A DNA stretch of 63,223 nucleotides, the filler included, from an uncultured bacterium (GTDB lineage: Bacteria > DYJV01): NCBI GenBank assembly GCA_964543655.1. It is 5 parts of 5 records of this genome, joined end to end, with 100 filler letters (N's around TTAATTAATTAA, not from the genome) between each part and the next. Parts side by side here need not be neighbours in the genome. Positions count along the whole stretch, not along the records: positions 1 to 6,043 come from CAZIZE010000089.1; 4 more parts are not named here. One strand, 5' to 3'. Both the position numbers and the translations under genes were made by a program. The number at the start of each line of letters is the position of its first letter. Within the stretch, counting starts at the first letter, position 1. Of this stretch, positions 1 to 63,223 are shown piece by piece. Below the pieces are notes generated by a model, which saw nothing but the letters and a program-made list of their open reading frames with translations, did no database searches and was not told where the DNA came from.

Positions 1-42
1 TCGAAATTCGAAAAAAATTAGTCTTTAGTCGATAGAATTTTG

Positions 43-246
43 TTAGGGTATTAAGATATAGATTTGGGATTTGGGGATTATATAAACAGTTTTTACCGAA
101 CTTTCCAACACATCTAATATACATTTTAAAATAAATTCTACAAATTTTGAACATTCACCTTTTTTATCACAATTTTCCAAAGCATTATAATATCCATCCT
201 AATTGTCTCGAATAATACTTTCAAGAGGTAAATATTTAAAAATAAA
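43..246 (-). pseudogene. Fic-family protein C-terminal remnant with internal stop
   Basis: Manual translation FKYLPLESIIRDN*DGYYNALENCDKKGECSKFVEFILKCILDVLE resembles the C-terminal helices of Fic proteins; in-frame TAG at 199-201, no start codon, no HPF motif. Confidence 0.6.
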
Positions 247-336
247 AATTTTGTTCTGTTTTTTTATTTTTTACCTTACTGTGCAGAGGTCTTATCAGGA
301 ATAGGTTTTCTTCATTTTAATCAATTTTCGAGTTGG

Positions 337-3300
337 TTACATAACAACTTTTGCAAAAGGAACAATTCTTTCCCAAAAAGAATTCCCACCATGAATGTAT
401 CTGTTTTTCATTTTCTCTGTGTCAACAAATCCATGGTCAGATAATAAATAAAAACTCTGAAAATTTTTTAAAATAGGTAAAATTCCCTTTTTAAATTCAT
501 CCAAAATAATGGTAAAAAGAGGGTATAAATCAAGTGTTGTGCTGTGTATTTTTTCATCTATAAAATTAAAATTAACAATATCATTTTTTGAAATTTTTTT
601 GATTTGTCTCTTTCCTGTAATGTGTTCACCCCATTTTAAAATATTCTTATTTTTTAACATTTCCCTAAAAGAGAAAGTATCAGTATGCCAATTTATTAAC
701 ATTGGGTAGTCAAATACTTTAAAACCAGACTGAATTAACTCATTTTTTATTAAAATCCATAAATCAAACCTTAGTGCATCGAAAATAAATAAATTTGAAT
801 CTATCTGGTTTAAAACATTTTCAATATATAGAATTCCGTCATATTTATCTATGTCCTGGCTATTTTCATAATCGTAAATTAAACTGTTATATAAGTTTGA
901 TACTTTATCAAACAAATCTTTATTAAAATAATCATTTAATTGGTTCTCATACATTAATTTTATATAGGAGAGGTTTAATGGTGCCACTACATTCTGAAAA
1001 ATTTTAACTCCTTTAAATTTATATTTTGAATTTATTAAATTAAAGAAATTCAAAAGTTCATTAAGAATGTGGTCTTTACTCTTTAATGACACCTGAAATT
1101 TATTAATTAAAAGCCTCTGTAAAATTTCATTTCTAATATGCTTCTTTATTATAGCAAATGATTCTGAATCTAAAAATTTAATTAACTCTTCATCTTTAAA
1201 ACTTTTTAAATTAAGCTCATTTATATGCTCATTTAATTCTTTAAAAATATCTGAACTATTAATTATAATGTTGTAAAGTTTTGTCCCTTCAACACTGTAT
1301 TTTGCAAGACTTTCTTTAAGATTGTTATATGTTTGAGATGATTCAGTAATCCAGAAAATAGTCTCTAAATCATCTCCTATTAATTTTTGAAAAAAATCTT
1401 TTAGTTCGCTATATTTTAATCTTTTTCCTTCTATTTCTTTAAGCTTTTCTTTTAAATTAAGCTCTTTTATTTTCCATTTTCCTTTTAATGCTTTTGCTAT
1501 AATTTTTAAAGTATTATCATTAATAAATGGTAAAATTAGTTCCAAATTTATTGTAGAAATATTGTTAAGATATAAAATTTGCATAACTTCATCTTTAAAA
1601 TTCTCTTCACCAATTAAAAAAGTTTCTATTTTTTCTCTATTTTCAGGTAAGTTTATTTGAGAGATAAAATTTTTTATTCCTTCTTTAATAATGTTTTGAA
1701 AATCTATATTAATTTCAGGTGGTTCTTGATTAATAACAAACCCACATTTACAAACAGGTGATGAGAAGAGTTGGGCACTTAAATTCTCATTACATTTTTC
1801 TGGCAATTTTTTTAACATTGAATTAATTTCATAAAAATCATATTTGAAGGTTAATTCTGGCACATAAAAAGATATTTTATTTAAAATTTTAAATTCATTT
1901 GTTGACTCAATTAACTCTTTTAAATTAAAGATATTGTCTGAGTAAAATTTATCATGAGCCTCTTGATAAAAATTAAAATAATCTTCGTAAAAGTCATTCC
2001 ATTTTATTATTAGTTTTTCAAATTCTTGAAATGAATATAGATATTCATCTATTTCAATTAAAAGTCTCTTTCTTTTATTTTCAATCTCTTCTGGTAATAT
2101 TAGAGCGTTATCAGTGAGATACAAATAAATTCTATTTATCTGGTGAAATTCTTTATTGAAAAATAGAAACAAAGAATCTAAATATTCTATATTGTTTTGA
2201 AATTCTGGATTTTCTTTCAGATAAGCAAGAAAAGCTTCAAGCTGTTCAGATGGTGATCCAGTTAATTTTATTGAATTTAAAAAAATTTTTAAATTATTTA
2301 TCAAAGATTCATCTAATCTAATTTTAGAAAATATAGTATAATCTTGATATTTATCAATATATTTTTCTATTTCAGAAATCTTTTTTCGATATTCACGAAT
2401 AAATTTAGATACTTCTTTCCACATATGTTTCTGGGTTACAAAAGTTGGAACATCTTCTGTTTCTCCCCATATAAAAGCTCCATTTTTTATATATGGCAAA
2501 TATTTATGATTAATTGTTTTTCCCTGTTTTAAAAATTGAATTTCTTTAAAAAATTGGTTTATATCTTTAAAATCAACAGGTTCATTAAATTCATTAAAAG
2601 GGATAAGATAGCCAGAAACTATTAAAACAGAGATTAGAATATAAAATCTATTATATGTTAATCCCCATTTACCTTTTTTAAAAATAGTTCTTAAATTAAA
2701 AATGTTTTGCTCATGATTAACAACATTTAAAATGTTTGAAATTAATTCATTGTTAACATCTATTTTTAAATAAAAATTCTCATTTTTTTTCTTTATAATT
2801 CCAAGAGGATTTAGAAAATTTTCAATTAAAGAAAAGAAACCTTTTTTATTTGCATCTTCAAATGAAATTTTTCCTTTTAAAATAAAATTATTAAAAAGAT
2901 TGGTTAGTTGAGCTTTAGGAACATAATCAATAAGTGGCATTATTTCAAAGTGTTTATAATGAACAGAATTTAAAGGAGTGTCAAAAACTGTTTTTAAAAA
3001 TTTTTCAAAAGGTAAAATTCCTGCTTCTTCAAGGTTTAAAATTACCTGATTATCACCTGATATAATTTTCCCTTTAAAAAATTTATCTGTAACAATTTCT
3101 TTAAATTCAAGCTCTTCCTTTTTTATTTCATCTGATAATTCATTATATTTATGTTTTAAATTTATTTTGCTGAAATAATTTATAATAAAATTAATTTCAT
3201 AATCTGAAAAAGGTGAAAGTTGCCAAAAAAGTATCAATTTTAAATATTGATTGTCATTGAATAGTTCTTTTAATGATTTTATCCAGTTATACTCTTCTAT

Positions 3301-4863
3301 AAAAGGGGATATAATACATAGATAACCATCAACATTTTCAGCAACATAAGATAGAAATCTCTCAAATTCATATTTCTGAGGAACTTTAAATATTGGCAAA
3401 ATAACAGCCTCTCTTTGAGTATTTTGCCATATAAATTTAACTTTTCTACCTTCTAAGACATTGTTTAAAGGTAGAAAATTATATTTTAGATTTTTTAAAA
3501 TTGTTTTAAATAAAAACTCCTTATTATGAAATTTTTCAGTCTCTTTTTTTATATCAGCTTTTATTTTTAAAACTTCTTTAATTGATGCATCTATAAAGTA
3601 GGTTTCACCATCTTTTTTTAAAAACATTCTATTTTGAACAAGTGGTTCTAATATTCCATCTTTAACAAATTCATAATTTATATTTTCATTAAATGTTGAA
3701 AATTTTTTCAATAAGATTTCAGCTATCTCTCTATAATTTTTTCTTTTTTCAGATGGTGAAATTTCAGTTAGTATAAGTATTTTTATAATAGAGAGAGCTG
3801 TTTCTGTTAATTTGTCATTTTTAATTATAGAATCAATATTCTGTTTGTAGTAGAGATATACAGATGTTACAAATGCTGTATAGTCAGGTATTTCTCTAAT
3901 TCTATCTTCAAAGTTGTCATAAATTTTATCAGCAGTAATAAGGTAATCGTAAGGCTTTTCTAAATTTAACTTTACTTCATTAACAACAAAGTGAATAACC
4001 CCTCTATGCTGGGAAAAAATTGGAGTTAGCCCTGATAAAAATTTAACTGTTATTGGATGCAGAGGATATGTTTTCTTAAAATTATCAAATGAAATCTTAA
4101 AATTAGGATAGTAGTTTTTAAAATTATTAAAAACCTCTTCTATAAATTTTTCTGCTCCTCTTTTCTTAAGAACAATTCTTTTGTCAATAATATCTTCTAT
4201 GTGTGAGGAAGTTAAATTAATTTTTATAGGGTATCTATCTTTAATCCTGTTGAACATAGAAGATGATATGTGACCTGTATCCTCTATCCATTCTTGCAAA
4301 GATGCAACAATCCATAATGGGTTATTAAAAGAATACTCACCAAGATATTGTAAAAATCTCACATCTTCATAAAAAGATGCTGGATTTTCTTTTGAACGTA
4401 AAAATTCACTTAATTCATCAATTATAATAACAGTTGGCTTATTTATACATTTTTTAAAAACTTCGTCTCTATTTAAAACTTTATTCTGATAATCAAAATA
4501 TTCCAATATTATACTTTCAAGGGATCTTGAAGATGGGTATTTGGTTAATAAAATTTTTTTTGTGTTTGTATGAGGAAAGTTTTTAAATTCAGGAAAGTTA
4601 TCCTTTATTTTTTTACAATCATTTAAAATAATATATAGATATGACAAAAAATGAGATTTTCCACTTCCAAAATTACCTTTTACAAATATTCCGGAGCCTT
4701 TATTTTTATAAATTTTTTCAAGAATAATTTTTAATGCCTTAAACACCTCGTCAGTTAAAACAAATGATTGGTATAAATTATCTCTATTATTATCAATATC
4801 TTCAATATTAATAACAAGATCAATATTAGGAATTTCTACAATATCTTTTAATTTTTTTCCCAT
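337..4863 (-). CDS. BrxC/DUF6079-like P-loop ATPase fused to a C-terminal PglZ-like (alkaline phosphatase superfamily) domain
   Basis: 1508 aa; Walker A GNFGSGKS, Walker B VIIIDELSEF, YPLHP motif, C..CKCGF motif; C-terminal FIFDALRFDLW, IDEKIH, LLSDHGF, HGGNSFWERIVP. Confidence 0.75.
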   Translation of the reverse strand: MGKKLKDIVEIPNIDLVINIEDIDNNRDNLYQSFVLTDEVFKALKIILEKIYKNKGSGIFVKGNFGSGKSHFLSYLYIILNDCKKIKDNFPEFKNFPHTNTKKILLTKYPSSRSLESIILEYFDYQNKVLNRDEVFKKCINKPTVIIIDELSEFLRSKENPASFYEDVRFLQYLGEYSFNNPLWIVASLQEWIEDTGHISSSMFNRIKDRYPIKINLTSSHIEDIIDKRIVLKKRGAEKFIEEVFNNFKNYYPNFKISFDNFKKTYPLHPITVKFLSGLTPIFSQHRGVIHFVVNEVKLNLEKPYDYLITADKIYDNFEDRIREIPDYTAFVTSVYLYYKQNIDSIIKNDKLTETALSIIKILILTEISPSEKRKNYREIAEILLKKFSTFNENINYEFVKDGILEPLVQNRMFLKKDGETYFIDASIKEVLKIKADIKKETEKFHNKEFLFKTILKNLKYNFLPLNNVLEGRKVKFIWQNTQREAVILPIFKVPQKYEFERFLSYVAENVDGYLCIISPFIEEYNWIKSLKELFNDNQYLKLILFWQLSPFSDYEINFIINYFSKINLKHKYNELSDEIKKEELEFKEIVTDKFFKGKIISGDNQVILNLEEAGILPFEKFLKTVFDTPLNSVHYKHFEIMPLIDYVPKAQLTNLFNNFILKGKISFEDANKKGFFSLIENFLNPLGIIKKKNENFYLKIDVNNELISNILNVVNHEQNIFNLRTIFKKGKWGLTYNRFYILISVLIVSGYLIPFNEFNEPVDFKDINQFFKEIQFLKQGKTINHKYLPYIKNGAFIWGETEDVPTFVTQKHMWKEVSKFIREYRKKISEIEKYIDKYQDYTIFSKIRLDESLINNLKIFLNSIKLTGSPSEQLEAFLAYLKENPEFQNNIEYLDSLFLFFNKEFHQINRIYLYLTDNALILPEEIENKRKRLLIEIDEYLYSFQEFEKLIIKWNDFYEDYFNFYQEAHDKFYSDNIFNLKELIESTNEFKILNKISFYVPELTFKYDFYEINSMLKKLPEKCNENLSAQLFSSPVCKCGFVINQEPPEINIDFQNIIKEGIKNFISQINLPENREKIETFLIGEENFKDEVMQILYLNNISTINLELILPFINDNTLKIIAKALKGKWKIKELNLKEKLKEIEGKRLKYSELKDFFQKLIGDDLETIFWITESSQTYNNLKESLAKYSVEGTKLYNIIINSSDIFKELNEHINELNLKSFKDEELIKFLDSESFAIIKKHIRNEILQRLLINKFQVSLKSKDHILNELLNFFNLINSKYKFKGVKIFQNVVAPLNLSYIKLMYENQLNDYFNKDLFDKVSNLYNSLIYDYENSQDIDKYDGILYIENVLNQIDSNLFIFDALRFDLWILIKNELIQSGFKVFDYPMLINWHTDTFSFREMLKNKNILKWGEHITGKRQIKKISKNDIVNFNFIDEKIHSTTLDLYPLFTIILDEFKKGILPILKNFQSFYLLSDHGFVDTEKMKNRYIHGGNSFWERIVPFAKVVM

Positions 4864-5735
4864 TTTTCAGCTTTTTTTAAATATCCATAAAGTTTTTTGG
4901 CATTTGGTTTTTTTGCAAGAATTTCTTCAATTAATTTTTTAAAACCTGAATAATCTTTTTTAGCTTCATATATTTTAAAAACAGTTTGTATTAAAATATT
5001 GTCTTCTGGCTCTTTAAAAAGAACTTCCTGCAAATACTTCAAGGCATTTTCAAAATCTTTTAATCTATAATATGTGTATCCAAGCATTTTGTAAAGAAAA
5101 AAGCTTTCTTTAATTGTCATAAGATTTTTATAAATTTTTAAAGCATCTTCAAATCTGTTACTTTTTCTATAAAATCCTGCAAGTAATAGATTTAAGTCAT
5201 AGTCATCTTTGTAAGAGGGTAAGATCATAAGATTTTCAATTTCATTAATAGCATCAGAAAGTGGTAATTTTTCAAATTTCTCTTTATAAATTTTATAGTT
5301 TCTATTTTTTTTGTTACTATTTGATTTTATCTTTATTGGCAATTTATTTATTAATTTTTTTGATTCATTTGTTGAAAAATTCCTTTCAATAACGCTTTTT
5401 AAAAAATAGTAAAATTTATCACTGAAATCTGGAAGATCTAAAATAATACTCTGAATAAAATCTTTTATCTCCTCTCTATTCTTTCTCTTTTCTAATATAA
5501 GTATATAAGTCTGATTAAAAAACTCATCATTTTTAAATTCACCCAATAAATTATTTGCCTTAGTATATGCTTCATCTATTTTATCAATTTTATTTAATAA
5601 AAAAATTTCATACTTTTTTAAAAAGTTATTTGTAGGATAAATAGCAAAAGCTTCATTTAATAATTTTAAAGCTTCTTCTAAATTGTTATTTTTTTGGAGA
5701 GAAATTAATTTACTGATATATTTTTTTAATGTCAT
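4848..5735 (-). CDS. Tetratricopeptide-repeat protein
   Basis: 295 aa with TPR-like helical pairs (LAGFYRKSNRFEDALKIY, LGYTYYRLKDFENALKYLQEVLFKEP); overlaps the start of the ATPase gene by 16 nt. Confidence 0.8.
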   Translation of the reverse strand: MTLKKYISKLISLQKNNNLEEALKLLNEAFAIYPTNNFLKKYEIFLLNKIDKIDEAYTKANNLLGEFKNDEFFNQTYILILEKRKNREEIKDFIQSIILDLPDFSDKFYYFLKSVIERNFSTNESKKLINKLPIKIKSNSNKKNRNYKIYKEKFEKLPLSDAINEIENLMILPSYKDDYDLNLLLAGFYRKSNRFEDALKIYKNLMTIKESFFLYKMLGYTYYRLKDFENALKYLQEVLFKEPEDNILIQTVFKIYEAKKDYSGFKKLIEEILAKKPNAKKLYGYLKKAEKWEKN

Positions 5736-5935
5736 TTAACTAAACCCAAATTTTTTTACTATATTGCATATTTTTTATTTTTTTTCAAAGAAAATATATT
5801 TTTTAAATCAAAAGATAAGCAAGCATAAGAAAAGTTGAAAAAGATTTACATTTCTCATTAAGAGTTGAACTAAATTTTAAACAAAATCAAGCATAAAATC
5901 ATAAATTCTCAAGATAATTGACAATAATTTACAAA

Positions 5936-6043
5936 AAAGCAATTCCCTTTCTATTCGGGAATGTTCGAATCTTAACAAATCCTTTGTTTCAAATTAGTGA
6001 AGATACAGTCGCAATTCCCTTTCTATTCGGGAATGTTCGAATG
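5936..6043 (-). CRISPR. Trailer end of a CRISPR array (2 repeats, 1 spacer), cut by the contig end
   Basis: 32-nt identical core at 5939-5970 and 6011-6042, period 72. Full repeat on minus strand ATTCGAACATTCCCGAATAGAAAGGGAATTGCGAC with ATTCCC/GGGAAT hairpin; 37-nt spacer 5971-6007; left copy degenerate at its 3' end. Confidence 0.85.
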
Positions 6044-6143
6044 NNNNNNNNNNNNNNNNNNNNNNNNNNNNNNNNNNNNNNNNNNNNTTAATTAATTAAN
6101 NNNNNNNNNNNNNNNNNNNNNNNNNNNNNNNNNNNNNNNNNNN
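6044..6143. other. Artificial contig linker
   Basis: N run with central TTAATTAATTAA six-frame stop. Confidence 0.99.
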
Positions 6144-6617
6144 ATCATTATGATATGCACCATGCATAATTTCATACAATGTATTGTAGCGATTTTCTGG
6201 TTTTTTATTTTCCTGAACAAGGTAAAGATATTGCGCGTACATCCCTTCAATTGTTAAAGGCAAATTTGGATTAGAAACTTTAAATCTATTTCTGTAGTAC
6301 CTGCTCAATAAATTTTTAATTTTATGAATATTAACCCTCTCCATTTTCAAGTCTTCAAAGCTAATGCTCATATCTTCAAGTGCATTTTTAATTACTGATG
6401 TTTTTGCATAATATGAGATAAGTTTTTTTAAACCTTCAAAATAAGAAAATATACGTGAAGACTCTGCTTCTGTAATGGCTTTTAATTGGTCAAAGTGAGC
6501 ACTTCGCATTCGAGAAGATGACTTTGTAACAGCAATGAAAATAAGTGTTGTAGATAAAAATAGAATGGTTATTACAAGAATAAGTATTAATTTTAATCTA
6601 AACGTAAGGTATTTCAT
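6144..6617 (-). CDS. N-terminal part of a membrane sensor, probably a methyl-accepting chemotaxis protein (truncated by the contig end)
   Basis: N-terminal TM helix followed by Cache-like periplasmic sequence (AQYLYL..N..P, Y...H..YH); ORF runs into the gap. Confidence 0.6.
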
Positions 6618-6638
6618 TTTATTATTAAAATTTATTTT

Positions 6639-7349
6639 CTAAGGGAGCAAAAATTCTCCTCCTCCACTTTCACATGCACTTTTCATTGCACTAATATAGG
6701 ATGAGCCTATTTCTTTATAATATGTAATTTGTGCGAGGGATTCCTGAATCTTTATTTTGCACGCATATGTAAAATCTTGAAATATTGGGCAATGCTCTTT
6801 TACAAGTTGTGAATTCATATATTTACAATATTGTTCAGCAGTTTTCACAACATCTTCTTTATCTATATTTCCCTCAATATAGTATAATTCCAGACAGCTT
6901 GGGAAAGAGCCATTAATTGTATAACCACAATAACCAATTAATTCTTCATTACCATAATTAACACTATTTTTAAGCTTTATCTCTTCAATTAGAAATTTCG
7001 AAATCTGGGTATTAAACTTTAAATTTACAACATATGCTTTTCCATTTAAAAAAAGTTCCGGGATTATCAAATTTCCTGTAACACCATTGAAATAAGGTGT
7101 ATCAGCTGATGTATCGCACATTCCATTAATCTGATACAAACTTTTTAAATCAATTGCTAAAGCAACACCATATGGAGAGGTAGGTGAACTTTCAAGATTC
7201 AATTCTAAATGATAACATAGCTCAGGATGATCCTGAATATAAACCTCTGAAATAATCAACTTTTGACTTTTAGCATCAAAACTAACCTTTTCTGAAAATA
7301 AGAGGGTAGGGATAAAAAGGATAATTAATAAAAAAATCAATCTTTTCAT
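6639..7349 (-). CDS. Secreted hypothetical protein with duplicated beta domain and Cys-rich C-terminus
   Basis: Signal peptide MKRLIFLLIILFIPTLLFS; AGGAGG RBS; 236 aa. Confidence 0.75.
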   Translation of the reverse strand: MKRLIFLLIILFIPTLLFSEKVSFDAKSQKLIISEVYIQDHPELCYHLELNLESSPTSPYGVALAIDLKSLYQINGMCDTSADTPYFNGVTGNLIIPELFLNGKAYVVNLKFNTQISKFLIEEIKLKNSVNYGNEELIGYCGYTINGSFPSCLELYYIEGNIDKEDVVKTAEQYCKYMNSQLVKEHCPIFQDFTYACKIKIQESLAQITYYKEIGSSYISAMKSACESGGGEFLLP

Positions 7350-7481
7350 GCTCTACCTCCTTGAATTTTTTTGGCTAAAAAGAGGTGAAAATATTGATTA
7401 CAACCTTTAAATTAATTTATATAAAAAACTCCTCTTTACAAATTTTGGCAGGCATGAAAGATATTACAACTCTCCTGATAT

Positions 7482-8012
7482 TTAAAATTCAATACCTCTC
7501 TGCGCTGTAATTCCTTGTTGATAAGGGTGTTTTATCTCTTTCATTTCTGTAACCAAATCAGCTATCTTAATTAATTCAGGGAAATTATCTGCACCTCTCC
7601 CTGTTAAAACCACATGAACATTCTCTGGCTTATTCTTTAAAATATCTAACACTTTTTCCTCTTTTATAAGATTATAACTGAGCGCATACAGAACTTCATC
7701 AAGAATAACAAGCTTATATTCATTGGAATTAATTGCATCTTTACCTTTTGCAAGAGTCTCTTCTGCAAGTTTAACATCTTCTGGGTCAGGGTCTTTAGCT
7801 CCAAAATTTACAAAACCTTTTCCCATTGGCAAAAGAACAAAATTATCAAATTTTTTAGCAGATTCAAGCTCACCATACTTCCATGAGCCTTTAATAAATT
7901 GAACCATGCAAACTTTAAAATTATGGCCGAGCGCTCTAAAGGCAAGCCCAAGTGCTGCTGTGGTTTTCCCTTTGCCATTTCCAGTATTGATTATAATGAG
8001 ACCTTTTTTCAC
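7482..8012 (-). CDS. cobO: Cob(I)yrinic acid a,c-diamide adenosyltransferase (CobO/BtuR)
   Basis: TGNGKGKTTAALG, QFIKG, LVILDE, VVLTGR, KHPY..GI.AQRGIEF. Confidence 0.93.
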   Translation of the reverse strand: MKKGLIIINTGNGKGKTTAALGLAFRALGHNFKVCMVQFIKGSWKYGELESAKKFDNFVLLPMGKGFVNFGAKDPDPEDVKLAEETLAKGKDAINSNEYKLVILDEVLYALSYNLIKEEKVLDILKNKPENVHVVLTGRGADNFPELIKIADLVTEMKEIKHPYQQGITAQRGIEF

Positions 8013-8064
8013 AGCTCCCTCCTTTTCTCCTATAATCTCAACATAGTAGATGCTACATTAAAGA

Positions 8065-9279
8065 TTATTCATCAATACCACATTCTTCATTGGTTAAATA
8101 ACATTGCGGATCTTCCATCCAGGGATCATTATAAACTCTGAGAGCTCTCACTCTAAATGAGCCACCACATGCATCTATCCATTTGCATTTTGAACATTTT
8201 CCCTTTAACAGAGGTTTTCTATTTTTCAACCCTGCCATTAATGGATCAGATGTATCCATCCATATTTCACCAAATGGTCTCTCTTTAATATTACCAAAAG
8301 TATAATCCATCCAGAATTGATCTGGATGCACATTACCAAAAAAATCTATCTCACCTATTCCAACTCCTGTGGAATATAAACCACCACCATTCCATTTAAG
8401 TAGTTTTATTACTTCCTCTGCTTTTTCTGGATTCTCCTTTTTTAATTTCAAATAGAGATATATACCATCCACATGATTATCCACAGTAAGAATTTCCTTT
8501 TCAAGCCCTCTTTCTGAAAAATCTTTACTTCGTCTTAAAATAATATCCATTGCATCCCTTGATTCCTCATGAGTGAGATCATCTTTCATAATATCTATTC
8601 CACGGCCAGCATACACAAGATGATAAAAACATGCTCTATTAATATTTTCCTCTTCAATAAAATCAAATATTCTTTCAAGGTCAAGATAATTCCTTTTAGT
8701 AAGGGTGAGCCTTAAACCAACTCTCTGTCCAACTTCTACACAATTTCTAAAACCTTCCATTGCTTTCTCAAAAGCTCCAGGAACTCCTCTAAATTTATCA
8801 TTAATTTCACCAATACCATCTAAACTAATTCCTACATATGTAAAACCTGTTTCTTTTAACTTCTTTGCTTTTTCCTTGGTAATCAAAGTCCCATTTGTTG
8901 AAAGTGTCGGCTTTACACCATTTTCAAGTGCAAACTCTGCAAGTTCAAAAAGGTCTTTCCTTAATAGTGGCTCACCACCGGAAAATAAAATTGCAGGAAC
9001 TTTAAACTCACCAAGATCTTTAATCATTTTTTTTGCTTCATCTGTTGTTAATTCACCAGAATAATCTTTATACTCTGAGTCAGTGTAACAATGAACACAT
9101 TTAAGGTTGCATTTCCTTGTAGAATTCCAAACTACAATAGGTCTTCTTTCTGATGCAGCTTTGGGCAATCTCTTTTCATCTACACCTCTGCAATGGAAAA
9201 TTTTATCATGTTTCTGCCCATACCTAATATCATCACTTGGTGTATTTTCTCCACAGTATAGCTTTGTAATATTAATCAT
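8065..9279 (-). CDS. ahbC: Radical SAM/SPASM protein, 12,18-didecarboxysiroheme deacetylase (alternative heme synthesis)
   Basis: MINITKLYCG N-terminus, VVWNSTRKCNLKCVHCY, CFYHLVYAGRG, VHPDQFW; start moved to the ATG after GGAGG. Confidence 0.85.
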   Translation of the reverse strand: MINITKLYCGENTPSDDIRYGQKHDKIFHCRGVDEKRLPKAASERRPIVVWNSTRKCNLKCVHCYTDSEYKDYSGELTTDEAKKMIKDLGEFKVPAILFSGGEPLLRKDLFELAEFALENGVKPTLSTNGTLITKEKAKKLKETGFTYVGISLDGIGEINDKFRGVPGAFEKAMEGFRNCVEVGQRVGLRLTLTKRNYLDLERIFDFIEEENINRACFYHLVYAGRGIDIMKDDLTHEESRDAMDIILRRSKDFSERGLEKEILTVDNHVDGIYLYLKLKKENPEKAEEVIKLLKWNGGGLYSTGVGIGEIDFFGNVHPDQFWMDYTFGNIKERPFGEIWMDTSDPLMAGLKNRKPLLKGKCSKCKWIDACGGSFRVRALRVYNDPWMEDPQCYLTNEECGIDE

Positions 9280-9303
9280 AAAAACCTCCAAATATTGTTT
9301 AAA

Positions 9304-10704
9304 TTAAAAAATTGTCTGTTCTAACCTGCTCTCCATCCATGGAAATTTTATTGGATAATCACCATTAAAACATGCATAGCAATAATTTGCAAATTCATTG
9401 CCAAGTGCTTTTTTAAGGCTATCAAGAGAGAGGTACGCAAGCGAATCAGCAGTAATATATTTTCTTATCTCTTCAACAGAATGAGATGAAGCAATTAACT
9501 CCTTTCTTGTTGGAGTGTCTATTCCATAAAAGCATGGATAATTTGTAGTTGGTGAGCTAATCCTCATATGAACTTCACTTGCACCAAACTCTCTAACAAG
9601 CTTAACTATTTTCCTCGAAGTTGTACCTCTAACAATAGAGTCATCTATAAGAATCACCCTTTTATTTTTCAAAATCTCTTTTATTGCATTTAATTTTAAT
9701 TTAACTCCAAAATGCCTGATACTCTGTTTTGGCTCAATAAAAGTCCTTCCAATATAATGATTCCTGATAAGAGCTGTTTCATAAGGAATACCTGATGCTT
9801 CAGAATATCCAATTGCAGCAGCAATTCCAGAATCAGGGATTGGCACAACAATATCTGCATCAACAGGTTTCTCTTCTGAAAGCATTCTACCTAAAACTTT
9901 TCTAAAAGTATATACAGTTTTGTTAAAAACTATACTATCAGGTCTTGCAAAATAAATATGCTCAAAAACACAGTAAGCATGCCTCTTATTTTCTGAAGGA
10001 ATATTATCAAATTTGATTCCATCTTTATCAATTATAACTATCTCACCAGGCTCTATTTCTCTAATATACTTTGCCCCAATTAAATCAAAAGCACAGGTTT
10101 CAGACGATAAAATGTAGCTATCATTTAGCTTACCAAGACAGAGTGGCCTGAAACCAAATGGATCCCGTGCACCAATCAATTTATTTTCAGTTAAAATAAG
10201 AAGGCTGTATGCTCCTTTTATCTGATACAAAGCCTCTTTAATACGTGCTATTATGTCATTATGCTGAGAAATTGCTATTAGGTGGACAATAACCTCTGAA
10301 TCCATAGTAGATTGAAATATACTGCCATCTTTTTCAAGTTTATTTTTAAGAATTTCATAGTTAACAAGATTACCATTGTGAGCTATAGCAAGGTATCCTC
10401 TAAAATAATTCACCATAAAAGGTTGAGCATTTTGAGAAATTGTCTCTCCTGTGGTGGAATATCTCACATGGCCAATTGCCATGCTACCTTTTAATTTAGA
10501 AAGCAAATCTTCATTGAAAATATCCACTACATGACCAAGTGATGTATGTGCATAAAATTTGTCACCATCTGAAGATACAATTCCTGCACTCTCCTGTCCC
10601 CTGTGCTGTAAAGCATGAAGTCCAAGATAGGTAAGATTAGCTGCTTCAAAATGATTATAAACACCAAATATACCGCATTTATCTCTGAAATACTCTTTTT
10701 TCAT
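9304..10704 (-). CDS. purF: Amidophosphoribosyltransferase
   Basis: CGIFG, LQHRGQESAG, GHVRYST, DDSIVRGTT. Confidence 0.97.
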   Translation of the reverse strand: MKKEYFRDKCGIFGVYNHFEAANLTYLGLHALQHRGQESAGIVSSDGDKFYAHTSLGHVVDIFNEDLLSKLKGSMAIGHVRYSTTGETISQNAQPFMVNYFRGYLAIAHNGNLVNYEILKNKLEKDGSIFQSTMDSEVIVHLIAISQHNDIIARIKEALYQIKGAYSLLILTENKLIGARDPFGFRPLCLGKLNDSYILSSETCAFDLIGAKYIREIEPGEIVIIDKDGIKFDNIPSENKRHAYCVFEHIYFARPDSIVFNKTVYTFRKVLGRMLSEEKPVDADIVVPIPDSGIAAAIGYSEASGIPYETALIRNHYIGRTFIEPKQSIRHFGVKLKLNAIKEILKNKRVILIDDSIVRGTTSRKIVKLVREFGASEVHMRISSPTTNYPCFYGIDTPTRKELIASSHSVEEIRKYITADSLAYLSLDSLKKALGNEFANYCYACFNGDYPIKFPWMESRLEQTIF

Positions 10705-10713
10705 ATTAAGCCC

Positions 10714-13095
10714 TTACTTTTTCTTATTATTGCTCAGTGCTATACTCAATACCTCATCCATATGCTTAACAAAAACAAATTTCAAACCTTTTTTTACTTT
10801 TTCTGGAATATCTTCCATATCTTTTTTATTTCTACTTGGAACAATGATTATCTCTTTTTTAGCTCGTAGTGCAGCAAGACTCTTCTCCTTTAACCCACCT
10901 ATTGGTAAAACTCTTCCTGTTAAAGTAATTTCACCTGTCATACAAACTTCTTTTCTAACAGGAATTTTGCTGAGCGCTGAAATTAGTGCAGTAGTAATTG
11001 TTATTCCAGCAGAGGGACCATCCTTTGGTATTGCACCAGCTGGTACATGTATATGAATATCTTTTTTTTCAAATAACTCCCTATCTATATTGTAAAATCC
11101 TGCTCTACTCCTTGCATATGTAAGAGCAGCCTGTGCTGATTCTTTCATAACATCACCTAATTGACCTGTTAGTATGAGTTTACCATTTCCTTCTACAAGC
11201 ATTACCTCTATATATAAAACCTCTCCTCCATACTGTGTCCATGCAAGACCTGTTGCTATTCCAATAGAGTTTTCCAAAATATCATCATCTGAAATATATT
11301 TAGGCACACCTAAAAATTTATTTAAATTTCTTGCTGTGATGTTGTAAAAATCCCCTTCATTAAGAGCAATGTGCTTTGCAACTTTTCTACAAAGAGTGCC
11401 AATATTTCTCTCTAAATTCCTAACACCAGATTCAGCAGTATATTCATTGATAATTTTTAAAATAGCTTTATCTGTAACTTTAATATTCTCTCTTTTCAAT
11501 CCATTTTCTTTAATTTGTCTTGGCAAAAGATACCTTTTGGCAATTTGAATTTTTTCATCATCAGTATAGCCACTTATCTCAATTATCTCCATTCTATCCT
11601 TTAAAGCAGGTGGAATAGGATCAATGAAATTAGCTGTTGTAATAAACATAACATTAGAAAGATCAAATGGTACATTAAGATAGTGATCTGAAAATTCCTT
11701 ATTTTGCTCAGGGTCAAGCACTTCAAGTAATGCAGACGCTGGGTCACCTCTAAAGTCCATACCTATTTTATCAACTTCATCAAGCATGAAAACAGGATTA
11801 TTGGTACCTGCTTGTTTAATCCCCTGAATTATTCTACCTGGTAAAGCACCTATATAAGTTCTTCTGTGTCCCCTGATTTCTGCTTCATCTCTAACACCAC
11901 CAAGAGACATTCTGAAAAATTTTCTACCAAGTGCCCTTGCTATTGATTTACCAAGTGAAGTTTTACCAACACCTGGTGGTCCCACAAAGCATAAAATTGG
12001 ACCTTTGGAATCTTCTTTTAATTTTCTAACACTTAAAAACTCCAAAATACGCTCTTTAACCTTTTCAAGTCCGTAATGATCTTCATCAAGAATTTTTTTA
12101 GCTTTTTTTATATCAAGGTTATCTTTAGTTGACTTTTTCCATGGAAGCTCTGTCATCCATTCAAGGTAGGTTCTAATAACTGATGCTTCAGCAGAATCTG
12201 GATGCATTTTTTCAAGTCTTGAAAGCTGCTTCAATGCTTCTTCTCTTGCAACTTTTGGCATTCTTGCTTTTTTTATCTTTTTCTTAAATTCCTCTATTTC
12301 TAAATCTTTATCACTTGTCTCACCAAGCTCTGTTTGTATGGCTTTAAGCTGCTCCCTTAAAAAGTATTCTCTCTGAACTTTATTCATCTCTTCTTTGGCT
12401 TTTGACTGAATTTTAGCCTGCATATTTAATATTTCAACTTCTCTTGTTAAAATAGCATGAACCTGTTTTAATTTATCTATTGGGTCTGTATTCTCAAGAA
12501 TTTTTTGTAGCTCTTCAACTTTTAAGCCTATATTTGCAGATATAAGTTCAGCAAGTCTTGATGGATCAGTGATACCTTCAAGTATCATAACAACTTCCGG
12601 TGATAATATTTTACCAAGAGAAAGCATCTTTTCCAATTTCTCTTTAACATCTCGCATTAATGCTTCCTCTTCATTGGTAAGCTCTGAAACCTTTTTATCC
12701 TCTATTTTTTCTATTTCCACACTAAAATAAGGTTTCTCCTGAATAAACTCTTTTATTCTACCTTTTGAAATCCCCTGAACAAGTATCTTAACTCTACCAT
12801 CAGGTAATTTCAACATTCTCATTATCATTGCAATGGTCCCAACTTCATAAATATCATCAATTGATGGGACTTCTTCATTCATATCTTTCTGAGCTGCTAT
12901 AAAAATCAATCTATCCTTTGATAAAGCTTCATCTATTGCTTTTATTGAAAATTCTCTCCCAACAAAAAGAGGAATAATCATATATGGAAATATTACAACA
13001 TCTCTAACAGGCAAAAGTGGTAATTCATCAGGAATCTTAAATTCTTCCTGCTCTTTAACAGATGAATCTAAGTTCTCTTGATTTTCAGGTACCAT
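10714..13095 (-). CDS. lon: ATP-dependent Lon protease
   Basis: [25 protein letters not shown]. Confidence 0.98.
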
Positions 13096-13106
13096 TACTC
13101 CTCCTT

Positions 13107-13496
13107 CTATTTTATTTTTTTTATTTTCACAACAAGTAAACCATTTTTAATATAGTAACTTATACTTTCCATGTCAAAATTTAATGGCAATTCAATGATA
13201 TTTTTAAATTTTCCAAACCTCCTCTCTGCAATTATATAGTGTACATTTCTATCTACATCTTTATATTTGAAACCTTCTATTATAAGAAACCTATTATCTA
13301 TCTTAATTCTAATATCATCTTCCCTGATTCCTGGTATATCAATTTTTATAATTAATCCGTTTTCATTTTCCAATATATCTGATGGTAAAATTAAATAACC
13401 AGAGGTAAACCTTTCATCAAGCTCATTTAATATACTTTCCATTCTATCCTGGAATAAAATTAATTTTTCCCAAATATCAGAAATGCGCTTACCCAT
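13107..13496 (-). CDS. Hsp20/alpha-crystallin family small heat-shock protein
   Basis: [25 protein letters not shown]; upstream of lon; start at the ATG after GAGGTG. Confidence 0.85.
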
Positions 13497-13791
13497 TATC
13501 ATCACCTCTAACAATACATGCTTGCGATATATTTAAAGATTTTAATGTATCCAATATGACTCTACTAATTTCACCATCTGAAAAACCAATAAAAAAAATT
13601 ATCTTATCAGGAAACATTTGATTAATATCATTTTTGTATAAAACTACTTTCTCCTTCTGAGAAATAGGAATGGTACCATTATAAATTAATTTTGATATTT
13701 CTCCTTTTAAAAAAAAATTATAGTAACTTAAAGTTCCTTTTAAAGGATTGGATAAGGAATTTAATATTATACATAGTGCATTACAGCTCAT
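13489..13791 (-). CDS. Hypothetical protein (about 100 aa)
   Basis: Fills the nusB-hsp20 gap; ATG overlaps the nusB end and the stop overlaps the hsp20 start. Confidence 0.55.
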   Translation of the reverse strand: MSCNALCIILNSLSNPLKGTLSYYNFFLKGEISKLIYNGTIPISQKEKVVLYKNDINQMFPDKIIFFIGFSDGEISRVILDTLKSLNISQACIVRGDDNG

Positions 13792-14188
13792 TTTTGAAAA
13801 CCCTGTCAAGTATCCCATTTATAAATCTTCTCGATTCTTCACCAGAATACATTCTTGCTATCTCAACTGCTTCATTAATAGAAACTTTAACTGGAACATC
13901 CTCTTTAAAAAACATTTCATACATTGCTATTCTTAAAATATTTCTATCAAGTATCAGCATTCTTTCAAGGGTCCACCCTTTTGAATATTTTTTTATTATA
14001 CTGTTTAAAAAATCCCATTTTTCATTAATTCCTTTTAGCAGAGGTTCAAGATACTCTCTCACTGGCTCTCTTATCTCATTATTGCTTAAATAATGCTTAT
14101 AACACTCCTCTATAGAGTCTCTCAACCCAACTTCAAATTGGTACAAAACAGTTAAAGCTATCTCTCTTGCCTTTCTTCTATCTTTCAT
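13781..14188 (-). CDS. nusB: Transcription antitermination factor NusB
   Basis: RRKAREIAL, DRNILRIA, INEAVEIA, FINGILD. Confidence 0.96.
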   Translation of the reverse strand: MKDRRKAREIALTVLYQFEVGLRDSIEECYKHYLSNNEIREPVREYLEPLLKGINEKWDFLNSIIKKYSKGWTLERMLILDRNILRIAMYEMFFKEDVPVKVSINEAVEIARMYSGEESRRFINGILDRVFKNEL

Positions 14189-14194
14189 AATTTT

Positions 14195-14653
14195 TTAGAA
14201 CTGTTTAATTAAATTAATTGTCTCAATCAAAGAAAGAGCTGCATCATAACCTTTGTTACCAGATTTGGTACCTGCTCTCTCAATTGCCTGCTCTATTGTA
14301 TCAGTGGTTAATATGCCAAATATAACTGGTTTTTCACTCTCAAGTGAAACATGTGCAATACCCTTAGAAACTTCAGCTGCAACATAGTCAAAATGAGGTG
14401 TAGAACCTCTAATAACAGCTCCAAGGCAGATTATACCGTCATAATCTTTACGTGTTAACTTTTTAGCTATTAATGGAATTTCAAATGCACCTGGCACTTT
14501 ATAAATCTCAATACTATCCTTATTAATACCATGCCGTGTGAGCCCATCAATTGCCCCTTCAAGCAATCGCTCTGTAATAAAGCTGTTAAACCTGCTTACT
14601 ACTATTGCTACTTTTAAATTGTCAGCTTTTAATTCTCCTTCAAAAAATTTCAT
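14195..14653 (-). CDS. ribH: 6,7-dimethyl-8-ribityllumazine synthase
   Basis: [23 protein letters not shown]; start at the ATG after GGAGG. Confidence 0.97.
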
Positions 14654-14681
14654 CAACAGCCTCCACTTATAAATTTTAATT

Positions 14682-14710
14682 ATAATATCAACTATTATAA
14701 AAAGTTTCAA
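14682..14710 (-). promoter_or_regulatory. Putative sigma70 promoter of the ribH operon
   Basis: TTGAAA-17-TATTAT with TG extended -10. Confidence 0.4.
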
Positions 14711-14719
14711 TGTTTTTTA

Positions 14720-14748
14720 TTGATTTTTTACCATTAATTTTGTATTAT
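14720..14748 (+). promoter_or_regulatory. Putative sigma70 promoter of the HEAT-che cluster
   Basis: TTGATT-17-TATTAT upstream of 14777. Confidence 0.35.
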
Positions 14749-14776
14749 TGTTATAATCAATCCAAAGGGGTATAGT

Positions 14777-17230
14777 ATGGATGAAATAGAATTTTTTATT
14801 AGCCAGTTAAAATCAGACGAGTTTGCTACCAAGCTAAATGCCATAAATATGCTTGGGGAATTTGCAGATAAAAGAGCTCTACCTGCTTTAATAGAACTTC
14901 TTGGTGACCCAGAATGGCAAATTAGAAGTGCTGCTGTTGATGCTATTACTAAAATTAAAGATGACACTGTTGTTGATACAATTGCCAAATTTTTGCGCTC
15001 AGATGATGCGAACTTGAGAAACGCCGCAATGCAGGCTCTTGAAAAGCTTGGTGCAGACGTGGTGCCCATATTATGTGAAAACTTAAAGGATAGCGATACA
15101 GATGTCCGAATTTTTGCTGCTAATACCCTTGGAAATATCAGGGATGCTAAAGCTGTCCCTTCATTGTTAGAATCTTTAAACGATTCAGATGAGAATGTTT
15201 TTTACGCTGTTGTTGAAGCTCTTGGAAGGATTAAAGATAGAAGTGCTGTTGGAGAACTTTTGAAAAAATTAAAAGAAAAGGATATATGGGATAGGTTTGT
15301 TATTATAACCACTCTTGGAAATATTGGTGATGAAAGTGTGATAGATGAGTTAATTAATCAGATGGAACATGAAGAGCTTAGATTGGCTATAATTGATGCT
15401 CTTTCAAGCATTTCATATGTAGGGGCTATCCCAAAGCTTACTGAAATTATTAACTCTGAAAATGATACTGATATAAAGATTGAAGCATTAAAAGCTCTAT
15501 TCCAGATAGCGCTCAACAACTACAATTTTGCAAGAATTGAGAGAAATAGAGTTATTCATGACTATCTTCTTTACCACATTTCAAATATTGATTTTAGAAA
15601 TTTGGAACCACTTATTCTTGAAATTTTCCAAAGTGAGCACATAGATCTTATTGCAAAAACTTTGCAGATTTTAATATGGGCAAATGCCAAATTCCCCATT
15701 AGACCAATAATCCCCTTACTTGAAAAAGAGGAGATAGAAGAACAAGCCTATGAGTTATTAATAAAGCAGAGTGATGTTAAACTTGATGAAATAAAAGCTA
15801 TTCTTAATGAAATCAATGACCCAAATATAGGAAGATTTTTAATTAAATCTCTTGGTTTTAATCAAAACAAAGGTATTTTTGAATTTCTTGAAGAGCTTTT
15901 AAAGTCTGATATCCCTCAGTATATTATTGCATCAGCAGAAGCACTACTGCTTCATTTAATAGAATTAGATGCTAACGAAGACCTTATCAACAAACTTTTC
16001 AACTTACTAAAAAGCAATGATTCAGATATTTCTTATTCAGCTAAAAGCATACTTATTGTGCTTGCACATTCAGAAATTGTTAGTAAAAAAATAAAACAGA
16101 TCTTTTTAGAACAAAACGAAGAATTATTAAAAGCTGCCATTGAAATAGCCTCCATCTCCAACAAAATAGAGTTTTTAAACGATATAATCTCATATATAGA
16201 ACATCCTGACCCAAATATTAGAAAAGAGGTTTTTCAAACAATAAATTACCTATCAAAAATAGATATAAATAAAAAAGCTATTCTCAAGCATCCATTATTA
16301 GACAAAATTTATAATGGAGTACATGACAAAGATGACCATGTTAAAATAGAGGCAATTCTTGCACTTGGTGCGCTTTGCGATGATAGGGCTTATGAATGTC
16401 TGAAATCTCTCCTATTTGATACAAGCTTTACATATTTCAGACACTACATTGCAAGAGCTTTAAAAGAATTTATAGACAAGCAGGAAGTAATCGATCTTTT
16501 TTTAGAGGCACTTCAATCAGGTCTTGATATAGAAACCAAATTTGTAATAATTGATGCTTTTAAAACTTTTAAAAGCTCTGCACCTGTTGACTTTTTATCA
16601 GATATGCTCTTTGAAGAAACTGAGGATGACTTAAAAGGTGAAATATTAAAAACAATAGGAGAGATAGGTGGAGTAGATGATGCTGACTATATACTGCCAT
16701 TTTTAGAAGAGGATAATTGGTTTTTGAAAAATTCTGCAATTATAGCTCTTTCCCAGATAAAAGATGACAGCGTTAAAGAAGAGCTACTTCAATTATTGAA
16801 AAATTTTAATAGAGATAATGATGAGATATTAATAAAAAGTTGTATTAATTCTTTAAAAAATTATCCTGAAGTTGATGTTGTCCAGGAAATTATAAAGTTT
16901 TTAGGAGAAGAGAATTTTGCATTTGTTTCATATGAAACATTATATCATATTTTCTCACAAAATCATTCACTTGCAAATGAACTTACTGGATTAATTAAAT
17001 CTCAGACTAATCCAAAAACATTGAGGCTTCTTATATCAATATTAAGAGAGTTAAAAATTCCTTACTGGGAAGATTTCTGTCTCTATCTTTTAAAAGAGAG
17101 CAAATATAAAAGTTTACAACTTTCCGCACTTATTTATCTTAAAGAAATTGGGTTTAATACAGAAAATATATGCAAAGAAATTAGTGAAGATATATTACAA
17201 TTTTTTTGCAAAGAATTAGCTGGAGAATAG
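14777..17230 (+). CDS. HEAT-repeat (PBS lyase-like) protein linked to chemotaxis genes
   Basis: Repeated L.D.D..VR..AA..LG.I motifs; directly upstream of cheR. Confidence 0.88.
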   Translation: MDEIEFFISQLKSDEFATKLNAINMLGEFADKRALPALIELLGDPEWQIRSAAVDAITKIKDDTVVDTIAKFLRSDDANLRNAAMQALEKLGADVVPILCENLKDSDTDVRIFAANTLGNIRDAKAVPSLLESLNDSDENVFYAVVEALGRIKDRSAVGELLKKLKEKDIWDRFVIITTLGNIGDESVIDELINQMEHEELRLAIIDALSSISYVGAIPKLTEIINSENDTDIKIEALKALFQIALNNYNFARIERNRVIHDYLLYHISNIDFRNLEPLILEIFQSEHIDLIAKTLQILIWANAKFPIRPIIPLLEKEEIEEQAYELLIKQSDVKLDEIKAILNEINDPNIGRFLIKSLGFNQNKGIFEFLEELLKSDIPQYIIASAEALLLHLIELDANEDLINKLFNLLKSNDSDISYSAKSILIVLAHSEIVSKKIKQIFLEQNEELLKAAIEIASISNKIEFLNDIISYIEHPDPNIRKEVFQTINYLSKIDINKKAILKHPLLDKIYNGVHDKDDHVKIEAILALGALCDDRAYECLKSLLFDTSFTYFRHYIARALKEFIDKQEVIDLFLEALQSGLDIETKFVIIDAFKTFKSSAPVDFLSDMLFEETEDDLKGEILKTIGEIGGVDDADYILPFLEEDNWFLKNSAIIALSQIKDDSVKEELLQLLKNFNRDNDEILIKSCINSLKNYPEVDVVQEIIKFLGEENFAFVSYETLYHIFSQNHSLANELTGLIKSQTNPKTLRLLISILRELKIPYWEDFCLYLLKESKYKSLQLSALIYLKEIGFNTENICKEISEDILQFFCKELAGE

Positions 17231-17234
17231 TAAA

Positions 17235-18065
17235 ATGGCTGTTTTAAAAATGTCAGAGGAAGAATTTAAGCTGCTATCTGAGCTAATCTACAAGCATTGT
17301 GGATTGACTTTTAATGGCAGCCAAAAAATCCTCTTCCAAAAAAGAGTTAAAGCAAGAGTTGAAAAATTAAGATTAGGCTCATTTAAAGAGTATTATCAGT
17401 ATTTGAAATTTGACATTAAAAAGGATCAGGAACTTAAAGAGCTTGTTGATATTTTAACAGTTAATGAGACTTTCTTTTTTAGAGAACCTGCTCAATTTGA
17501 TGCTCTCTTTCAATACATTATCCCGGAGATTGAAAAAACAGGCTCAAAATCAATTAAAATATGGAGCGCCGCATGCTCAAATGGTGCAGAGCCATACACT
17601 CTTGCAATTTTATTTAATGAAAATAAATTTTATGAAAAGGGATGGAGAGTTGACATTATAGGCACTGATATTTCTCCTACTGCATTAAGCGAGGCAAGGG
17701 AAGCAAAATATACTGAAGCTGCTTTTAGAAATACTCCCCCTTCAATAAAAGCAAAGTATTTTAAAAAAACTCCTGACAATTTATATGAGCTTGATAGAAG
17801 CATTGCAAGAAAAGTAACTTTTAAATATTTAAACTTATTAAATGATACTCAAATGCGAATGATGAAAAATTTTAATGTTATATTTTGCAGGAATGTTTTA
17901 ATTTACTTTGACAATGATGCTAAAAAGAGAGTGGTTGAAAATTTTTACCAATCTCTTGTTAAAAATGGCTACCTGCTAATTGGTCAATCTGAGTCACTAT
18001 TTAAAATTACCAATGTATTCAAATTACAGCCAACCTCAAAAGTATTGTTGTACAAAAAAGAATGA
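17235..18065 (+). CDS. cheR: Chemotaxis methyltransferase CheR
   Basis: TVNETFFFRE, IWSAACSNGAEPY, IFCRNVLIYF. Confidence 0.96.
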   Translation: MAVLKMSEEEFKLLSELIYKHCGLTFNGSQKILFQKRVKARVEKLRLGSFKEYYQYLKFDIKKDQELKELVDILTVNETFFFREPAQFDALFQYIIPEIEKTGSKSIKIWSAACSNGAEPYTLAILFNENKFYEKGWRVDIIGTDISPTALSEAREAKYTEAAFRNTPPSIKAKYFKKTPDNLYELDRSIARKVTFKYLNLLNDTQMRMMKNFNVIFCRNVLIYFDNDAKKRVVENFYQSLVKNGYLLIGQSESLFKITNVFKLQPTSKVLLYKKE

Positions 18066-18084
18066 TAACAAAGGAGTCTGATTA

Positions 18085-19152
18085 ATGAGCAACAAAATCA
18101 AAGTTTTAATGGTAGATGATTCTGCTGTTGTAAGGTTGATACTAAGAAAGCTATTAGAGTCTTCCAATGAAATAGAGGTTATAGGCCATGCGAAAAATGG
18201 CAAAGAAGCATTAGAGCTTATTCCTAAATTAAAACCTGATGTTATAACTCTTGACATAGAAATGCCTGTTATGGATGGGCTAACAACTTTAAAAGAGATA
18301 ATGAAAATGCCCAATCCAGTACCTGTAATAATGGTTAGCTCTCTTACTAAAGATGGTGCTGAAGTAACCCTTGAAGCACTAAATAATGGTGCTGTTGATT
18401 TTGTTACCAAACCATCAAAAACAATATCTTCTGAGCTTGAAAAGATTAAATTTGACCTTATTGAAAAGATTAAGGCTGCATCAGTTACAAAATTATCAAA
18501 ACCTTCCAGGCTTACTGTTAGCAAACCTAAAGTAGAAAAAAAACCTATTATTCAAGCACCTGTAACATTGCCTGAAAAAACCAAGTTTAAAGCTGTATTA
18601 ATAGGAATATCCACTGGTGGACCACCTGCTCTTCAGGTAATTTTACCTAAGTTCCCTAAAAATTTTCCTATACCAATTGTAGTTGCCCAGCATATGCCAC
18701 CAGGTTTTACAAAACCAATGGCTGACAGGTTAAATAAATTATGTCCTCTTGAGGTGGATGAAGCAAAGGATGGTGATATTTTAAAAAAAGGTAAAATCTT
18801 TATAGGTAAAGCTGGTTGCCATATTAAAATAAAAAAAAGAGGCTCAATATACTATCTTAACATTACAGATGAGCCTAAAGATGCATTGTATCACCCGCAG
18901 GTTGATATAATGTTTGAAACAGCAGCTGAAGTTTTTGGCGGAGATGTTATTGCTGTTATAATGACAGGTATGGGCTCTGATGGGACAGAGGGCTTAAAAA
19001 AATTAAAAGCCAAAAATGCTTATGTTATTGGCCAGGATAAAGAAACTTCTGTAATTTATGGAATGCCACGTTCAGCATTTGAAGCAGGAGTGGTGGATAT
19101 TGTTGTCCCATTGGAGAAAATTCCAGAAAAAATTATACAAAAATTATCATAA
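18085..19152 (+). CDS. cheB: Chemotaxis methylesterase CheB
   Basis: Receiver domain plus GISTGGP, QHMP, TGMGSDG. Confidence 0.97.
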   Translation: MSNKIKVLMVDDSAVVRLILRKLLESSNEIEVIGHAKNGKEALELIPKLKPDVITLDIEMPVMDGLTTLKEIMKMPNPVPVIMVSSLTKDGAEVTLEALNNGAVDFVTKPSKTISSELEKIKFDLIEKIKAASVTKLSKPSRLTVSKPKVEKKPIIQAPVTLPEKTKFKAVLIGISTGGPPALQVILPKFPKNFPIPIVVAQHMPPGFTKPMADRLNKLCPLEVDEAKDGDILKKGKIFIGKAGCHIKIKKRGSIYYLNITDEPKDALYHPQVDIMFETAAEVFGGDVIAVIMTGMGSDGTEGLKKLKAKNAYVIGQDKETSVIYGMPRSAFEAGVVDIVVPLEKIPEKIIQKLS

Positions 19153-19163
19153 TGGAGTAAGCT

Positions 19164-19553
19164 ATGAGCCAAAAAACAGCATTAGTAGTTGATGATTCAC
19201 CAACTTTGAGAAAAATGGTAATATTTGCTTTAAAAAAATTATATAAAATATCAAAAGCTTATGAAGCTGGTGATGGATTAGAAGCTCTTGATATACTTTC
19301 AAATAATTACATTGATTTTATTATATGCGATATAAATATGCCCAATATGAATGGACTTGAGTTTCTCTACAGAATTAAACAAAATGAAGATTTCAAGAAT
19401 ATCCCTATTGTAATGTTAACAACTGAAGGAAGAGAGGCTGATATAAAAAGAGCAAAGGATATGGGTGCAGATGGTTATGCTGTGAAACCCTTTAAACCAG
19501 AAAAATTAAAAAAAGAATTAGATGAAGCATTAAAAAAGTATGGCAAGTTATAA
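19164..19553 (+). CDS. cheY: CheY-like response regulator
   Basis: VVDDS, DINMPNMNGL, MLTTE, KPF; follows cheB. Confidence 0.85.
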   Translation: MSQKTALVVDDSPTLRKMVIFALKKLYKISKAYEAGDGLEALDILSNNYIDFIICDINMPNMNGLEFLYRIKQNEDFKNIPIVMLTTEGREADIKRAKDMGADGYAVKPFKPEKLKKELDEALKKYGKL

Positions 19554-19961
19554 TATCTCTACTATTTCTGCCATATAAACTTCTTCTTTGTTCCTTGAAA
19601 GTTTGCTTACAATAAAAAAGGTTATAATAAAAAATAAGCCAGCAAAAATAAAATTTGCTATATCATTATGAAAAAAAATTTCTCCAACAAATGCACCTGT
19701 TAGCATGGCAACTATGGGTATTACATATACCAGGAATGACGCTTTTAAAAAAGTCGAAGAGCTAATGGCTATTTTTACTTTATCTCCTTCTTTAGCTCCT
19801 ATATTGTTAAAAGCATTGACAACCACCTCACTCTCTTCACCAAAAGGATGACAAAAAGATTTTGCAGAGCAATTACCACAGGCTGATGATTTTTGAACGG
19901 ATATTCTGGCAATATTATCCTGCTTTAAAGTTTCAACAACAACTCCTGTTTCCTCTATCAT
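19548..19961 (-). CDS. RseC/SoxR-reducing system family membrane protein
   Basis: MIEETGVV, SACGNCSAKSFC, two TM helices; ATGA overlap with the ntrX stop. Confidence 0.82.
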   Translation of the reverse strand: MIEETGVVVETLKQDNIARISVQKSSACGNCSAKSFCHPFGEESEVVVNAFNNIGAKEGDKVKIAISSSTFLKASFLVYVIPIVAMLTGAFVGEIFFHNDIANFIFAGLFFIITFFIVSKLSRNKEEVYMAEIVEIL

Positions 19962-21331
19962 AATTCTCCCCAATTAATATTAAGAGCTTTCATTTTTCTG
20001 TAAAGATTCCTTCTGGTAACTCCCATCATTTCAGCGGTTTTTGTGATGTTTCCTTTATTAATTTTAATCTTTTTTTCAATAAACATCTTTTCAAAAGTTC
20101 TAACAGCATCATCTAATTTTTCAAATTTATCTATAAGAGAGCAGATAGCTTCTTCATTTTCAGTAAACTTTCCATAAAGATACTTTTCTATATCTTCTGC
20201 TCTAATTGTGTCACTATCTACAAGGATAACAAGTCTTTCCATTAAATTTTTTAATTCTCTAACATTGCCAGGCCAATTATGTTTTTGTAGTAATAGCATT
20301 GCATCTTCAGAAATCTCCTTGGACCTACCTGTATGCTCAAATGAAAATTTATTTAAAAAATATTTAGCAAGAATAGGTATATCTTCAACTCTTTCTCTTA
20401 ATGGTGGAACATGGATTGGAATAACATTTAATCTATAGTAAAGATCTTCTCGAAATTTACCATTTCTTATCTCTTCTAAAAGGTTTTTGTTGGTAGCTGC
20501 AATAACTCTAACATCAACTTTAATAACCTCATGGCCTCCTACCCTTTCAAATTTCTGCTCCTGTAAAATTCTTAAAATCTTTGACTGTGTCCTGAGGCTC
20601 ATATCTCCTATTTCATCAAGAAATATTGTACCGCCATCAGCTAAATCAAACTTTCCTTTTTTCTGCTCAATTGCACCAGTAAAACTACCCTTTTCATGAC
20701 CAAACAATTCACTTTCAATTAGCTCTTCTGGTATTGCAGCACAGTTAACATCAACAAAAGGTTTATTAACCCTTTTGCTCTTTTTATGAATGAGCTTCGC
20801 TACCAATTCTTTCCCAGAGCCATTTTCACCAGTTATTAACACCCAGCTATCAGTTGGTGCTATTTTATCAATATCTTGCAATAATTTTTTTATAACAGGA
20901 CTATTGCCCAAAATTATTTCATCTTTTAGAAAATTTGATTTTAAAAATTCATTCTCTTCCTGAATTTTTTTATAATTCAAAGCATTTTTTATTAATATAA
21001 GAACTTTTTCAAGGGATAAAGGCTTTTCAATAAAATCAAATGCTCCTAACTTGGTTGTTTGAACTGCTGTTTCTATAGTACCGTGGCCTGAAATCATTAT
21101 AATGGGCAATGTAGGATAAATAGATTTAACTCGTTTTAAAACCTCTATTCCATCTATTTCATCCATCCAAATATCTAATAAAACTACATCTGGATTTTCT
21201 TGCTCAATAATTCTAATACCTTCAAAACCATCAAGAGCAGTTAAACATACATACCCCTCATCAGAGAGAACATCAGATAAAGAATCAAGAATATATTGTT
21301 CATCATCAATAATCAAAATTTTTTCATTCAT
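19958..21331 (-). CDS. ntrX: Sigma54-dependent response regulator, NtrX-like
   Basis: Receiver LLDIWM, MISGHG; AAA+ GENGSGKE, GSFTGA; Fis HTH. Confidence 0.85.
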   Translation of the reverse strand: MNEKILIIDDEQYILDSLSDVLSDEGYVCLTALDGFEGIRIIEQENPDVVLLDIWMDEIDGIEVLKRVKSIYPTLPIIMISGHGTIETAVQTTKLGAFDFIEKPLSLEKVLILIKNALNYKKIQEENEFLKSNFLKDEIILGNSPVIKKLLQDIDKIAPTDSWVLITGENGSGKELVAKLIHKKSKRVNKPFVDVNCAAIPEELIESELFGHEKGSFTGAIEQKKGKFDLADGGTIFLDEIGDMSLRTQSKILRILQEQKFERVGGHEVIKVDVRVIAATNKNLLEEIRNGKFREDLYYRLNVIPIHVPPLRERVEDIPILAKYFLNKFSFEHTGRSKEISEDAMLLLQKHNWPGNVRELKNLMERLVILVDSDTIRAEDIEKYLYGKFTENEEAICSLIDKFEKLDDAVRTFEKMFIEKKIKINKGNITKTAEMMGVTRRNLYRKMKALNINWGEL

Positions 21332-21346
21332 AATTAATTCCCCTAA

Positions 21347-23482
21347 CTACACAACAGGTAATAAAATTTCAACAATAGTGCCATAAGGTTTATTATTTTT
21401 AAAATTTATCTCACCATTATGGCTGTCAATAATTGATTTAACAATAGTAAGACCTATCCCTGTGCCTGATTTTTTTGTTGAGAAATAAGGTGTAAATATC
21501 TTATTTTTAATTTTCCTGTCTATACCTGTTCCATTATCAATAATTGATAATTTGATAAAGTTTTTATTTTTTAAATATTTTGTAATAATTGTAATCTCTT
21601 TTTTATCCCTTTCAACATCTTCAAAAGATTGTACAGCATTGTTTAATAAATTGGTTATTACTTGATAAATTTGCTTTTTGTCAACATGAATTTTAGGTAG
21701 ATTGTCCTCTAAAACAAATTTAAATTCTATATTTTTCCATGAGTTAACAAAAAAAGGTGTTAATTCTTTGATTAGCTCATTCATATTATGTGCTTCTACT
21801 TTTGTTTCTGGCATCTTAGCAAGATTAGAAAATTCATTAACAAGGTTTCTAATAACATCAACATATACTATAATATTTTTAATTGTTTTTTCAAACTCTT
21901 CCCTATCTTCACTTAATTTATTTAAGTATTTCTTTTTTAATCTCTGGGCAGATAGTTGAATTGGTGTTAAAGGATTTTTTATTTCATGTGCCACCCTTCT
22001 CGCAACCTCTTTCCATGCTGCTGCTCTTTGAGCAAGAGTTACCTGTGTTAAATCTGACATAACAATTAGATAGCCCAATGTTTCATCATCTTCACTTTTT
22101 AAAGTAGTTGCGAAAATAGATAGCATAATTATTTCATTTTCATTCCCCTGAATATTCATATTTTTGATAATTGTAGTTTTAAAACTTGATGAAAACTCAT
22201 TGAAAATATCAGTTATTATTTTCTTTAACGTATTATCTCCAAGGCTATTGTAGTGCAAGCCTATAATATCCTTTTTATTAATCTTCAGCAGTTTTTCAAC
22301 AAAGGTATTTATTGTATTAATAACTCCCTTTTTATCTATAGATATTACTCCACTGTTTACATTGTTAATAATTGTTTCAATATATTGCTGTCTTTCAAGT
22401 AGATTCCTTCTTGATATTTGAAGTTCCTGAACCATTCTCTGAAAAGATTCCACCAATAATTTAATTTCATCCTGTGATTTTATATTAATTTCAAAATCAA
22501 GATTCCCCTTGCTAATTTCATAAGTTGCCTTAACCAATTGATTTATTGGAGTAGTAATATCTTTAGCTATAAAAAAACCAAACCATGTTGCTGAAAATAT
22601 AATAACCATGGTTACAATTAATAGAGAAAAAATATACATCTTTTCAATTGGATTTTTCATTAACTTCAAATAAGAGTATTCAGCAATGTTCTGTGATATA
22701 GTTTTTGATGATTTTGTAATATCCCTGCCTGTTAAAAAATATGCTATAACAAAATTCTTTTTATCTTTATAATAGCCATAAATAATCTCTTTTTTTTCAA
22801 CAGAGACAATATCTGTTCCTTCAGATTTACCACTATTTAAAATAAATGCTTTTAATTTTGATAAATTTGGCTCAATAAACTTTTTAATATGCTCTGGAAA
22901 GTATCGCACTTTATAAATTTTATTATCCTTACCAAGTATATAGCCATTTATATAAAAATACTTTACTTTATCCTCTATATTTGCCCCTTTTTTCATAAGC
23001 TCGTAAATATCTTTTGTATATATAAGGATTTTGGTACGTTTTTCCTGGTAATATTTGTCAGCAATTTTCAATGAAGCTTCAAGATTATCTTCAACTTTTT
23101 TATTAAACCATCCTGTAATACTGCTTTTAACAATTACTGATGAAATTATAAACTGTAAAATTAGTGGAATAGTTGTAAATAGAAAAAAAGATATAACAAG
23201 TTTTCTACTTAATTTTTTTATTTTTTTCTGTTCTTTGCTAAAAAAAATCTTTACAAGATTTCTAAAAATTAAAAAAATTAGCAGGAGAATCAAAATAATA
23301 TTAATATTCAATAAGCTAAAAACAATAATATTTGAAGGTAGCGGTGTATTGTTAAATGTTATTTTGGCATAATAAACCTGTACAACTGTAGCTATAATTA
23401 ATGCAATAAAAGCAAGAATAATAATCCGCTTTTCCCTTGCTTTTTTTCTCTGTTCTTTTAATTTTTCATCTAAATTTTCCAT
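21347..23482 (-). CDS. ntrY: Sensor histidine kinase, NtrY-like
   Basis: TMs, HAMP, PAS, AAWKEVARRVAHEIKNPLTPIQLSAQRL. Confidence 0.88.
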   Translation of the reverse strand: MENLDEKLKEQRKKAREKRIIILAFIALIIATVVQVYYAKITFNNTPLPSNIIVFSLLNINIILILLLIFLIFRNLVKIFFSKEQKKIKKLSRKLVISFFLFTTIPLILQFIISSVIVKSSITGWFNKKVEDNLEASLKIADKYYQEKRTKILIYTKDIYELMKKGANIEDKVKYFYINGYILGKDNKIYKVRYFPEHIKKFIEPNLSKLKAFILNSGKSEGTDIVSVEKKEIIYGYYKDKKNFVIAYFLTGRDITKSSKTISQNIAEYSYLKLMKNPIEKMYIFSLLIVTMVIIFSATWFGFFIAKDITTPINQLVKATYEISKGNLDFEINIKSQDEIKLLVESFQRMVQELQISRRNLLERQQYIETIINNVNSGVISIDKKGVINTINTFVEKLLKINKKDIIGLHYNSLGDNTLKKIITDIFNEFSSSFKTTIIKNMNIQGNENEIIMLSIFATTLKSEDDETLGYLIVMSDLTQVTLAQRAAAWKEVARRVAHEIKNPLTPIQLSAQRLKKKYLNKLSEDREEFEKTIKNIIVYVDVIRNLVNEFSNLAKMPETKVEAHNMNELIKELTPFFVNSWKNIEFKFVLEDNLPKIHVDKKQIYQVITNLLNNAVQSFEDVERDKKEITIITKYLKNKNFIKLSIIDNGTGIDRKIKNKIFTPYFSTKKSGTGIGLTIVKSIIDSHNGEINFKNNKPYGTIVEILLPVV

Positions 23483-23483
23483 T

Positions 23484-24536
23484 TTAATTTACAGCAAAAA
23501 ATTTTTCTTCAAATTTTTTTACAATCCCATTTATTTCAAATGATGACAAAATCGCCATTGTCTCATGTGGCGGGATTGAGGAAGAAATAACCAGTTCATC
23601 AAAAGTAAGTGGCTTATCCTTTAATAGCTCATAAACTCTTTTTTCACTATTTGAAAAAGAGTTAAGGTCTATATTTAATTTTTCATTCTTGATAGTTAGT
23701 AAATGGGGAAAACTATTTTCTATTATATCAATTCCATTTTCAAGAAGAAAAGCTCCATTCTTAATTAAATAATTGCATCCCTTTGCTTTAAAATTGTAAA
23801 TATTCCCGGGAACAGCATAAATATCTTTTCCTTGATTAAGTGCAAAATCAGCAGTTATAAGAGAGCCGCTCTTTTTGCCAGCTTCAACAACAGCAATAGC
23901 TTTTGAAATACCACTTATAATTCTATTTCTCTTGGGAAAATTTTTAGGCTCTGGCTTGGTATCCAATGAAAACTCAGTAATAATTAAACCTGAATTGGAT
24001 ATCTTGCTAAACAGCAATCTGTTTTTAGCTGGATAAATAATGTTTATTCCGCACCCTAAAACAGCTATTGTAGAGCCTTTATTGTTAATAGCTTCCTCAT
24101 GTGCAATTGAGTCAATTCCCCTTGCAAAGCCACTAACTATAACAATTCTATATTTCACAAGCAATTTAACTAAATCTTTTGTTACATTTCTTCCATAATC
24201 TGTTGGATTTCTTGAACCTACAACAGCAACACTATTGTCACTTTTTAAAAGTTCTAAATTGCCAATACAGTAAAGTATCGGTGGTGGCGAATGAATCTGT
24301 TTTAAATTCTCAGGATAAAAATTATCTTGATATGTTACTATTTTTACATTAAGTTTTTTACAATTCTCAACTTCTTTTGCTGATTCTCTTAATATTTCAT
24401 CTTTATTAATTTCAGTAATATTATAATTTTCAAAAATATCTTTTGGTTTTTCATATTCTTGCAAATAATTTATAAAAGTAATGTCTCCAACTTTAGGTAA
24501 TTTTTTAATTGCAACCCAATAAATTAAATCTTCCAT
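23484..24536 (-). CDS. dprA: DNA-processing protein DprA
   Basis: VAVVGSR, VSGFARGID, FPKRNRIISG, SGSLITA. Confidence 0.96.
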   Translation of the reverse strand: MEDLIYWVAIKKLPKVGDITFINYLQEYEKPKDIFENYNITEINKDEILRESAKEVENCKKLNVKIVTYQDNFYPENLKQIHSPPPILYCIGNLELLKSDNSVAVVGSRNPTDYGRNVTKDLVKLLVKYRIVIVSGFARGIDSIAHEEAINNKGSTIAVLGCGINIIYPAKNRLLFSKISNSGLIITEFSLDTKPEPKNFPKRNRIISGISKAIAVVEAGKKSGSLITADFALNQGKDIYAVPGNIYNFKAKGCNYLIKNGAFLLENGIDIIENSFPHLLTIKNEKLNIDLNSFSNSEKRVYELLKDKPLTFDELVISSSIPPHETMAILSSFEINGIVKKFEEKFFAVN

Positions 24537-24539
24537 AAC

Positions 24540-25919
24540 TTAAATTTCATTAAAAAATTCATCTCCCTCTGATGGGATAAAATCAATATCATCCTCTCTT
24601 GCAAGATTTTTAAATGTTGTTAACTTATGGTCAAAAAATAGCTCAACTGTACCTGTGGGACCATTACGCTGTTTACCAATAATAATCTCAGCACTTCCTT
24701 TGTTGTCTTCCCTGTTTTTATTATAAACCTCATCACGATAAATAAATAGTATAACATCAGCATCTTGCTCTATTGCACCTGATTCCCTTAAATCTGCAAG
24801 CTGTGGCCTTTTGTCGCTTCTCATTTCAACACCTCTGTTAAGCTGCGACAGGGCAACAACAGGTATCTTTAATTCTCTTGCTAAATTCTTTAATGACCTT
24901 GAAATTTCAGATATTTCCCGCTCTCTTGATTCTCTGTTTTCAAAGCCTCTTATTAGTTGTAAATAATCTATCATTAACATCTGAATATTTTCCTGAGCTT
25001 TTAACCTTCTTGCTTTAGCTCTAATTTCAAGAATTGTCATTGCTGGTGTATCATCAATAAAAAGTTTCCCTTCTGCTAATACTCCTGCTGCCTGACTTAT
25101 CTTTGGCCATTCATCCTTGGTTATCATTCCACTTCTCATTTTATTGGAATTTATTCCACTAAAACTTGATAATAATCTATAAGCAAGTTGCTCTTTTGAC
25201 ATTTCAAGTGAAAAAAAAGCAATGGGGATTTTCTTGTGAACTGCAACATTCCCGGCAATATTCAGGGCAAAAGCTGTTTTACCCATACTTGGTCTTCCTG
25301 CAATTATTATAAGGTCAGAAGATTGGAATCCCCTTGTTTTATTATCAAGTGCATAAAAACCAGTGGGAATACCTGAAATGCTTGTCTGACTTTTATATAA
25401 TTCCTGTACTTTTTCAACAGCATCCCATATTAAACTTTTAATATTGGAAAAAGTAGTCTGAAAACGATTTTCACTTAATTCAAAATATTTTTTTTCAATT
25501 GAATCAAGAAATTCTTCAATACTCTCTGGCTCTTGATAACATTTCTCAATAACTTCAGTTGAAGTTTTTATTACTTCTCTTAAAATAGATTTTTCTTTTA
25601 CAATTTTAGCATAATTTACAACATTTGCAGTAGTTGGAACTTCATCAATAATTGCTGAAATTTCACCAACTCCACCTACCTGCTCAAGCAGTTTATTTTT
25701 ATTTAAATGCTCTGTAATTGTAAGAATATCAATAGGCTCTTTTTTATTGTAAAGTTGTAACATTGCTTTAAAAATTATTTCATAAGGTTTATGGTAAAAA
25801 TCTGATGGTTTTAAAAGATCAACCAATAGATCTAAAATCTTATTTTCTAAAAAAATTGCTCCAAGAACTGATTTCTCTGCTTCTAAATTATGTGGTGCCT
25901 GTTTTATATATGATGTCAT
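24540..25919 (-). CDS. dnaB: Replicative DNA helicase
   Basis: AGRPSMGKT, IDYLQL, DLRESGAIEQDAD; no intein. Confidence 0.98.
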   Translation of the reverse strand: MTSYIKQAPHNLEAEKSVLGAIFLENKILDLLVDLLKPSDFYHKPYEIIFKAMLQLYNKKEPIDILTITEHLNKNKLLEQVGGVGEISAIIDEVPTTANVVNYAKIVKEKSILREVIKTSTEVIEKCYQEPESIEEFLDSIEKKYFELSENRFQTTFSNIKSLIWDAVEKVQELYKSQTSISGIPTGFYALDNKTRGFQSSDLIIIAGRPSMGKTAFALNIAGNVAVHKKIPIAFFSLEMSKEQLAYRLLSSFSGINSNKMRSGMITKDEWPKISQAAGVLAEGKLFIDDTPAMTILEIRAKARRLKAQENIQMLMIDYLQLIRGFENRESREREISEISRSLKNLARELKIPVVALSQLNRGVEMRSDKRPQLADLRESGAIEQDADVILFIYRDEVYNKNREDNKGSAEIIIGKQRNGPTGTVELFFDHKLTTFKNLAREDDIDFIPSEGDEFFNEI

Positions 25920-26737
25920 TGTTGCTCCATATTTTTCAAAAAATTATAAATTTTGTTTTTTTTCATATTATACTTGTTTGATATAAAATAAGCAATATCT
26001 TTTGTTGAAATTTTTAACTCTTGCAAAATTTTAATATCATCCAAAAATTCAAACTTCTCATTATCCTTCTTTTTAGTTTTTGAAACAGCTATAACAAATT
26101 CTCCTTTAATGTTAATATTAGATAATTTTTCATAAATTTCCAAAATATTTCCAAAAATAATCTCTTCATGAACCTTTGTTAATTCTCTACCTATAACTAT
26201 ATCAAGGGTGGTATCCAAATCTTTTAAAATAGTTATTGAATCCACCACTCTTTTAGGAGACTCAAAAAATAGAAAAGGGTATTTTAAATTAATTAATTTT
26301 TGAAAATTCTCTCTTTTTAATTTTAAATTTTTCTCAGAAAATCCCAAGAAAATAAAATTTTTTGTATCAAAAGGTGTTACTGATAAAATAGTGGAAATAG
26401 CTGATACCCCCGGGATAGGAGTTACTTTAATACCATTTTCATAAGCAAATTTCACTATCATTTTACCAGGATCAGAGATTAGTGGTGTACCAGCATCTGA
26501 AACTACTGCAATTTTCTCTATATTTTCAAATTCTTTTGATAAAAATTCCAATCTTTTACTTTCATTAAATTCATTGCAGCTTAAAATCTTTTTTTGAATA
26601 TTAAATTTATTTAACAGTTTCATAGTCACCCTGGTATCTTCTGCAAAAATCAAATCAACCTCAGAAAGTATTTTTATAGCTCTATTAGTAATATCATTTA
26701 AATTGCCTATTGGAGTTGCAACTATAAAAATTTCCAT
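25916..26737 (-). CDS. rsmI: 16S rRNA C1402 2'-O-methyltransferase
   Basis: VATPIGNL, AEDTR, SDAGTPLISDPG, RELTKVHEE. Confidence 0.96.
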   Translation of the reverse strand: MEIFIVATPIGNLNDITNRAIKILSEVDLIFAEDTRVTMKLLNKFNIQKKILSCNEFNESKRLEFLSKEFENIEKIAVVSDAGTPLISDPGKMIVKFAYENGIKVTPIPGVSAISTILSVTPFDTKNFIFLGFSEKNLKLKRENFQKLINLKYPFLFFESPKRVVDSITILKDLDTTLDIVIGRELTKVHEEIIFGNILEIYEKLSNINIKGEFVIAVSKTKKKDNEKFEFLDDIKILQELKISTKDIAYFISNKYNMKKNKIYNFLKNMEQQ

Positions 26738-26777
26738 ACTTTCTTATATTTATAAAAAAATAAAAAATCAATAAAAA

Positions 26778-26806
26778 TTGATTTTTTTTAAAATTTTTTG
26801 TATAAT
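26778..26806 (+). promoter_or_regulatory. Putative sigma70 promoter
   Basis: TTGATT-17-TATAAT about 30 nt upstream of the DJ-1 gene. Confidence 0.5.
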
Positions 26807-26837
26807 AGAGTAACAATGTTGTGGGGGATAAAATATT

Positions 26838-27365
26838 ATGGAAAATAATATTCTAATAATTTTATCTTTTAAAAATTTTAGAGATGAAGAGTTCAATATC
26901 CCCATAGAATTTTTTAGGAAAAAAGGGTTTAACATCACTCTTGCGTCAAACAAAGCAGGTAAAGCCAGAGGCATGAAAGGAACAGAAGTTGAAATATTCA
27001 ACACAATAGATACATTGGAGCCAGAAAAGTATGATGCTATAATTTTAGTTGGTGGCACAGGCTCAGAGGTTTTCTGGAATGACAAAACACTTCACTCTTT
27101 TTTAAAAAAGGCAAACCAGCAGAAAAAGATAATTGCAGCTTCTTATAAATCGCCTATTACCCTTGCCTATGCTGGAATTCTCAAAAATAAAAGAGCTACT
27201 GTATGGATTGGAGATAGAGATATTATTGATGAACTTGGAGCTTATTATACAGGCTCTTCCATTGAAATTGATGGAAATATTATTACTACAGATGGTCCCC
27301 ATTCAACTAAGATGTTTGCAGAAGAAATTTACAATCAAATAAAAAAGAACCACAATGAATCTTAA
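26838..27365 (+). CDS. DJ-1/PfpI family protein lacking the catalytic Cys
   Basis: FRDEEF, YDAIILVGG, DGNIITTDGP; AASYKSP in place of AAICxxP. Confidence 0.85.
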   Translation: MENNILIILSFKNFRDEEFNIPIEFFRKKGFNITLASNKAGKARGMKGTEVEIFNTIDTLEPEKYDAIILVGGTGSEVFWNDKTLHSFLKKANQQKKIIAASYKSPITLAYAGILKNKRATVWIGDRDIIDELGAYYTGSSIEIDGNIITTDGPHSTKMFAEEIYNQIKKNHNES

Positions 27366-28779
27366 AAAAATAGATGATTTTATTTGGGAAATACCAAAAC
27401 ATGGTAATATGCTTGTGCCTGGAAGGGTATTTGCCTCCAAAAAGTTAATTGATGCAATAGTTACTGATAATAGCCTGTTGCAGGTTAAAAATGTTGCAAC
27501 ACTACCTGGTATATTAGATTATTCAATTGCAATGCCAGATATTCATGAAGGATACGGTTTTCCCATAGGCGGAGTTGCTGCTGTTAATGTTGAGGATGGA
27601 TTTATTTCTCCTGGCGGTGTTGGTTATGATATTAACTGCGGTGTTAGACTGTTAAAAACAGACCTTTTTTACAGAGATATAAAAAATAGATTAGAGAGTA
27701 TTTTAATAGCTCTATTTTCATCAGTTCCATCAGGTGTTGGCTCAAAAAATGCCATAAAAAAAATTTCAAACAAAGAGTTTAAAAAAGTTTTGAAAAAGGG
27801 AGCTAAATGGGCTGTTGAAAATGGTTTTGGTACTGAAGTTGATTTAACTTTCACTGAGGATAATGGCTGTATAGAAAATGAAGGGTACAAATATGTCTCT
27901 GATAGAGCCATTGATAGGGGCAGGCAGCAGCTTGGAACTTTAGGTTCCGGTAACCATTTTCTCGAAATTAACGTTGTTGAAGAAATATACAATAGCGAAA
28001 TTTGTAACTATTTAAATATTCACCTGGAGCAGATACTAATTTTATTCCACACTGGCTCAAGAGGTTTTGGTTATCAGGTTTGTGATGATTTCTTAAAAAT
28101 TATGAGAAAAAATGCCAATAAATTCAATTATAATCCTCCAGATAAGCAATTAATTGCATTACCATTTAAATCTGACATTGGGAAAAAATATTTTAATTCC
28201 ATGAATGCAGCTGCTAACTTTGCATATGCTAATAGGCAAATTATCAAATCTATTATTGAGGAAACTTTAATAAACTCTTTAAAAATCTCTCCTTCTGAAT
28301 TAAACTTAAAACAGATATACGATATATGTCACAACATTGCAAAATTGGAAACTTACAAAGGCCAAACTGTACTTGTTCATAGGAAAGGTGCTACAAGGGC
28401 TTTTAGCAGTGGTTCCAAAGATATTCCTTTAGATTACAGAAATATTGGTCAACCAATAATTATTCCTGGAGATATGGGCTCAGGTTCATACCTTTTAATT
28501 GGTTGTGAAAAAGCTCTTGATTATACTTTTGCAAGCTGCTGTCATGGTGCTGGAAGGGTTTTAAGCAGAAAAAAAGCATTAAAAAGTCTTAACAGTAACG
28601 AGATAGTAAAAAATCTTGAAAATAAAGGTATACATATAATTGCCAGAAATAAGCGCACAATTGCAGAAGAATTACCAGAGGCATATAAAGATGTGGATGA
28701 GGTAGTAAAAGTGGTTGTTAGATGCGGACTTGTGAAAAAATTAGCACGATTTAGACCAGTTGCTGTAATGAAAGGATAA
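27355..28779 (+). CDS. rtcB: RNA ligase RtcB
   Basis: MPDIHEGYGFPIGG, GYDINCG, GSGNHFLE, HRKGAT, HGAGR. Confidence 0.97.
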   Translation: MNLKKIDDFIWEIPKHGNMLVPGRVFASKKLIDAIVTDNSLLQVKNVATLPGILDYSIAMPDIHEGYGFPIGGVAAVNVEDGFISPGGVGYDINCGVRLLKTDLFYRDIKNRLESILIALFSSVPSGVGSKNAIKKISNKEFKKVLKKGAKWAVENGFGTEVDLTFTEDNGCIENEGYKYVSDRAIDRGRQQLGTLGSGNHFLEINVVEEIYNSEICNYLNIHLEQILILFHTGSRGFGYQVCDDFLKIMRKNANKFNYNPPDKQLIALPFKSDIGKKYFNSMNAAANFAYANRQIIKSIIEETLINSLKISPSELNLKQIYDICHNIAKLETYKGQTVLVHRKGATRAFSSGSKDIPLDYRNIGQPIIIPGDMGSGSYLLIGCEKALDYTFASCCHGAGRVLSRKKALKSLNSNEIVKNLENKGIHIIARNKRTIAEELPEAYKDVDEVVKVVVRCGLVKKLARFRPVAVMKG

Positions 28780-28782
28780 AAA

Positions 28783-30033
28783 ATGTTTCAAAAAGTTCTT
28801 ACATTCATTCTTGCAGGAGGTGAGGGGAGCAGACTCTACCCACTTACTATAGAAAGGGCAAAACCTGCTGTTCCTTTTGGTGGCAAATATAGAATAATAG
28901 ATTTTACCCTTTCCAATTGTATTAATTCAGGTTTTAAAAAAATTTATGTTTTAACCCAGTACAAATCTCATTCTTTACACTCTCATCTTAGAAGAGGCTG
29001 GTCAATTTTTAACCCTGAAATAGATGAATTCATTGTTCCTATCCCTGCACAAATGAGACTTGGCAAACGCTGGTATGAAGGTACCGCAGATGCAATTTAT
29101 CAAAATATGCATCTAATTGATGATAGCTTAATTAGGCCAGATTATATTGTAATTCTCTCAGGTGACCATATTTATAAAATGAACTATGCAAAAATGCTCG
29201 AATTTCATATTGATAAAAATGCTGATCTTACAATTGCCTCAATAAAAGTCAATGTTAAAGAAGCAAGCTCCCTTGGAATTATGGAAATAAACCCTGATTA
29301 TAAAATTGTTGGTTTTGAAGAAAAACCTGAAAATCCAAAAACAATACCTGATGATAAAAATTTTTCCCTTGCTTCAATGGGAATTTATATATTTACAACA
29401 AAGCTTTTACAAGAAATTCTTGAAGATGATGCTAATGATAAGAATAGCTCTCACGATTTTGGAAAAAATATTATACCTGCAATGATAAAATCACACAATG
29501 TTTATTGCTATCCTTTTCATCACAATAGAGATGCTAAAGATTCAAATTATTGGAGAGATGTAGGTACTTTAGAGGCATATTTTGATTCAAACATGGATCT
29601 TGCTTATGTTGACCCTAAATTTAATCTTTATGAAGAAGAATGGCCAATTAGAACCTACAATGCTCAATCACCACCTGCAAAATTTGTATTTGCCAATATT
29701 AGAGAAAGACGTGTTGGTCAGGCTCTTGATTCTATTATCTGTGATGGAGTAATTATTAGTGGAGGTAAAGTTGAAAATTCCATCCTTTCACCAAAAGTCA
29801 GGGTTAATAGCTTTTCATTTGTTAAAAATTGTATTCTCTTTCATGGAGTTAATATTGGTAGAAAAGCAAGGTTAAGGAATGTTATTATTGATAAAAATGT
29901 TGATATTCCTCAAGGTGAAGAAATAGGTTTTGATAGTGAGAAAGATAGAAAAAGATTCCATGTTACTGAAAATGGAATAGTTGTTATTCCAAAGGGGTAT
30001 AAATTCAAAAATAAGGAGGTATTTTATGTTTAG
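28783..30033 (+). CDS. glgC: Glucose-1-phosphate adenylyltransferase
   Basis: LAGGEGSRL, RAKPAVPFGG, GDHIYKM, YWRDVGT. Confidence 0.97.
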   Translation: MFQKVLTFILAGGEGSRLYPLTIERAKPAVPFGGKYRIIDFTLSNCINSGFKKIYVLTQYKSHSLHSHLRRGWSIFNPEIDEFIVPIPAQMRLGKRWYEGTADAIYQNMHLIDDSLIRPDYIVILSGDHIYKMNYAKMLEFHIDKNADLTIASIKVNVKEASSLGIMEINPDYKIVGFEEKPENPKTIPDDKNFSLASMGIYIFTTKLLQEILEDDANDKNSSHDFGKNIIPAMIKSHNVYCYPFHHNRDAKDSNYWRDVGTLEAYFDSNMDLAYVDPKFNLYEEEWPIRTYNAQSPPAKFVFANIRERRVGQALDSIICDGVIISGGKVENSILSPKVRVNSFSFVKNCILFHGVNIGRKARLRNVIIDKNVDIPQGEEIGFDSEKDRKRFHVTENGIVVIPKGYKFKNKEVFYV

Positions 30034-30478
30034 AAAAATTGTTTTTCCAATAAGTGGTGATGAAATTAATGAAGAAGATATTAATTTAGTTACAGATGTT
30101 GCTCAAAAATATAGTAGTGAGCTATTTTTAATTACTGTATCAGAAATTTACCATACAGCTCTTTCTGATTTAAATGTACCAGAAGAATTGTTTGAGCAGC
30201 ATAGAAAATTACTTGAAGATTACTTGAATAAATATAAAGAAAAATTTGAAAAAAAGGGTATTAAAACCTTTATTACTGTAAAAGAAGGCACACCTTACAG
30301 AGAGATTGTAGAGTATGCAGAAAAAATAAAAGCAGGGTTGATTATTATACCCACTCATGGTAGAACAGGACTGCCTGCTTTTATTATGGGTAGTGTTGCA
30401 CAGAAAGTTGTAAAGTTTGCAAAATGCCCTGTTCTTACCTTTAAACCACATTTTAAGGAGGAGTACATCAATGAGTAA
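30026..30478 (+). CDS. Universal stress protein
   Basis: MFRKIVFP, THGRTG, GSVAQKVV..AKCPVL; AGGAGG RBS before 30026. Confidence 0.92.
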   Translation: MFRKIVFPISGDEINEEDINLVTDVAQKYSSELFLITVSEIYHTALSDLNVPEELFEQHRKLLEDYLNKYKEKFEKKGIKTFITVKEGTPYREIVEYAEKIKAGLIIIPTHGRTGLPAFIMGSVAQKVVKFAKCPVLTFKPHFKEEYINE

Positions 30479-30611
30479 ATTGGTTAATTTTATTGTTAAA
30501 ACAAAAGATTGTAAAGAAGTTGATATAAAAAAGGCATTGAAAGAAGCAGGAATTAATGTTATTAGCGTGGCAACTGTTCATAAAGAAACAGTTAATGAGA
30601 AAAATAACTAA
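30471..30611 (+). CDS. Small hypothetical protein (46 aa)
   Basis: AGGAGG RBS; ATG overlaps the usp end; fills the gap to eno. Confidence 0.6.
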   Translation: MSKLVNFIVKTKDCKEVDIKKALKEAGINVISVATVHKETVNEKNN

Positions 30612-30631
30612 TTTCTCAAATTTATTAATGA

Positions 30632-31924
<1,293 letters not shown>

Positions 31925-31927
31925 ATT

Positions 31928-31949
31928 AAGGGGCATCAGCCCCTTTTTT
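31928..31949 (+). terminator. Intrinsic terminator after eno
   Basis: AAGGGGC-ATCA-GCCCCTT then T-run. Confidence 0.8.
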
Positions 31950-31956
31950 AAATATT

Positions 31957-32373
31957 ATGCAGAAAAAAAATATATTTAATTACAAGGTTTACTTCGAAGA
32001 TACAGATGCAGGTGGTGTTGTTTATTATGCAAATTATCTAAGGTTTTTAGAAAGAGCACGTACAGACTTTCTTGACCAGTGCGGAATATCTTCAAAAGAA
32101 TTTTACTTAGAAAAAATCTTTTTTGCTGTAAAAAAAATTGAGGTTGAATACATTAAACCATTAATGTATGGAGATTCTTTTATTTGTGAAGTATCTGTTA
32201 TTGAAGTAAAAAATGCAAGCTTTAAACTTCTCTACAAATTATTAAGAGAAAATCAACCAATATTAATAGCAACAACAGTTATTGTTTCAATTAGTGATAA
32301 TTTTAAAGTAATTAAAATTCCTGAAAAATTAAAAACATTTCTTAAGAAAAATTTAACCTTATGGAAGAATTAA
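31957..32373 (+). CDS. YbgC-family acyl-CoA thioesterase
   Basis: VYFEDTDAGGVVYYANYLRFLERART. Confidence 0.9.
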   Translation: MQKKNIFNYKVYFEDTDAGGVVYYANYLRFLERARTDFLDQCGISSKEFYLEKIFFAVKKIEVEYIKPLMYGDSFICEVSVIEVKNASFKLLYKLLRENQPILIATTVIVSISDNFKVIKIPEKLKTFLKKNLTLWKN

Positions 32374-33134
32374 ATATAAATAGTTTACTATACAAAGCTT
32401 CAACAAATAAAGAGATTGAATTTATTCTAAAAAATGTTGTAAAAGCTTCAGATACCATTGTTCGAGAGATAATGATTCCTCGTACTGAAATGGTTGCTGT
32501 TCCTGAAAATATTTCTTTTGCAAAATTAATCAATATTTTTAATAAATATAAATTTTCACGAATACCTGTTTATGAAGAAAAAATTGACAATATCACTGGT
32601 ATTGTTTATTCAAAAGATTTAATTGCGTATAAACTTGATCAAAACAATTTTAATATAAATCAGGTAAAAAAGCCTCCTTTCTTTGTTCCAGAAACTCAAA
32701 AAATTTTATCCCTTTTAAAAGAATTTAAAGATAAAAAAATTCATATTGCTATTGCTATTGATGAGTTTGGTGGAGTATCTGGTTTAGTTACATTAATTGA
32801 TATTGTTGAAGAGATTATAGGTGATTTTCAAGATGAATTTGAAGATGAGGAAAAACCTTTAATCACCAAGCTTGACTCTTGCAAATATCTAATAGACTCT
32901 ATTTGTCCTATTGAAGATATTGAGGAGAAACTTGGGCTGTCCATTCCAGAAGGAGCATATGATACAATAGGTGGCTTTGTTATTAAAGAATTAGGTAGAA
33001 TGCCAGAAAAAGATGAAAAATTAATAAAAGATGAATATGAGATTACTATTAATGAAACCTATGAAAAAGGTATTAAAAATTTAATCTTAAATATTAAACA
33101 GGAGAGGTGTCCGAGTCAGGTTGAAGGAGCGTGA
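32361..33134 (+). CDS. CorC/HlyC-family CBS-domain protein
   Basis: VREIMIPR, FSRIPVY, DEFGGVSGLVT, YDTIGG. Confidence 0.9.
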   Translation: MEELNINSLLYKASTNKEIEFILKNVVKASDTIVREIMIPRTEMVAVPENISFAKLINIFNKYKFSRIPVYEEKIDNITGIVYSKDLIAYKLDQNNFNINQVKKPPFFVPETQKILSLLKEFKDKKIHIAIAIDEFGGVSGLVTLIDIVEEIIGDFQDEFEDEEKPLITKLDSCKYLIDSICPIEDIEEKLGLSIPEGAYDTIGGFVIKELGRMPEKDEKLIKDEYEITINETYEKGIKNLILNIKQERCPSQVEGA

Positions 33135-33189
33135 CTCGAAATCACGTGTAGAAATCTTTCTACCGTGGGTTCAAATCCCACCCTCTCCG
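33101..33189 (+). tRNA. tRNA-Ser (anticodon CGA)
   Basis: Acceptor GGAGAGG/CCTCTCC+G, anticodon arm CGTGA-CTCGAAA-TCACG, long variable arm, T arm GTGGG-TTCAAAT-CCCAC; CCA not encoded. Confidence 0.95.
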
Positions 33190-33202
33190 AAAGGAAGCTA
33201 TT

Positions 33203-33766
33203 ATGGAGATAGATATTGTGCCGTTTCAAGCCAGACTTGAAAGAATTGCTTTTAATAACCATATGCAGATAGTTAATTTTGCTAATATTGAAAAATTGGG
33301 AATCGTTCAGCTCAAACCTTACACAAGAGCAATGGTTATTGGCCAATCTTTTGGCAATGATTTAATGGAAAGATTTAATGAAAATATTTTCAACTATCAT
33401 TTAAAATTAATTAAAGAGCATATATCAAATATTGCCTATAAAATTTTTCATATTCTTTCAATAGAAGGTTACAAATCTTTAATATTACCTCCTCTTTTCC
33501 TATTGGATAATGACTTTTACTCTGACAGCAATAAATATATTGCTAAATTAGCTGGAGTGGGCAATATTGGAAAAAATAATTTTTTCATATCACCAACTTA
33601 TGGTGTAAAGATAGTTATTGCATCAATTTTAACTAATGCACCTTTAGAATTTGACCCTGAATTTAAAATTGATCTATGTAAAAAATGCACAATATGTGAG
33701 AACAATGACTACATTAATTCTATAAAAAAATGCCCTTATGGTAAAGATAAAAAATTTTTAAAATAG
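33203..33766 (+). CDS. Degenerate epoxyqueuosine-reductase-like Fe-S protein
   Basis: AKLAGVGNIGKNN, PTYG..I.IASILTNAPL, CKKCTIC...CPYG. Confidence 0.6.
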   Translation: MEIDIVPFQARLERIAFNNHMQIVNFANIEKLGIVQLKPYTRAMVIGQSFGNDLMERFNENIFNYHLKLIKEHISNIAYKIFHILSIEGYKSLILPPLFLLDNDFYSDSNKYIAKLAGVGNIGKNNFFISPTYGVKIVIASILTNAPLEFDPEFKIDLCKKCTICENNDYINSIKKCPYGKDKKFLK

Positions 33767-33775
33767 GAGGTATAT

Positions 33776-34261
33776 ATGCCAACAGTGTTAATTTCCTACT
33801 CTACTAAAGGTGGCAACACAGAAAAATTAGCAAATGCTATTGCAAAAGGCGTGGAAAGCTTAGAAGGTTTCAAAGCTATTGTAAAAAGAGCCAAAGACAC
33901 AACTACTGATGATCTCGCAAATGCAGATGGAATTATTATAGGCTCACCAGTTTATTTTGGTACTGTTTCAGCTGAAGTAAAAGATTTAATAGATAGAAGT
34001 GTTTCTGTTAGGAGAAAGTTAAAGGATAAAGTAGGTGCTGCGTTTACAACTTCTGGCCACATCACTGGTGGTAAGGAGATAACATTATTGACAATACTCT
34101 CTGCAATGCTCATACATCAAATGATAATTGTTGGTGATCCAATAGAGGCTGGTGGGCATTTTGGAGTGGCATGCACAGGCACACCAAGTAGCGCTGATGA
34201 AACTAATGGTTTTGCTTTAGGAAGCAGGGTAGCTACTATAATTGCAAAATTAAAAAGCTAA
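33776..34261 (+). CDS. Flavodoxin/WrbA-like NAD(P)H-dependent oxidoreductase
   Basis: YSTKGGNTEKLA, GSPVYFG, KVGAAFTT, GGKE. Confidence 0.88.
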   Translation: MPTVLISYSTKGGNTEKLANAIAKGVESLEGFKAIVKRAKDTTTDDLANADGIIIGSPVYFGTVSAEVKDLIDRSVSVRRKLKDKVGAAFTTSGHITGGKEITLLTILSAMLIHQMIIVGDPIEAGGHFGVACTGTPSSADETNGFALGSRVATIIAKLKS

Positions 34262-34282
34262 AAGCATTAAGCTTTTAGCTTT
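34254..34282. terminator. Inverted repeat between convergent genes (possible bidirectional terminator)
   Basis: AAAGCTAAAAGC-ATTAA-GCTTTTAGCTTT. Confidence 0.6.
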
Positions 34283-34475
34283 ATTTAACAGCTTTTTCAA
34301 TTTTTCCAGATTTGATGCATTTGGTGCATACTCTCATTTTTTTTGCACCATTTTCAGTTTTAACTTTAACAGATTGCAGGTTAGGGAGCCATCTCCTCTT
34401 AGTTTTATTGTTTGCATGGCTAACATTATTGCCAACAATAGGGCCTTTTCCACATATTTCGCATTTTTTTGACAT
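34281..34475 (-). CDS. rpmB: 50S ribosomal protein L28
   Basis: [26 protein letters not shown]. Confidence 0.97.
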
Positions 34476-34548
34476 TGACATCACCTCGTAACTTTATTAT
34501 TAGGAGAGGCTCTTTAGCAGAAAATAAATTTTTTTTCAAGGAAATATT

Positions 34549-35109
34549 TTGAAATTTTTAAAAATTTTTATTTTTTCATTTTTTTTAATAATAATCTTTA
34601 TTACTTCTGAATTAATAATAGAATACGATTCTCTCAATTATCTTCAACTATCTAATAATGCAAAAATTAATAATCAAATAGATATAATTGTTGTACTTAC
34701 AGGCCATAAAGGAAGAATAAAACAAGGTTTTAGATTTTTAAAAAAATTAAACTCAAAAATTTTAATTATAAGTGGAGCTAATCCCAAATCATCCAAAAAT
34801 GATATTTTAACTCCATATGAAAAGTATAAAAATTTATTCAATAGAGTTATTATAGAAAATAGATCCACTAACACCAAAGAAAATGCAGAGCAATTAAAAA
34901 AATTTTTACAAAAATATAATTATCCTTTAAATATACTGATTATTACCTCAACCACTCATTTAAAACGAGCTAAATATATTTTTGAGCATATTTTTAAAAA
35001 TAGTAAAGTAAAATTATATTTTCTACCTGCCCCTGAGAAAATAACATTTAAAAAAATCATTAAAGAAAAAATAAAATATTTTTTGGATTATATACTTTTT
35101 AACTTTTAA
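34549..35109 (+). CDS. YdcF/DUF218 family protein
   Basis: IVVLTG, IISG, ENRSTNTKENA, ITSTTHLKRA. Confidence 0.8.
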   Translation: MKFLKIFIFSFFLIIIFITSELIIEYDSLNYLQLSNNAKINNQIDIIVVLTGHKGRIKQGFRFLKKLNSKILIISGANPKSSKNDILTPYEKYKNLFNRVIIENRSTNTKENAEQLKKFLQKYNYPLNILIITSTTHLKRAKYIFEHIFKNSKVKLYFLPAPEKITFKKIIKEKIKYFLDYILFNF

Positions 35110-35166
35110 AAATATTTTATACAATTCCTTTCACGTAAAACTCCTAATTTTTATTATTAAATTTTC

Positions 35167-35195
35167 TTGACTATTAAAAAATAATGTTTTATAAA
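35167..35195 (+). promoter_or_regulatory. Putative sigma70 promoter of acs
   Basis: TTGACT-17-TATAAA. Confidence 0.5.
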
Positions 35196-35249
35196 AATCA
35201 TATCATTTCTTTATTTAGTTCTAATTAATAAAATTATAAGGGGGAAAAC

Positions 35250-37223
35250 ATGGCAGAAATCTACAAAGATCGTTATCCTGTACCAGAAAAATTTAGGCAA
35301 AAAGCTTACATTAAAAGTAGAGAAGAGTATGAAAAGCTGTACAAAGAATCTATTGAAAACTCTGACGAATTCTGGTCAAAAATTGCAGAGGAGTATGTAA
35401 CATGGTTTGAAAAATGGAGCAAAGTTCAGGACTGGAAGTACAGCAAAGATGAAGTATATGTTAAATGGTTTATTGATGGTAAATTAAACGTTGCTTACAA
35501 CTGCCTTGATAGGCACCTGGAAAAACGAGGTAATCAAACAGCTCTTATCTGGGAAGGTAACGAGCCTACAGAAGACAAATCCTTTACTTATAGAGAATTA
35601 TACGAAGAAGTTTGTAAATGTGCAAATGTTTTAAAATCACTTGGAGTTAAAAAAGGTGACAGGGTATCCATATACCTACCTATGATACCTGAGCTTGTTG
35701 TATCAATGCTTGCTTGTGCAAGGATTGGTGCTGTACATTCAATTGTTTTTGGTGGTTTTTCTGCTGAAGCACTTAGAGATAGAATAGAAGATTGCGAAGC
35801 CAAAGTTCTCATTACATGCAATGGTTACTATAGAGGCAAAAAAGATATCAACCAAAAAGCAAATGCAGATAAAGCTCTTAATTTAGGCTGCCCATCAATA
35901 GAAAAAGTTTTGGTTGTTCCAAGGATTGAGAAAGATAAAATAGACGTATCAATGGAAGATGGTAGAGACTTGTGGTGGGATGAAGAGCTTGCCAAACACC
36001 CTGCTGATTGCCCATACGAAGTAATGGATGCAGAAGATCCTTTATTCATCTTATACACATCTGGTTCCACAGGCAAGCCTAAAGGAGTTTTACATACCAC
36101 AGGAGGTTACCTTGTTTATGTTGCATTTACCCATAAATTAATATTTGATTATCACGATGGTGATATTTATTTCTGTACTGCTGATATTGGCTGGGTTACT
36201 GGTCACAGTTACATTACTTATGGTCCACTTTGCAATGGTGCAATTTCACTTATGTTTGAAGGAGTACCCAACTATCCTACACCTGCAAGATTTTGGGACA
36301 TTGTTGAAAAGCACAAAGTTAACATTTTCTATACTGCACCTACTGCTATTAGAGCATTAATGGCAGCTGGTGATGAATGGGTTGATAGAAATAAATTAAA
36401 AACATTACAATTACTTGGTACTGTTGGAGAGCCTATTAACCCTGAAGCATGGAAATGGTACTACGAAAAAATAGGTGGAGAAGAATGCCCAATAGTTGAC
36501 ACCTGGTGGCAAACTGAAACTGGCGGTATATTAATCACTGGATTACCAGGAGCCATTGATATGAAGCCTGGAATGGCAACAACTCCTTTTTTTGGTGTTG
36601 ATCCTGCTATTGTTGATCCACAAACTGGTGAAATTAAAGAAGGTGCAACTGAAGGTGCTCTTGTTATAAAGAGACCATGGCCTGGCCAGATGAGAGGCGT
36701 ATATGGAGACCCTGATAGATTTAGACAAACATACTTTGTTCAATATGATGGCTACTACTTCTCTGGAGATGGTGCAGAAAGAGATGAAGATTGTGATTAT
36801 AGAATTACAGGTAGAATTGATGATGTTATTAATGTTTCTGGCCATAGATTAGGAACCGCTGAAATAGAAAGTGCTCTTGTTGAGCATGAAGCTGTTGCTG
36901 AAGCAGCAGTTGTTGGCTTTCCACATGAAATTAAAGGTCAGGGCATCTATGCATATGTAATATTAAAGGTTGGAGAGCAGCCTTCAGATGAGCTCAGAAA
37001 AGAGCTTGTTCAACTTGTTAGAAAAATTATTGGTCCAATTGCTACTCCAGATTTTATACAATTTACAGGTGGACTACCTAAAACAAGGTCTGGTAAAATA
37101 ATGAGAAGGATTTTAAGAAAAATTGCTGCTAATGAAGTTGATAAAAAAGCTCTTGGTGATACATCAACCCTTGCTGATCCATCAGTTGTTGATCAACTTA
37201 TTGAAAATAGACTTAACAAATAA
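35250..37223 (+). CDS. acs: Acetyl-CoA synthetase
   Basis: [31 protein letters not shown]. Confidence 0.98.
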
Positions 37224-37228
37224 ATTTT

Positions 37229-37254
37229 AAGCGGCTCATTTGAGCCGCTTTTTT
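37229..37254 (+). terminator. Intrinsic terminator after acs
   Basis: AAGCGGCTCA-TT-TGAGCCGCTT then T-run. Confidence 0.85.
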
Positions 37255-37330
37255 ATTCTTCAATAAAATTTACACAAAAACAAATTTAAAACTCTAACAG
37301 CATTTTTTACAAGTGCTTCTACTTACCGCA

Positions 37331-37378
37331 AAAAGCGGTCATTTTGAGGGCATTAGCCCGAAAAATCTCTTGATTTAA
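37331..37378. repeat. Dispersed intergenic repeat, copy 1
   Basis: 43 of 48 positions match 61622-61668. Confidence 0.75.
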
Positions 37379-37382
37379 TGTC

Positions 37383-37482
37383 NNNNNNNNNNNNNNNNNN
37401 NNNNNNNNNNNNNNNNNNNNNNNNNNTTAATTAATTAANNNNNNNNNNNNNNNNNNNNNNNNNNNNNNNNNNNNNNNNNNNN
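37383..37482. other. Artificial contig linker
   Basis: N run with TTAATTAATTAA. Confidence 0.99.
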
Positions 37483-37605
37483 GATAATGTGAACTTGGAA
37501 GTAGAGTTAATAACTCCAGTGGCAATGGAGAAGGAGTTAAGGTTTGCAATAAGGGAAGGTGGAAGGACAGTAGGAGCAGGAGTAGTTACAGAAATAATTG
37601 AATAA
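37483..37605 (+). CDS. tuf: Elongation factor Tu, 3' end only
   Basis: Manual translation [40 protein letters not shown]. Confidence 0.97.
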
Positions 37606-37620
37606 TTTGGAGTGATAGCA

Positions 37621-37929
37621 ATGGAAACGCAAAAAATTAAAATTAGAATGAAAGCTTACGACCATAGATTGCTTGATGAATCTGTTAAAAATATTGTAGC
37701 AACTGTTAAGAAAACAGGTGCCAAAATATCAGGTCCAATACCATTACCAACAAGGTTCAAGCGATATACAGTTATCAGGGCACCTCATAAGTATAAAGAT
37801 TCAAGAGAACAATTTGAAATGAGAATACATAAAAGATTAATAGAAATAATAGATCCATCTAAGCAAACTGTTGATGAGTTAATGAAGCTTGATATTCCAG
37901 CAGGTGTTGATGTAGAAATTAAATTATAA
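37621..37929 (+). CDS. rpsJ: 30S ribosomal protein S10
   Basis: [23 protein letters not shown]. Confidence 0.98.
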
Positions 37930-37953
37930 AATTAAAATAAAAGGTAGAGGACA

Positions 37954-38586
37954 ATGGAAATACAGGGTATAATTGGCAAAAAAATTGGAATGATGGAATA
38001 TTTTTCTCCAGAAGGTAATTTGATACCAGTTACTGTAATACAGGCAGGGCCATGTTATGTTATTCAAAAAAAAGAGGAATCAAAAGATGGTTATAATGCA
38101 GTGCAGCTTGGTTTTGAAACTCAGAAAATACAAAGGGTTAATAAACCATTGTTGGGCCATTTCAAAAAAGCAGGAGCTGGTACTTTTAAATATTTAAAAG
38201 AATTTAAAGTAAAAAGCTTTGATGGAATAGAAGTAGGCAAAGAGATTAAGGTAAGTGAATTGTTTAAAATTGGTGACTTTGTGCATGTTACTGGCAAATC
38301 TAAAGGTAAAGGTTTTGCAGGGGTTGTGAAAAGACACGGTTTTGCTGGTGGAAGAGCATCTCATGGAGCAACAGTTCATAGAAACCCTGGAGCAATTGGT
38401 ATGTCTGCTTATCCAGGGAAAGTTTTAAAAAATAAAAAGATGCCAGGTCATATGGGAAATAAGCAAATTACTGTTAAAAATCTACAAATAGTAGATCTTA
38501 GAGAAGATGATAATCTTATAATGGTTAAAGGAGCTGTGCCAGGACATACTAACAGTATAATTTACATAAAAAAACAGTTTTTCTAA
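37954..38586 (+). CDS. rplC: 50S ribosomal protein L3
   Basis: [20 protein letters not shown]. Confidence 0.98.
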
Positions 38587-38604
38587 AAAATTGGAGATGA
38601 GGAT

Positions 38605-39222
38605 ATGGTTGTAGATGTTTATAATCTTAATAAAGAAAAAGTTGGTGAAATAGAGCTTAATGAGAACATTTTTAATGGTGAAGTTAAAGAGCATTTAATG
38701 AAAGCTTACGTTGAATACCAGCTTGCAAATAAAAGAAGTGGTAATGCTCATACAAAAACCAGAGGTGAAGTTTCAGGAAGTGGCAAGAAACCATGGAAAC
38801 AGAAAGGAACTGGTAGAGCAAGAGCAGGTACCAGAAAGTCACCTATCTGGCGTGGTGGTGGAATTGTGTTTGGTCCTCGTAAAAGGGAATATAAGATAAA
38901 AATGAATAAAAAAGAGAAAAGGAAAGCCTTGATTTCAAGTCTAAACTATAAATTAAACAATAACAAACTTATCATTATTGATAAATTTGATATTCCAGAA
39001 TTTAAAACCAAATTAGTTGTTAATTTTTTAAATAAATTTGAAATTAATAGTGCTACTTTAATTGATAATGAAAATATAAATTTAAAAATATCAAGTAGAA
39101 ATATTCCAAATATAAAATATCTTGATTATATTGGATTAAATGTATTTGATATTTTAAAATACGATTATCTTATGATTGCTAAGGACTCATTAAGCAAGAT
39201 AGAAGAAAGGCTTATGGTTTAG
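38605..39222 (+). CDS. rplD: 50S ribosomal protein L4
   Basis: KPWKQKGTGRARAG. Confidence 0.98.
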   Translation: MVVDVYNLNKEKVGEIELNENIFNGEVKEHLMKAYVEYQLANKRSGNAHTKTRGEVSGSGKKPWKQKGTGRARAGTRKSPIWRGGGIVFGPRKREYKIKMNKKEKRKALISSLNYKLNNNKLIIIDKFDIPEFKTKLVVNFLNKFEINSATLIDNENINLKISSRNIPNIKYLDYIGLNVFDILKYDYLMIAKDSLSKIEERLMV

Positions 39223-39228
39223 GAGGAT

Positions 39229-39522
39229 ATGTTAATGAAATCTTATTATGATATAATTAAACAACCATTAATTACTGAAAAATTAACAGATTTACAAGAA
39301 TTAGGCCAGAATAAAGTAGGTTTTGTTGTTCACAAAGATGCTACAAAGCCTGAAATTAAAAAAGCTGTTGAACAGATTTTTAATGTTAAAGTTAAAAAGG
39401 TAAATGTTCTCAATGTTAAATCAAAGCCAAAAAGATATGGAAGATTTATTGGTAGAAGGCCAGGATATAAAAAAGCCTATGTAACATTAGAAGAAGGTTC
39501 CAAAATTAATTTCTTAGAATAA
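39229..39522 (+). CDS. rplW: 50S ribosomal protein L23
   Basis: [24 protein letters not shown]. Confidence 0.97.
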
Positions 39523-39535
39523 GGGGATACACATT

Positions 39536-40357
39536 ATGGGTGTTAAATTATTTAAACCAACATCACCAGGGATTAGATTTAAGTCAGTTTTAACAAAAGA
39601 AGAAATTACAAAAGATAAACCTGAGAAAAGCCTTGTAGTAACCTTAAATAAAAAAAGTGGAAGAAACAATTATGGAAGAATTACCATACGACACAGAGGT
39701 GGAGGTTACAAAAAGAAATATAGAATAATTGATTTTAAAAGGGATAAATTTAACATTCCAGGTAAAGTTGCATCAATAGAGTATGATCCTAATAGAAGTG
39801 CTAATATAGCTTTAATTAATTATGCTGATGGAGAGAAGAGATACATTCTTGCTCCTTTAAATCTAAAAGTTGGTGATATAGTAGAGTCAGGCCCAAATGC
39901 TGATATTAAAATAGGTAATGCTCTACCTCTTGCTAATATTCCTGTTGGTACAATAGTTCATAATATTGAGCTTACTCCACAGAAAGGTGGACAGCTTGCA
40001 AGGAGTGCAGGAGTTTTTTGCCAATTATCTGGTAAAGAAGGTAAGTATGCAATATTAAAACTCCCTTCAGGTGAAATCAGGAAGGTAAATTTAAAATGTA
40101 TGGCAACAATTGGTCAAGTAGGTAATCTTGACCATGAAAATATATCAATTGGAAAAGCTGGAAGATCTCGATGGATGGGTAAGAGGCCAAGAGTTAGAGG
40201 TGTTGCAATGAACCCTGTTGATCACCCATTAGGTGGTGGAGAAGGTAGATCCTCTGGTGGTAGGCATCCATGTTCACCATGGGGATGGATTACTAAAGGT
40301 CTTAAAACAAGAAAAAATAAAGTTACTGATAAATATATTATTAAGAGGAGAAAATAG
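39536..40357 (+). CDS. rplB: 50S ribosomal protein L2
   Basis: [19 protein letters not shown]. Confidence 0.99.
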
Positions 40358-40359
40358 TC

Positions 40360-40635
40360 ATGCCAAGATCCTTAAAAAAAGGACCATTTGTTGATTATCA
40401 TGTACTTGAAAAGCTTGAAAAATATGAAAGAGGAAAGAAAATTATCAATACCTATTCAAGAAGATCTACAATAATCCCAGAAATGGTTGGATTTACATTT
40501 GGTGTACATAATGGTAGAAAGTTTATTCCTGTTTTTATTACAGAAGAGATGGTTGGACACAAATTAGGTGAATTTGCACCTACAAGGACATATTATGGAC
40601 ATGGTGCAGATAAAAAAGCTAAAAAGAAAAAGTAG
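40360..40635 (+). CDS. rpsS: 30S ribosomal protein S19
   Basis: [21 protein letters not shown]. Confidence 0.98.
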
Positions 40636-40644
40636 GAGTTACCA

Positions 40645-40977
40645 ATGGAAGTTAAAGCGAAATTAAGATATTTGAGGATGTCACCAAGAAAAGTTAGATA
40701 TGTTGTTGACCAAGTTAGAGGAAAAAAAGTAGAAGAAGCCATTGAAATATTAAATCTTGGAAAAAGAGTGGCATGTAAACCTGTAAAAAAGCTTATAAAT
40801 TCAGCTGTGGCAAATGCAATGGAAACAGGGAAGATAGATATAGATAATTTAGTTATTGATAAAATTTTTGTTGATGAAGGACCTGTTTTAAAACGTTACA
40901 GACCAAGAGCAATGGGTAGGGCAACACTTATTAGAAAAAGAACAAGTCATATAACAGTTGTTTTAAAAGAAATATAA
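40645..40977 (+). CDS. rplV: 50S ribosomal protein L22
   Basis: SPRKVR, RPRAMGRA, TSHITV. Confidence 0.98.
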   Translation: MEVKAKLRYLRMSPRKVRYVVDQVRGKKVEEAIEILNLGKRVACKPVKKLINSAVANAMETGKIDIDNLVIDKIFVDEGPVLKRYRPRAMGRATLIRKRTSHITVVLKEI

Positions 40978-40991
40978 AGGGAGGTAGATAA

Positions 40992-41642
40992 TTGGGCCAA
41001 AAAGTTAATCCAATAGGACTAAGACTAAAAATATTAAAAGATTGGGACTCTAAATGGTTTGCTGAGAAAAAGTATACTGAATTTTTGCATGAAGATTTTA
41101 AAATTAAGAAATTTCTCAAAAAGAAACTTTATCATGCTGGAATAGCTAAAATACAAATTGAACGAGCAGCTAATAAGATTAAAATTACAATAAATACTGC
41201 AAGGCCAGGACTTGTTATTGGGAAAAAAGGTGTTGAAATTGAAAAAACAAAAGAAGAGATAAAGAAAAAATTCAATATAGATCCAATTATAAATATTAAT
41301 GAAATAAAAACTCCAGAAACCAATGCTCAGTTAGTTGCTGAAAATGTTGCTTTTCAACTTGAAAGAAGGGTTGCTTTTAGAAGAGCTATGAAGAGAAGTG
41401 TGTCAAATGCAAGGAAGTATGGAGTTGAAGGTATAAAGATAAGTTGTGCTGGTAGATTAGCTGGTGCAGAAATGGCAAGAACAGAGTGGTATAGGGAAGG
41501 GAGAGTTCCACTTCACACTTTAAGAGCAGATATTGATTATGGATTTGCTGAAGCATTAACAACTTATGGAATTATTGGTGTAAAAGTGTGGATTTTTCAT
41601 GGTGAAAAAATACAAAGAGGTGAAGCAAATATTAAGCTTTAG
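40992..41642 (+). CDS. rpsC: 30S ribosomal protein S3
   Basis: [28 protein letters not shown] start. Confidence 0.98.
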
Positions 41643-41654
41643 GAGAAGATAACA

Positions 41655-42065
41655 ATGTTAATGCCCAAAAAAACAAAATATAGAAAACAACAAAAAGGTA
41701 GAATAAAAGGTATAGCTACAAAAGGAAATGATTTATCATTTGGAGAATATGGACTGCAATCTCTTGAACCTGGTAAAATTAATAACAGACAGATAGAAGC
41801 TGCAAGGATTGCAATCTCAAGACATGCAAAGAGAGGTGGAAAAATGTGGATAAGAATATTCCCACATAAACCTCTTACAAAGAAACCTCTTGAAACAAGA
41901 ATGGGTAAAGGTAAAGGTGCACCTGAAGAATGGGTTGCTGTTGTAAAAAGAGGCACCATGCTTTATGAAATATCAGGTGTTCCAAGAGAAGTTGCTCTTA
42001 CAGCTCTTGAAAGAGCTGCACATAAATTACCTGTTAAAACAAAAATTGTAAGCAGTGAGGATTAA
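41655..42065 (+). CDS. rplP: 50S ribosomal protein L16
   Basis: [15 protein letters not shown]. Confidence 0.98.
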
Positions 42066-42066
42066 T

Positions 42067-42264
42067 ATGAAGGCATCAGAACTAAGAGAGTTAAATATAC
42101 AAGATTTGAAAAACAAATTAAATGAAGCTAAAAAAGAATATTTTAATTTAAGATTTCAACATTCAACTGGACAACTTGAAAAAACATCAGAGTTAAAGCG
42201 TGTTAGAAGAGATATTGCAAGAATATTAACTATTTTAACTGAAAAATCCAAAGAGGGTAAATAA
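42067..42264 (+). CDS. rpmC: 50S ribosomal protein L29
   Basis: [21 protein letters not shown]. Confidence 0.97.
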
Positions 42265-42266
42265 AG

Positions 42267-42536
42267 ATGAGTGAAGTTGAAAAAAAATCAGGTGGCAAAC
42301 AGTTAGTGGGGATTGTTAGCAGCAATAAAAATGATAAAACTATTGTTGTAAGAGTTGAAAGGCTGCAAAGACATCCTCTATATGGTAAAAGAATTAAAAA
42401 GCATAAAAAATTTATGGCTCATGATCCTAATAATGAATGCAATGTAGGAGATAAAGTTTTAATAAAAGAGAGTAGACCATTAAGCAAACGTAAAAGATGG
42501 CAATTGGTGGAAATTTTAGAAAGAAAAATTATTTAA
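42267..42536 (+). CDS. rpsQ: 30S ribosomal protein S17
   Basis: [22 protein letters not shown]. Confidence 0.98.
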
Positions 42537-42549
42537 TGAGGTATTAAAG

Positions 42550-42918
42550 ATGATTCAAGTTCAATCTATGTTAAATTCAGCAGATAATAGCGGCGCAAAA
42601 AAGATGATGTGTATAAAGGTTCTTGGTGGAAGTAGAAGAAGATATGCTACAATAGGCGATATTATTGTTGTTTCTGTAAAAGATGCAATACCACATTCAA
42701 AAGTGAAAAAGGGTGATGTATATAAAGCTGTTATTGTAAGAACTCGTAAAGAAATTAGAAGACCTAATGGTACATATATTAGGTTTGATGAAAATGCAGC
42801 TGTTCTTCTGAATAATCAATTTGAACCTGTTGGAACAAGGATTTTTGGACCTGTTGCAAGAGAATTAAGGGCTAAAAATTTTATGAAAATCATATCTCTT
42901 GCACCAGAAGTTTTATAG
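42550..42918 (+). CDS. rplN: 50S ribosomal protein L14
   Basis: [18 protein letters not shown]. Confidence 0.99.
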
Positions 42919-42929
42919 GGGGAATTTCA

Positions 42930-43244
42930 ATGCATGTAAAAAAAGATGATACAGTGATAGTTTTATCAGGAAAAGATAAAGGGAAAAGTGGAAAAATATT
43001 AAAATCTATACCCAAGAAAAATAGAGTTATTGTTGAAGGTGTGAATATTATTACAAAACATCAAAAGCCAAGCTATGGGAATCCTGAAGGTGGAATTATA
43101 AAAAAAGAAGCACCTATTCATGTTTCTAATGTTTTGCTTTACTGTGATACCTGTAAAAAAGGTGTTAGAACAAGAATGAAAATAGACAAAGAAATGAATA
43201 AAAAAATAAGAATTTGTGTAAAGTGCGGCTATGAATTTGATTAG
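42930..43244 (+). CDS. rplX: 50S ribosomal protein L24
   Basis: GKDKGK, EAPIHVSNV. Confidence 0.98.
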   Translation: MHVKKDDTVIVLSGKDKGKSGKILKSIPKKNRVIVEGVNIITKHQKPSYGNPEGGIIKKEAPIHVSNVLLYCDTCKKGVRTRMKIDKEMNKKIRICVKCGYEFD

Positions 43245-43266
43245 ATTTAAAGGGGGAATATAAATA

Positions 43267-43806
43267 ATGCCAAGATTATATGATATTTACAAAAATGAAG
43301 TTGTTCCCAAAATGCAAAAAGAGTTTAATTACAAAAATATAATGGAAATTCCTAAGATAGAAAAGATAGTCTTGAACATGGGAGTTGGTGAAGCAACACA
43401 GAACATTAAAATACTTGATAATGCAGTAAATGAGCTTACTTTAATCGCTGGCCAAAAAGCAATTATCAGACGAGCAAAGAGATCTGTTGCAACATTTAAA
43501 CTTAGAACTGGAATGCCTATTGGTTGTATGGTTACTCTTAGAAAAAATAAAATGTATGAATTTCTTGACAAATTCATTAATATAGCATTACCAAGAGTTA
43601 AAGATTTTAGAGGAGTTTCCCCAAAGTCTTTTGATGGAAGAGGTAATTATTCAGTTGGTATTAGAGAACATTTAATTTTTCCAGAGATAGATTATGATAA
43701 AATTGATAAAGTTAAAGGACTTGGTGTAAATATTGTTACTACTGCAAAGACAGATGAAGAGGCAAAAAAATTGTTAGAATTTTTAGGAATGCCTTTTAGA
43801 AAATAA
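43267..43806 (+). CDS. rplE: 50S ribosomal protein L5
   Basis: [26 protein letters not shown]. Confidence 0.98.
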
Positions 43807-43818
43807 AAGGAGGAAAAG

Positions 43819-44004
43819 TTGGCAAAAAAAAGCTGGATTTACAGACATTTGAAACCCAAAAAATTTAAAGTCAGAGAATATAACAGATGTCCTTTGTGTG
43901 GTAGATCAAGGGCATTTTTAAGAGATTTTAACATGTGTAGATTATGTTTTAGAAAATTAGCATCCAATGGTGAAATTCCAGGGATAACAAAAGCAAGTTG
44001 GTAA
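43819..44004 (+). CDS. rpsN: 30S ribosomal protein S14 (zinc-binding type Z)
   Basis: 61 aa, [24 protein letters not shown] start. Confidence 0.97.
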
Positions 44005-44014
44005 GGAGAATAAA

Positions 44015-44410
44015 ATGGTGACAGATCCAATTGCAGATTCATTAACAAGAATTAGAAATGCACAAATGGTAAATAAAGAATATGTGGACTTAATGTATTC
44101 AAAGATTATTGAAGGAATTGTACAGATTTTAAAGGAAAATGGATTTATTAAAAATTTTAAAGTAGCTGCTGAAGGTAAAAATTCTTACATTCGAGTATAT
44201 CTTAAATATGATGCTAATAAGAAACCTGTTATTAATGAAATTACGAGAGTTAGCAAGCCTGGGTTAAGAAAATATATTGGTGCTAAAAAAATTAAACCTT
44301 TTAAAAATGGAATAGGCATTAGAATCTTAACAACATCTAAAGGTATTATTACAGATAAAGAGGCAAAAAAGCAAAATATTGGTGGTGAAATTATCTGCGA
44401 AATTTGGTAA
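44015..44410 (+). CDS. rpsH: 30S ribosomal protein S8
   Basis: DPIADSLTRIRNA, SKPGLR, GGEIIC. Confidence 0.98.
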   Translation: MVTDPIADSLTRIRNAQMVNKEYVDLMYSKIIEGIVQILKENGFIKNFKVAAEGKNSYIRVYLKYDANKKPVINEITRVSKPGLRKYIGAKKIKPFKNGIGIRILTTSKGIITDKEAKKQNIGGEIICEIW

Positions 44411-44424
44411 AAAGGAGATTATAA

Positions 44425-44961
44425 ATGTCCAGAATAGGAAGATTACCTGTAGAGATACCTGATAAAGTAAAGGTATCAATTAAAAATGGCACTTATATAA
44501 TGGTAGAAGGGCCATTAGGAAAATTAGAAAAGAAATTTCCTCCTGTTGTAGAATTGAAACAGGAAGATAATAAAATAGTTGTGGTTAAAAAAGGTGAAAA
44601 CAAATTTGCCAAATCAATGTATGGAACAGCAAGAGCTATTGTTAATAATATGATTACAGGTGTTTCAAAAGGATTTATGAAACAACTCCAACTTGAAGGT
44701 GTTGGTTACAGAGCTGAGCTTGCTGGAAAGGTTTTAAAATTGGCACTTGGATATTCTCATCCAATTGAATTTCCGATTCCTGAAAATATTGAGATTAAAG
44801 TTGAAAGAAATTTAATTTCTGTTAAGGGATTTGATAAAGAACTTGTTGGTAGTGTTGCTGCAAAAATTAGGTCTTTTAGAAAACCTGAACCATACAAAGG
44901 TAAAGGTATTAGATACGTTGATGAAAAGATAATCAGAAAAGCAGGAAAAACAGCAAAATAG
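44425..44961 (+). CDS. rplF: 50S ribosomal protein L6
   Basis: MSRIG, PEPYKGKGIRY. Confidence 0.98.
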   Translation: MSRIGRLPVEIPDKVKVSIKNGTYIMVEGPLGKLEKKFPPVVELKQEDNKIVVVKKGENKFAKSMYGTARAIVNNMITGVSKGFMKQLQLEGVGYRAELAGKVLKLALGYSHPIEFPIPENIEIKVERNLISVKGFDKELVGSVAAKIRSFRKPEPYKGKGIRYVDEKIIRKAGKTAK

Positions 44962-44972
44962 AGGTGTAGATA

Positions 44973-45341
44973 ATGATAAAAAAAGATTTTGTTAAAGAGA
45001 GATATGAAAGAAGAAGATTAAGATCAAAAAAGAAGATAAAAGGAACTCCAGAAAGACCAAGGTTGGTAGTTTTCAAATCAAATAGATATTTATATGTACA
45101 AGCAGTTGATGATATTAATCAAACAACAATTGCAAGTGCATCTTCCCTTGAAAAAGAATTAAAAGATGAATTGAAATCAACTAAGGATAAAGAAGCTGCA
45201 AAAGTTGTTGGAAATTTAATTGGAAAGAGATTATTGGAAAAAAAGATAGATTCAGTTGTTTTTGATAGGAATGGATATTTATATCATGGCAGAGTTAAAT
45301 CATTAGCTGATGGTGCCAGAGAAGCTGGATTAAAATTTTAA
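44973..45341 (+). CDS. rplR: 50S ribosomal protein L18
   Basis: [22 protein letters not shown]. Confidence 0.98.
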
Positions 45342-45355
45342 CCAAGGAGGAAATC

Positions 45356-45838
45356 TTGAGCATTAAGTTAGATGATGTAAGCAATCTTAAAGAAAAAATA
45401 GTTGAAATAAGAAGGGTAACAAAGGTAGTAAAAGGTGGCCGTAGGTTTTCATTTAGTGCTCTTGTTGTTGTTGGCGATGGTAATGGAGTTGTAGGTTATG
45501 GATTGGGTAAAGCTAAAGAAGTACCAGAGGCAATAAGAAAAGGTATTGAAAAAGCTAAGAAAAACTTAATTAAAGTTCCAATAGAAAATAATACTATTCC
45601 TTATCAAGTAATAGGTAAATTTGGAGCAGGAAAAGTACTACTTAAGCCAGCAAGTGAAGGTACAGGTACTATTGCTGGTGGTGCTGTTAAAGCTGTTCTT
45701 GAAGTATGTGGTATTAACAATATTCTTACAAAGTGTTTAGGAAGCAGAAATTCACATAATGCAGTTAAAGCTACAATAGAAGGTTTAAAAATGTTAAAAA
45801 GTAAAGATGAAATTTTAAAAATTAGAGGGTTGAAATAA
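45356..45838 (+). CDS. rpsE: 30S ribosomal protein S5
   Basis: [17 protein letters not shown] start. Confidence 0.98.
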
Positions 45839-46296
45839 TGGAAAAAATATTATCAAATTTAAAAAATCTTCCTGGAGCCAAGCATAAGAAAAAAAGAGTT
45901 GGAAGAGGACCTGGCTCAGGCTGGGGGAAAACCGCTGGGAAAGGTCATAAAGGGCAAAATTCAAGGTCTGGAGGCGGAGTACCTGCTTCATTTGAAGGTG
46001 GTCAGATGCCATTAATTAGAAGATTGCCAAAAAGAGGTTTTAAAAATCCATTTGCAAAAGTTTACAATATAGTTAATCTTGAAACAATAGAAAAGAAGTT
46101 CTCAGAAGGAGAAACAGTTTCTACAGAAACATTGCTTGAGAAAAAGGTTATTAAGAAGAGACTTGATGGTGTAAAAATCCTTAGTAATGGTGAAATTAGT
46201 AAAAAATTGAAATTTCAAGTTGAAAAAATTTCTGCAAAAGCCAAAGAAAAGATAATCTCAGCGGGAGGAGAAATAATCAATAATGAAGAAGCTTAA
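45838..46296 (+). CDS. rplO: 50S ribosomal protein L15
   Basis: [17 protein letters not shown]. Confidence 0.98.
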
Positions 46297-47602
46297 AAGA
46301 GAAGCACAGAAATTAGAGAATTTTTCCGGCTTAAATGAGTTACAGAAAAAGATTTTATATACATTTGTTTTACTTTTAATTTATAGATTAGGTATACATA
46401 TTCCAACCCCTGGTATTGATGGTCAGGCTCTTGCTGCTTTTTTTAATCAGATGAAAGGCACATTGTTAAATGTTTTTGATATGTTTGCTGGAGGTGGTTT
46501 AAGGAAATTATCAATATTTGCTCTTGGAATTATGCCTTATATTTCTGCATCAATTATTATGGAATTACTGACAGTTGTTATTCCTAAACTTGACCAATTA
46601 AAAAAAGAGGGCAGTGAAGGTTATAAAAAAATAACACAATATTCAAGATATGGCACAGTGTTAATTTCAATGGTTCAAGGTTTTGGTCTTGCTGTTGGTC
46701 TTGAATCTATGACAAGTCCATCAGGAGCACCAGTTGTTTTGGATCCGGGATGGATATTTAGAATTAATACAATGATAACCTTAACTGCAGGTACTGTTTT
46801 TATTATGTGGCTTGGAGAACGAATCACTGAAAAGGGAATAGGTAATGGAATATCTTTAATTATTTTTGCAGGAATTGTTACTCGATTACCTGGTGCTGTA
46901 ATAAATACCCTTCGATTAATTAGAACAGGAGAACTAACTCTGCTTGTTGCTCTTTTAATTTTGGTTTTAGCAGTTGTAGTTGTTGGAGCAATTATATTTT
47001 TTGAAACAGCTCAGAGACGTATCCCCATTCATTATGCTAAACGAGTGGTTGGCAGAAAAGTTTATGGTGGTCAATCAACTTTTTTACCACTTAAATTAAA
47101 CACAGCAGGAGTTATTCCACCTATTTTTGCTTCTTCAATTTTACTTTTTCCAGCTACTATGACTAACTTTGTAAAGATACCTATTTTTCAAGAATTTAAC
47201 AGGATTTTTAATCCTACTTCAATTTTATACAATGTTATTTATGTTATACTTATTTTTGGTTTTTGTTTTTTCTATACTGCCATTACTTTTAGAAGTGATA
47301 ATGTTGCAGATAATTTAAAAAAATATGGTGGATTTATACCAGGAATTAGACCAGGTAAAAGAACTGCTGAATATATAGATAAAATTCTTACAAGAGTTAC
47401 TTTTTGGGGCGCAATATATGTTTCTGCTGTATGTATATTGCCAAAAATTTTATTAAAAGAGTTCAATGTTCCATTTTATTTTGGTGGAACATCACTACTT
47501 ATTGTTGTTGGTGTTGCTATAGATGTAATGCAGAGAATAGAGTCATATATGATTAATAGAAATTATGAAGGATTGATTAGAAAAGGTAGGAAAGGTATTT
47601 AA
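46283..47602 (+). CDS. secY: Preprotein translocase SecY
   Basis: SIFALGIMPYISASII, GIGNGISLII, IPGIRPG. Confidence 0.99.
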   Translation: MKKLKREAQKLENFSGLNELQKKILYTFVLLLIYRLGIHIPTPGIDGQALAAFFNQMKGTLLNVFDMFAGGGLRKLSIFALGIMPYISASIIMELLTVVIPKLDQLKKEGSEGYKKITQYSRYGTVLISMVQGFGLAVGLESMTSPSGAPVVLDPGWIFRINTMITLTAGTVFIMWLGERITEKGIGNGISLIIFAGIVTRLPGAVINTLRLIRTGELTLLVALLILVLAVVVVGAIIFFETAQRRIPIHYAKRVVGRKVYGGQSTFLPLKLNTAGVIPPIFASSILLFPATMTNFVKIPIFQEFNRIFNPTSILYNVIYVILIFGFCFFYTAITFRSDNVADNLKKYGGFIPGIRPGKRTAEYIDKILTRVTFWGAIYVSAVCILPKILLKEFNVPFYFGGTSLLIVVGVAIDVMQRIESYMINRNYEGLIRKGRKGI

Positions 47603-47618
47603 TTAAAAGGAGGATAAA

Positions 47619-48269
47619 ATGAATATAATATTATTGGGACCTCCAGGTGCAGGTAAAGGTACACAGGCAGGAAAAATAATTGAGAAGTATAAAATTCCAC
47701 AAATCTCCACTGGTGATATTTTGAGAGCAGCAGTTAGAGAGGGAACTGAGCTTGGTAAAGAAGCACAAAAATATATGAATGAAGGTAAATTAGTTCCTGA
47801 TTCTGTGGTTATTGGTATAATAAGGGATAGATTAAAAGAAGATGATTGTAAAAATGGGTATCTACTTGATGGTTTTCCAAGAACTATTGCTCAAGCAGAA
47901 GAGCTTGATAATATACTTTCTGAAATGAACAGTTCTCTTGATTGTGTTATTAGTATAGAAGTTTTAGATGAAGAGATTATACAGAGAATCACTGGTAGAA
48001 GAATGTGTAAAGAGTGTGGAGCTGTTTATCACATTAAATACAGCCCACCATCAAAAGATGGAATTTGTGATAAATGTGGTGGAAATTTATATCAAAGAGA
48101 TGATGATAAAGAGGAAACAGTTAGAGAAAGACTTGAGGTATATAAGAAACAAACAGAGCCTTTAAAAGAGTATTACAACAAAAAAGGAATTTTAAAAGAA
48201 GTTGAAGGAACAGGAAGTATTGATTCCATTTTTGCTTCAATTGATGGAATTTTATCACAATACAAATAA
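47619..48269 (+). CDS. adk: Adenylate kinase
   Basis: GPPGAGKGT, LDGFPR, zinc lid. Confidence 0.99.
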   Translation: MNIILLGPPGAGKGTQAGKIIEKYKIPQISTGDILRAAVREGTELGKEAQKYMNEGKLVPDSVVIGIIRDRLKEDDCKNGYLLDGFPRTIAQAEELDNILSEMNSSLDCVISIEVLDEEIIQRITGRRMCKECGAVYHIKYSPPSKDGICDKCGGNLYQRDDDKEETVRERLEVYKKQTEPLKEYYNKKGILKEVEGTGSIDSIFASIDGILSQYK

Positions 48270-49015
48270 TGATTATTTTAAAATCTGCTGAAGAAATTAA
48301 CAGGATAAAAGAAGCCTGTAAAATAGTAAGAGAAATATTAAATTTGCTCTATGAAAATATAAAAGAAGATGTGCCAACCAAAAGATTGAACAGTTTAGCT
48401 GAAAAAAGGACAGAGGAGTTAAATGCAAAACCTGCTTTTAAAGGTTATGCAGGTTTTCCTGCATCAGTTTGTATCTCTCTTAATGAAGAAGTTGTACACG
48501 GAATTCCAAGTAACAAAAGGGTTATTAAAGAGGGAGATTTAGTTAAAATAGATTTTGGTGCAATTTATAAAGGTTATTATGGAGATGCAGCTTTTACAAA
48601 GATAGTTGGCAAAGTTAGTAAAAGGAAACAAAATTTAGTAAAAACAACAGAAGAAGCTTTATATAAAGGTATTGAAGCTGCTGTTATTGGTAATAGCATT
48701 GGAGATATTGGATTTGCTGTACAACAGCATGCTGAAAGCAGAGGTTATTCTGTTGTTCGATCTTTTGTAGGCCACGGTATTGGTAGGAATCTTCATGAAG
48801 AACCTCAGGTACCTAACTTTGGTTTTCCTAAAAAGGGCCCAAAAATAAAAAAGGGTCTGGTGATAGCTATTGAACCAATGATAAATGAAGGTACTTATGA
48901 AGTAGAGGTCTTAAAAGATAAATGGACTGTTGTAACAAAGGATAGAAAATTAAGTGCTCATTTTGAGCATACAATTGCTGTTACAGATAATGGTCCAGAA
49001 ATTTTAACAAAATAA
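48269..49015 (+). CDS. map: Methionine aminopeptidase
   Basis: VVHGIP, GHGIG..LHEEP, SAHFEHT. Confidence 0.98.
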   Translation: MIILKSAEEINRIKEACKIVREILNLLYENIKEDVPTKRLNSLAEKRTEELNAKPAFKGYAGFPASVCISLNEEVVHGIPSNKRVIKEGDLVKIDFGAIYKGYYGDAAFTKIVGKVSKRKQNLVKTTEEALYKGIEAAVIGNSIGDIGFAVQQHAESRGYSVVRSFVGHGIGRNLHEEPQVPNFGFPKKGPKIKKGLVIAIEPMINEGTYEVEVLKDKWTVVTKDRKLSAHFEHTIAVTDNGPEILTK

Positions 49016-49030
49016 AAGGAGTAATTATTA

Positions 49031-49276
49031 ATGGCCAAAAGTGATGTAATAGAAGTAGAAGGAACTGTTTTAGAAAATTTACCAAATGCTATGTTTAGAG
49101 TAGAACTTGAAAATGGCCACAAAATTTTAGCTCACATTTCAGGAAAGATGAGAATGCATTACATTAGAATTTTACCAGGAGATAGAGTAACTGTTGAATT
49201 GTCACCTTATGATTTGACAAAAGGGAGAATCACGTATAGGAAAACAAAAAAAGATAATAATAGGAGCAACAAATGA
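49031..49276 (+). CDS. infA: Translation initiation factor IF-1
   Basis: [20 protein letters not shown]. Confidence 0.98.
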
Positions 49277-49386
49277 AAGTTAGAAGTAGTGTAAAAAAAA
49301 TTTGCCCAAAATGTAAAATTATTAAAAGAAAAGGTATTGTTAGAGTAATTTGTGAAAATCCAAGACACAAACAAAAACAAGGATAG
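49273..49386 (+). CDS. rpmJ: 50S ribosomal protein L36
   Basis: Manual translation [37 protein letters not shown]; below the ORF-track length cutoff. Confidence 0.98.
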
Positions 49387-49401
49387 AAGGAGGTAGTTGT
49401 T

Positions 49402-49776
49402 TTGGCAAGAATAGCAGGTGTAGATTTACCCAAAAATAAAAGAATTGAAATAGCGCTCACATATATATATGGAATTGGAAGGAGCAGAGCTAAAGAGATA
49501 ATTTCAGAAACTGGAGTTGATCCTGATACAAGAACATACAATTTAACTGATGAAGATATAGCGAAAATAAGAAATTATATTGACAACAACTTTAAAGTAG
49601 AAGGTGATCTTAGAAAAGAAGTTACACAAAACATAAAAAGATTGATGGAAATAGGTTGTTATAGGGGATTAAGACATAGAAAAGGACTTCCTGTTAGAGG
49701 ACAGAAGACAAGGACAAATGCAAGAACAAGAAAAGGACCTCGTGGAGCTGCAATAGCCAAGAAAAAGAAAAAATAG
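49402..49776 (+). CDS. rpsM: 30S ribosomal protein S13
   Basis: [23 protein letters not shown] start. Confidence 0.98.
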
Positions 49777-49793
49777 ATAAAAGGAGATAGTTA

Positions 49794-50180
49794 ATGGCAA
49801 GAGTTAGAAAGACAAAAAAAATTCAAAAATTACCCTTTAATGAAGGATTAGCATATATTAAAGCTACATTTAATAACACCATAATTACTATTACTGATAA
49901 AAAAGGTAATGTTTTATGCTGGGCAAGTGGTGGTAATGTTGGTTTTAAAGGTTCCAGAAAAAGTACACCTTATGCTGCACAGCTTGCAGCTCAGGATGTT
50001 GCCAAAAAAGCTTTAGAAATGGGTATTGAAAGGGTTGGTATTCTTGTTAAAGGTCCTGGAGCAGGAAGAGATAGTGCTATTAGAGGACTTCAAGCAGCAG
50101 GACTAAAAATTAACATGATTAGAGATATTACTCCAATACCACACAATGGTTGTAGACCACCAAAAAGAAGAAGAGTTTAA
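49794..50180 (+). CDS. rpsK: 30S ribosomal protein S11
   Basis: [22 protein letters not shown]. Confidence 0.98.
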
Positions 50181-50209
50181 ATTTATAACAATAAATTAAG
50201 GAGGAAGAA

Positions 50210-50836
50210 TTGGGTAGATATGTAGGACCAGTTTGTAAACTTTGTAGAAGAGAAGGAGTTAAACTGTTTTTAAAAGGAGATAGATGTTTTTCTGATAAAT
50301 GTGGATTTGAAAAGAGAAACTATCCTCCTGGTGAACATGGACAGAGGACAGTTAAATTAACAGGATATGGTTTGCAGCTTAGGGAGAAGCAAAAATTGAA
50401 AAGAATTTATGGTGTTAGTGAAAAGCAATTTAGAAATTATTTTTACAAAGCTGATAAAATGAAGGGAATTACAGGTGATAATTTGATAGAATTACTTGAA
50501 AGAAGGCTTGATTCAGTTGTTTATAAATTAGGGCTTGCTGCATCACGTAGAGAAGCAAGGATTCTTATTAGACACAATCATTTTACAGTAAATGGAAGAA
50601 AGGTTAATATCCCTTCATTTTTAGTTAAAGAAGGTGATGTGATTGAGGTAAAAGAGAAGAGTAGAGAAAAGAGTAAAATTATTGAAACTATTGAAGCATC
50701 ACAGAGGAGAACAATTCCTGAATATCTTGAACTTGATAGAGATAATTTTAGGGGTGTAGTAAAAAGATTGCCAAAGAGAGAAGAGATTTCATTACCTGTT
50801 AATGAACAGTTGATTGTTGAGCTCTACTCTAAATAA
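50210..50836 (+). CDS. rpsD: 30S ribosomal protein S4
   Basis: [23 protein letters not shown] start. Confidence 0.98.
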
Positions 50837-50851
50837 GCAGGAGGCTTTTTA

Positions 50852-51889
50852 ATGATTTATAGGAATTGGACAGAATTGGTAAAACCAACAAAAATAGTAA
50901 AAGAGAAAAGTGATAGAGATCCTAATAAATATGGGAAGTTTATAATTGAACCTCTTGAAAGAGGTTTTGGTCTAACATTAGGAAATGCACTGAGACGGGT
51001 ATTACTTTCCTCTTTGCAGGGTGCAGCAATTGTAGATGTTAAATTTGATCATGTTAACCATGAATTTGATACAATTCCAGGTGTTAAAGAAAGTGTTGCA
51101 GAAATAGTTATGAATTTAAAACAGGTTCATCTTTTTCTGGAAAATAAAGAAAGCGTTATAGTTACCCTTAATGCAAAAGGACCCAAAGTTGTTACAGCAG
51201 CTGATATTAAGGAGACAGCAGGTTTAACTGTTTTAAATAAAGATAAAGAAATAGCTACCCTTGATGAAGATGGTGAAATAAATGCTATTATGACAATTAA
51301 AATGGGTAAAGGCTATGTTCCAGCTGAAGAGCAGAAAGATGATTTACCTATTGGTACAATAGCTGTTGATGCAATTTTTTCACCAATAATTAAGGTTGCA
51401 TATAATGTTTCAAATGCAAGAATTGGAGAAAAAACAGATTATGATAAATTGACAATAGAGATTACTACCAAAGGTGGAGTTAAGCCTGAAGATGCACTTG
51501 CCTATGCTGCTAAAATTTTACAAGATCAATTAACAGTATTTATCAACTTTGATGAATCACAGCTTGAAATTCCTGAAGAAAAAAGTGATGAAACCAAAGA
51601 GGAGGTTCCTTCATATTATAAACATCTTTACAGGTCTGTTGATGAGCTTGAGCTGTCAGTTAGGGCATCTAATTGCCTTAAGAAAGCTAATATCAGGCTT
51701 ATTGGAGAGCTTGTTCAGAAGACAGAAGCAGAAATGCTGGCTACAAAGAATTTTGGTAGAAAATCTTTAAATGAAATTAAAGATGTTTTAAAAGAGTTAG
51801 ATCTAACACTTGGAATGGAAATCCCAGATTTTAATCCTGAAAAGGTATTATCTAAAAAGAAAGAAGAAGGAGTTACAAATGAGGCATAG
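50852..51889 (+). CDS. rpoA: RNA polymerase alpha subunit
   Basis: EPLERGFG.TLGNALRR, LELSVRASNCL. Confidence 0.99.
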   Translation: MIYRNWTELVKPTKIVKEKSDRDPNKYGKFIIEPLERGFGLTLGNALRRVLLSSLQGAAIVDVKFDHVNHEFDTIPGVKESVAEIVMNLKQVHLFLENKESVIVTLNAKGPKVVTAADIKETAGLTVLNKDKEIATLDEDGEINAIMTIKMGKGYVPAEEQKDDLPIGTIAVDAIFSPIIKVAYNVSNARIGEKTDYDKLTIEITTKGGVKPEDALAYAAKILQDQLTVFINFDESQLEIPEEKSDETKEEVPSYYKHLYRSVDELELSVRASNCLKKANIRLIGELVQKTEAEMLATKNFGRKSLNEIKDVLKELDLTLGMEIPDFNPEKVLSKKKEEGVTNEA

Positions 51890-52411
51890 AAGATTCACCA
51901 AAAGAATAGGGACAGATTCTGATCATGCAAGAGCAAATTTAAGAAATTTAGCTTCTGCACTTATAAAATATGAACAGATAAAAACAACAGTTGCAAAAGC
52001 AAAGCAGCTGAGATCATTTGTTGAAAAGCTTATAACTTTTGGTAAAGAGGAGATCTGCATGCAAGAAGAATAGTAGTAGCAAGATTAAATGATAAATCAG
52101 CTACAAAGAAAATATTTGATGATCTTGCCAAAAGATTTGCAAATAGAAATGGTGGTTATACACGAATAGTTAAAGCAGGTTATAGAGCAGGTGACTGTGC
52201 TCCAATGGCTTATATAATGTTTGTTGAGTCTGAGATAAAAGAAAAAGAGAAAAAGGAAGAGCCTAAGAAAGAGGTTGAAGAGATTAAAGAAAAAGTAAAA
52301 GAAGAGCTTGAAGAAAAAGAGAGTGGCGAAGCTCCAGTTACAGAAGAAAATGGTGAAAAAAAAGAGGAGCTTATAGAAGAAGGAGAAGCGGAAACAAAAA
52401 AAGAAGAATAA
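51879..52411 (+). CDS. rplQ: 50S ribosomal protein L17 with an apparent 1-nt frameshift near 52044-52046 (probable sequencing error)
   Basis: [13 protein letters not shown] in one frame and [22 protein letters not shown] in another; adding one A restores the frame. Confidence 0.93.
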
Positions 52412-52416
52412 AACAT

Positions 52417-52444
52417 AAAAAGCTGCCTTCTGGCAGCTTTTTTT
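52417..52444 (+). terminator. Intrinsic terminator ending the alpha operon
   Basis: AAAAAGCTGCC-TTCT-GGCAGCTTTTT then T-run. Confidence 0.88.
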
Positions 52445-52482
52445 ATATATTAATTTAAATTTTTTAAAACTTTTGCAGAGTA

Positions 52483-52843
52483 AAGACTTTTGCACAGTAG
52501 TTTTCTAAAAAATTAAGAAAAAACCTATTGAGATATATAAAAAGTTATTGAAAATATTTGGGAAAAATGATAATAAACCTAAAAAAAAAGAGATATCAAA
52601 TGCCCAAAATGCATGGAGGAGGATTTGGTGACATAGAAATGTTAAATAGATTTAAAGAACCCACTTTTTACGATAATGTAGATAAATTAATAGATTGGTC
52701 AAAAATAGAAAGAATATTAAAACGTTATTATAAGAAGAACAAGAATGCGGTGGGTAATCCAGCCTATCCAGCGTTAAGGATGTTTAAGATATTACTGGTG
52801 CAGAGGTGGGAAAATTATAGTGATCCTCAGATGGAATTTTGAA
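52483..52843 (+). mobile_element. IS5-family element: left end and transposase N-terminus (CDS from about 52600), cut at the contig end
   Basis: LIDWSKIE..GNPAYPALRMFKILLVQRWENYSDPQME; candidate end AAGACTTTTGCACAG. Confidence 0.8.
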
Positions 52844-52943
52844 NNNNNNNNNNNNNNNNNNNNNNNNNNNNNNNNNNNNNNNNNNNNTTAATTAATTAAN
52901 NNNNNNNNNNNNNNNNNNNNNNNNNNNNNNNNNNNNNNNNNNN
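52844..52943. other. Artificial contig linker
   Basis: N run with TTAATTAATTAA. Confidence 0.99.
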
Positions 52944-53005
52944 TAGCAGGTGAAGAAATATAATAAAGGTTTAGCAATAGTTAAAACTCAGTGCAAATGT
53001 CTTCA

Positions 53006-53767
53006 ATGATAAAAAATCTTGGTAAAAAAGGAGTTTTCATAGATTATGGTCCTGTAACAGCAGTGATTTCTATTATTAAAGATAATGCTAATTTAAAAGA
53101 GCTTGAATTTGGAAGTTTTGAAATTATAAAAGATATTTTAAAAGAATTAAGCTGTTACAAAGAGATTCTAAAATTAAAAGCTGCAAATTTAACAACATTT
53201 AGAAAAAAAGTTCCAATGGTGGTAAAAAAAGCAGTAGAAGCTTCTAATTTTATCAATGGTTCTGAACTTTCTCCTATGTCTGCTATTGCTGGTGCTGTTG
53301 GAGAAACAGTCACTGAAAAATTATGTAACAATACCAAAATTCATAGGATAATAATCAATAATGGTGGTGATATTTCAATATTCTGCAAAAATAGAAAATA
53401 TCTTCCTTCTATTGCTATGATTAATTTTAGGGGAAAAATTGTATCAACTGAGGTTGGTGGAATAGCAACAAGTGGTTTAAAAGGTAGAAGCATGACAAAA
53501 GGCATAGCAGATGCAGTTACTGTATTTGCCAAAAGTGCATCAATAGCAGATGCAGCAGCTACATTAATAGCAAACAATGTAACTGTTAAGTCTGAAAAAA
53601 TTGTTTATGAATTTGCAGAAAAATTTGACAAAGATAGTGATTTAAAAGGTGAAAAAATTACAACCTATGTTGGAAAATTAAGTGAAGATGAAATTAAAAA
53701 TGCTCTGTTAAAAGGACTTAAATTTACAGAAAAGAAATTGCGGGTATTGCTGAAGAAAGAGTTTTAA
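53006..53767 (+). CDS. UPF0280/ApbE-like protein, C-terminus probably altered by a deletion
   Basis: IDYGP, PMSAIAGAV, NNGGDI, GIATSG..GRS, ADAAATLIAN. Confidence 0.8.
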   Translation: MIKNLGKKGVFIDYGPVTAVISIIKDNANLKELEFGSFEIIKDILKELSCYKEILKLKAANLTTFRKKVPMVVKKAVEASNFINGSELSPMSAIAGAVGETVTEKLCNNTKIHRIIINNGGDISIFCKNRKYLPSIAMINFRGKIVSTEVGGIATSGLKGRSMTKGIADAVTVFAKSASIADAAATLIANNVTVKSEKIVYEFAEKFDKDSDLKGEKITTYVGKLSEDEIKNALLKGLKFTEKKLRVLLKKEF

Positions 53768-54042
53768 GGGCTCCTGTTAATGGCATAATAAAGAATATTA
53801 AAAATATTGGAGAAAGAGTAGAGATTGGAGAAACTGTTTGCTATGTTAATCAAACTCCTGTATTAGCCAAAATAGCAGGTGTTTTAAGAGGATTGATTTT
53901 TAATGGAATTGAAGTTAGCAGATTTTTAAAAATAGGAGATATTGACCCCCGAGGTGTAAAAGAGTATTGCTACACAATTTCAGATAAATCCCGATGTATA
54001 GCAGGAAGTGTATTAACCGCAATTATGGAAAAATTCTTTTAA
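53734..54042 (+). pseudogene. yqeB: C-terminal fragment of YqeB (selenium-dependent molybdenum hydroxylase accessory family)
   Basis: Manual translation ERVLRAP..GVLRGL..KIGDIDPRG...YCYTISDKSR..AGSVL; in-frame stop at 53719-53721 upstream and no N-terminal half. Confidence 0.8.
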
Positions 54043-54044
54043 AT

Positions 54045-54752
54045 TTATAATCCTTGCTTTGCAAGCAATTTCCTTATTTCAACAATTGCTTTAGTGGGAT
54101 TAAGCCCCTTTGGGCATGCATCCACGCAATTATAAATTGTGTGGCATCTCCAGACACCATGTTTATCATTTAAAATAGAAAGCCTTTCCTCTGCACCTTC
54201 ATCCCTTGAATCAGCAAGATAGCGCCATGCTCTGAGAAAAGCACTTGGACCAAGATAACTTTTATCACTCCAGTAAGATGGGCAAGCAGAGGAGCAACAA
54301 CCGCAGAGGATACATTCATACAAACCATCAAGTTTCTTCCTCTCCTCTGGTGATTGCAAAATCTCTTTATCTGGAAGAGGTGATTTCCTAATTAAAAATG
54401 GTTTTACAGTAATAAATTTGTTTATAAAATCTTTTAAATCCACAACAAGGTCTTTAATAACAGGCATACCTGGCAATGGCTGAATAATAAGATGTTTTGA
54501 GTTTAAATCTTCTATTTTTGTAACACATGCAAGTAGATTAATACCATTTACATTTAAGCCATCTGAGCCACACACACCTTCTCTGCAGGACCTCCTAAAA
54601 GAAAGAGTGGAATCTATCTCCCATTTTATCTGGTTTAATCCTTCTAAAAGCAACATCCCTTTTCTTCTGATTTCAACATTATATTTTTTATAATAAGGTT
54701 TGCTGTTATTTTCTGGGTCATATCTAAAAATTTCAAAGGTAACTGTTTCCAT
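54045..54752 (-). CDS. sdhB: Succinate dehydrogenase iron-sulfur subunit
   Basis: RRSCREGVCGSD, CILCGCC..ACP, CHTIYNC..ACP. Confidence 0.96.
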   Translation of the reverse strand: METVTFEIFRYDPENNSKPYYKKYNVEIRRKGMLLLEGLNQIKWEIDSTLSFRRSCREGVCGSDGLNVNGINLLACVTKIEDLNSKHLIIQPLPGMPVIKDLVVDLKDFINKFITVKPFLIRKSPLPDKEILQSPEERKKLDGLYECILCGCCSSACPSYWSDKSYLGPSAFLRAWRYLADSRDEGAEERLSILNDKHGVWRCHTIYNCVDACPKGLNPTKAIVEIRKLLAKQGL

Positions 54753-54762
54753 ATTAGCTCCT

Positions 54763-56532
54763 TTAATAAACTCTTGGTTTTGGTTCAAAAGGTTTAACTG
54801 TTAATGGTTTTAATCTAACAGGCCTATATTTTACTTCAAATTCTCTACCTCTTTCATCACATAACACTTCTGAATGTTTAAGATATTTATCATCATCTCT
54901 ATCTGGATAATCATCTCTGTAATGGCCACCTCTTGATTCTTTTCTATTTAATGCTGATATTGCTATTGCTTTTGCTACTATTAACATATTTCTTAACTCA
55001 AGAGCTTCTATAACCTCAAGGTTGTAAACCCTTCCTTTATCTTTTATTTTTATATTGTCAAATTTATCTTGAAGTTCATTAATTTTTGAAATAGCACTGT
55101 TAAGTGATTCTTCTGTTCTAAAAACAGAAACATTTTTTTCCATTGTCCCTGTTAGCTCATTATAAATATCCCAGTAACTATACTTGCCATTTGTATTAAT
55201 AAGGTTTTCAAAAAATTTCACGCCATTCTCAGCAACATTTTGAGGAAGATCAATAAAGTTGTTTTTCTTTGCATATTTAGCAGCTTCTTTCCCAGCAGTT
55301 CTACCAAATACAACAAGGTCAAGTAAAGAATTGGTGCCCAGTCTATTAGCTCCATGAACAGAAGCAGCAGCGCATTCACCTGCAGCAAAAAGTCCGGGAA
55401 TAACAGAATTATCATTGCTTGAAATATTTAAAACATAAGCAAGATGATTGGTGGGGATTCCACCATTTTGATAATGAGCTGTTGGGCAAACAGGAATAGG
55501 CTCTTTTGTACAATCCACACCTGAAAAAATCAGTGCAAGCTCATGTATCCCAGGTAATTTCTCCATAATGGCATCTTTTCCTATATGGTCAATTTTGAGA
55601 AAAACAAAATCTCTATTATTGCCGCACCCTCTTCCTTCAAGAATCTCCCTGGCAATACATCGTGAAACAATGTCTCTTGGCGCTAAATCTTTAATAGTAG
55701 GAGCATATCGCTCCATAAATCTTTCTCCTTCAGAGTTAATAAGGAAACCACCTTCACCTCTAACTCCTTCTGTAATAAGATTGCCAGCACCATAAATTCC
55801 TGTAGGATGAAATTGAACAAACTCTGCATCACACCATGAAAACCCGGCTCTCATGGATAGAGAGATACCATCTCCAGTATTTATATGAGCATTTGATGTT
55901 GTTTTATAAACTCGACAGCTACCTCCAGTGGCAAGTATTACAGCTTTTGCATTAAAAAGATGAAACTCACCATTTTGTACGTCAAAACATAAAACTCCAT
56001 TAACAGCGCCATCTGTAACAATTAAATCAAGGCAGTAAAACTCATTAAAGAAAAATGTCCCCTGTTCTATTGATTTTTCATAAAGAGTTTGAAGCATTGC
56101 ATGTCCTGTCCTATCAGCAGCATAGCACGCTCTTTTTACAGGTCTTTTTCCAAATTCAGCAGTATGACCACCAAAAGGTCTTTGTGCAATTTTGCCCTCA
56201 GGTGTTCTGCTAAATGGCAATCCAATATGCTCAAGCTCTATAATCATTTCTGGTGCCATTTTAGTCATATATTCAGCAGAATCTTGGTCAGCAAGATAAT
56301 CACTCCCTTTAACAGTATCAAACATATGCCATATCCAGTTATCTTCTTCAAGATTTCCAAGAGCTGCGGAAATACCACCCTGTGCAGAAATTGTATGACT
56401 CCTTGTAGGATATACTTTTGATATTACTGCAGTTTTACAGTATTGACTTGCAACCTGTGCAGCATTTAAGCCAGCACCACCAGACCCAATAACCAAAACG
56501 TCAAATTTGTGTAGCTCTACTTTGTTGTACAT
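54763..56532 (-). CDS. sdhA: Succinate dehydrogenase flavoprotein subunit
   Basis: [22 protein letters not shown]. Confidence 0.97.
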
Positions 56533-56541
56533 AAAAAACTC

Positions 56542-56850
56542 CTAAAAAATTATATGCAATCCAATGATTCCAAGGGTTGTGCCAATGATAATAGAAAAAC
56601 CTATTAAAACTGTTCGCCATGCTGGATTTTCAATAAAATCATCTATAATCATTTTAAACCCATTAAATGTGTGGAATAACCCAAAAATAAGCAACGGGCC
56701 TGCTACTAATTTATCAAGGCCAATATCACCACCTTTAATCATTGAAAAGAAATGTATAAAAATGACAATTGCAATAGCAACTCCTGACACCCTTTGTAAA
56801 AACCATTCAAAAAGTCCTTTATTACTGCTGCCAAGATATTTATCGCTCAT
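56542..56850 (-). CDS. sdhD: Succinate dehydrogenase membrane anchor
   Basis: WFLQRVSG, H...G...IIDD; three TM helices. Confidence 0.85.
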   Translation of the reverse strand: MSDKYLGSSNKGLFEWFLQRVSGVAIAIVIFIHFFSMIKGGDIGLDKLVAGPLLIFGLFHTFNGFKMIIDDFIENPAWRTVLIGFSIIIGTTLGIIGLHIIF

Positions 56851-56865
56851 TATTCCTCCTGTTTT

Positions 56866-57218
56866 TTAAAATATAGCAAAAATTCCTATTAAAGAAATAA
56901 AAATAAAAAGTGTTACAAGAAGAGACACATGTTTTTTAAAAACTTCTTTTTCAGAGCCATTTGAAAATTCCATTAAAATTATTCTAATACCATTAAGTGT
57001 ATGAAAAACAATAGTAATAAAGATAAAAGCTTTAACCAATGCAAAGTTGTTAAAAGTTGAAAAGAATTCTATGTAATCACCTTTTGAAAGAATATGCAGA
57101 ATAAAATAAATTCCTAAGATAATGCCAGTAATTCTGTGAAGAAAAAAGAGAATCATACCTACTTTCTTTTTATATGGAACTTTATAACTCCATACTCTGT
57201 TAAATCTTTTCTATACAT
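56866..57218 (-). CDS. sdhC: Succinate dehydrogenase cytochrome b subunit with an apparent 1-nt frameshift near 57207-57210
   Basis: LHRITG, HTLNGIR; the RBS-supported ATG at 57218 is out of frame by one base. Confidence 0.8.
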
Positions 57219-57229
57219 ATTACCTCCTA

Positions 57230-58525
57230 TTAATGAGGATTAAAAATATAAAAAATCAGGGATAAAATTGATAAAAACCACATTCCACCAGCTATTTCAC
57301 TAACTTTACCTGAAACAATTTTTATAAATACATATACAATAAAACCAGCAGTAATACCAACACCAATGTCATATGTAAAGCATATAAGAATAATTGTTAT
57401 AAAAGCTGGAACTACTTCAGAAAGATCTTTAAAATTAAGTTGAGATACTGCTGAAAACATTAAAACTCCAACCATTATCAAAGCTGGGCCATATGCATAT
57501 GCAGGTATTTTTGAAAAAATAGGGGCAAAAAATAGAGATAACAAAAATAGTATTGCTGTAACAACAGATGCAAAACCTGTACGTCCACCTGCTTCAATAC
57601 CTGTGGCTGATTCTATATAGGCTCCAGCTGTGGTTGTTCCAACTATTGAAGCAAAAATTGTTGAGCATGCATCGCAGAGCATAGGTTTTTCTATTTCTGG
57701 TAACTCACCTTTTTCATCAAGGAAACCACCAAGATAAGCAACTCCAATAAGTGTGCCCATGGTATCCACAAAATCCATTATAAGCAAAGTTAGAATTACA
57801 GGGAAAAAACCTACAGTAAGAGCACCTTTTATATCAAGTTTTAAAAAAGTGTCAGATAGTGAAGGGGGAAGACTAACAAAGTGTTGAGGTAAAGGATTAA
57901 GTTTAAAAATAAAAGATAAAAAAGTTATAAAGAGTATGGATAATAATATTGCTCCTCTGACCTTTTTTATCATTAAAACAGCCATAATCAAAAAGCCAAG
58001 AATAGCAAGTAAAACCTGAGGAGATGCAATATTACCAATTTTTACTGGCGCACCAGGAACTCCAAGAACTACAAGCCCTGATTGATTCAATCCAATAAAG
58101 GTTAAAAATAGTCCTATACCAACTGAAAAAGCTATTTTTAAACACTCAGGTATTGCATTTGCCAGCCATGCTCTTAATTTGAATAGAGTCAAAAGAGTAA
58201 ACAAAATACCACTAATAAAAACAGCACCAAGAGCCTGCTGCCATGTAAAACCAAGAATTTTAACAACAGTAAATGCAATAAAAGCATTTGCTCCCATATA
58301 AGGTGCAATTGCAAAGGGTCTGTTTGCGTAAAGTCCCATTGCCATACATCCAAAGAAAGCTGTTAATATTGTAGCTACCATTGAAGCCCCAAATGGCATT
58401 CCAGCAGTTTGAAGAATTTTAGGGTTAACAACAATAATATATGCCATTGTGCAAAAGGTAGTTATTCCAGCTAAAATTTCTCTTGATAATGTAGTATTAT
58501 ACTTTTCAAATTTGAAAAAACTCAT
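57230..58525 (-). CDS. NCS2/AzgA-family purine permease
   Basis: REILAGITTF.TMAYII.VNP, YIESATG, GGRTG. Confidence 0.92.
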   Translation of the reverse strand: MSFFKFEKYNTTLSREILAGITTFCTMAYIIVVNPKILQTAGMPFGASMVATILTAFFGCMAMGLYANRPFAIAPYMGANAFIAFTVVKILGFTWQQALGAVFISGILFTLLTLFKLRAWLANAIPECLKIAFSVGIGLFLTFIGLNQSGLVVLGVPGAPVKIGNIASPQVLLAILGFLIMAVLMIKKVRGAILLSILFITFLSFIFKLNPLPQHFVSLPPSLSDTFLKLDIKGALTVGFFPVILTLLIMDFVDTMGTLIGVAYLGGFLDEKGELPEIEKPMLCDACSTIFASIVGTTTAGAYIESATGIEAGGRTGFASVVTAILFLLSLFFAPIFSKIPAYAYGPALIMVGVLMFSAVSQLNFKDLSEVVPAFITIILICFTYDIGVGITAGFIVYVFIKIVSGKVSEIAGGMWFLSILSLIFYIFNPH

Positions 58526-58905
58526 AGCTTGCTCCTTTTTTCTCATTTTTAATTATTTAGCACCAGAAAAGAAAAAAATCAAATGCTTTGTACGTAGATG
58601 GACAAAAAGATATTGACCAGTTACTTTTAATAGGACAATTCTTTTGACTTTTATGTTTTTTGCGGTTATATAAATTGAGATGTTTTTAAATTAACTTTAA
58701 AGAATTTATAGATACAATAATATCACAAAATAAGGTCTATTTATAACATTTTTATATGCTATGACATGATATTGGGAGTACGTTTAAATGAAAAAAATTG
58801 AAAATAATTTTAATTCTGTCCAAAATATATAAAAGTATAGAGTCAATAAAGAGATCAGTCTAAAAGATAAAAATAATTTCAAAAAATGTAACAAAAATTA
58901 TTATA

Positions 58906-59140
58906 ATGAAAACAACTCTATACTTTAAATACACAAAAAAAAGACCTGATAGAGCACATATCAAAGAAGAATGGATAAAATATGTAATAGAAAAGCCTCA
59001 AAAGTAGTTATTCAGTCTGACGGAAGGATTAAAAAATGGGCAAAGATTTCAGAAGTGGGTAAATATCTAAGAGTAATTTTATTGGAAGATGGTGAGACGG
59101 TGCATAATGCTTTTTTTGATAGGTCTTTTAAGGAGGATTG
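58906..59140 (+). CDS. Small toxin-like protein (DUF4258/BrnT-like), frameshifted near 59000-59003, stop codon lost at the contig end
   Basis: MKTTLYFKYTKKRPDRAHIKEEWIKYVIEKPQK joined to VVIQSDGRIKKWAKISEVGKYLRVILLEDGETVHNAFFDRSFKED. Confidence 0.65.
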
Positions 59141-59240
59141 NNNNNNNNNNNNNNNNNNNNNNNNNNNNNNNNNNNNNNNNNNNNTTAATTAATTAANNNN
59201 NNNNNNNNNNNNNNNNNNNNNNNNNNNNNNNNNNNNNNNN
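59141..59240. other. Artificial contig linker
   Basis: N run with TTAATTAATTAA. Confidence 0.99.
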
Positions 59241-59241
59241 A

Positions 59242-59466
59242 CTAAATGGATTTGAAATAGATTTTGTTGTTCAAAAACAGAATGAGACCAAATATATTCA
59301 AGTGGCATATCTTTTAACTGATGAAAAAACAGTAAAAAGAGAATTTGGCAATCTTGAAAAGATAAAGGATAATTATGAAAAGATAGTAATATCATTGGAT
59401 AAATTTTTCCCACAAGAAATCAGAGGCATTAAACATATTTATTTAATAGATTTTTTGAGATTTTGA
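59242..59466 (+). CDS. 3' end of an AAA_14/DUF4143-family ATP-binding protein
   Basis: Manual translation EIDFVVQK..YIQVAYLL...KTVKREFGNLEKIKDNYEKIVISLD..GIKHIYLIDFL. Confidence 0.8.
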   Translation, partial: LNGFEIDFVVQKQNETKYIQVAYLLTDEKTVKREFGNLEKIKDNYEKIVISLDKFFPQEIRGIKHIYLIDFLRF

Positions 59467-59723
59467 ATTTTGGAAATTATTTTACATCACACTAAATTTT
59501 AATACTCATTTTTTCATTTAAACCTTAGATTGGATTTCAATGCAGATATAACACTTTAAAATCGTTTCTTAATTTAAAAAATTATGGAGAACATGAAAGT
59601 TATTTGAAATAAACTTGCAATATTCTTAACCGGTTGTAATCAAATTGTTTTTCAACTTTGAACCTTGAACTTTAATAGGCAGTGCAACTCTCAGAAAAAT
59701 ATTTAAGTTTTTCATTTTCACAA

Positions 59724-59775
59724 GGTGGGGCAATTTTGATGAAAAAACAGGGTCACTTTATCATGAAATTTTGCA
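59724..59775. mobile_element. Orphan IS21-family-like terminal sequence
   Basis: Two related units GGGGCAATTTTGATGAAA and GGGTCACTTTATCATGAAA followed by terminal TGCA. Confidence 0.5.
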
Positions 59776-59849
59776 TTTTGATTTTTTATTTGACTTTTCA
59801 AATTTTTAAAGTTAAATTTATTAAAATTGAATAATTGAATGAATAAAAA

Positions 59850-61508
59850 ATGAGAAAATTTTTTTTTATACTTTTATTCTTTTTTCTTTTTATCTCTTCT
59901 ATAAAAGCTGAATATTTTCATATAGAAAATTACAAGGTTTTTGTAACAATAAAAGATGATTCTTCTGCTTTTTTTGAAGAAAATATAAAAGTTAATTTTC
60001 ATACCTATAGACATGGCATATACAGATATATCCCTTTAAAATGGTATAATTATCGTATTTATCCAAAGCTTTTATCTGTAAAATCATCTATTAATGGAGA
60101 AAATTTTATAAAAGAAAAATATAAAAAATGGGAAAATGGAAACTGGTTATATATCAGAATAGGAGATAAAAATAAAACTATTAAAGGTATTAAATACTAT
60201 AGGATAATATACAAGATAAAAAATGCTGTTATAAATAACATTTTCTACTGGAATATTATAGGAACAGGCTGGAAGGTACCAATAAAAAATAGTAAGATAG
60301 CAATTTATTTTCCTGAAAATATCCCTTCTGACAATATTAAATATGCATGTTTTAAAGGTATATATGGCAAAAGAGTTAAATTCAAATGCAATTTTGAAGA
60401 TAATATACTCTCTATTAACAATGTTTCTTTAAAACCCCATGAAGCCATAACAGTTAAGGTAGTTTTTCCTCCAAACTTTATAAAACCTATTTCTAAGTTT
60501 AAACAATTTTTATGGTGGTTTTCTGAAAATTTTGGTTTTTTCATTCCAATTTTAGTTTTTATAGGAGTGTTAATATTGTGGATAAATTTTGGAAAAGATG
60601 AGAGCAAAGGCTCTATTGTTGTTCAATATACTCCACCTAAAGATTATACGCCAGCTGAGGTTGGCACGTTAATAGATGATAGAGTGGATAGTAAAGATAT
60701 TGTTGCAACAATAGTTGATCTTGCAGTGAGGGGTTTTATAAAAATCAGGAAAGAAGTAGAAGAGGGAATTTTTTTTACAAAAAAAAATAAGTTTATTTTT
60801 GAAAAAACATTGAAAGATGCATCTAAATTAAAAAATCACGAGAAAATTTTATATTCAGGATTATTTAAAAAAGGTAAAATAGTTGATATTAATGACTTGA
60901 AGAAAAGTTTTTATAAAGATGCTGAAAAGTTCAAAGAGAGATTATATGAGTATCTTTCAAACAAAGAGCATTTATATACTATTAATCCTCAAAAATTAAG
61001 AAAAATTTTTTTAGTATCAGGAGTATTATTTGTTTGGCTTGGAATTGTACTTAATAATCTTTTACAACGGTCAGATATTTTAGCAGGATTTGCAATTTCT
61101 GGTTTTATTTTGGCTCTTTTTAGTATGATTATGCCCCAAAAATCTCATAAAGGCACATTAATTTACAGAAAAATTTTAGGATTTAAGGAGTTTCTATCAA
61201 AGGTTGAAAAAGATAGATTAAAAAGATTGGCAGAAGATGACCCTGATATTTTTAATAAAATGTTACCATTTGCAATTGCTTTTGGTGTTGAGAAAAAATG
61301 GGCAAAAAAATTTGAAGGCATATCTATTCAACCGCCATCCTGGTTTATTGGTTTTCATAGCTCTGGCCATTTTTCAACAGATAATTTTGTTGACACCTTA
61401 CAGAGTGACATAAGCTCATTATCTACTGCTATTGGCAGAAGCAGTGGTTCCTCATCTGGTGGTTTCTCTGGTGGTGGAGCTGGTGGTGGTGGCGGAGGTA
61501 GTTGGTAA
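59850..61508 (+). CDS. DUF2207-family membrane protein
   Basis: HGIYRYIP, FYWNIIG.GW, PAEVG.L, LPFAIAFG, Gly/Ser tail GGGGGGSW. Confidence 0.9.
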   Translation: MRKFFFILLFFFLFISSIKAEYFHIENYKVFVTIKDDSSAFFEENIKVNFHTYRHGIYRYIPLKWYNYRIYPKLLSVKSSINGENFIKEKYKKWENGNWLYIRIGDKNKTIKGIKYYRIIYKIKNAVINNIFYWNIIGTGWKVPIKNSKIAIYFPENIPSDNIKYACFKGIYGKRVKFKCNFEDNILSINNVSLKPHEAITVKVVFPPNFIKPISKFKQFLWWFSENFGFFIPILVFIGVLILWINFGKDESKGSIVVQYTPPKDYTPAEVGTLIDDRVDSKDIVATIVDLAVRGFIKIRKEVEEGIFFTKKNKFIFEKTLKDASKLKNHEKILYSGLFKKGKIVDINDLKKSFYKDAEKFKERLYEYLSNKEHLYTINPQKLRKIFLVSGVLFVWLGIVLNNLLQRSDILAGFAISGFILALFSMIMPQKSHKGTLIYRKILGFKEFLSKVEKDRLKRLAEDDPDIFNKMLPFAIAFGVEKKWAKKFEGISIQPPSWFIGFHSSGHFSTDNFVDTLQSDISSLSTAIGRSSGSSSGGFSGGGAGGGGGGSW

Positions 61509-61621
61509 TTTAATTGATTAATTAAAAAGCTGACAATATTTGCCAACTTTTAACTAATATTATACAGAACCAAATAAAAAATCCAGTAGTAGTTTTTTTA
61601 TGACTTGCTCCTGTTTAGCAT

Positions 61622-61668
61622 AAAAGCAGTCATTTTGAGGCGTTATCCCGAAAAATCTTTTGATTTAA
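61622..61668. repeat. Dispersed intergenic repeat, copy 2
   Basis: Matches 37331-37378. Confidence 0.75.
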
Positions 61669-61715
61669 GGGTGGTTTTGTATTAGTTCTCATATTTTGTC
61701 CCTGATTTTTTAATA

Positions 61716-62786
61716 TTATTGTAAAGCTGAATAAGCGAAATAAATTATTGAAGAAAAGATAAACAAAACATATCCAGCAACAGTCATCTTTAAACCGTAA
61801 AGCTTTTCTTTATTATATGTTACAAAAATTCTGTAAGCAATTAAATTTGCAAGAGAACCTACAAGGTTGCCATAACCACCTACATTAACACCCCAGAGCA
61901 GGGCTTTCCAATTACTTGTAAAATCTGAGAAAAGAAGAGCTGAAGGCACATTGCTTATAAATTGACTTAAAAGTGCTGAAAATAAAAAAACATGGTGGGA
62001 ATTATTAATTTTTAGGTCAATTACTGATTTAAGATTATCAGTAAAACCAAAAAAGAAAAAGAATGTAGCTATTAAAATATAGTCAATGTTAAAATTTTTC
62101 CTTTGAAAAAGAATATAATAAATAAGAGGGATAAAACCTAAATAAAGTGGTAATATATGGAAAATAATTAAAATCATTATGAGAAGAAAAATAATATTAA
62201 GAAAAATACTGTTATCAATATGTTGCTGTTTAGGCTCCTTTTTTTCTATTTTTTCAGATTTTACAAGTAAAGAGAATGGTAATATTATGCCAAGTGATAC
62301 AATAGTAAATGGGAAAATTGTTTTAAAAAAAACAGTAAAATTAAGATGATAAAACCAGTAGATGAAGATATTTTGAGGATTTCCAAAAGGGGTTAATGCA
62401 GACCCTGCATTTGCAGCAAGAGCCTCAAGAATAACAATAAAACCTTTCTTTGTAATATTTAAAGATAAAGTTAAAGGAACTATTATGAGTAATGATACAT
62501 CATTTGTTACAAACATTGCAAGAAATGCAGTAATACACACAAGTTTTAATGGAATGAATCCCCCTTTTTCTAAAAATTTTCCAACAAATAAAAAAAAATT
62601 GGAGTTTTCAAGACCTTTTATAATGACAAATAGCAAAAATAGTATAAATAATACTTCAAAATCAGAGTGAGAGTAGGAAGGGAATCTTTTTAAATAAATA
62701 GATGTGGAAAGAGTGGCTATTATTGAGGAGATTAATAACCACTCTTTTAAAAATTTTCTAATATAGAAGTTTAGTTTATTTCTCAT
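61716..62786 (-). CDS. ArsB/NhaD/citrate-transporter superfamily anion permease
   Basis: FVTND, AANAGSALTPFGNPQN, SQFISNVP, GSLANLIA. Confidence 0.85.
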   Translation of the reverse strand: MRNKLNFYIRKFLKEWLLISSIIATLSTSIYLKRFPSYSHSDFEVLFILFLLFVIIKGLENSNFFLFVGKFLEKGGFIPLKLVCITAFLAMFVTNDVSLLIIVPLTLSLNITKKGFIVILEALAANAGSALTPFGNPQNIFIYWFYHLNFTVFFKTIFPFTIVSLGIILPFSLLVKSEKIEKKEPKQQHIDNSIFLNIIFLLIMILIIFHILPLYLGFIPLIYYILFQRKNFNIDYILIATFFFFFGFTDNLKSVIDLKINNSHHVFLFSALLSQFISNVPSALLFSDFTSNWKALLWGVNVGGYGNLVGSLANLIAYRIFVTYNKEKLYGLKMTVAGYVLFIFSSIIYFAYSALQ

Positions 62787-62829
62787 TTTCAATGAAAATA
62801 GTATAAGTTATTTTTTTATAAAAATCAAC

Positions 62830-63223
62830 TTATTTGCCAAAAATTCTCAATTCTTCTGTTGCTAAATAGTCAGAGATAACGTATAGTCCCTTGTAATAAA
62901 TTTTTAATTCTCCAACAATTAAATTGTTATAAAGCAAAAATATACTCCATGCATTTTCTGGTTCTCTAAAAGATGCAGCATCTTCTATTTTCATGTTTTT
63001 AATAATAGTTGCAAGGTTTTGTTTGATTATATTTATTGAAACCTTTTGGGTAAGTGTATGTTCAATAAGTCCCAATGGCAAAACATTCCCAGTTTCCGGG
63101 CTAAAGTGTATAGTTGCAATTACAGTTCCTTTGTATAGAATGGTTCCTTTAATTTCTATTTCACCATTTGGTGCTGTTTTAAAAATTACTCCCCCAGGTT
63201 CCATAAAAGTTTTTAATTCTTTA
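62830..63223 (-). CDS. Hypothetical protein, probably 5'-partial
   Basis: Frame stays open upstream of the ATG at 63204 to the window edge. Confidence 0.6.
   Translation of the reverse strand, partial: KELKTFMEPGGVIFKTAPNGEIEIKGTILYKGTVIATIHFSPETGNVLPLGLIEHTLTQKVSINIIKQNLATIIKNMKIEDAASFREPENAWSIFLLYNNLIVGELKIYYKGLYVISDYLATEELRIFGK

Follow-up and report, generated by a model that had tools for sequence, protein, structure and literature searches.

The core of type 1 BREX, BrxC:BrxB:PglZ, is known from structures of Acinetobacter, E. fergusonii and Salmonella proteins (PDB 9zdx, 9zll, 9zn5 and 9nv3). Published work describes BrxB as the bridge between BrxC and PglZ in an ATP-dependent core complex (PMC13326643) and PglZ as a metal-dependent nuclease, cleaving both cyclic and linear oligonucleotides (PMC12205998). 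PglZ has also been described outside canonical BREX, as a presumed nuclease effector of the Type-3 BR and HerA/FtsK systems, where it is accompanied by an ATPase of the BrxC/DUF499/DUF6079 type and, in many cases, by an SNF2 helicase. In the main text describing the two systems, Type-3 BR combines an iSTAND protein and an N6 methyltransferase with a PglZ that stands alone, HerA/FtsK is built from seven components, and a BrxC–PglZ fusion, a TPR partner or RecQ is mentioned for neither. In BREX types 2/3 a helicase (BrxHI or BrxHII) lies beside the ATPase and PglZ. PorX, a type IX secretion response regulator with a PglZ domain, has the motif set D..R.D.W, P..T, D...H, DHG, HGG in common with the C-terminal domain analyzed here.

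We analyzed a stretch of 63,223 nt (the window), made of five concatenated contigs, in which a TPR gene (295 aa) and a fusion gene (1508 aa) share the minus strand of a 6-kb contig (6089 nt at source). Both reading frames are intact, and the start codon of the fusion gene is located within the Lys-Trp codons of the TPR protein's tail (Table 1). The original prediction had placed a CRISPR array 200 nt from the TPR gene on the same contig, a 16-nt overlap between the two genes, and an N-terminal P-loop and C-terminal PglZ-type motifs in the larger product; all of these were located. Its Fic remnant downstream fared less well: the best PDB matches of this segment were indeed Fic proteins, but they were nonsignificant (E 0.17–0.32), and a Pfam search at E ≤ 0.01 returned no match. 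A promoter scan of the gap between the TPR gene and the array gave no clear signal, with 52 sites against 45.3 expected.

Table 1. Features of the operon and its surroundings, in window coordinates
Feature	Position	Strand	Details
Fic-family gene, possible remnant of its C-terminal end	43..198	-	51 codons between stops
BrxC-like AAA+ ATPase/PglZ fusion gene (P0001)	337..4863	-	1508-aa ORF and translation
Minimal PglZ (alkaline-phosphatase superfamily) domain	340..801	-	approximately residues 1355-1508, C-terminal
H970, C1024, C1038, C1040 cluster in helical middle region	1744..1956	-	possible zinc site
N-terminal AAA+ (ORC/Cdc6-type, BrxC-like) ATPase region	3214..4863	-	approximately residues 1-550
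Walker B IIIDELSE	4405-4425	-	residues 146-153; motif in translation
Walker A GNFGSGKSH	4651-4677	-	residues 63-71; motif in translation
TPR partner gene (P0002)	4848..5735	-	295-aa ORF; TPR_14 E 1.2e-12
Overlap of TPR stop and fusion-gene start	4848..4863	-	16 nt; translational coupling
Gap from TPR start codon to CRISPR repeat	5736..5935	.	200 nt, AT-rich
End of class 1 CRISPR array	5936..6042	- (inferred)	repeat 5936-5970, spacer 5971-6007, repeat 6008-6042
Artificial joint, not biology	6044..6143	.	N runs around TTAATTAATTAA between contigs

From its sequence and predicted structure we assign the 1508-aa protein as a fusion in which a BrxC-type AAA+ ATPase precedes a minimal PglZ metallo-phosphodiesterase with a complete set of predicted catalytic residues. 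The protein matched Pfam DUF6079 (E 2.6e-32), PADLOC BrxC (E 2e-20) and NCBIfam BREX_BrxC (E 2e-24), the last at 86 bits where the cut-off is 400, which sets it apart from type 1 BREX. Profile comparison with PDB sequences again returned BrxC (E 1.6e-10 to 3.6e-9), and the AlphaFold model of residues 1–1148 (pLDDT 86.7) had BrxC as its best Foldseek matches (9zll_D, E 9.7e-11, TMt 0.53; and 9zdx_C). The protein has ∼34 near-full-length relatives at 36%–57% identity. As in the type 1 core, the Walker motifs are intact; in an alignment of 52 sequences, G63, G66, G68, K69, S70, H71, D149 and E150 were invariant. H970, C1024, C1038 and C1040 were likewise invariant in 52 sequences, in every clade, and may form a zinc site.

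The C-terminal PglZ domain was recognized through structure and profiles; the Pfam PglZ model had no significant match on the 1508-aa protein itself. The AlphaFold model of residues 1149–1508 (pLDDT 91.2) matched PorX best (8thp_A, E 1.4e-8), followed by BREX PglZ (9zn5_B, E 3.5e-6), and a C-terminal profile searched against the PDB found PorX at 1e-4 and PglZ (9nv3_C) at 1.7e-3. The metal-ligand and threonine set in common with the alkaline-phosphatase fold of BREX PglZ was found in full: D1362, D1436, H1440, D1476-H1477 and H1491 were invariant in 53 sequences, and T1396, the threonine nucleophile, was kept in 46 of the 53. At ∼150 residues from the first metal ligand onward, the domain falls far short of BREX PglZ in size, and differs from it in having neither the N-terminal BrxB-binding domain nor the C-terminal Ig-like domain. 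Its small size and the nonsignificant Pfam PglZ result both count against our preferred reading. Unlike PorX, the fusion has no receiver domain, its PglZ part is joined to a DNA-type AAA+ ATPase, and its genomic context is another one.

This architecture is not peculiar to the window. The DHG...HG tail was present in every one of the 52 full-length relatives whose 3' end is intact (the two reading frames without it, L041 and L055, are frameshifted or truncated). A search of a library of 1.84 billion proteins with the C-terminal profile yielded 134 representatives at E ≤ 1e-30, and among the matches listed, every protein of 1259–1851 aa carried the profile match at its extreme C terminus. At 50% identity, at least 134 clusters show the BrxC–PglZ architecture, and judged by these alignments and profiles the fusion is the rule in the family.

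The constant companion of the fusion gene is the TPR gene; the BrxB bridge, PglX methyltransferase, BrxA and BrxL of type 1 BREX are absent. The TPR gene's product matched TPR_14 and other TPR families in Pfam, and 53 members of its family were alignable along their whole length. Among the 80 related loci that we collected, 70 were evaluable and 53 of these had the TPR gene, 28 times directly upstream of the fusion gene on the same strand; the two genes overlapped by 16 nt in 10 loci and by 4 nt in seven, and clade A TPR proteins have a conserved K/R-W in the tail. No recognizable TPR gene was nearby in the other 17 evaluable loci (two of which, L039 and L062, are cut within a RecQ gene at the contig start), and we count this against our preferred reading. 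Pairwise identities of the TPR and fusion proteins were correlated (Spearman 0.89; 666 pairs from 37 loci), a value reached in none of 2000 permutations. Co-folding the TPR protein with residues 1–700 of the fusion, the only part co-folded, gave a score of 0.36 against 0.00 for the best control; that mark was reached in 58 of 80 solved complexes and two of 110 mismatched pairs, and scores of 0.60 or below came from only seven of those 80 solved complexes and from both mismatched pairs that passed. At least 98% of contacts were in agreement between runs, and the partner pLDDT was at least 79. Co-folding thus lends weak support to the TPR protein binding this part of the fusion, and we count that weakness against our preferred reading.

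The methyltransferase, BrxA/B/L and cas genes are absent from the neighborhood. As the source contig is only 6089 nt long, the lack of other brx genes on that contig alone carries little weight; the statement rests on relatives with long flanks. The 25 commonest Pfam or PADLOC families among 144 flanking ORFs included none for N6 DNA methylases, Brx or Cas proteins, and one carrier with a complete chromosome (G002) had no PF02384 match, its only candidate being a sub-threshold Eco57I match ∼660 kb from the fusion gene. PglW and PglXI of BREX types 2/3 are missing as well. The homologs therefore do not sit in complete BREX operons, and the originally predicted unit, a stripped, methyltransferase-less BREX derivative of TPR protein and BrxC–PglZ fusion, recurs in other genomes. 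The family is sparse, crosses phyla and behaves as an accessory gene would: carriers made up five of 121 and seven of 151 genomes sampled in two orders, and clade A brings together members from Nitrospirota, Thermodesulfobacteriota, Nitrospinota, Elusimicrobiota and Margulisiibacteriota. One locus (L033) has a phage integrase 27 nt upstream.

Helicases are recurrent but optional additions, which distinguishes these loci from BREX types 2/3. A RecQ-family gene (DEAD, Helicase_C, RecQ_Zn_bind, RQC and HRDC domains) was found in 24 loci, between the TPR and fusion genes wherever both are in view, and frequently shared 4 nt with the fusion gene; its insertion into the operon marks a sister clade. 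An SNF2 helicase lay nearby in 12 loci, and such proteins matched PADLOC BrxHI/BrxHII (e.g., E 8.6e-47). Related loci of the window's own clade have no helicase inside the operon, and the window's contig shows none either, being too short to reveal helicases or other neighbors in the source genome.

We put a probability of roughly 60% on the reading that this locus is a two-gene operon, intact and self-contained, from a conserved BREX-related family, a methylase-free BREX derivative that acts as a DNA-targeting defense module. We found no description of a family of TPR protein plus BrxC–PglZ fusion in the literature searched. The neighborhood is not a clear defense island, which we count against this reading: the 144 flanking ORFs included five PIN toxins, a few PADLOC matches, and housekeeping genes (triosephosphate isomerase, PrmA and FKBP, two each).

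The strongest competitor, which we nevertheless consider unlikely, is genome maintenance, with the fusion, RecQ or SNF2 and a TPR adaptor acting to repair DNA, restart replication or clear blocked DNA ends, and PglZ serving as a phosphodiesterase on damaged termini. The canonical-looking RecQ within the operon in 24 loci speaks for it, as do the housekeeping genes in the flanks, and in three carrier genomes, one a complete chromosome, the operon RecQ is the sole RecQ_Zn_bind match. However, RecQ is dispensable in the order sampled with 121 genomes (a match in 37 of 121), and the operon RecQ covers profile positions ∼15–66, whereas most other RecQ matches cover 1–66. The rarity of the fusion gene in the two orders, the spread of clade A over several phyla and the helicase-free operons of the window's clade all weigh against a maintenance role, and BREX defense is where the two fused parts are otherwise found (PglZ also in PorX signaling).

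It is less probable still that the operon tunes a second messenger, with PglZ hydrolyzing cyclic or linear oligonucleotides under ATPase and TPR control and cutting no DNA. In the structural comparison the C-terminal domain matched PorX best, one of the PorX structures having pGpG bound, and the oligonucleotide cleavage reported for BREX PglZ (PMC12205998) would fit. But domain searches of both proteins found no receiver, CARF, SAVED, cyclase or other signaling domain, no conserved cyclase neighbor was found among the 144 flanking ORFs, the N-terminal half is a DNA-binding-type ORC/Cdc6-like AAA+ ATPase, and the recurrent extra partners are DNA helicases.

The original prediction also offered the operon as an accessory module of a type III CRISPR-Cas system, turning over cyclic oligoadenylate or acting as an effector activated by it, a proposal now largely refuted for the family. 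The array itself is a genuine Cas6-type array at an assembly break. Identical 32-nt copies lie at 5939–5970 and 6011–6042 (two matches across the window, where 100 shuffles gave an expectation of 0.00), and comparison with locus L081, where the identical 35-nt repeat adjoins a cas6 gene (PADLOC Cas6, E 6.1e-57) in the position that the operon takes here, sets the true repeat unit at 35 nt and the spacer at 37 nt. The contig stops at 6043, which is why no more than two repeats can be seen. The copy closest to the TPR gene is degenerate, its outer 3 nt differing; this and the 3' end ATTGCGAC suggest that the array runs on the minus strand. In L081, the sequence flanking the shared repeat could not be aligned with that of the 200-nt gap. 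Cas10 occurs elsewhere in three of the five carrier genomes searched, which, with the 200-nt spacing and the place of cas6 in L081, is what favors a type III link. Yet arrays were found in none of the 80 related loci within the fetched flanks, nor was the window's repeat; matches to Cas1, Csm1 and Cmr2 (and so Cas10) never lay on the fusion gene's contig in the five genomes, and G002 has none of the three; Pfam detected no CARF, SAVED or other cyclic-oligoadenylate sensor domain in either protein; and no cas gene is in view. The array beside the operon looks like a coincidence, the simple co-location that had been set out as the null hypothesis.

A decaying, nonfunctional remnant of a once complete BREX operon, as the mere two BREX-like parts and the possible gene remnant downstream might hint, is contradicted by conservation, with both ORFs intact, the 16-nt overlap kept in 10 other loci, catalytic residues kept in 52–53 sequences of five clades (T1396 in 46 of 53) and the architecture repeated across the at least 134 clusters.

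Under the preferred reading of a defense module, the ATPase half would bind and oligomerize on DNA in an ATP-dependent manner, by analogy with the type 1 BREX core, and would bring the PglZ domain, covalently joined to it, into position for nicking or cutting DNA. Fusion of the two would make the BrxB bridge unnecessary, the TPR protein could act as a sensor or brake on the ATPase half, and a helicase, where present, may contribute unwinding. The combination of NTPase, TPR array and nuclease-type effector presumably resembles STAND/Avs-type defense NTPases with TPR sensors, a lead only: the TPR protein is separate here, the ATPase is ORC/Cdc6/BrxC-like and not NACHT/NB-ARC, and we claim no membership. 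We know of no route by which a BREX-like nuclease lacking a methyltransferase would spare host DNA, and this counts against the preferred reading. As no modification enzyme is present, self and non-self would be told apart through the TPR sensor or DNA structure and not through methylation. The role of the operon is most likely defense against phages or other mobile DNA.

The contig carrying the locus is 6089 nt long, with positions 1–6043 of the window drawn from it, and its two main genes lie on the same strand (Table). The arrangement described in the original prediction, a TPR gene overlapping the fusion gene by 16 nt (4848–4863) with a CRISPR array 200 nt upstream, was borne out by ORF calls and repeat detection: upstream of the TPR gene lies an AT-rich gap of 200 nt, then two repeat copies around a unique spacer, and then the contig end. 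About 340 nt remain downstream of the fusion gene. A 51-codon frame there had been read as a Fic remnant; its best PDB matches are indeed Fic proteins, but they are non-significant (E 0.17–0.32) and the frame has no Pfam match. An Rfam search of 1–6043 returned zero matches, a terminator scan of the locus found 0 terminators, and a promoter scan gave 52 promoter-like sites against 45.3 expected. The whole window has a G+C content of 30%. Its five contigs are joined by linkers of 44 N, TTAATTAATTAA and 44 N, so that ORFs spanning them, such as 6096..6617 (-), are partly artefactual and genes on separate contigs are not neighbours. The third contig (37483–52843) resembles a ribosomal-protein/secY/adk/map cluster, as judged by ORF sizes and order.

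Table. Coordinates of genes, conserved residues and artificial joints in the window, and of RecQ genes at related loci
Feature	Position	Strand	Basis
TPR gene (295 aa)	4848-5735	-	ORF call
Fusion gene (1508 aa)	337-4863	-	ORF call
H970/C1024/C1038/C1040 cluster (residues 970-1040, helical region between ATPase and PglZ)	1744-1956	-	conservation
Linkers between contigs	6044-6143, 37383-37482, 52844-52943, 59141-59240		artificial joints
Operon RecQ helicase genes (examples; plus 21 other loci)	L028:7325-9655, L063:7605-9998, L049:7071-9890		

The fusion protein supplies the BrxC/PglY-type P-loop ATPase of BREX. Residues 1 to ~550 form a BrxC-type AAA+ ATPase (Pfam DUF6079, 2.6e-32; PADLOC BrxC, 2e-20); NCBIfam BREX_BrxC also matched the protein (2e-24), at 86 bits and so under the equivalog cut-off of 400, and a family profile matched solved BrxC chains at E values of 1.6e-10 to 3.6e-9. 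The best Foldseek matches of an AlphaFold model of residues 1–1148 (pLDDT 86.7) were BrxC structures (9zll and 9zdx; E about 1e-10, TMt 0.5); ORC/Cdc6 and further AAA+ proteins ranked next. The Walker A and B motifs are invariant across 52 sequences. Four further residues (H970, C1024, C1038 and C1040) do not vary among 52 family members, which represent each of the five clades, and may form a zinc-binding site.

The last ~150 residues make up a minimal PglZ domain, so that the PglZ phosphatase fold of BREX is present as a C-terminal domain and not as a separate protein. Pfam PF08665 gave no significant match to the fusion sequence alone. Profile matches of the domain reached PorX (1e-4) and PglZ (1.7e-3), and the AlphaFold model of residues 1149–1508 (pLDDT 91.2) matched PorX (E 1.4e-8) and the Acinetobacter BREX PglZ (9zn5_B; E 3.5e-6). 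Three motifs (D.LR.D.W, P..T and Y.HGG.S..E..P) could be aligned to PorX and PglZ by profile; across 53 sequences D1362, D1436, H1440, D1476, H1477 and H1491 never vary, and 46 of the sequences keep the Thr nucleophile. PorX-type response regulators combine PglZ with an N-terminal receiver, whereas the fusion protein has no Response_reg match.

Fusion is the normal state of this family. The PglZ tail was found in every one of the 52 full-length relatives whose 3' end is intact; it is absent from two loci (L041 and L055) whose ORFs are frameshifted or truncated. A library of 1.84 billion representatives contained 532 matches to the PglZ domain at E ≤ 1e-10, of which 134 reached E ≤ 1e-30. Among the 150 matches listed, long proteins carry the domain always at the extreme C-terminus, and short ones also end with it, as expected for 5'-truncated gene calls; the five longest of these 150 (1780–1851 aa) contain no TPR repeats and thus provide no TPR-fusion form. 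In the protein atlas, the fusion proteins are labelled only "hypothetical protein" and fall in unnamed DUF6079 clusters, and the TPR protein falls in generic TPR clusters.

We collected 80 related loci from species-representative genomes, called their ORFs and clustered them by BLAST. The predicted partnership with the TPR gene held: the protein was detected in 55 loci, and the gene was present in 53 of the 70 that could be evaluated, namely those where 1.1 kb or more of sequence precedes an intact fusion-gene start. At 28 loci it immediately precedes the fusion gene and shares its strand; the overlap between the two is 16 nt at 10 loci and 4 nt at seven. Alignment places the fusion-gene ATG on a conserved Lys/Arg-Trp (AAA TGG) near the C-terminus of TPR proteins from clade A, the mixed-phylum clade of the family. 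A dual-coding constraint at this Lys/Arg-Trp tail is probably what has kept the 16-nt overlap. Identities of the TPR and fusion proteins were correlated (Spearman 0.89 over 666 pairs from 37 loci, a value reached in 0 of 2000 permutations; 0.89 in clade A alone), a correlation to which kinship of the genomes contributes and which shows that the two proteins are inherited together. Co-folding of the TPR protein with fusion residues 1–700 scored 0.36 (best control 0.00), weakly supporting a predicted contact between them. In the most divergent clade (L072, L073 and L075; 1428–1478 aa), from Acidobacteriota, Binatota and Myxococcota, the gene for the TPR family member lies on the other strand and is divergent from the fusion gene.

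Besides the TPR protein, two helicases recurred next to the fusion gene. A RecQ-family helicase of ~790 aa (DEAD, Helicase_C, RecQ_Zn_bind, RQC and HRDC domains) was found at 24 loci, and its gene lies between the TPR and fusion genes wherever both flanking genes are in view; an SNF2 helicase was found at 12. Since insertion of one or the other recurs, the helicase appears to be an interchangeable third module. Searching the other four contigs of the window with the relatives' RecQ and SNF2 genes (tblastn) yielded no homologues. Between Helicase_C and the Zn-binding domain, the operon RecQ helicases are longer by ~170 residues, and they match only positions ~15–66 of the RecQ_Zn_bind profile; the one at L049, a locus with no separate TPR gene, has a further N-terminal extension of ~165 aa. 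Other clusters present in more than five loci comprised multi-domain sensor-kinase/response-regulator proteins (16 loci; one member annotated) and another cluster (nine loci). At some TPR-less clade A loci, AAA_14/DUF4143 ATPases (L023:3859-6404, L074:7359-8708) matching the PADLOC candidate system PDC-S01 (E down to 9.9e-82) are encoded between the SNF2 and fusion genes or directly upstream of the latter.

The canonical partners of BREX were not among the common families of these surroundings. We scanned 144 flanking ORFs (≥120 aa, up to two per side of the core); the remaining seven of the 151 selected comprised four scanned before, two clustering with one of those, and one 1062-aa ORF. The families found included PIN (5), receiver domains (4), AAA_14 (3), triosephosphate isomerase (2) and PrmA (2), and amount to no clear defence island. 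The 25 commonest families (Pfam and PADLOC) included no N6 DNA methylase and nothing from Brx or Cas; these tallies take in only families matched by more than one ORF, and isolated cases may exist. The ORFs of the locus contig include no DNA-modifying enzyme. Across five carrier genomes, the nearest PF02384/PF07669 match was 26 kb off or on another contig, and the one that is a complete chromosome (G002) had no PF02384 match. The locus thus has the BrxC and PglZ parts of BREX, and by these searches shows neither an N6 methylase as modification enzyme (in BREX a PglX/PglXI methyltransferase, with a PAPS reductase in type 4) nor recurrent BrxA, BrxB/BrxF (iSTAND), BrxL or BrxH partners. It therefore probably works like a BREX core yet is not a BREX type, which favours the stand-alone BREX derivative put forward in the original prediction.

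A housekeeping repair role of the operon is a possibility that the helicase raises, as three carrier genomes have no RecQ_Zn_bind match besides the operon RecQ. RecQ itself, however, is patchy in the order of those carriers, with a match in 37 of 121 genomes. The fusion gene occurs in five of the 121 (with RecQ adjacent in four of the five) and in seven of 151 genomes of the Thermodesulfovibrio-containing order. A FastTree phylogeny, flagged for long-branch joins and compositional bias that extend to the window's sequence, resolved five clades; the one that includes the window's sequence brings together five phyla, RecQ occurs in a single clade, and SNF2 has a scattered distribution. At one locus without a TPR gene (L033), a phage-type integrase gene (3169–4410) ends 27 nt upstream of the fusion gene, which hints at carriage on a mobile element. 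Such a distribution resembles that of defence systems and points to an accessory module that moves horizontally rather than to a housekeeping gene.

The CRISPR array is genuine. The window contains two 35-nt copies of the repeat (0.00 expected), separated by a 37-nt spacer. A metagenome scan for the repeat, with its loop left degenerate, found one other contig only (L081), which carries the identical 35-nt repeat with another spacer, of 38 nt, and has cas6 at a distance of 190 nt (PADLOC Cas6, E 6.1e-57); both contigs end within the array, leaving two repeats visible on each. Because the identical repeat adjoins cas6 in L081, the array is of class 1 and Cas6-processed. The Cas6 gene (313–1266, -) encodes a Cys-rich stretch (C..C....C) near the N-terminus. 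On the minus strand the repeat terminates in ATTGCGAC, which resembles the usual 8-nt repeat handle, and the outer three bases differ in the copy closest to the TPR gene. Both features fit the orientation given in the original prediction, in which the array would share the TPR gene's strand and turn its trailer towards it, as we infer. The flanks of the array in the window and in L081 showed no alignment beyond AT-richness, so no leader was usable for orienting it. The 37-nt spacer had 0 exact matches in a viral contig collection.

Its place beside the operon nonetheless looks incidental. CRISPR arrays were found at 0 of the 80 related loci, all of which also lack the window's repeat; six repeat-like stretches in five of them proved to be coding tandem repeats or simple duplications. 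In the five carrier genomes, where the fusion gene sits on contigs C42, C1, C70, C16 and C40, matches to Cas1, Csm1 and Cmr2 were on other contigs or absent, never on the fusion gene's contig, and the complete chromosome G002 had none at all. No Pfam, NCBIfam or PADLOC match to a CARF, SAVED or ring-nuclease fold was found in the fusion or TPR protein. The suggestion that the operon is an accessory of a type III CRISPR system is thus not supported, as neither recurrent adjacency to arrays (80 loci) or cas10/csm/cmr genes (five carrier genomes) nor a cOA-sensing or ring-nuclease domain was found. For annotation, the lesson is that arrays at contig ends make chance neighbours.

The boldest reading is that the family may be a new methylation-independent BREX-core immune system, in which a TPR-licensed single-chain BrxC–PglZ works with exchangeable RecQ or SNF2 motors and takes a protein or a DNA structure, not an epigenetic mark, as its cue for an invader; we give it somewhat less than even odds (roughly 0.45). 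In type 1 BREX, BrxC and PglZ belong to an ATP-dependent core complex in which BrxB connects them (PMC13326643), and recent work has shown the PglZ of BREX to be a nuclease. In the fusion protein, a peptide bond would replace the BrxB bridge. The ATPase half would bind DNA or oligomerise on it and control the tethered PglZ nuclease, the TPR protein would sense or restrain, and the helicase, where present, would feed DNA, with discrimination independent of methylation. PglZ also occurs outside BREX, in type-3 BR and HerA/FtsK systems (Rakesh and Krishnan, PMC12839542); the main text of that paper mentions neither TPR or tetratricopeptide proteins nor RecQ nor a BrxC–PglZ fusion, and its supplementary tables may still list such loci. 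Among the titles and abstract openings listed by literature searches, we found no description of the TPR plus BrxC–PglZ architecture.

A single-chain BrxC–PglZ that has a single small partner and lacks a methyltransferase would be minimal as a system, and could serve to test how the PglZ active site is gated by the ATPase and which self/non-self signal stands in for methylation. We consider its value as a minimal model for BREX-type machinery to be moderate to high: if the proposal is true, the family would represent the smallest natural BREX effector machinery and offer a direct handle on how BrxC controls PglZ.

Follow-up and report, generated by a model that had tools for sequence, protein, structure and literature searches.

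A single-chain BrxC–PglZ protein with a cap-less PglZ core and a small TPR partner gene in an uncultured bacterium

How BREX restriction is switched on is still an open question, and a system of six proteins is difficult to reconstitute. Recent work has described a core formed by BrxC, BrxB and PglZ (PMC13326643) and has identified PglZ as a nuclease. In the window analysed here, a 63,223-nucleotide stretch of DNA from an uncultured bacterium (assembly GCA_964543655.1), a preliminary description had noted a gene that joins a BrxC-like ATPase to a miniaturised PglZ-like domain. Is this chain a genuine protein, and what could an ATPase and a PglZ core do when united in this way? Here, we report a computational analysis of the gene, its homologues and its surroundings. 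The fusion is real, being neither a product of decay nor an assembly artefact, and the two most informative features of the locus, namely that a TPR gene partners the fusion and that no methyltransferase accompanies it, had both been missed by the preliminary description.

The fused gene and its ATPase part

The window is made up of several contigs joined by runs of N, and the fusion gene sits on a separate contig of 6,043 bases; because this contig ends there, genes past position 6,043 are not its neighbours. The open reading frame (Table 1) contains no internal stops and encodes, from the N- to the C-terminus, a DUF6079/BrxC ATPase (residues 1 to ~1173), a helical linker and a PglZ core of ~150 residues. 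When genome contigs were searched for homologues, a single-protein query gave no matches and an alignment query did; 33 near-full-length homologues, with identities of 36–57%, were found. The BrxC–PglZ junction is spanned, with no indels, by single contigs from two studies. The earlier view that the uninterrupted frame does not look like decay is thus borne out, and the full-length fused homologues that it called for have been found.

Table 1. Features of the fusion locus (positions in the window).
Feature	Position	Strand	Remarks
BrxC(DUF6079)–miniPglZ fusion gene	337..4863	(-)	1508 aa
TPR partner gene	4848..5735	(-)	295 aa; overlaps fusion start by 16 bases
AAA+ ATPase head and following helical/wHTH region (about residues 1–445)	3530..4863	(-)	Pfam DUF6079, PADLOC/NCBIfam BrxC
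Walker A	4654-4677	(-)	invariant or nearly so in homologue alignment A1
Walker B	4402-4428	(-)	invariant or nearly so in homologue alignment A1
RIKDRY, conserved	4231-4248	(-)	likely arginine finger
Rest of BrxC part: middle domains, long helices and, up to about residue 1173, a terminal strand-helix-helix-strand subdomain	1345..3529	(-)	model of residues 875–1508
Predicted Zn site H970, C1024, C1038, C1040	1744..1956	(-)	invariant in 28/28 rows and alignment A1
Helical linker (residues ~1178–1355)	799..1332	(-)	model of residues 875–1508
Cap-less PglZ/alkaline-phosphatase core	340..795	(-)	invariant residues, PDB profile matches, AlphaFold2 fold
D1362	778-780	(-)	PglZ catalytic/metal residue
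T1396	676-678	(-)	PglZ catalytic/metal residue
D1436	556-558	(-)	PglZ catalytic/metal residue
H1440	544-546	(-)	PglZ catalytic/metal residue
D1476	436-438	(-)	PglZ catalytic/metal residue
H1477	433-435	(-)	PglZ catalytic/metal residue
H1491	391-393	(-)	PglZ catalytic/metal residue

The ATPase motifs quoted previously are all present: Walker A (G63–S70), Walker B (IIIDELSEF; D149/E150) and YPLHP (266–270). The BrxC-like identity is supported by the Pfam DUF6079 match (E = 2.6e-32; 111.8 bits against a cut-off of 23); the NCBIfam BrxC match, at 86 bits, falls under its cut-off of 400 bits, and a profile of the ATPase matches the solved BrxC structures 9zll and 9zdx. The terminal subdomain agrees with the BrxC C-terminus described in PMC12839542, and PglZ-less relatives stop at the place equivalent to residue ~1173. 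The suspected zinc site is present as a cysteine motif (C1024-x13-C1038-K-C1040), which the invariant upstream H970 probably completes; it belongs to BrxC, however, and also occurs in the PglZ-less relatives, and is not specific to the fusion.

Structural alignment (C-terminal model residues 3–207 against PorX 172–517) pairs the last ~50 residues of the linker with the helices leading into the PorX PglZ domain. The predicted model of residues 875–1508 has a pTM of 0.52, and a fold search with it gave only PglZ-driven matches. The direct ATPase control proposed earlier is not supported as stated: the core lies ~900 residues past the ATPase, beyond a coiled coil and a hinge modelled with low confidence.

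A PglZ core without a cap

The expected C-terminal motifs are also all found, namely FIFDALRFDLW (D1362), HTDTFSFR (T1396), IDEKIH (D1436, H1440), LSDHGF (D1476, H1477) and HGGNSFWERIVP (H1491). The roles of these metal-ligand and nucleophile residues are taken from PorX (PMC9757075), in which D239, T272, D361, H365, D415, H416 and H500 are their counterparts. All seven are invariant in 29/29 aligned C-terminal domains despite identities of 16–42% to the domain in the window (mean column identity 24%), and the motifs therefore represent more than chance resemblance.

A profile of these C-terminal domains matches PorX (E = 1.5e-10) and BREX PglZ (3.7e-8) in the PDB. The AlphaFold2 model of the core (pLDDT 87.2) has PorX as its top Foldseek match (E = 2e-9), and its structural Z-scores are 16.3 for PorX (PDB 7pv7, 8thp; r.m.s.d. 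3.2, 202 aligned; PMC9757075), 13.3 for BREX PglZ and ~9 for ENPPs. The general family models respond poorly: Pfam PglZ (PF08665) gives no match to the domain, so that of the proposed Pfam assignments DUF6079 stood and PglZ did not, and the PADLOC/NCBIfam PglZ models match only weakly (E = 0.0013 and 0.0045). A profile comparison between alignment A1 and one type 3 PglZ fell short of significance (probability 1.9%, E = 0.026), even though the motifs lined up in register. On sequence and model evidence, the core is a PglZ/alkaline-phosphatase superfamily fold with a full set of catalytic residues.

The preliminary description had also proposed that the active site was kept while insertions were deleted, and the spacing of the invariant residues agrees. 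H1477 and H1491 are 14 residues apart, compared with 76 residues in type 3 PglZ and 84 in PorX, and the first-to-last ligand span is 129 residues compared with 261 in PorX. In 29 family members the region of the β-rich cap subdomain (between β5 and α6) comprises 11–21 residues, and the cap is absent. PorX, a response regulator, does carry this cap.

Partner gene, surroundings and relation to known systems

In all-against-all clustering of the neighbours, the TPR gene was the sole conserved one, and no BrxB/BrxF-type gene was recognised among them; the TPR gene lies upstream of the fusion in 26/27 informative loci (those with >1.2 kb of upstream DNA). A conserved L-x-G-x-x-K-K helix forms the end of the TPR family proteins, and an ESM Atlas search with the partner brought up nothing beyond generic TPR clusters. 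Full-length members occur elsewhere in the genomes of four further carriers, those of loci L016, L013, L028 and L029 (E = 1.5e-61, 7e-79, 3e-69 and 3e-48, respectively). The family was not found in eight genomes with PglZ-less relatives, where the best matches (1e-18 to 1e-27) equal the generic TPR level in non-carriers. Complex prediction for the TPR protein and the ATPase part scored 0.53 against 0.00 for the best control, with runs agreeing in at least 91% of contacts and a partner pLDDT of at least 81; the control in which the ATPase chain was replaced and the PglZ chain kept scored 0.00. In the tool's calibration, the scores that reached the mark at 0.60 or under came from 18 of 157 solved complexes and from both passing mismatches (2 of 215). 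Binding of the TPR protein to the ATPase part, the site that BrxB occupies in type 1 BREX, is thus a weak prediction.

No DNA methyltransferase family was detected at E ≤ 1e-8 in the 221 ORFs that neighbour 36 loci, and neither BrxA nor BrxL, nor the HerA/FtsK translocase or DUF4007 of BREX-related capture (BRC), was found near the fusion loci. These neighbours are mostly housekeeping genes rather than defence islands; toxin–antitoxin-type or PADLOC-type neighbours occur at a minority of loci, as a raw count without a baseline.

The fusion behaves as an accessory gene. It was not found in 5/5 genomes of the same order, one a 94%-complete congener, and the GC content of its contig is 0.232, a level as low as this being reached in just 1/324 six-kilobase tiles. 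A quick tree of the ATPases, from which 18 short or redundant locus rows were left out, intermixes phyla and groups the fused forms to one side of a branch whose support is only 71%, a level that neither establishes nor rules out one origin of the fusion. Full-length copies were absent from viral contigs and from 72,556 plasmids, which gave three weak ATPase matches.

The nearest canonical ATPase in that tree is that of type 3 BREX (BrxF, BrxC/DUF6079, PglXI, [BrxHII], PglZ and BrxA; for example L047, identified by PADLOC, and L050), a sister group with support of 84–88, and the C-terminal profile matches the stand-alone PglZ of L047 and L050 (E = 9e-23 and 1.6e-11). There, however, BrxC and a capped PglZ are separate and methyltransferase, BrxF and BrxA are present, whereas here the two form one chain, the cap is lost, none of these three genes is found and the TPR gene occupies the position that brxF has there. 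In the type 1 core (PDB 9zll, 9zdx, 9zn5; PMC13326643) the ATPase is homologous, and it is to PglZ of 9zn5 that the fold Z-score of 13.3 refers; BrxB binds the AAA+ domain and bridges BrxC and PglZ, and BrxC dimerises via its C-terminus. The fusion unites the two bridged proteins, but has a TPR partner instead of a BrxB-type neighbour, lacks PglX, BrxA and BrxL, and is missing most of the large N- and C-terminal accessory domains of type 1 PglZ. The type 3 BREX-related (BR) system has a stand-alone PglZ reduced to its catalytic domain (PMC12839542); this is separate and capped, unlike the fused, cap-less core, and is accompanied by a DUF499 ATPase, a methyltransferase, a helicase and an inactive STAND protein, whereas the fusion has a DUF6079 ATPase and no methyltransferase. 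Measured against BREX types 1–6, the locus thus has the BrxC/PglY ATPase and PglZ as a fused, reduced domain, and shows no self-modification gene (PglX/PglXI methyltransferase or phosphorothioation) among the neighbours and no BrxA-like gene (PF08849) in its genome; it corresponds to neither type 3 BR nor BRC. No description of a BrxC–miniPglZ plus TPR module was found in the literature searched, which did not extend to the supplementary neighbourhood tables of PMC12839542, a possible place for such fusions.

A proposed stripped-down defence system and its rivals

The fusion, the small TPR gene and the lack of a DNA methyltransferase point together to a likely stripped-down two-protein defence system. 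We give an even chance to a methylation-free BREX offshoot, directed against phages or plasmids, in which the TPR protein gates the ATPase and the PglZ core cuts DNA. Fusion would make the BrxB bridge between BrxC and PglZ unnecessary, and the TPR protein, acting as sensor or brake, would inherit the regulatory role of BrxB. The trigger may be an invader protein or DNA structure and not a lack of methylation; it would allow assembly of the ATPase heads on DNA, and the PglZ cores, situated beside the C-terminal dimerisation end of BrxC and opened by loss of the cap, would then nick it. Avs and NLR-like STAND–TPR–effector defence proteins combine a TPR sensor, an oligomerising P-loop ATPase and a nuclease effector. 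The same three ingredients would recur here by analogy only, with a separate TPR protein, a BrxC-type ATPase and an effector of alkaline-phosphatase fold. That the locus provides methylation-independent immunity, with a free TPR sensor in place of BrxB in an NLR-like sensor–ATPase–nuclease switch ending in a very small cap-less alkaline-phosphatase-fold nuclease, is a more tentative proposal, plausible although probably not correct in full.

The accessory behaviour, namely the absence from same-order genomes, the low GC content and the phylum-mixing tree, speaks for defence. Against it stand the housekeeping neighbourhoods and the lack of full-length plasmid or viral copies; without a methyltransferase, moreover, discrimination of self from non-self is left unexplained. 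In some genomes the TPR gene and the fusion are both kept but unlinked, a pattern that settled genes show more typically than mobile defence cassettes do, and the tool's own calibration marks the TPR–ATPase complex score as weak. PglZ-family domains, as in PorX, also act on small nucleotides.

These same neighbourhoods and the survival of the unlinked pair would fit a machine of BREX origin that now serves DNA repair, recombination or the processing of replication forks, with an ATP-driven DNA-binding scaffold, a structure-specific nuclease and the TPR protein as a helicase adaptor. RecQ lies between the TPR gene and the fusion in L007, and in the L029 genome RecQ is fused to a TPR of the family. 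An SNF2 helicase family adjoins L002, L008 and L037 and is matched (E ≤ 1e-60) in 11/34 carriers compared with 0/11 non-carriers; as an obligatory third gene it was rejected, since it was not found in 23/34 carriers, including the window's own genome. SNF2 helicases are also common among defence parts, and the patchy distribution and low GC content count against a repair role, which we regard as a serious but unlikely alternative.

That PorX rather than BREX PglZ gives the best structural and profile matches raises another option: the core might be a PorX-like phosphodiesterase, under the switch of the ATPase/TPR module, that acts on small (cyclic) oligonucleotide signals, instead of a DNA nuclease. 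Both PorX (PMC9757075) and type 1 PglZ cleave cyclic and linear oligonucleotides. Yet the cap and nucleotide-contacting loop region of PorX are largely deleted in the fusion, a loss that would suit a polymeric substrate more than a small ligand; no cyclase or CARF-type genes occur among the neighbours, and the fused partner belongs to a DNA-binding ATPase family. We consider a signalling role improbable.

The contig is merely 6 kb long, and the fusion might be the core of an ordinary BREX system with PglX, BrxA and BrxB elsewhere in the genome; BrxA (PF08849) is found in 4/34 carriers, a model that can miss type 3 BrxA (that of L047 is not listed at 1e-8), and another PglZ-family gene in 10/34. 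The window's own genome, 94% complete, nevertheless has no match to BrxA (PF08849), a second PglZ or type 1 PglX, two BREX queries found no BREX methyltransferase in it, its type 3 PglXI match is limited to 46 residues (E = 1.8e-4), and 30/34 carriers, most of them incomplete assemblies, lack a BrxA match, which makes this reading very improbable. A decayed or mis-assembled BREX remnant, as the Pfam PglZ miss and the broken relatives L012 (by IS21), L031 and L007 (frameshift) might suggest, is effectively refuted by the homologues, the invariant residues and the bridging contigs.

With BrxC and PglZ naturally on one chain, a single small partner and no methyltransferase, two genes suffice for a direct test of how ATPase and nuclease are coupled. 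If the methylation-free BREX offshoot is the correct reading, a BREX core can function without DNA methylation, and the locus would offer a minimal model for the activation of PglZ by BrxC. The cap-less core of ~150 residues, a half-size domain, is a naturally occurring minimal form of the alkaline-phosphatase fold.

Integrity and setting of the fusion gene

The BrxC–PglZ fusion is real. All of the motifs quoted in the preliminary description lie within the fusion ORF, whose uninterrupted frame it had correctly reported, and its two proposed checks on the fusion, read support and full-length fused homologues, both had positive outcomes. A single contig from sequencing run X1, possibly the source sample of the window, covers window positions 337–1662 with one difference, and a single contig from run X2, which belongs to another study, covers 215–1526 with two differences; both bridge the fusion region without indels. 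A protein search returned 33 near-full-length homologues (query coverage 93–100%, identity 36–57%) together with distant forms, both longer and shorter. With the last 187 residues as an unfiltered query, 67 proteins were found, many of them 1,400–1,850 residues long. One X1 contig omits window positions 83–336.

A separate 6,043-base contig carries the fusion and, besides it, only the upstream ORF and a short downstream remnant (see the table of features). The GC content of this contig is 0.232 compared with 0.297 for the genome, and is equally low in one of 324 six-kilobase tiles. The remnant, which we take to belong to the Fic family from its HPFxDGNGR motif, shares 44% identity across 41 residues with an intact Fic-type ORF of contig C12. 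Runs of N separate the five concatenated contigs, and the ORF extending into the first spacer is not a neighbour of the fusion.

Table. Features of the window and of related loci
Feature	Sequence	Position	Strand	Remarks
Fusion ORF	window	337–4863	minus	1508 codons, stop-free
Upstream ORF (TPR partner)	window	4848–5735	minus	295 codons; 16-base overlap with fusion start
Presumed Fic-family gene remnant	window	46–270	minus	C-terminal part, in-frame stop; immediately downstream of fusion
N run	window	6044–6143		
ORF extending into N run	window	6096–6617		
SNF2 helicase genes	L002	6091–8550		
	L008	6924–9575		
	L037	15256–17982		
TPR–RecQ fusion	L095	96–3134	minus	1013 aa; in the genome of L029
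Broken fusion	L012	3977–6741	minus	
	L012	9848–12067	plus	
Partial family ATPase	L006	1772–2801		

BrxC region and cap-less PglZ core

The N-terminal part of the fusion is BrxC, as the preliminary description had it: Pfam DUF6079 matches with 111.8 bits (E = 2.6e-32), the best PADLOC and NCBIfam matches are BrxC models (under the NCBIfam cut-off), and BrxC chains with solved structures (9zll, 9zn5 and 9zdx) are hit by the family profile at E of about 1e-10. In the model of residues 875–1508 (mean pLDDT 85.9, pTM 0.52), long helices lead into a strand–helix–helix–strand element (to about residue 1173); next come a hinge modelled with low confidence, a linker made of helices and finally the alpha/beta core. 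The element agrees with the BrxC C-terminus as described in the accessible text of PMC12839542, and related ATPases without a PglZ core terminate at its equivalent. The His/Cys cluster H970, C1024, C1038 and C1040 is invariant in all 28 rows; the Cys motif is also present in the PglZ-less relatives and is therefore part of the BrxC region.

The Pfam check succeeded for DUF6079 and failed for PglZ, which went undetected in the C-terminal part. The C-terminal profile matches PorX (E = 1.5e-10) and BREX PglZ (9nv3; E = 3.7e-8) in the PDB, and the alignment places the conserved residues on the PorX motifs, the ligands of which are D239, T272, D361, H365, D415, H416 and H500 in the accessible text of PMC9757075. 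Among 29 aligned C-terminal domains (mean column identity 24%), the columns without any variation are D1362, T1396, D1436, H1440, D1476, H1477, G1478 and H1491, and no others. An AlphaFold2 model (pLDDT 87.2) recovers the proposed alkaline-phosphatase/PglZ fold, matching PorX with Z 16.3 and rmsd 3.2 over 202 aligned residues and PglZ 9zn5 with Z 13.3, compared with about 9 for other superfamily members; Foldseek is concordant. The first-to-last ligand span is 129 residues (family 102–185) compared with 261 in PorX, and 14 residues (family 11–21) occupy the cap position compared with 76 in a type 3 PglZ and 84 in PorX. The active-site residues are kept while insertions are lost, as had been claimed, and the C-terminal part is, as modelled, a cap-less PglZ core.

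TPR partner and distribution

Clustering of ORFs without prior assumptions in the first 60 of 80 fetched loci yielded only one large cluster besides the ATPase, a TPR family of about 300–380 residues in 34 loci. Of 31 loci in which the C-terminal core can be seen, 27 have more than 1.2 kb upstream; the TPR gene is upstream in 26 of these 27, as counted with a profile built from the same TPR family. It is adjacent in 24 (same orientation in 20, divergent in 4), and in two a helicase gene intervenes. In the remaining case, L016, an orthologue lies on a different contig and shares 45% identity with the TPR of L014, a member of the same clade. Among four loci cut off upstream, three have a family TPR elsewhere (one RecQ-fused), and L004 has a weaker match only (E = 8e-35), within a longer ORF. 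The pair thus persists also when unlinked; it overlaps in one further genome among 40 relatives searched. Eight loci of PglZ-less relatives have no TPR neighbour, and their genomes give best TPR matches of just 1e-18 to 1e-27, as in non-carriers, and no match at the mini-PglZ level; TPR and PglZ core therefore go together, the loci behind this co-loss belonging to only two lineages.

In the clade of L009, L010, L014, L015, L017 and L018, the TPR gene is divergent from the fusion, not co-transcribed and still adjacent. A RecQ gene sits between the two genes in L007, and a complete RecQ helicase in the genome of L029 carries a family TPR at its N-terminus.

A three-chain prediction (ATPase 1–445, C-terminus 1262–1508 and TPR) scored 0.53 against 0.00 for the best control, with at least 91% of contacts agreeing between runs and partner pLDDT no lower than 81. 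Of 157 solved complexes, 18 reach the mark at that level, as do both passing mismatches (2 of 215). The score was 0.00 when the ATPase chain was replaced and the PglZ chain retained, a sign that the contact is with the ATPase part. The prediction hints that TPR may bind the ATPase part of the fusion.

Carriers occur in Nitrospirota, Thermodesulfobacteriota, Acidobacteriota, Myxococcota, Bacillota, Spirochaetota, Actinomycetota, Fibrobacterota, Pseudomonadota and others. Searches of five same-order genomes, one of them a congener at 94% completeness, recovered neither gene, and no full-length copy of the fusion turned up on the plasmids and viral contigs searched. In a quick tree of 69 rows, the fusion family and type 3 BrxC are moderately supported sister groups. 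Eight loci (L033, L035, L038, L043, L049, L053, L055 and L060), mostly from Armatimonadota/Abditibacteriota, encode stand-alone DUF6079/BrxC-like ATPases of about 1140–1450 aa, with no PglZ domain, TPR or BREX neighbours seen. In L012 the fusion is broken beside IS21, its 3' half inverted and upstream of the TPR gene. The partial ATPase of L006 lies on a 2.8-kb contig of a record titled Candidatus Micrarchaeota, an archaeon; no family TPR was found in that genome, and the archaeal assignment could be a binning error.

Proposed mechanism and alternative roles

In type 1 BREX, according to the accessible text of PMC13326643, the BrxC AAA+ domain is bound by BrxB, which bridges to PglZ and regulates assembly, and the C-terminus mediates BrxC dimerisation. 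DNA nicking by PglZ depends on metal and on the Thr that corresponds to T1396, and ATP inhibits it (PMC12205998, accessible text). Here, the covalent fusion would have replaced the BrxB bridge, the TPR protein may have taken BrxB's regulatory place on the ATPase head, and triggering of the ATPase would let the cap-less core act on DNA; the 'direct ATPase control' suggested in the preliminary description is possible. We give about an even chance to fusion and TPR forming a defence system.

A repair-type role is rather unlikely, with the RecQ and SNF2 links and the settled neighbourhoods in its favour. Neighbours are predominantly housekeeping genes; PIN (two loci), HipA, Fic, a PADLOC PDC-S37 match, SNF2 helicases (four loci), RecQ and transposases appear sporadically, as raw counts. 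One SNF2 family of 820–910 aa adjoins the module at three distant loci; it has matches in 11 of 34 carriers compared with 0 of 11 non-carriers and is possibly an optional third component. That the core is a small-nucleotide phosphodiesterase seems improbable, and that the fusion works with BREX partners in trans very improbable.

Pfam was run (E ≤ 1e-8) on 221 of 223 listed neighbour ORFs (minimum 130 aa, no more than 5.5 kb away, 36 loci), the other two being fragments of the fusion. No DNA methyltransferase, BrxA, BrxL, separate PglZ or HerA was detected, and the scan picked up both methyltransferase and PglZ at the type 3 BREX loci L047 and L050. Methyltransferase-like neighbours are an rRNA methylase, an O6-methylguanine repair protein and a generic SAM-dependent enzyme (in L090). 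The window's genome (94% complete) has no PglZ, BrxA or type 1 PglX match and one 46-residue match only to a type 3 PglXI; among the 34 carriers, mostly incomplete assemblies, BrxA occurs in four and another PglZ-family gene in ten.

No BrxC–PglZ fusion or TPR partner is described in the full-text literature covered, which takes in a minority of subscription papers, and 'TPR' and 'tetratricopeptide' are absent from the accessible main text of the 2026 BREX survey PMC12839542. The reduced PglZ forms in that text are separate genes, whereas here PglZ is fused to BrxC. Fusion and TPR form a variant of BREX parts that is real and conserved and has apparently not been published; the module is predicted to work like a BREX core and is outside every defined BREX or BR type.
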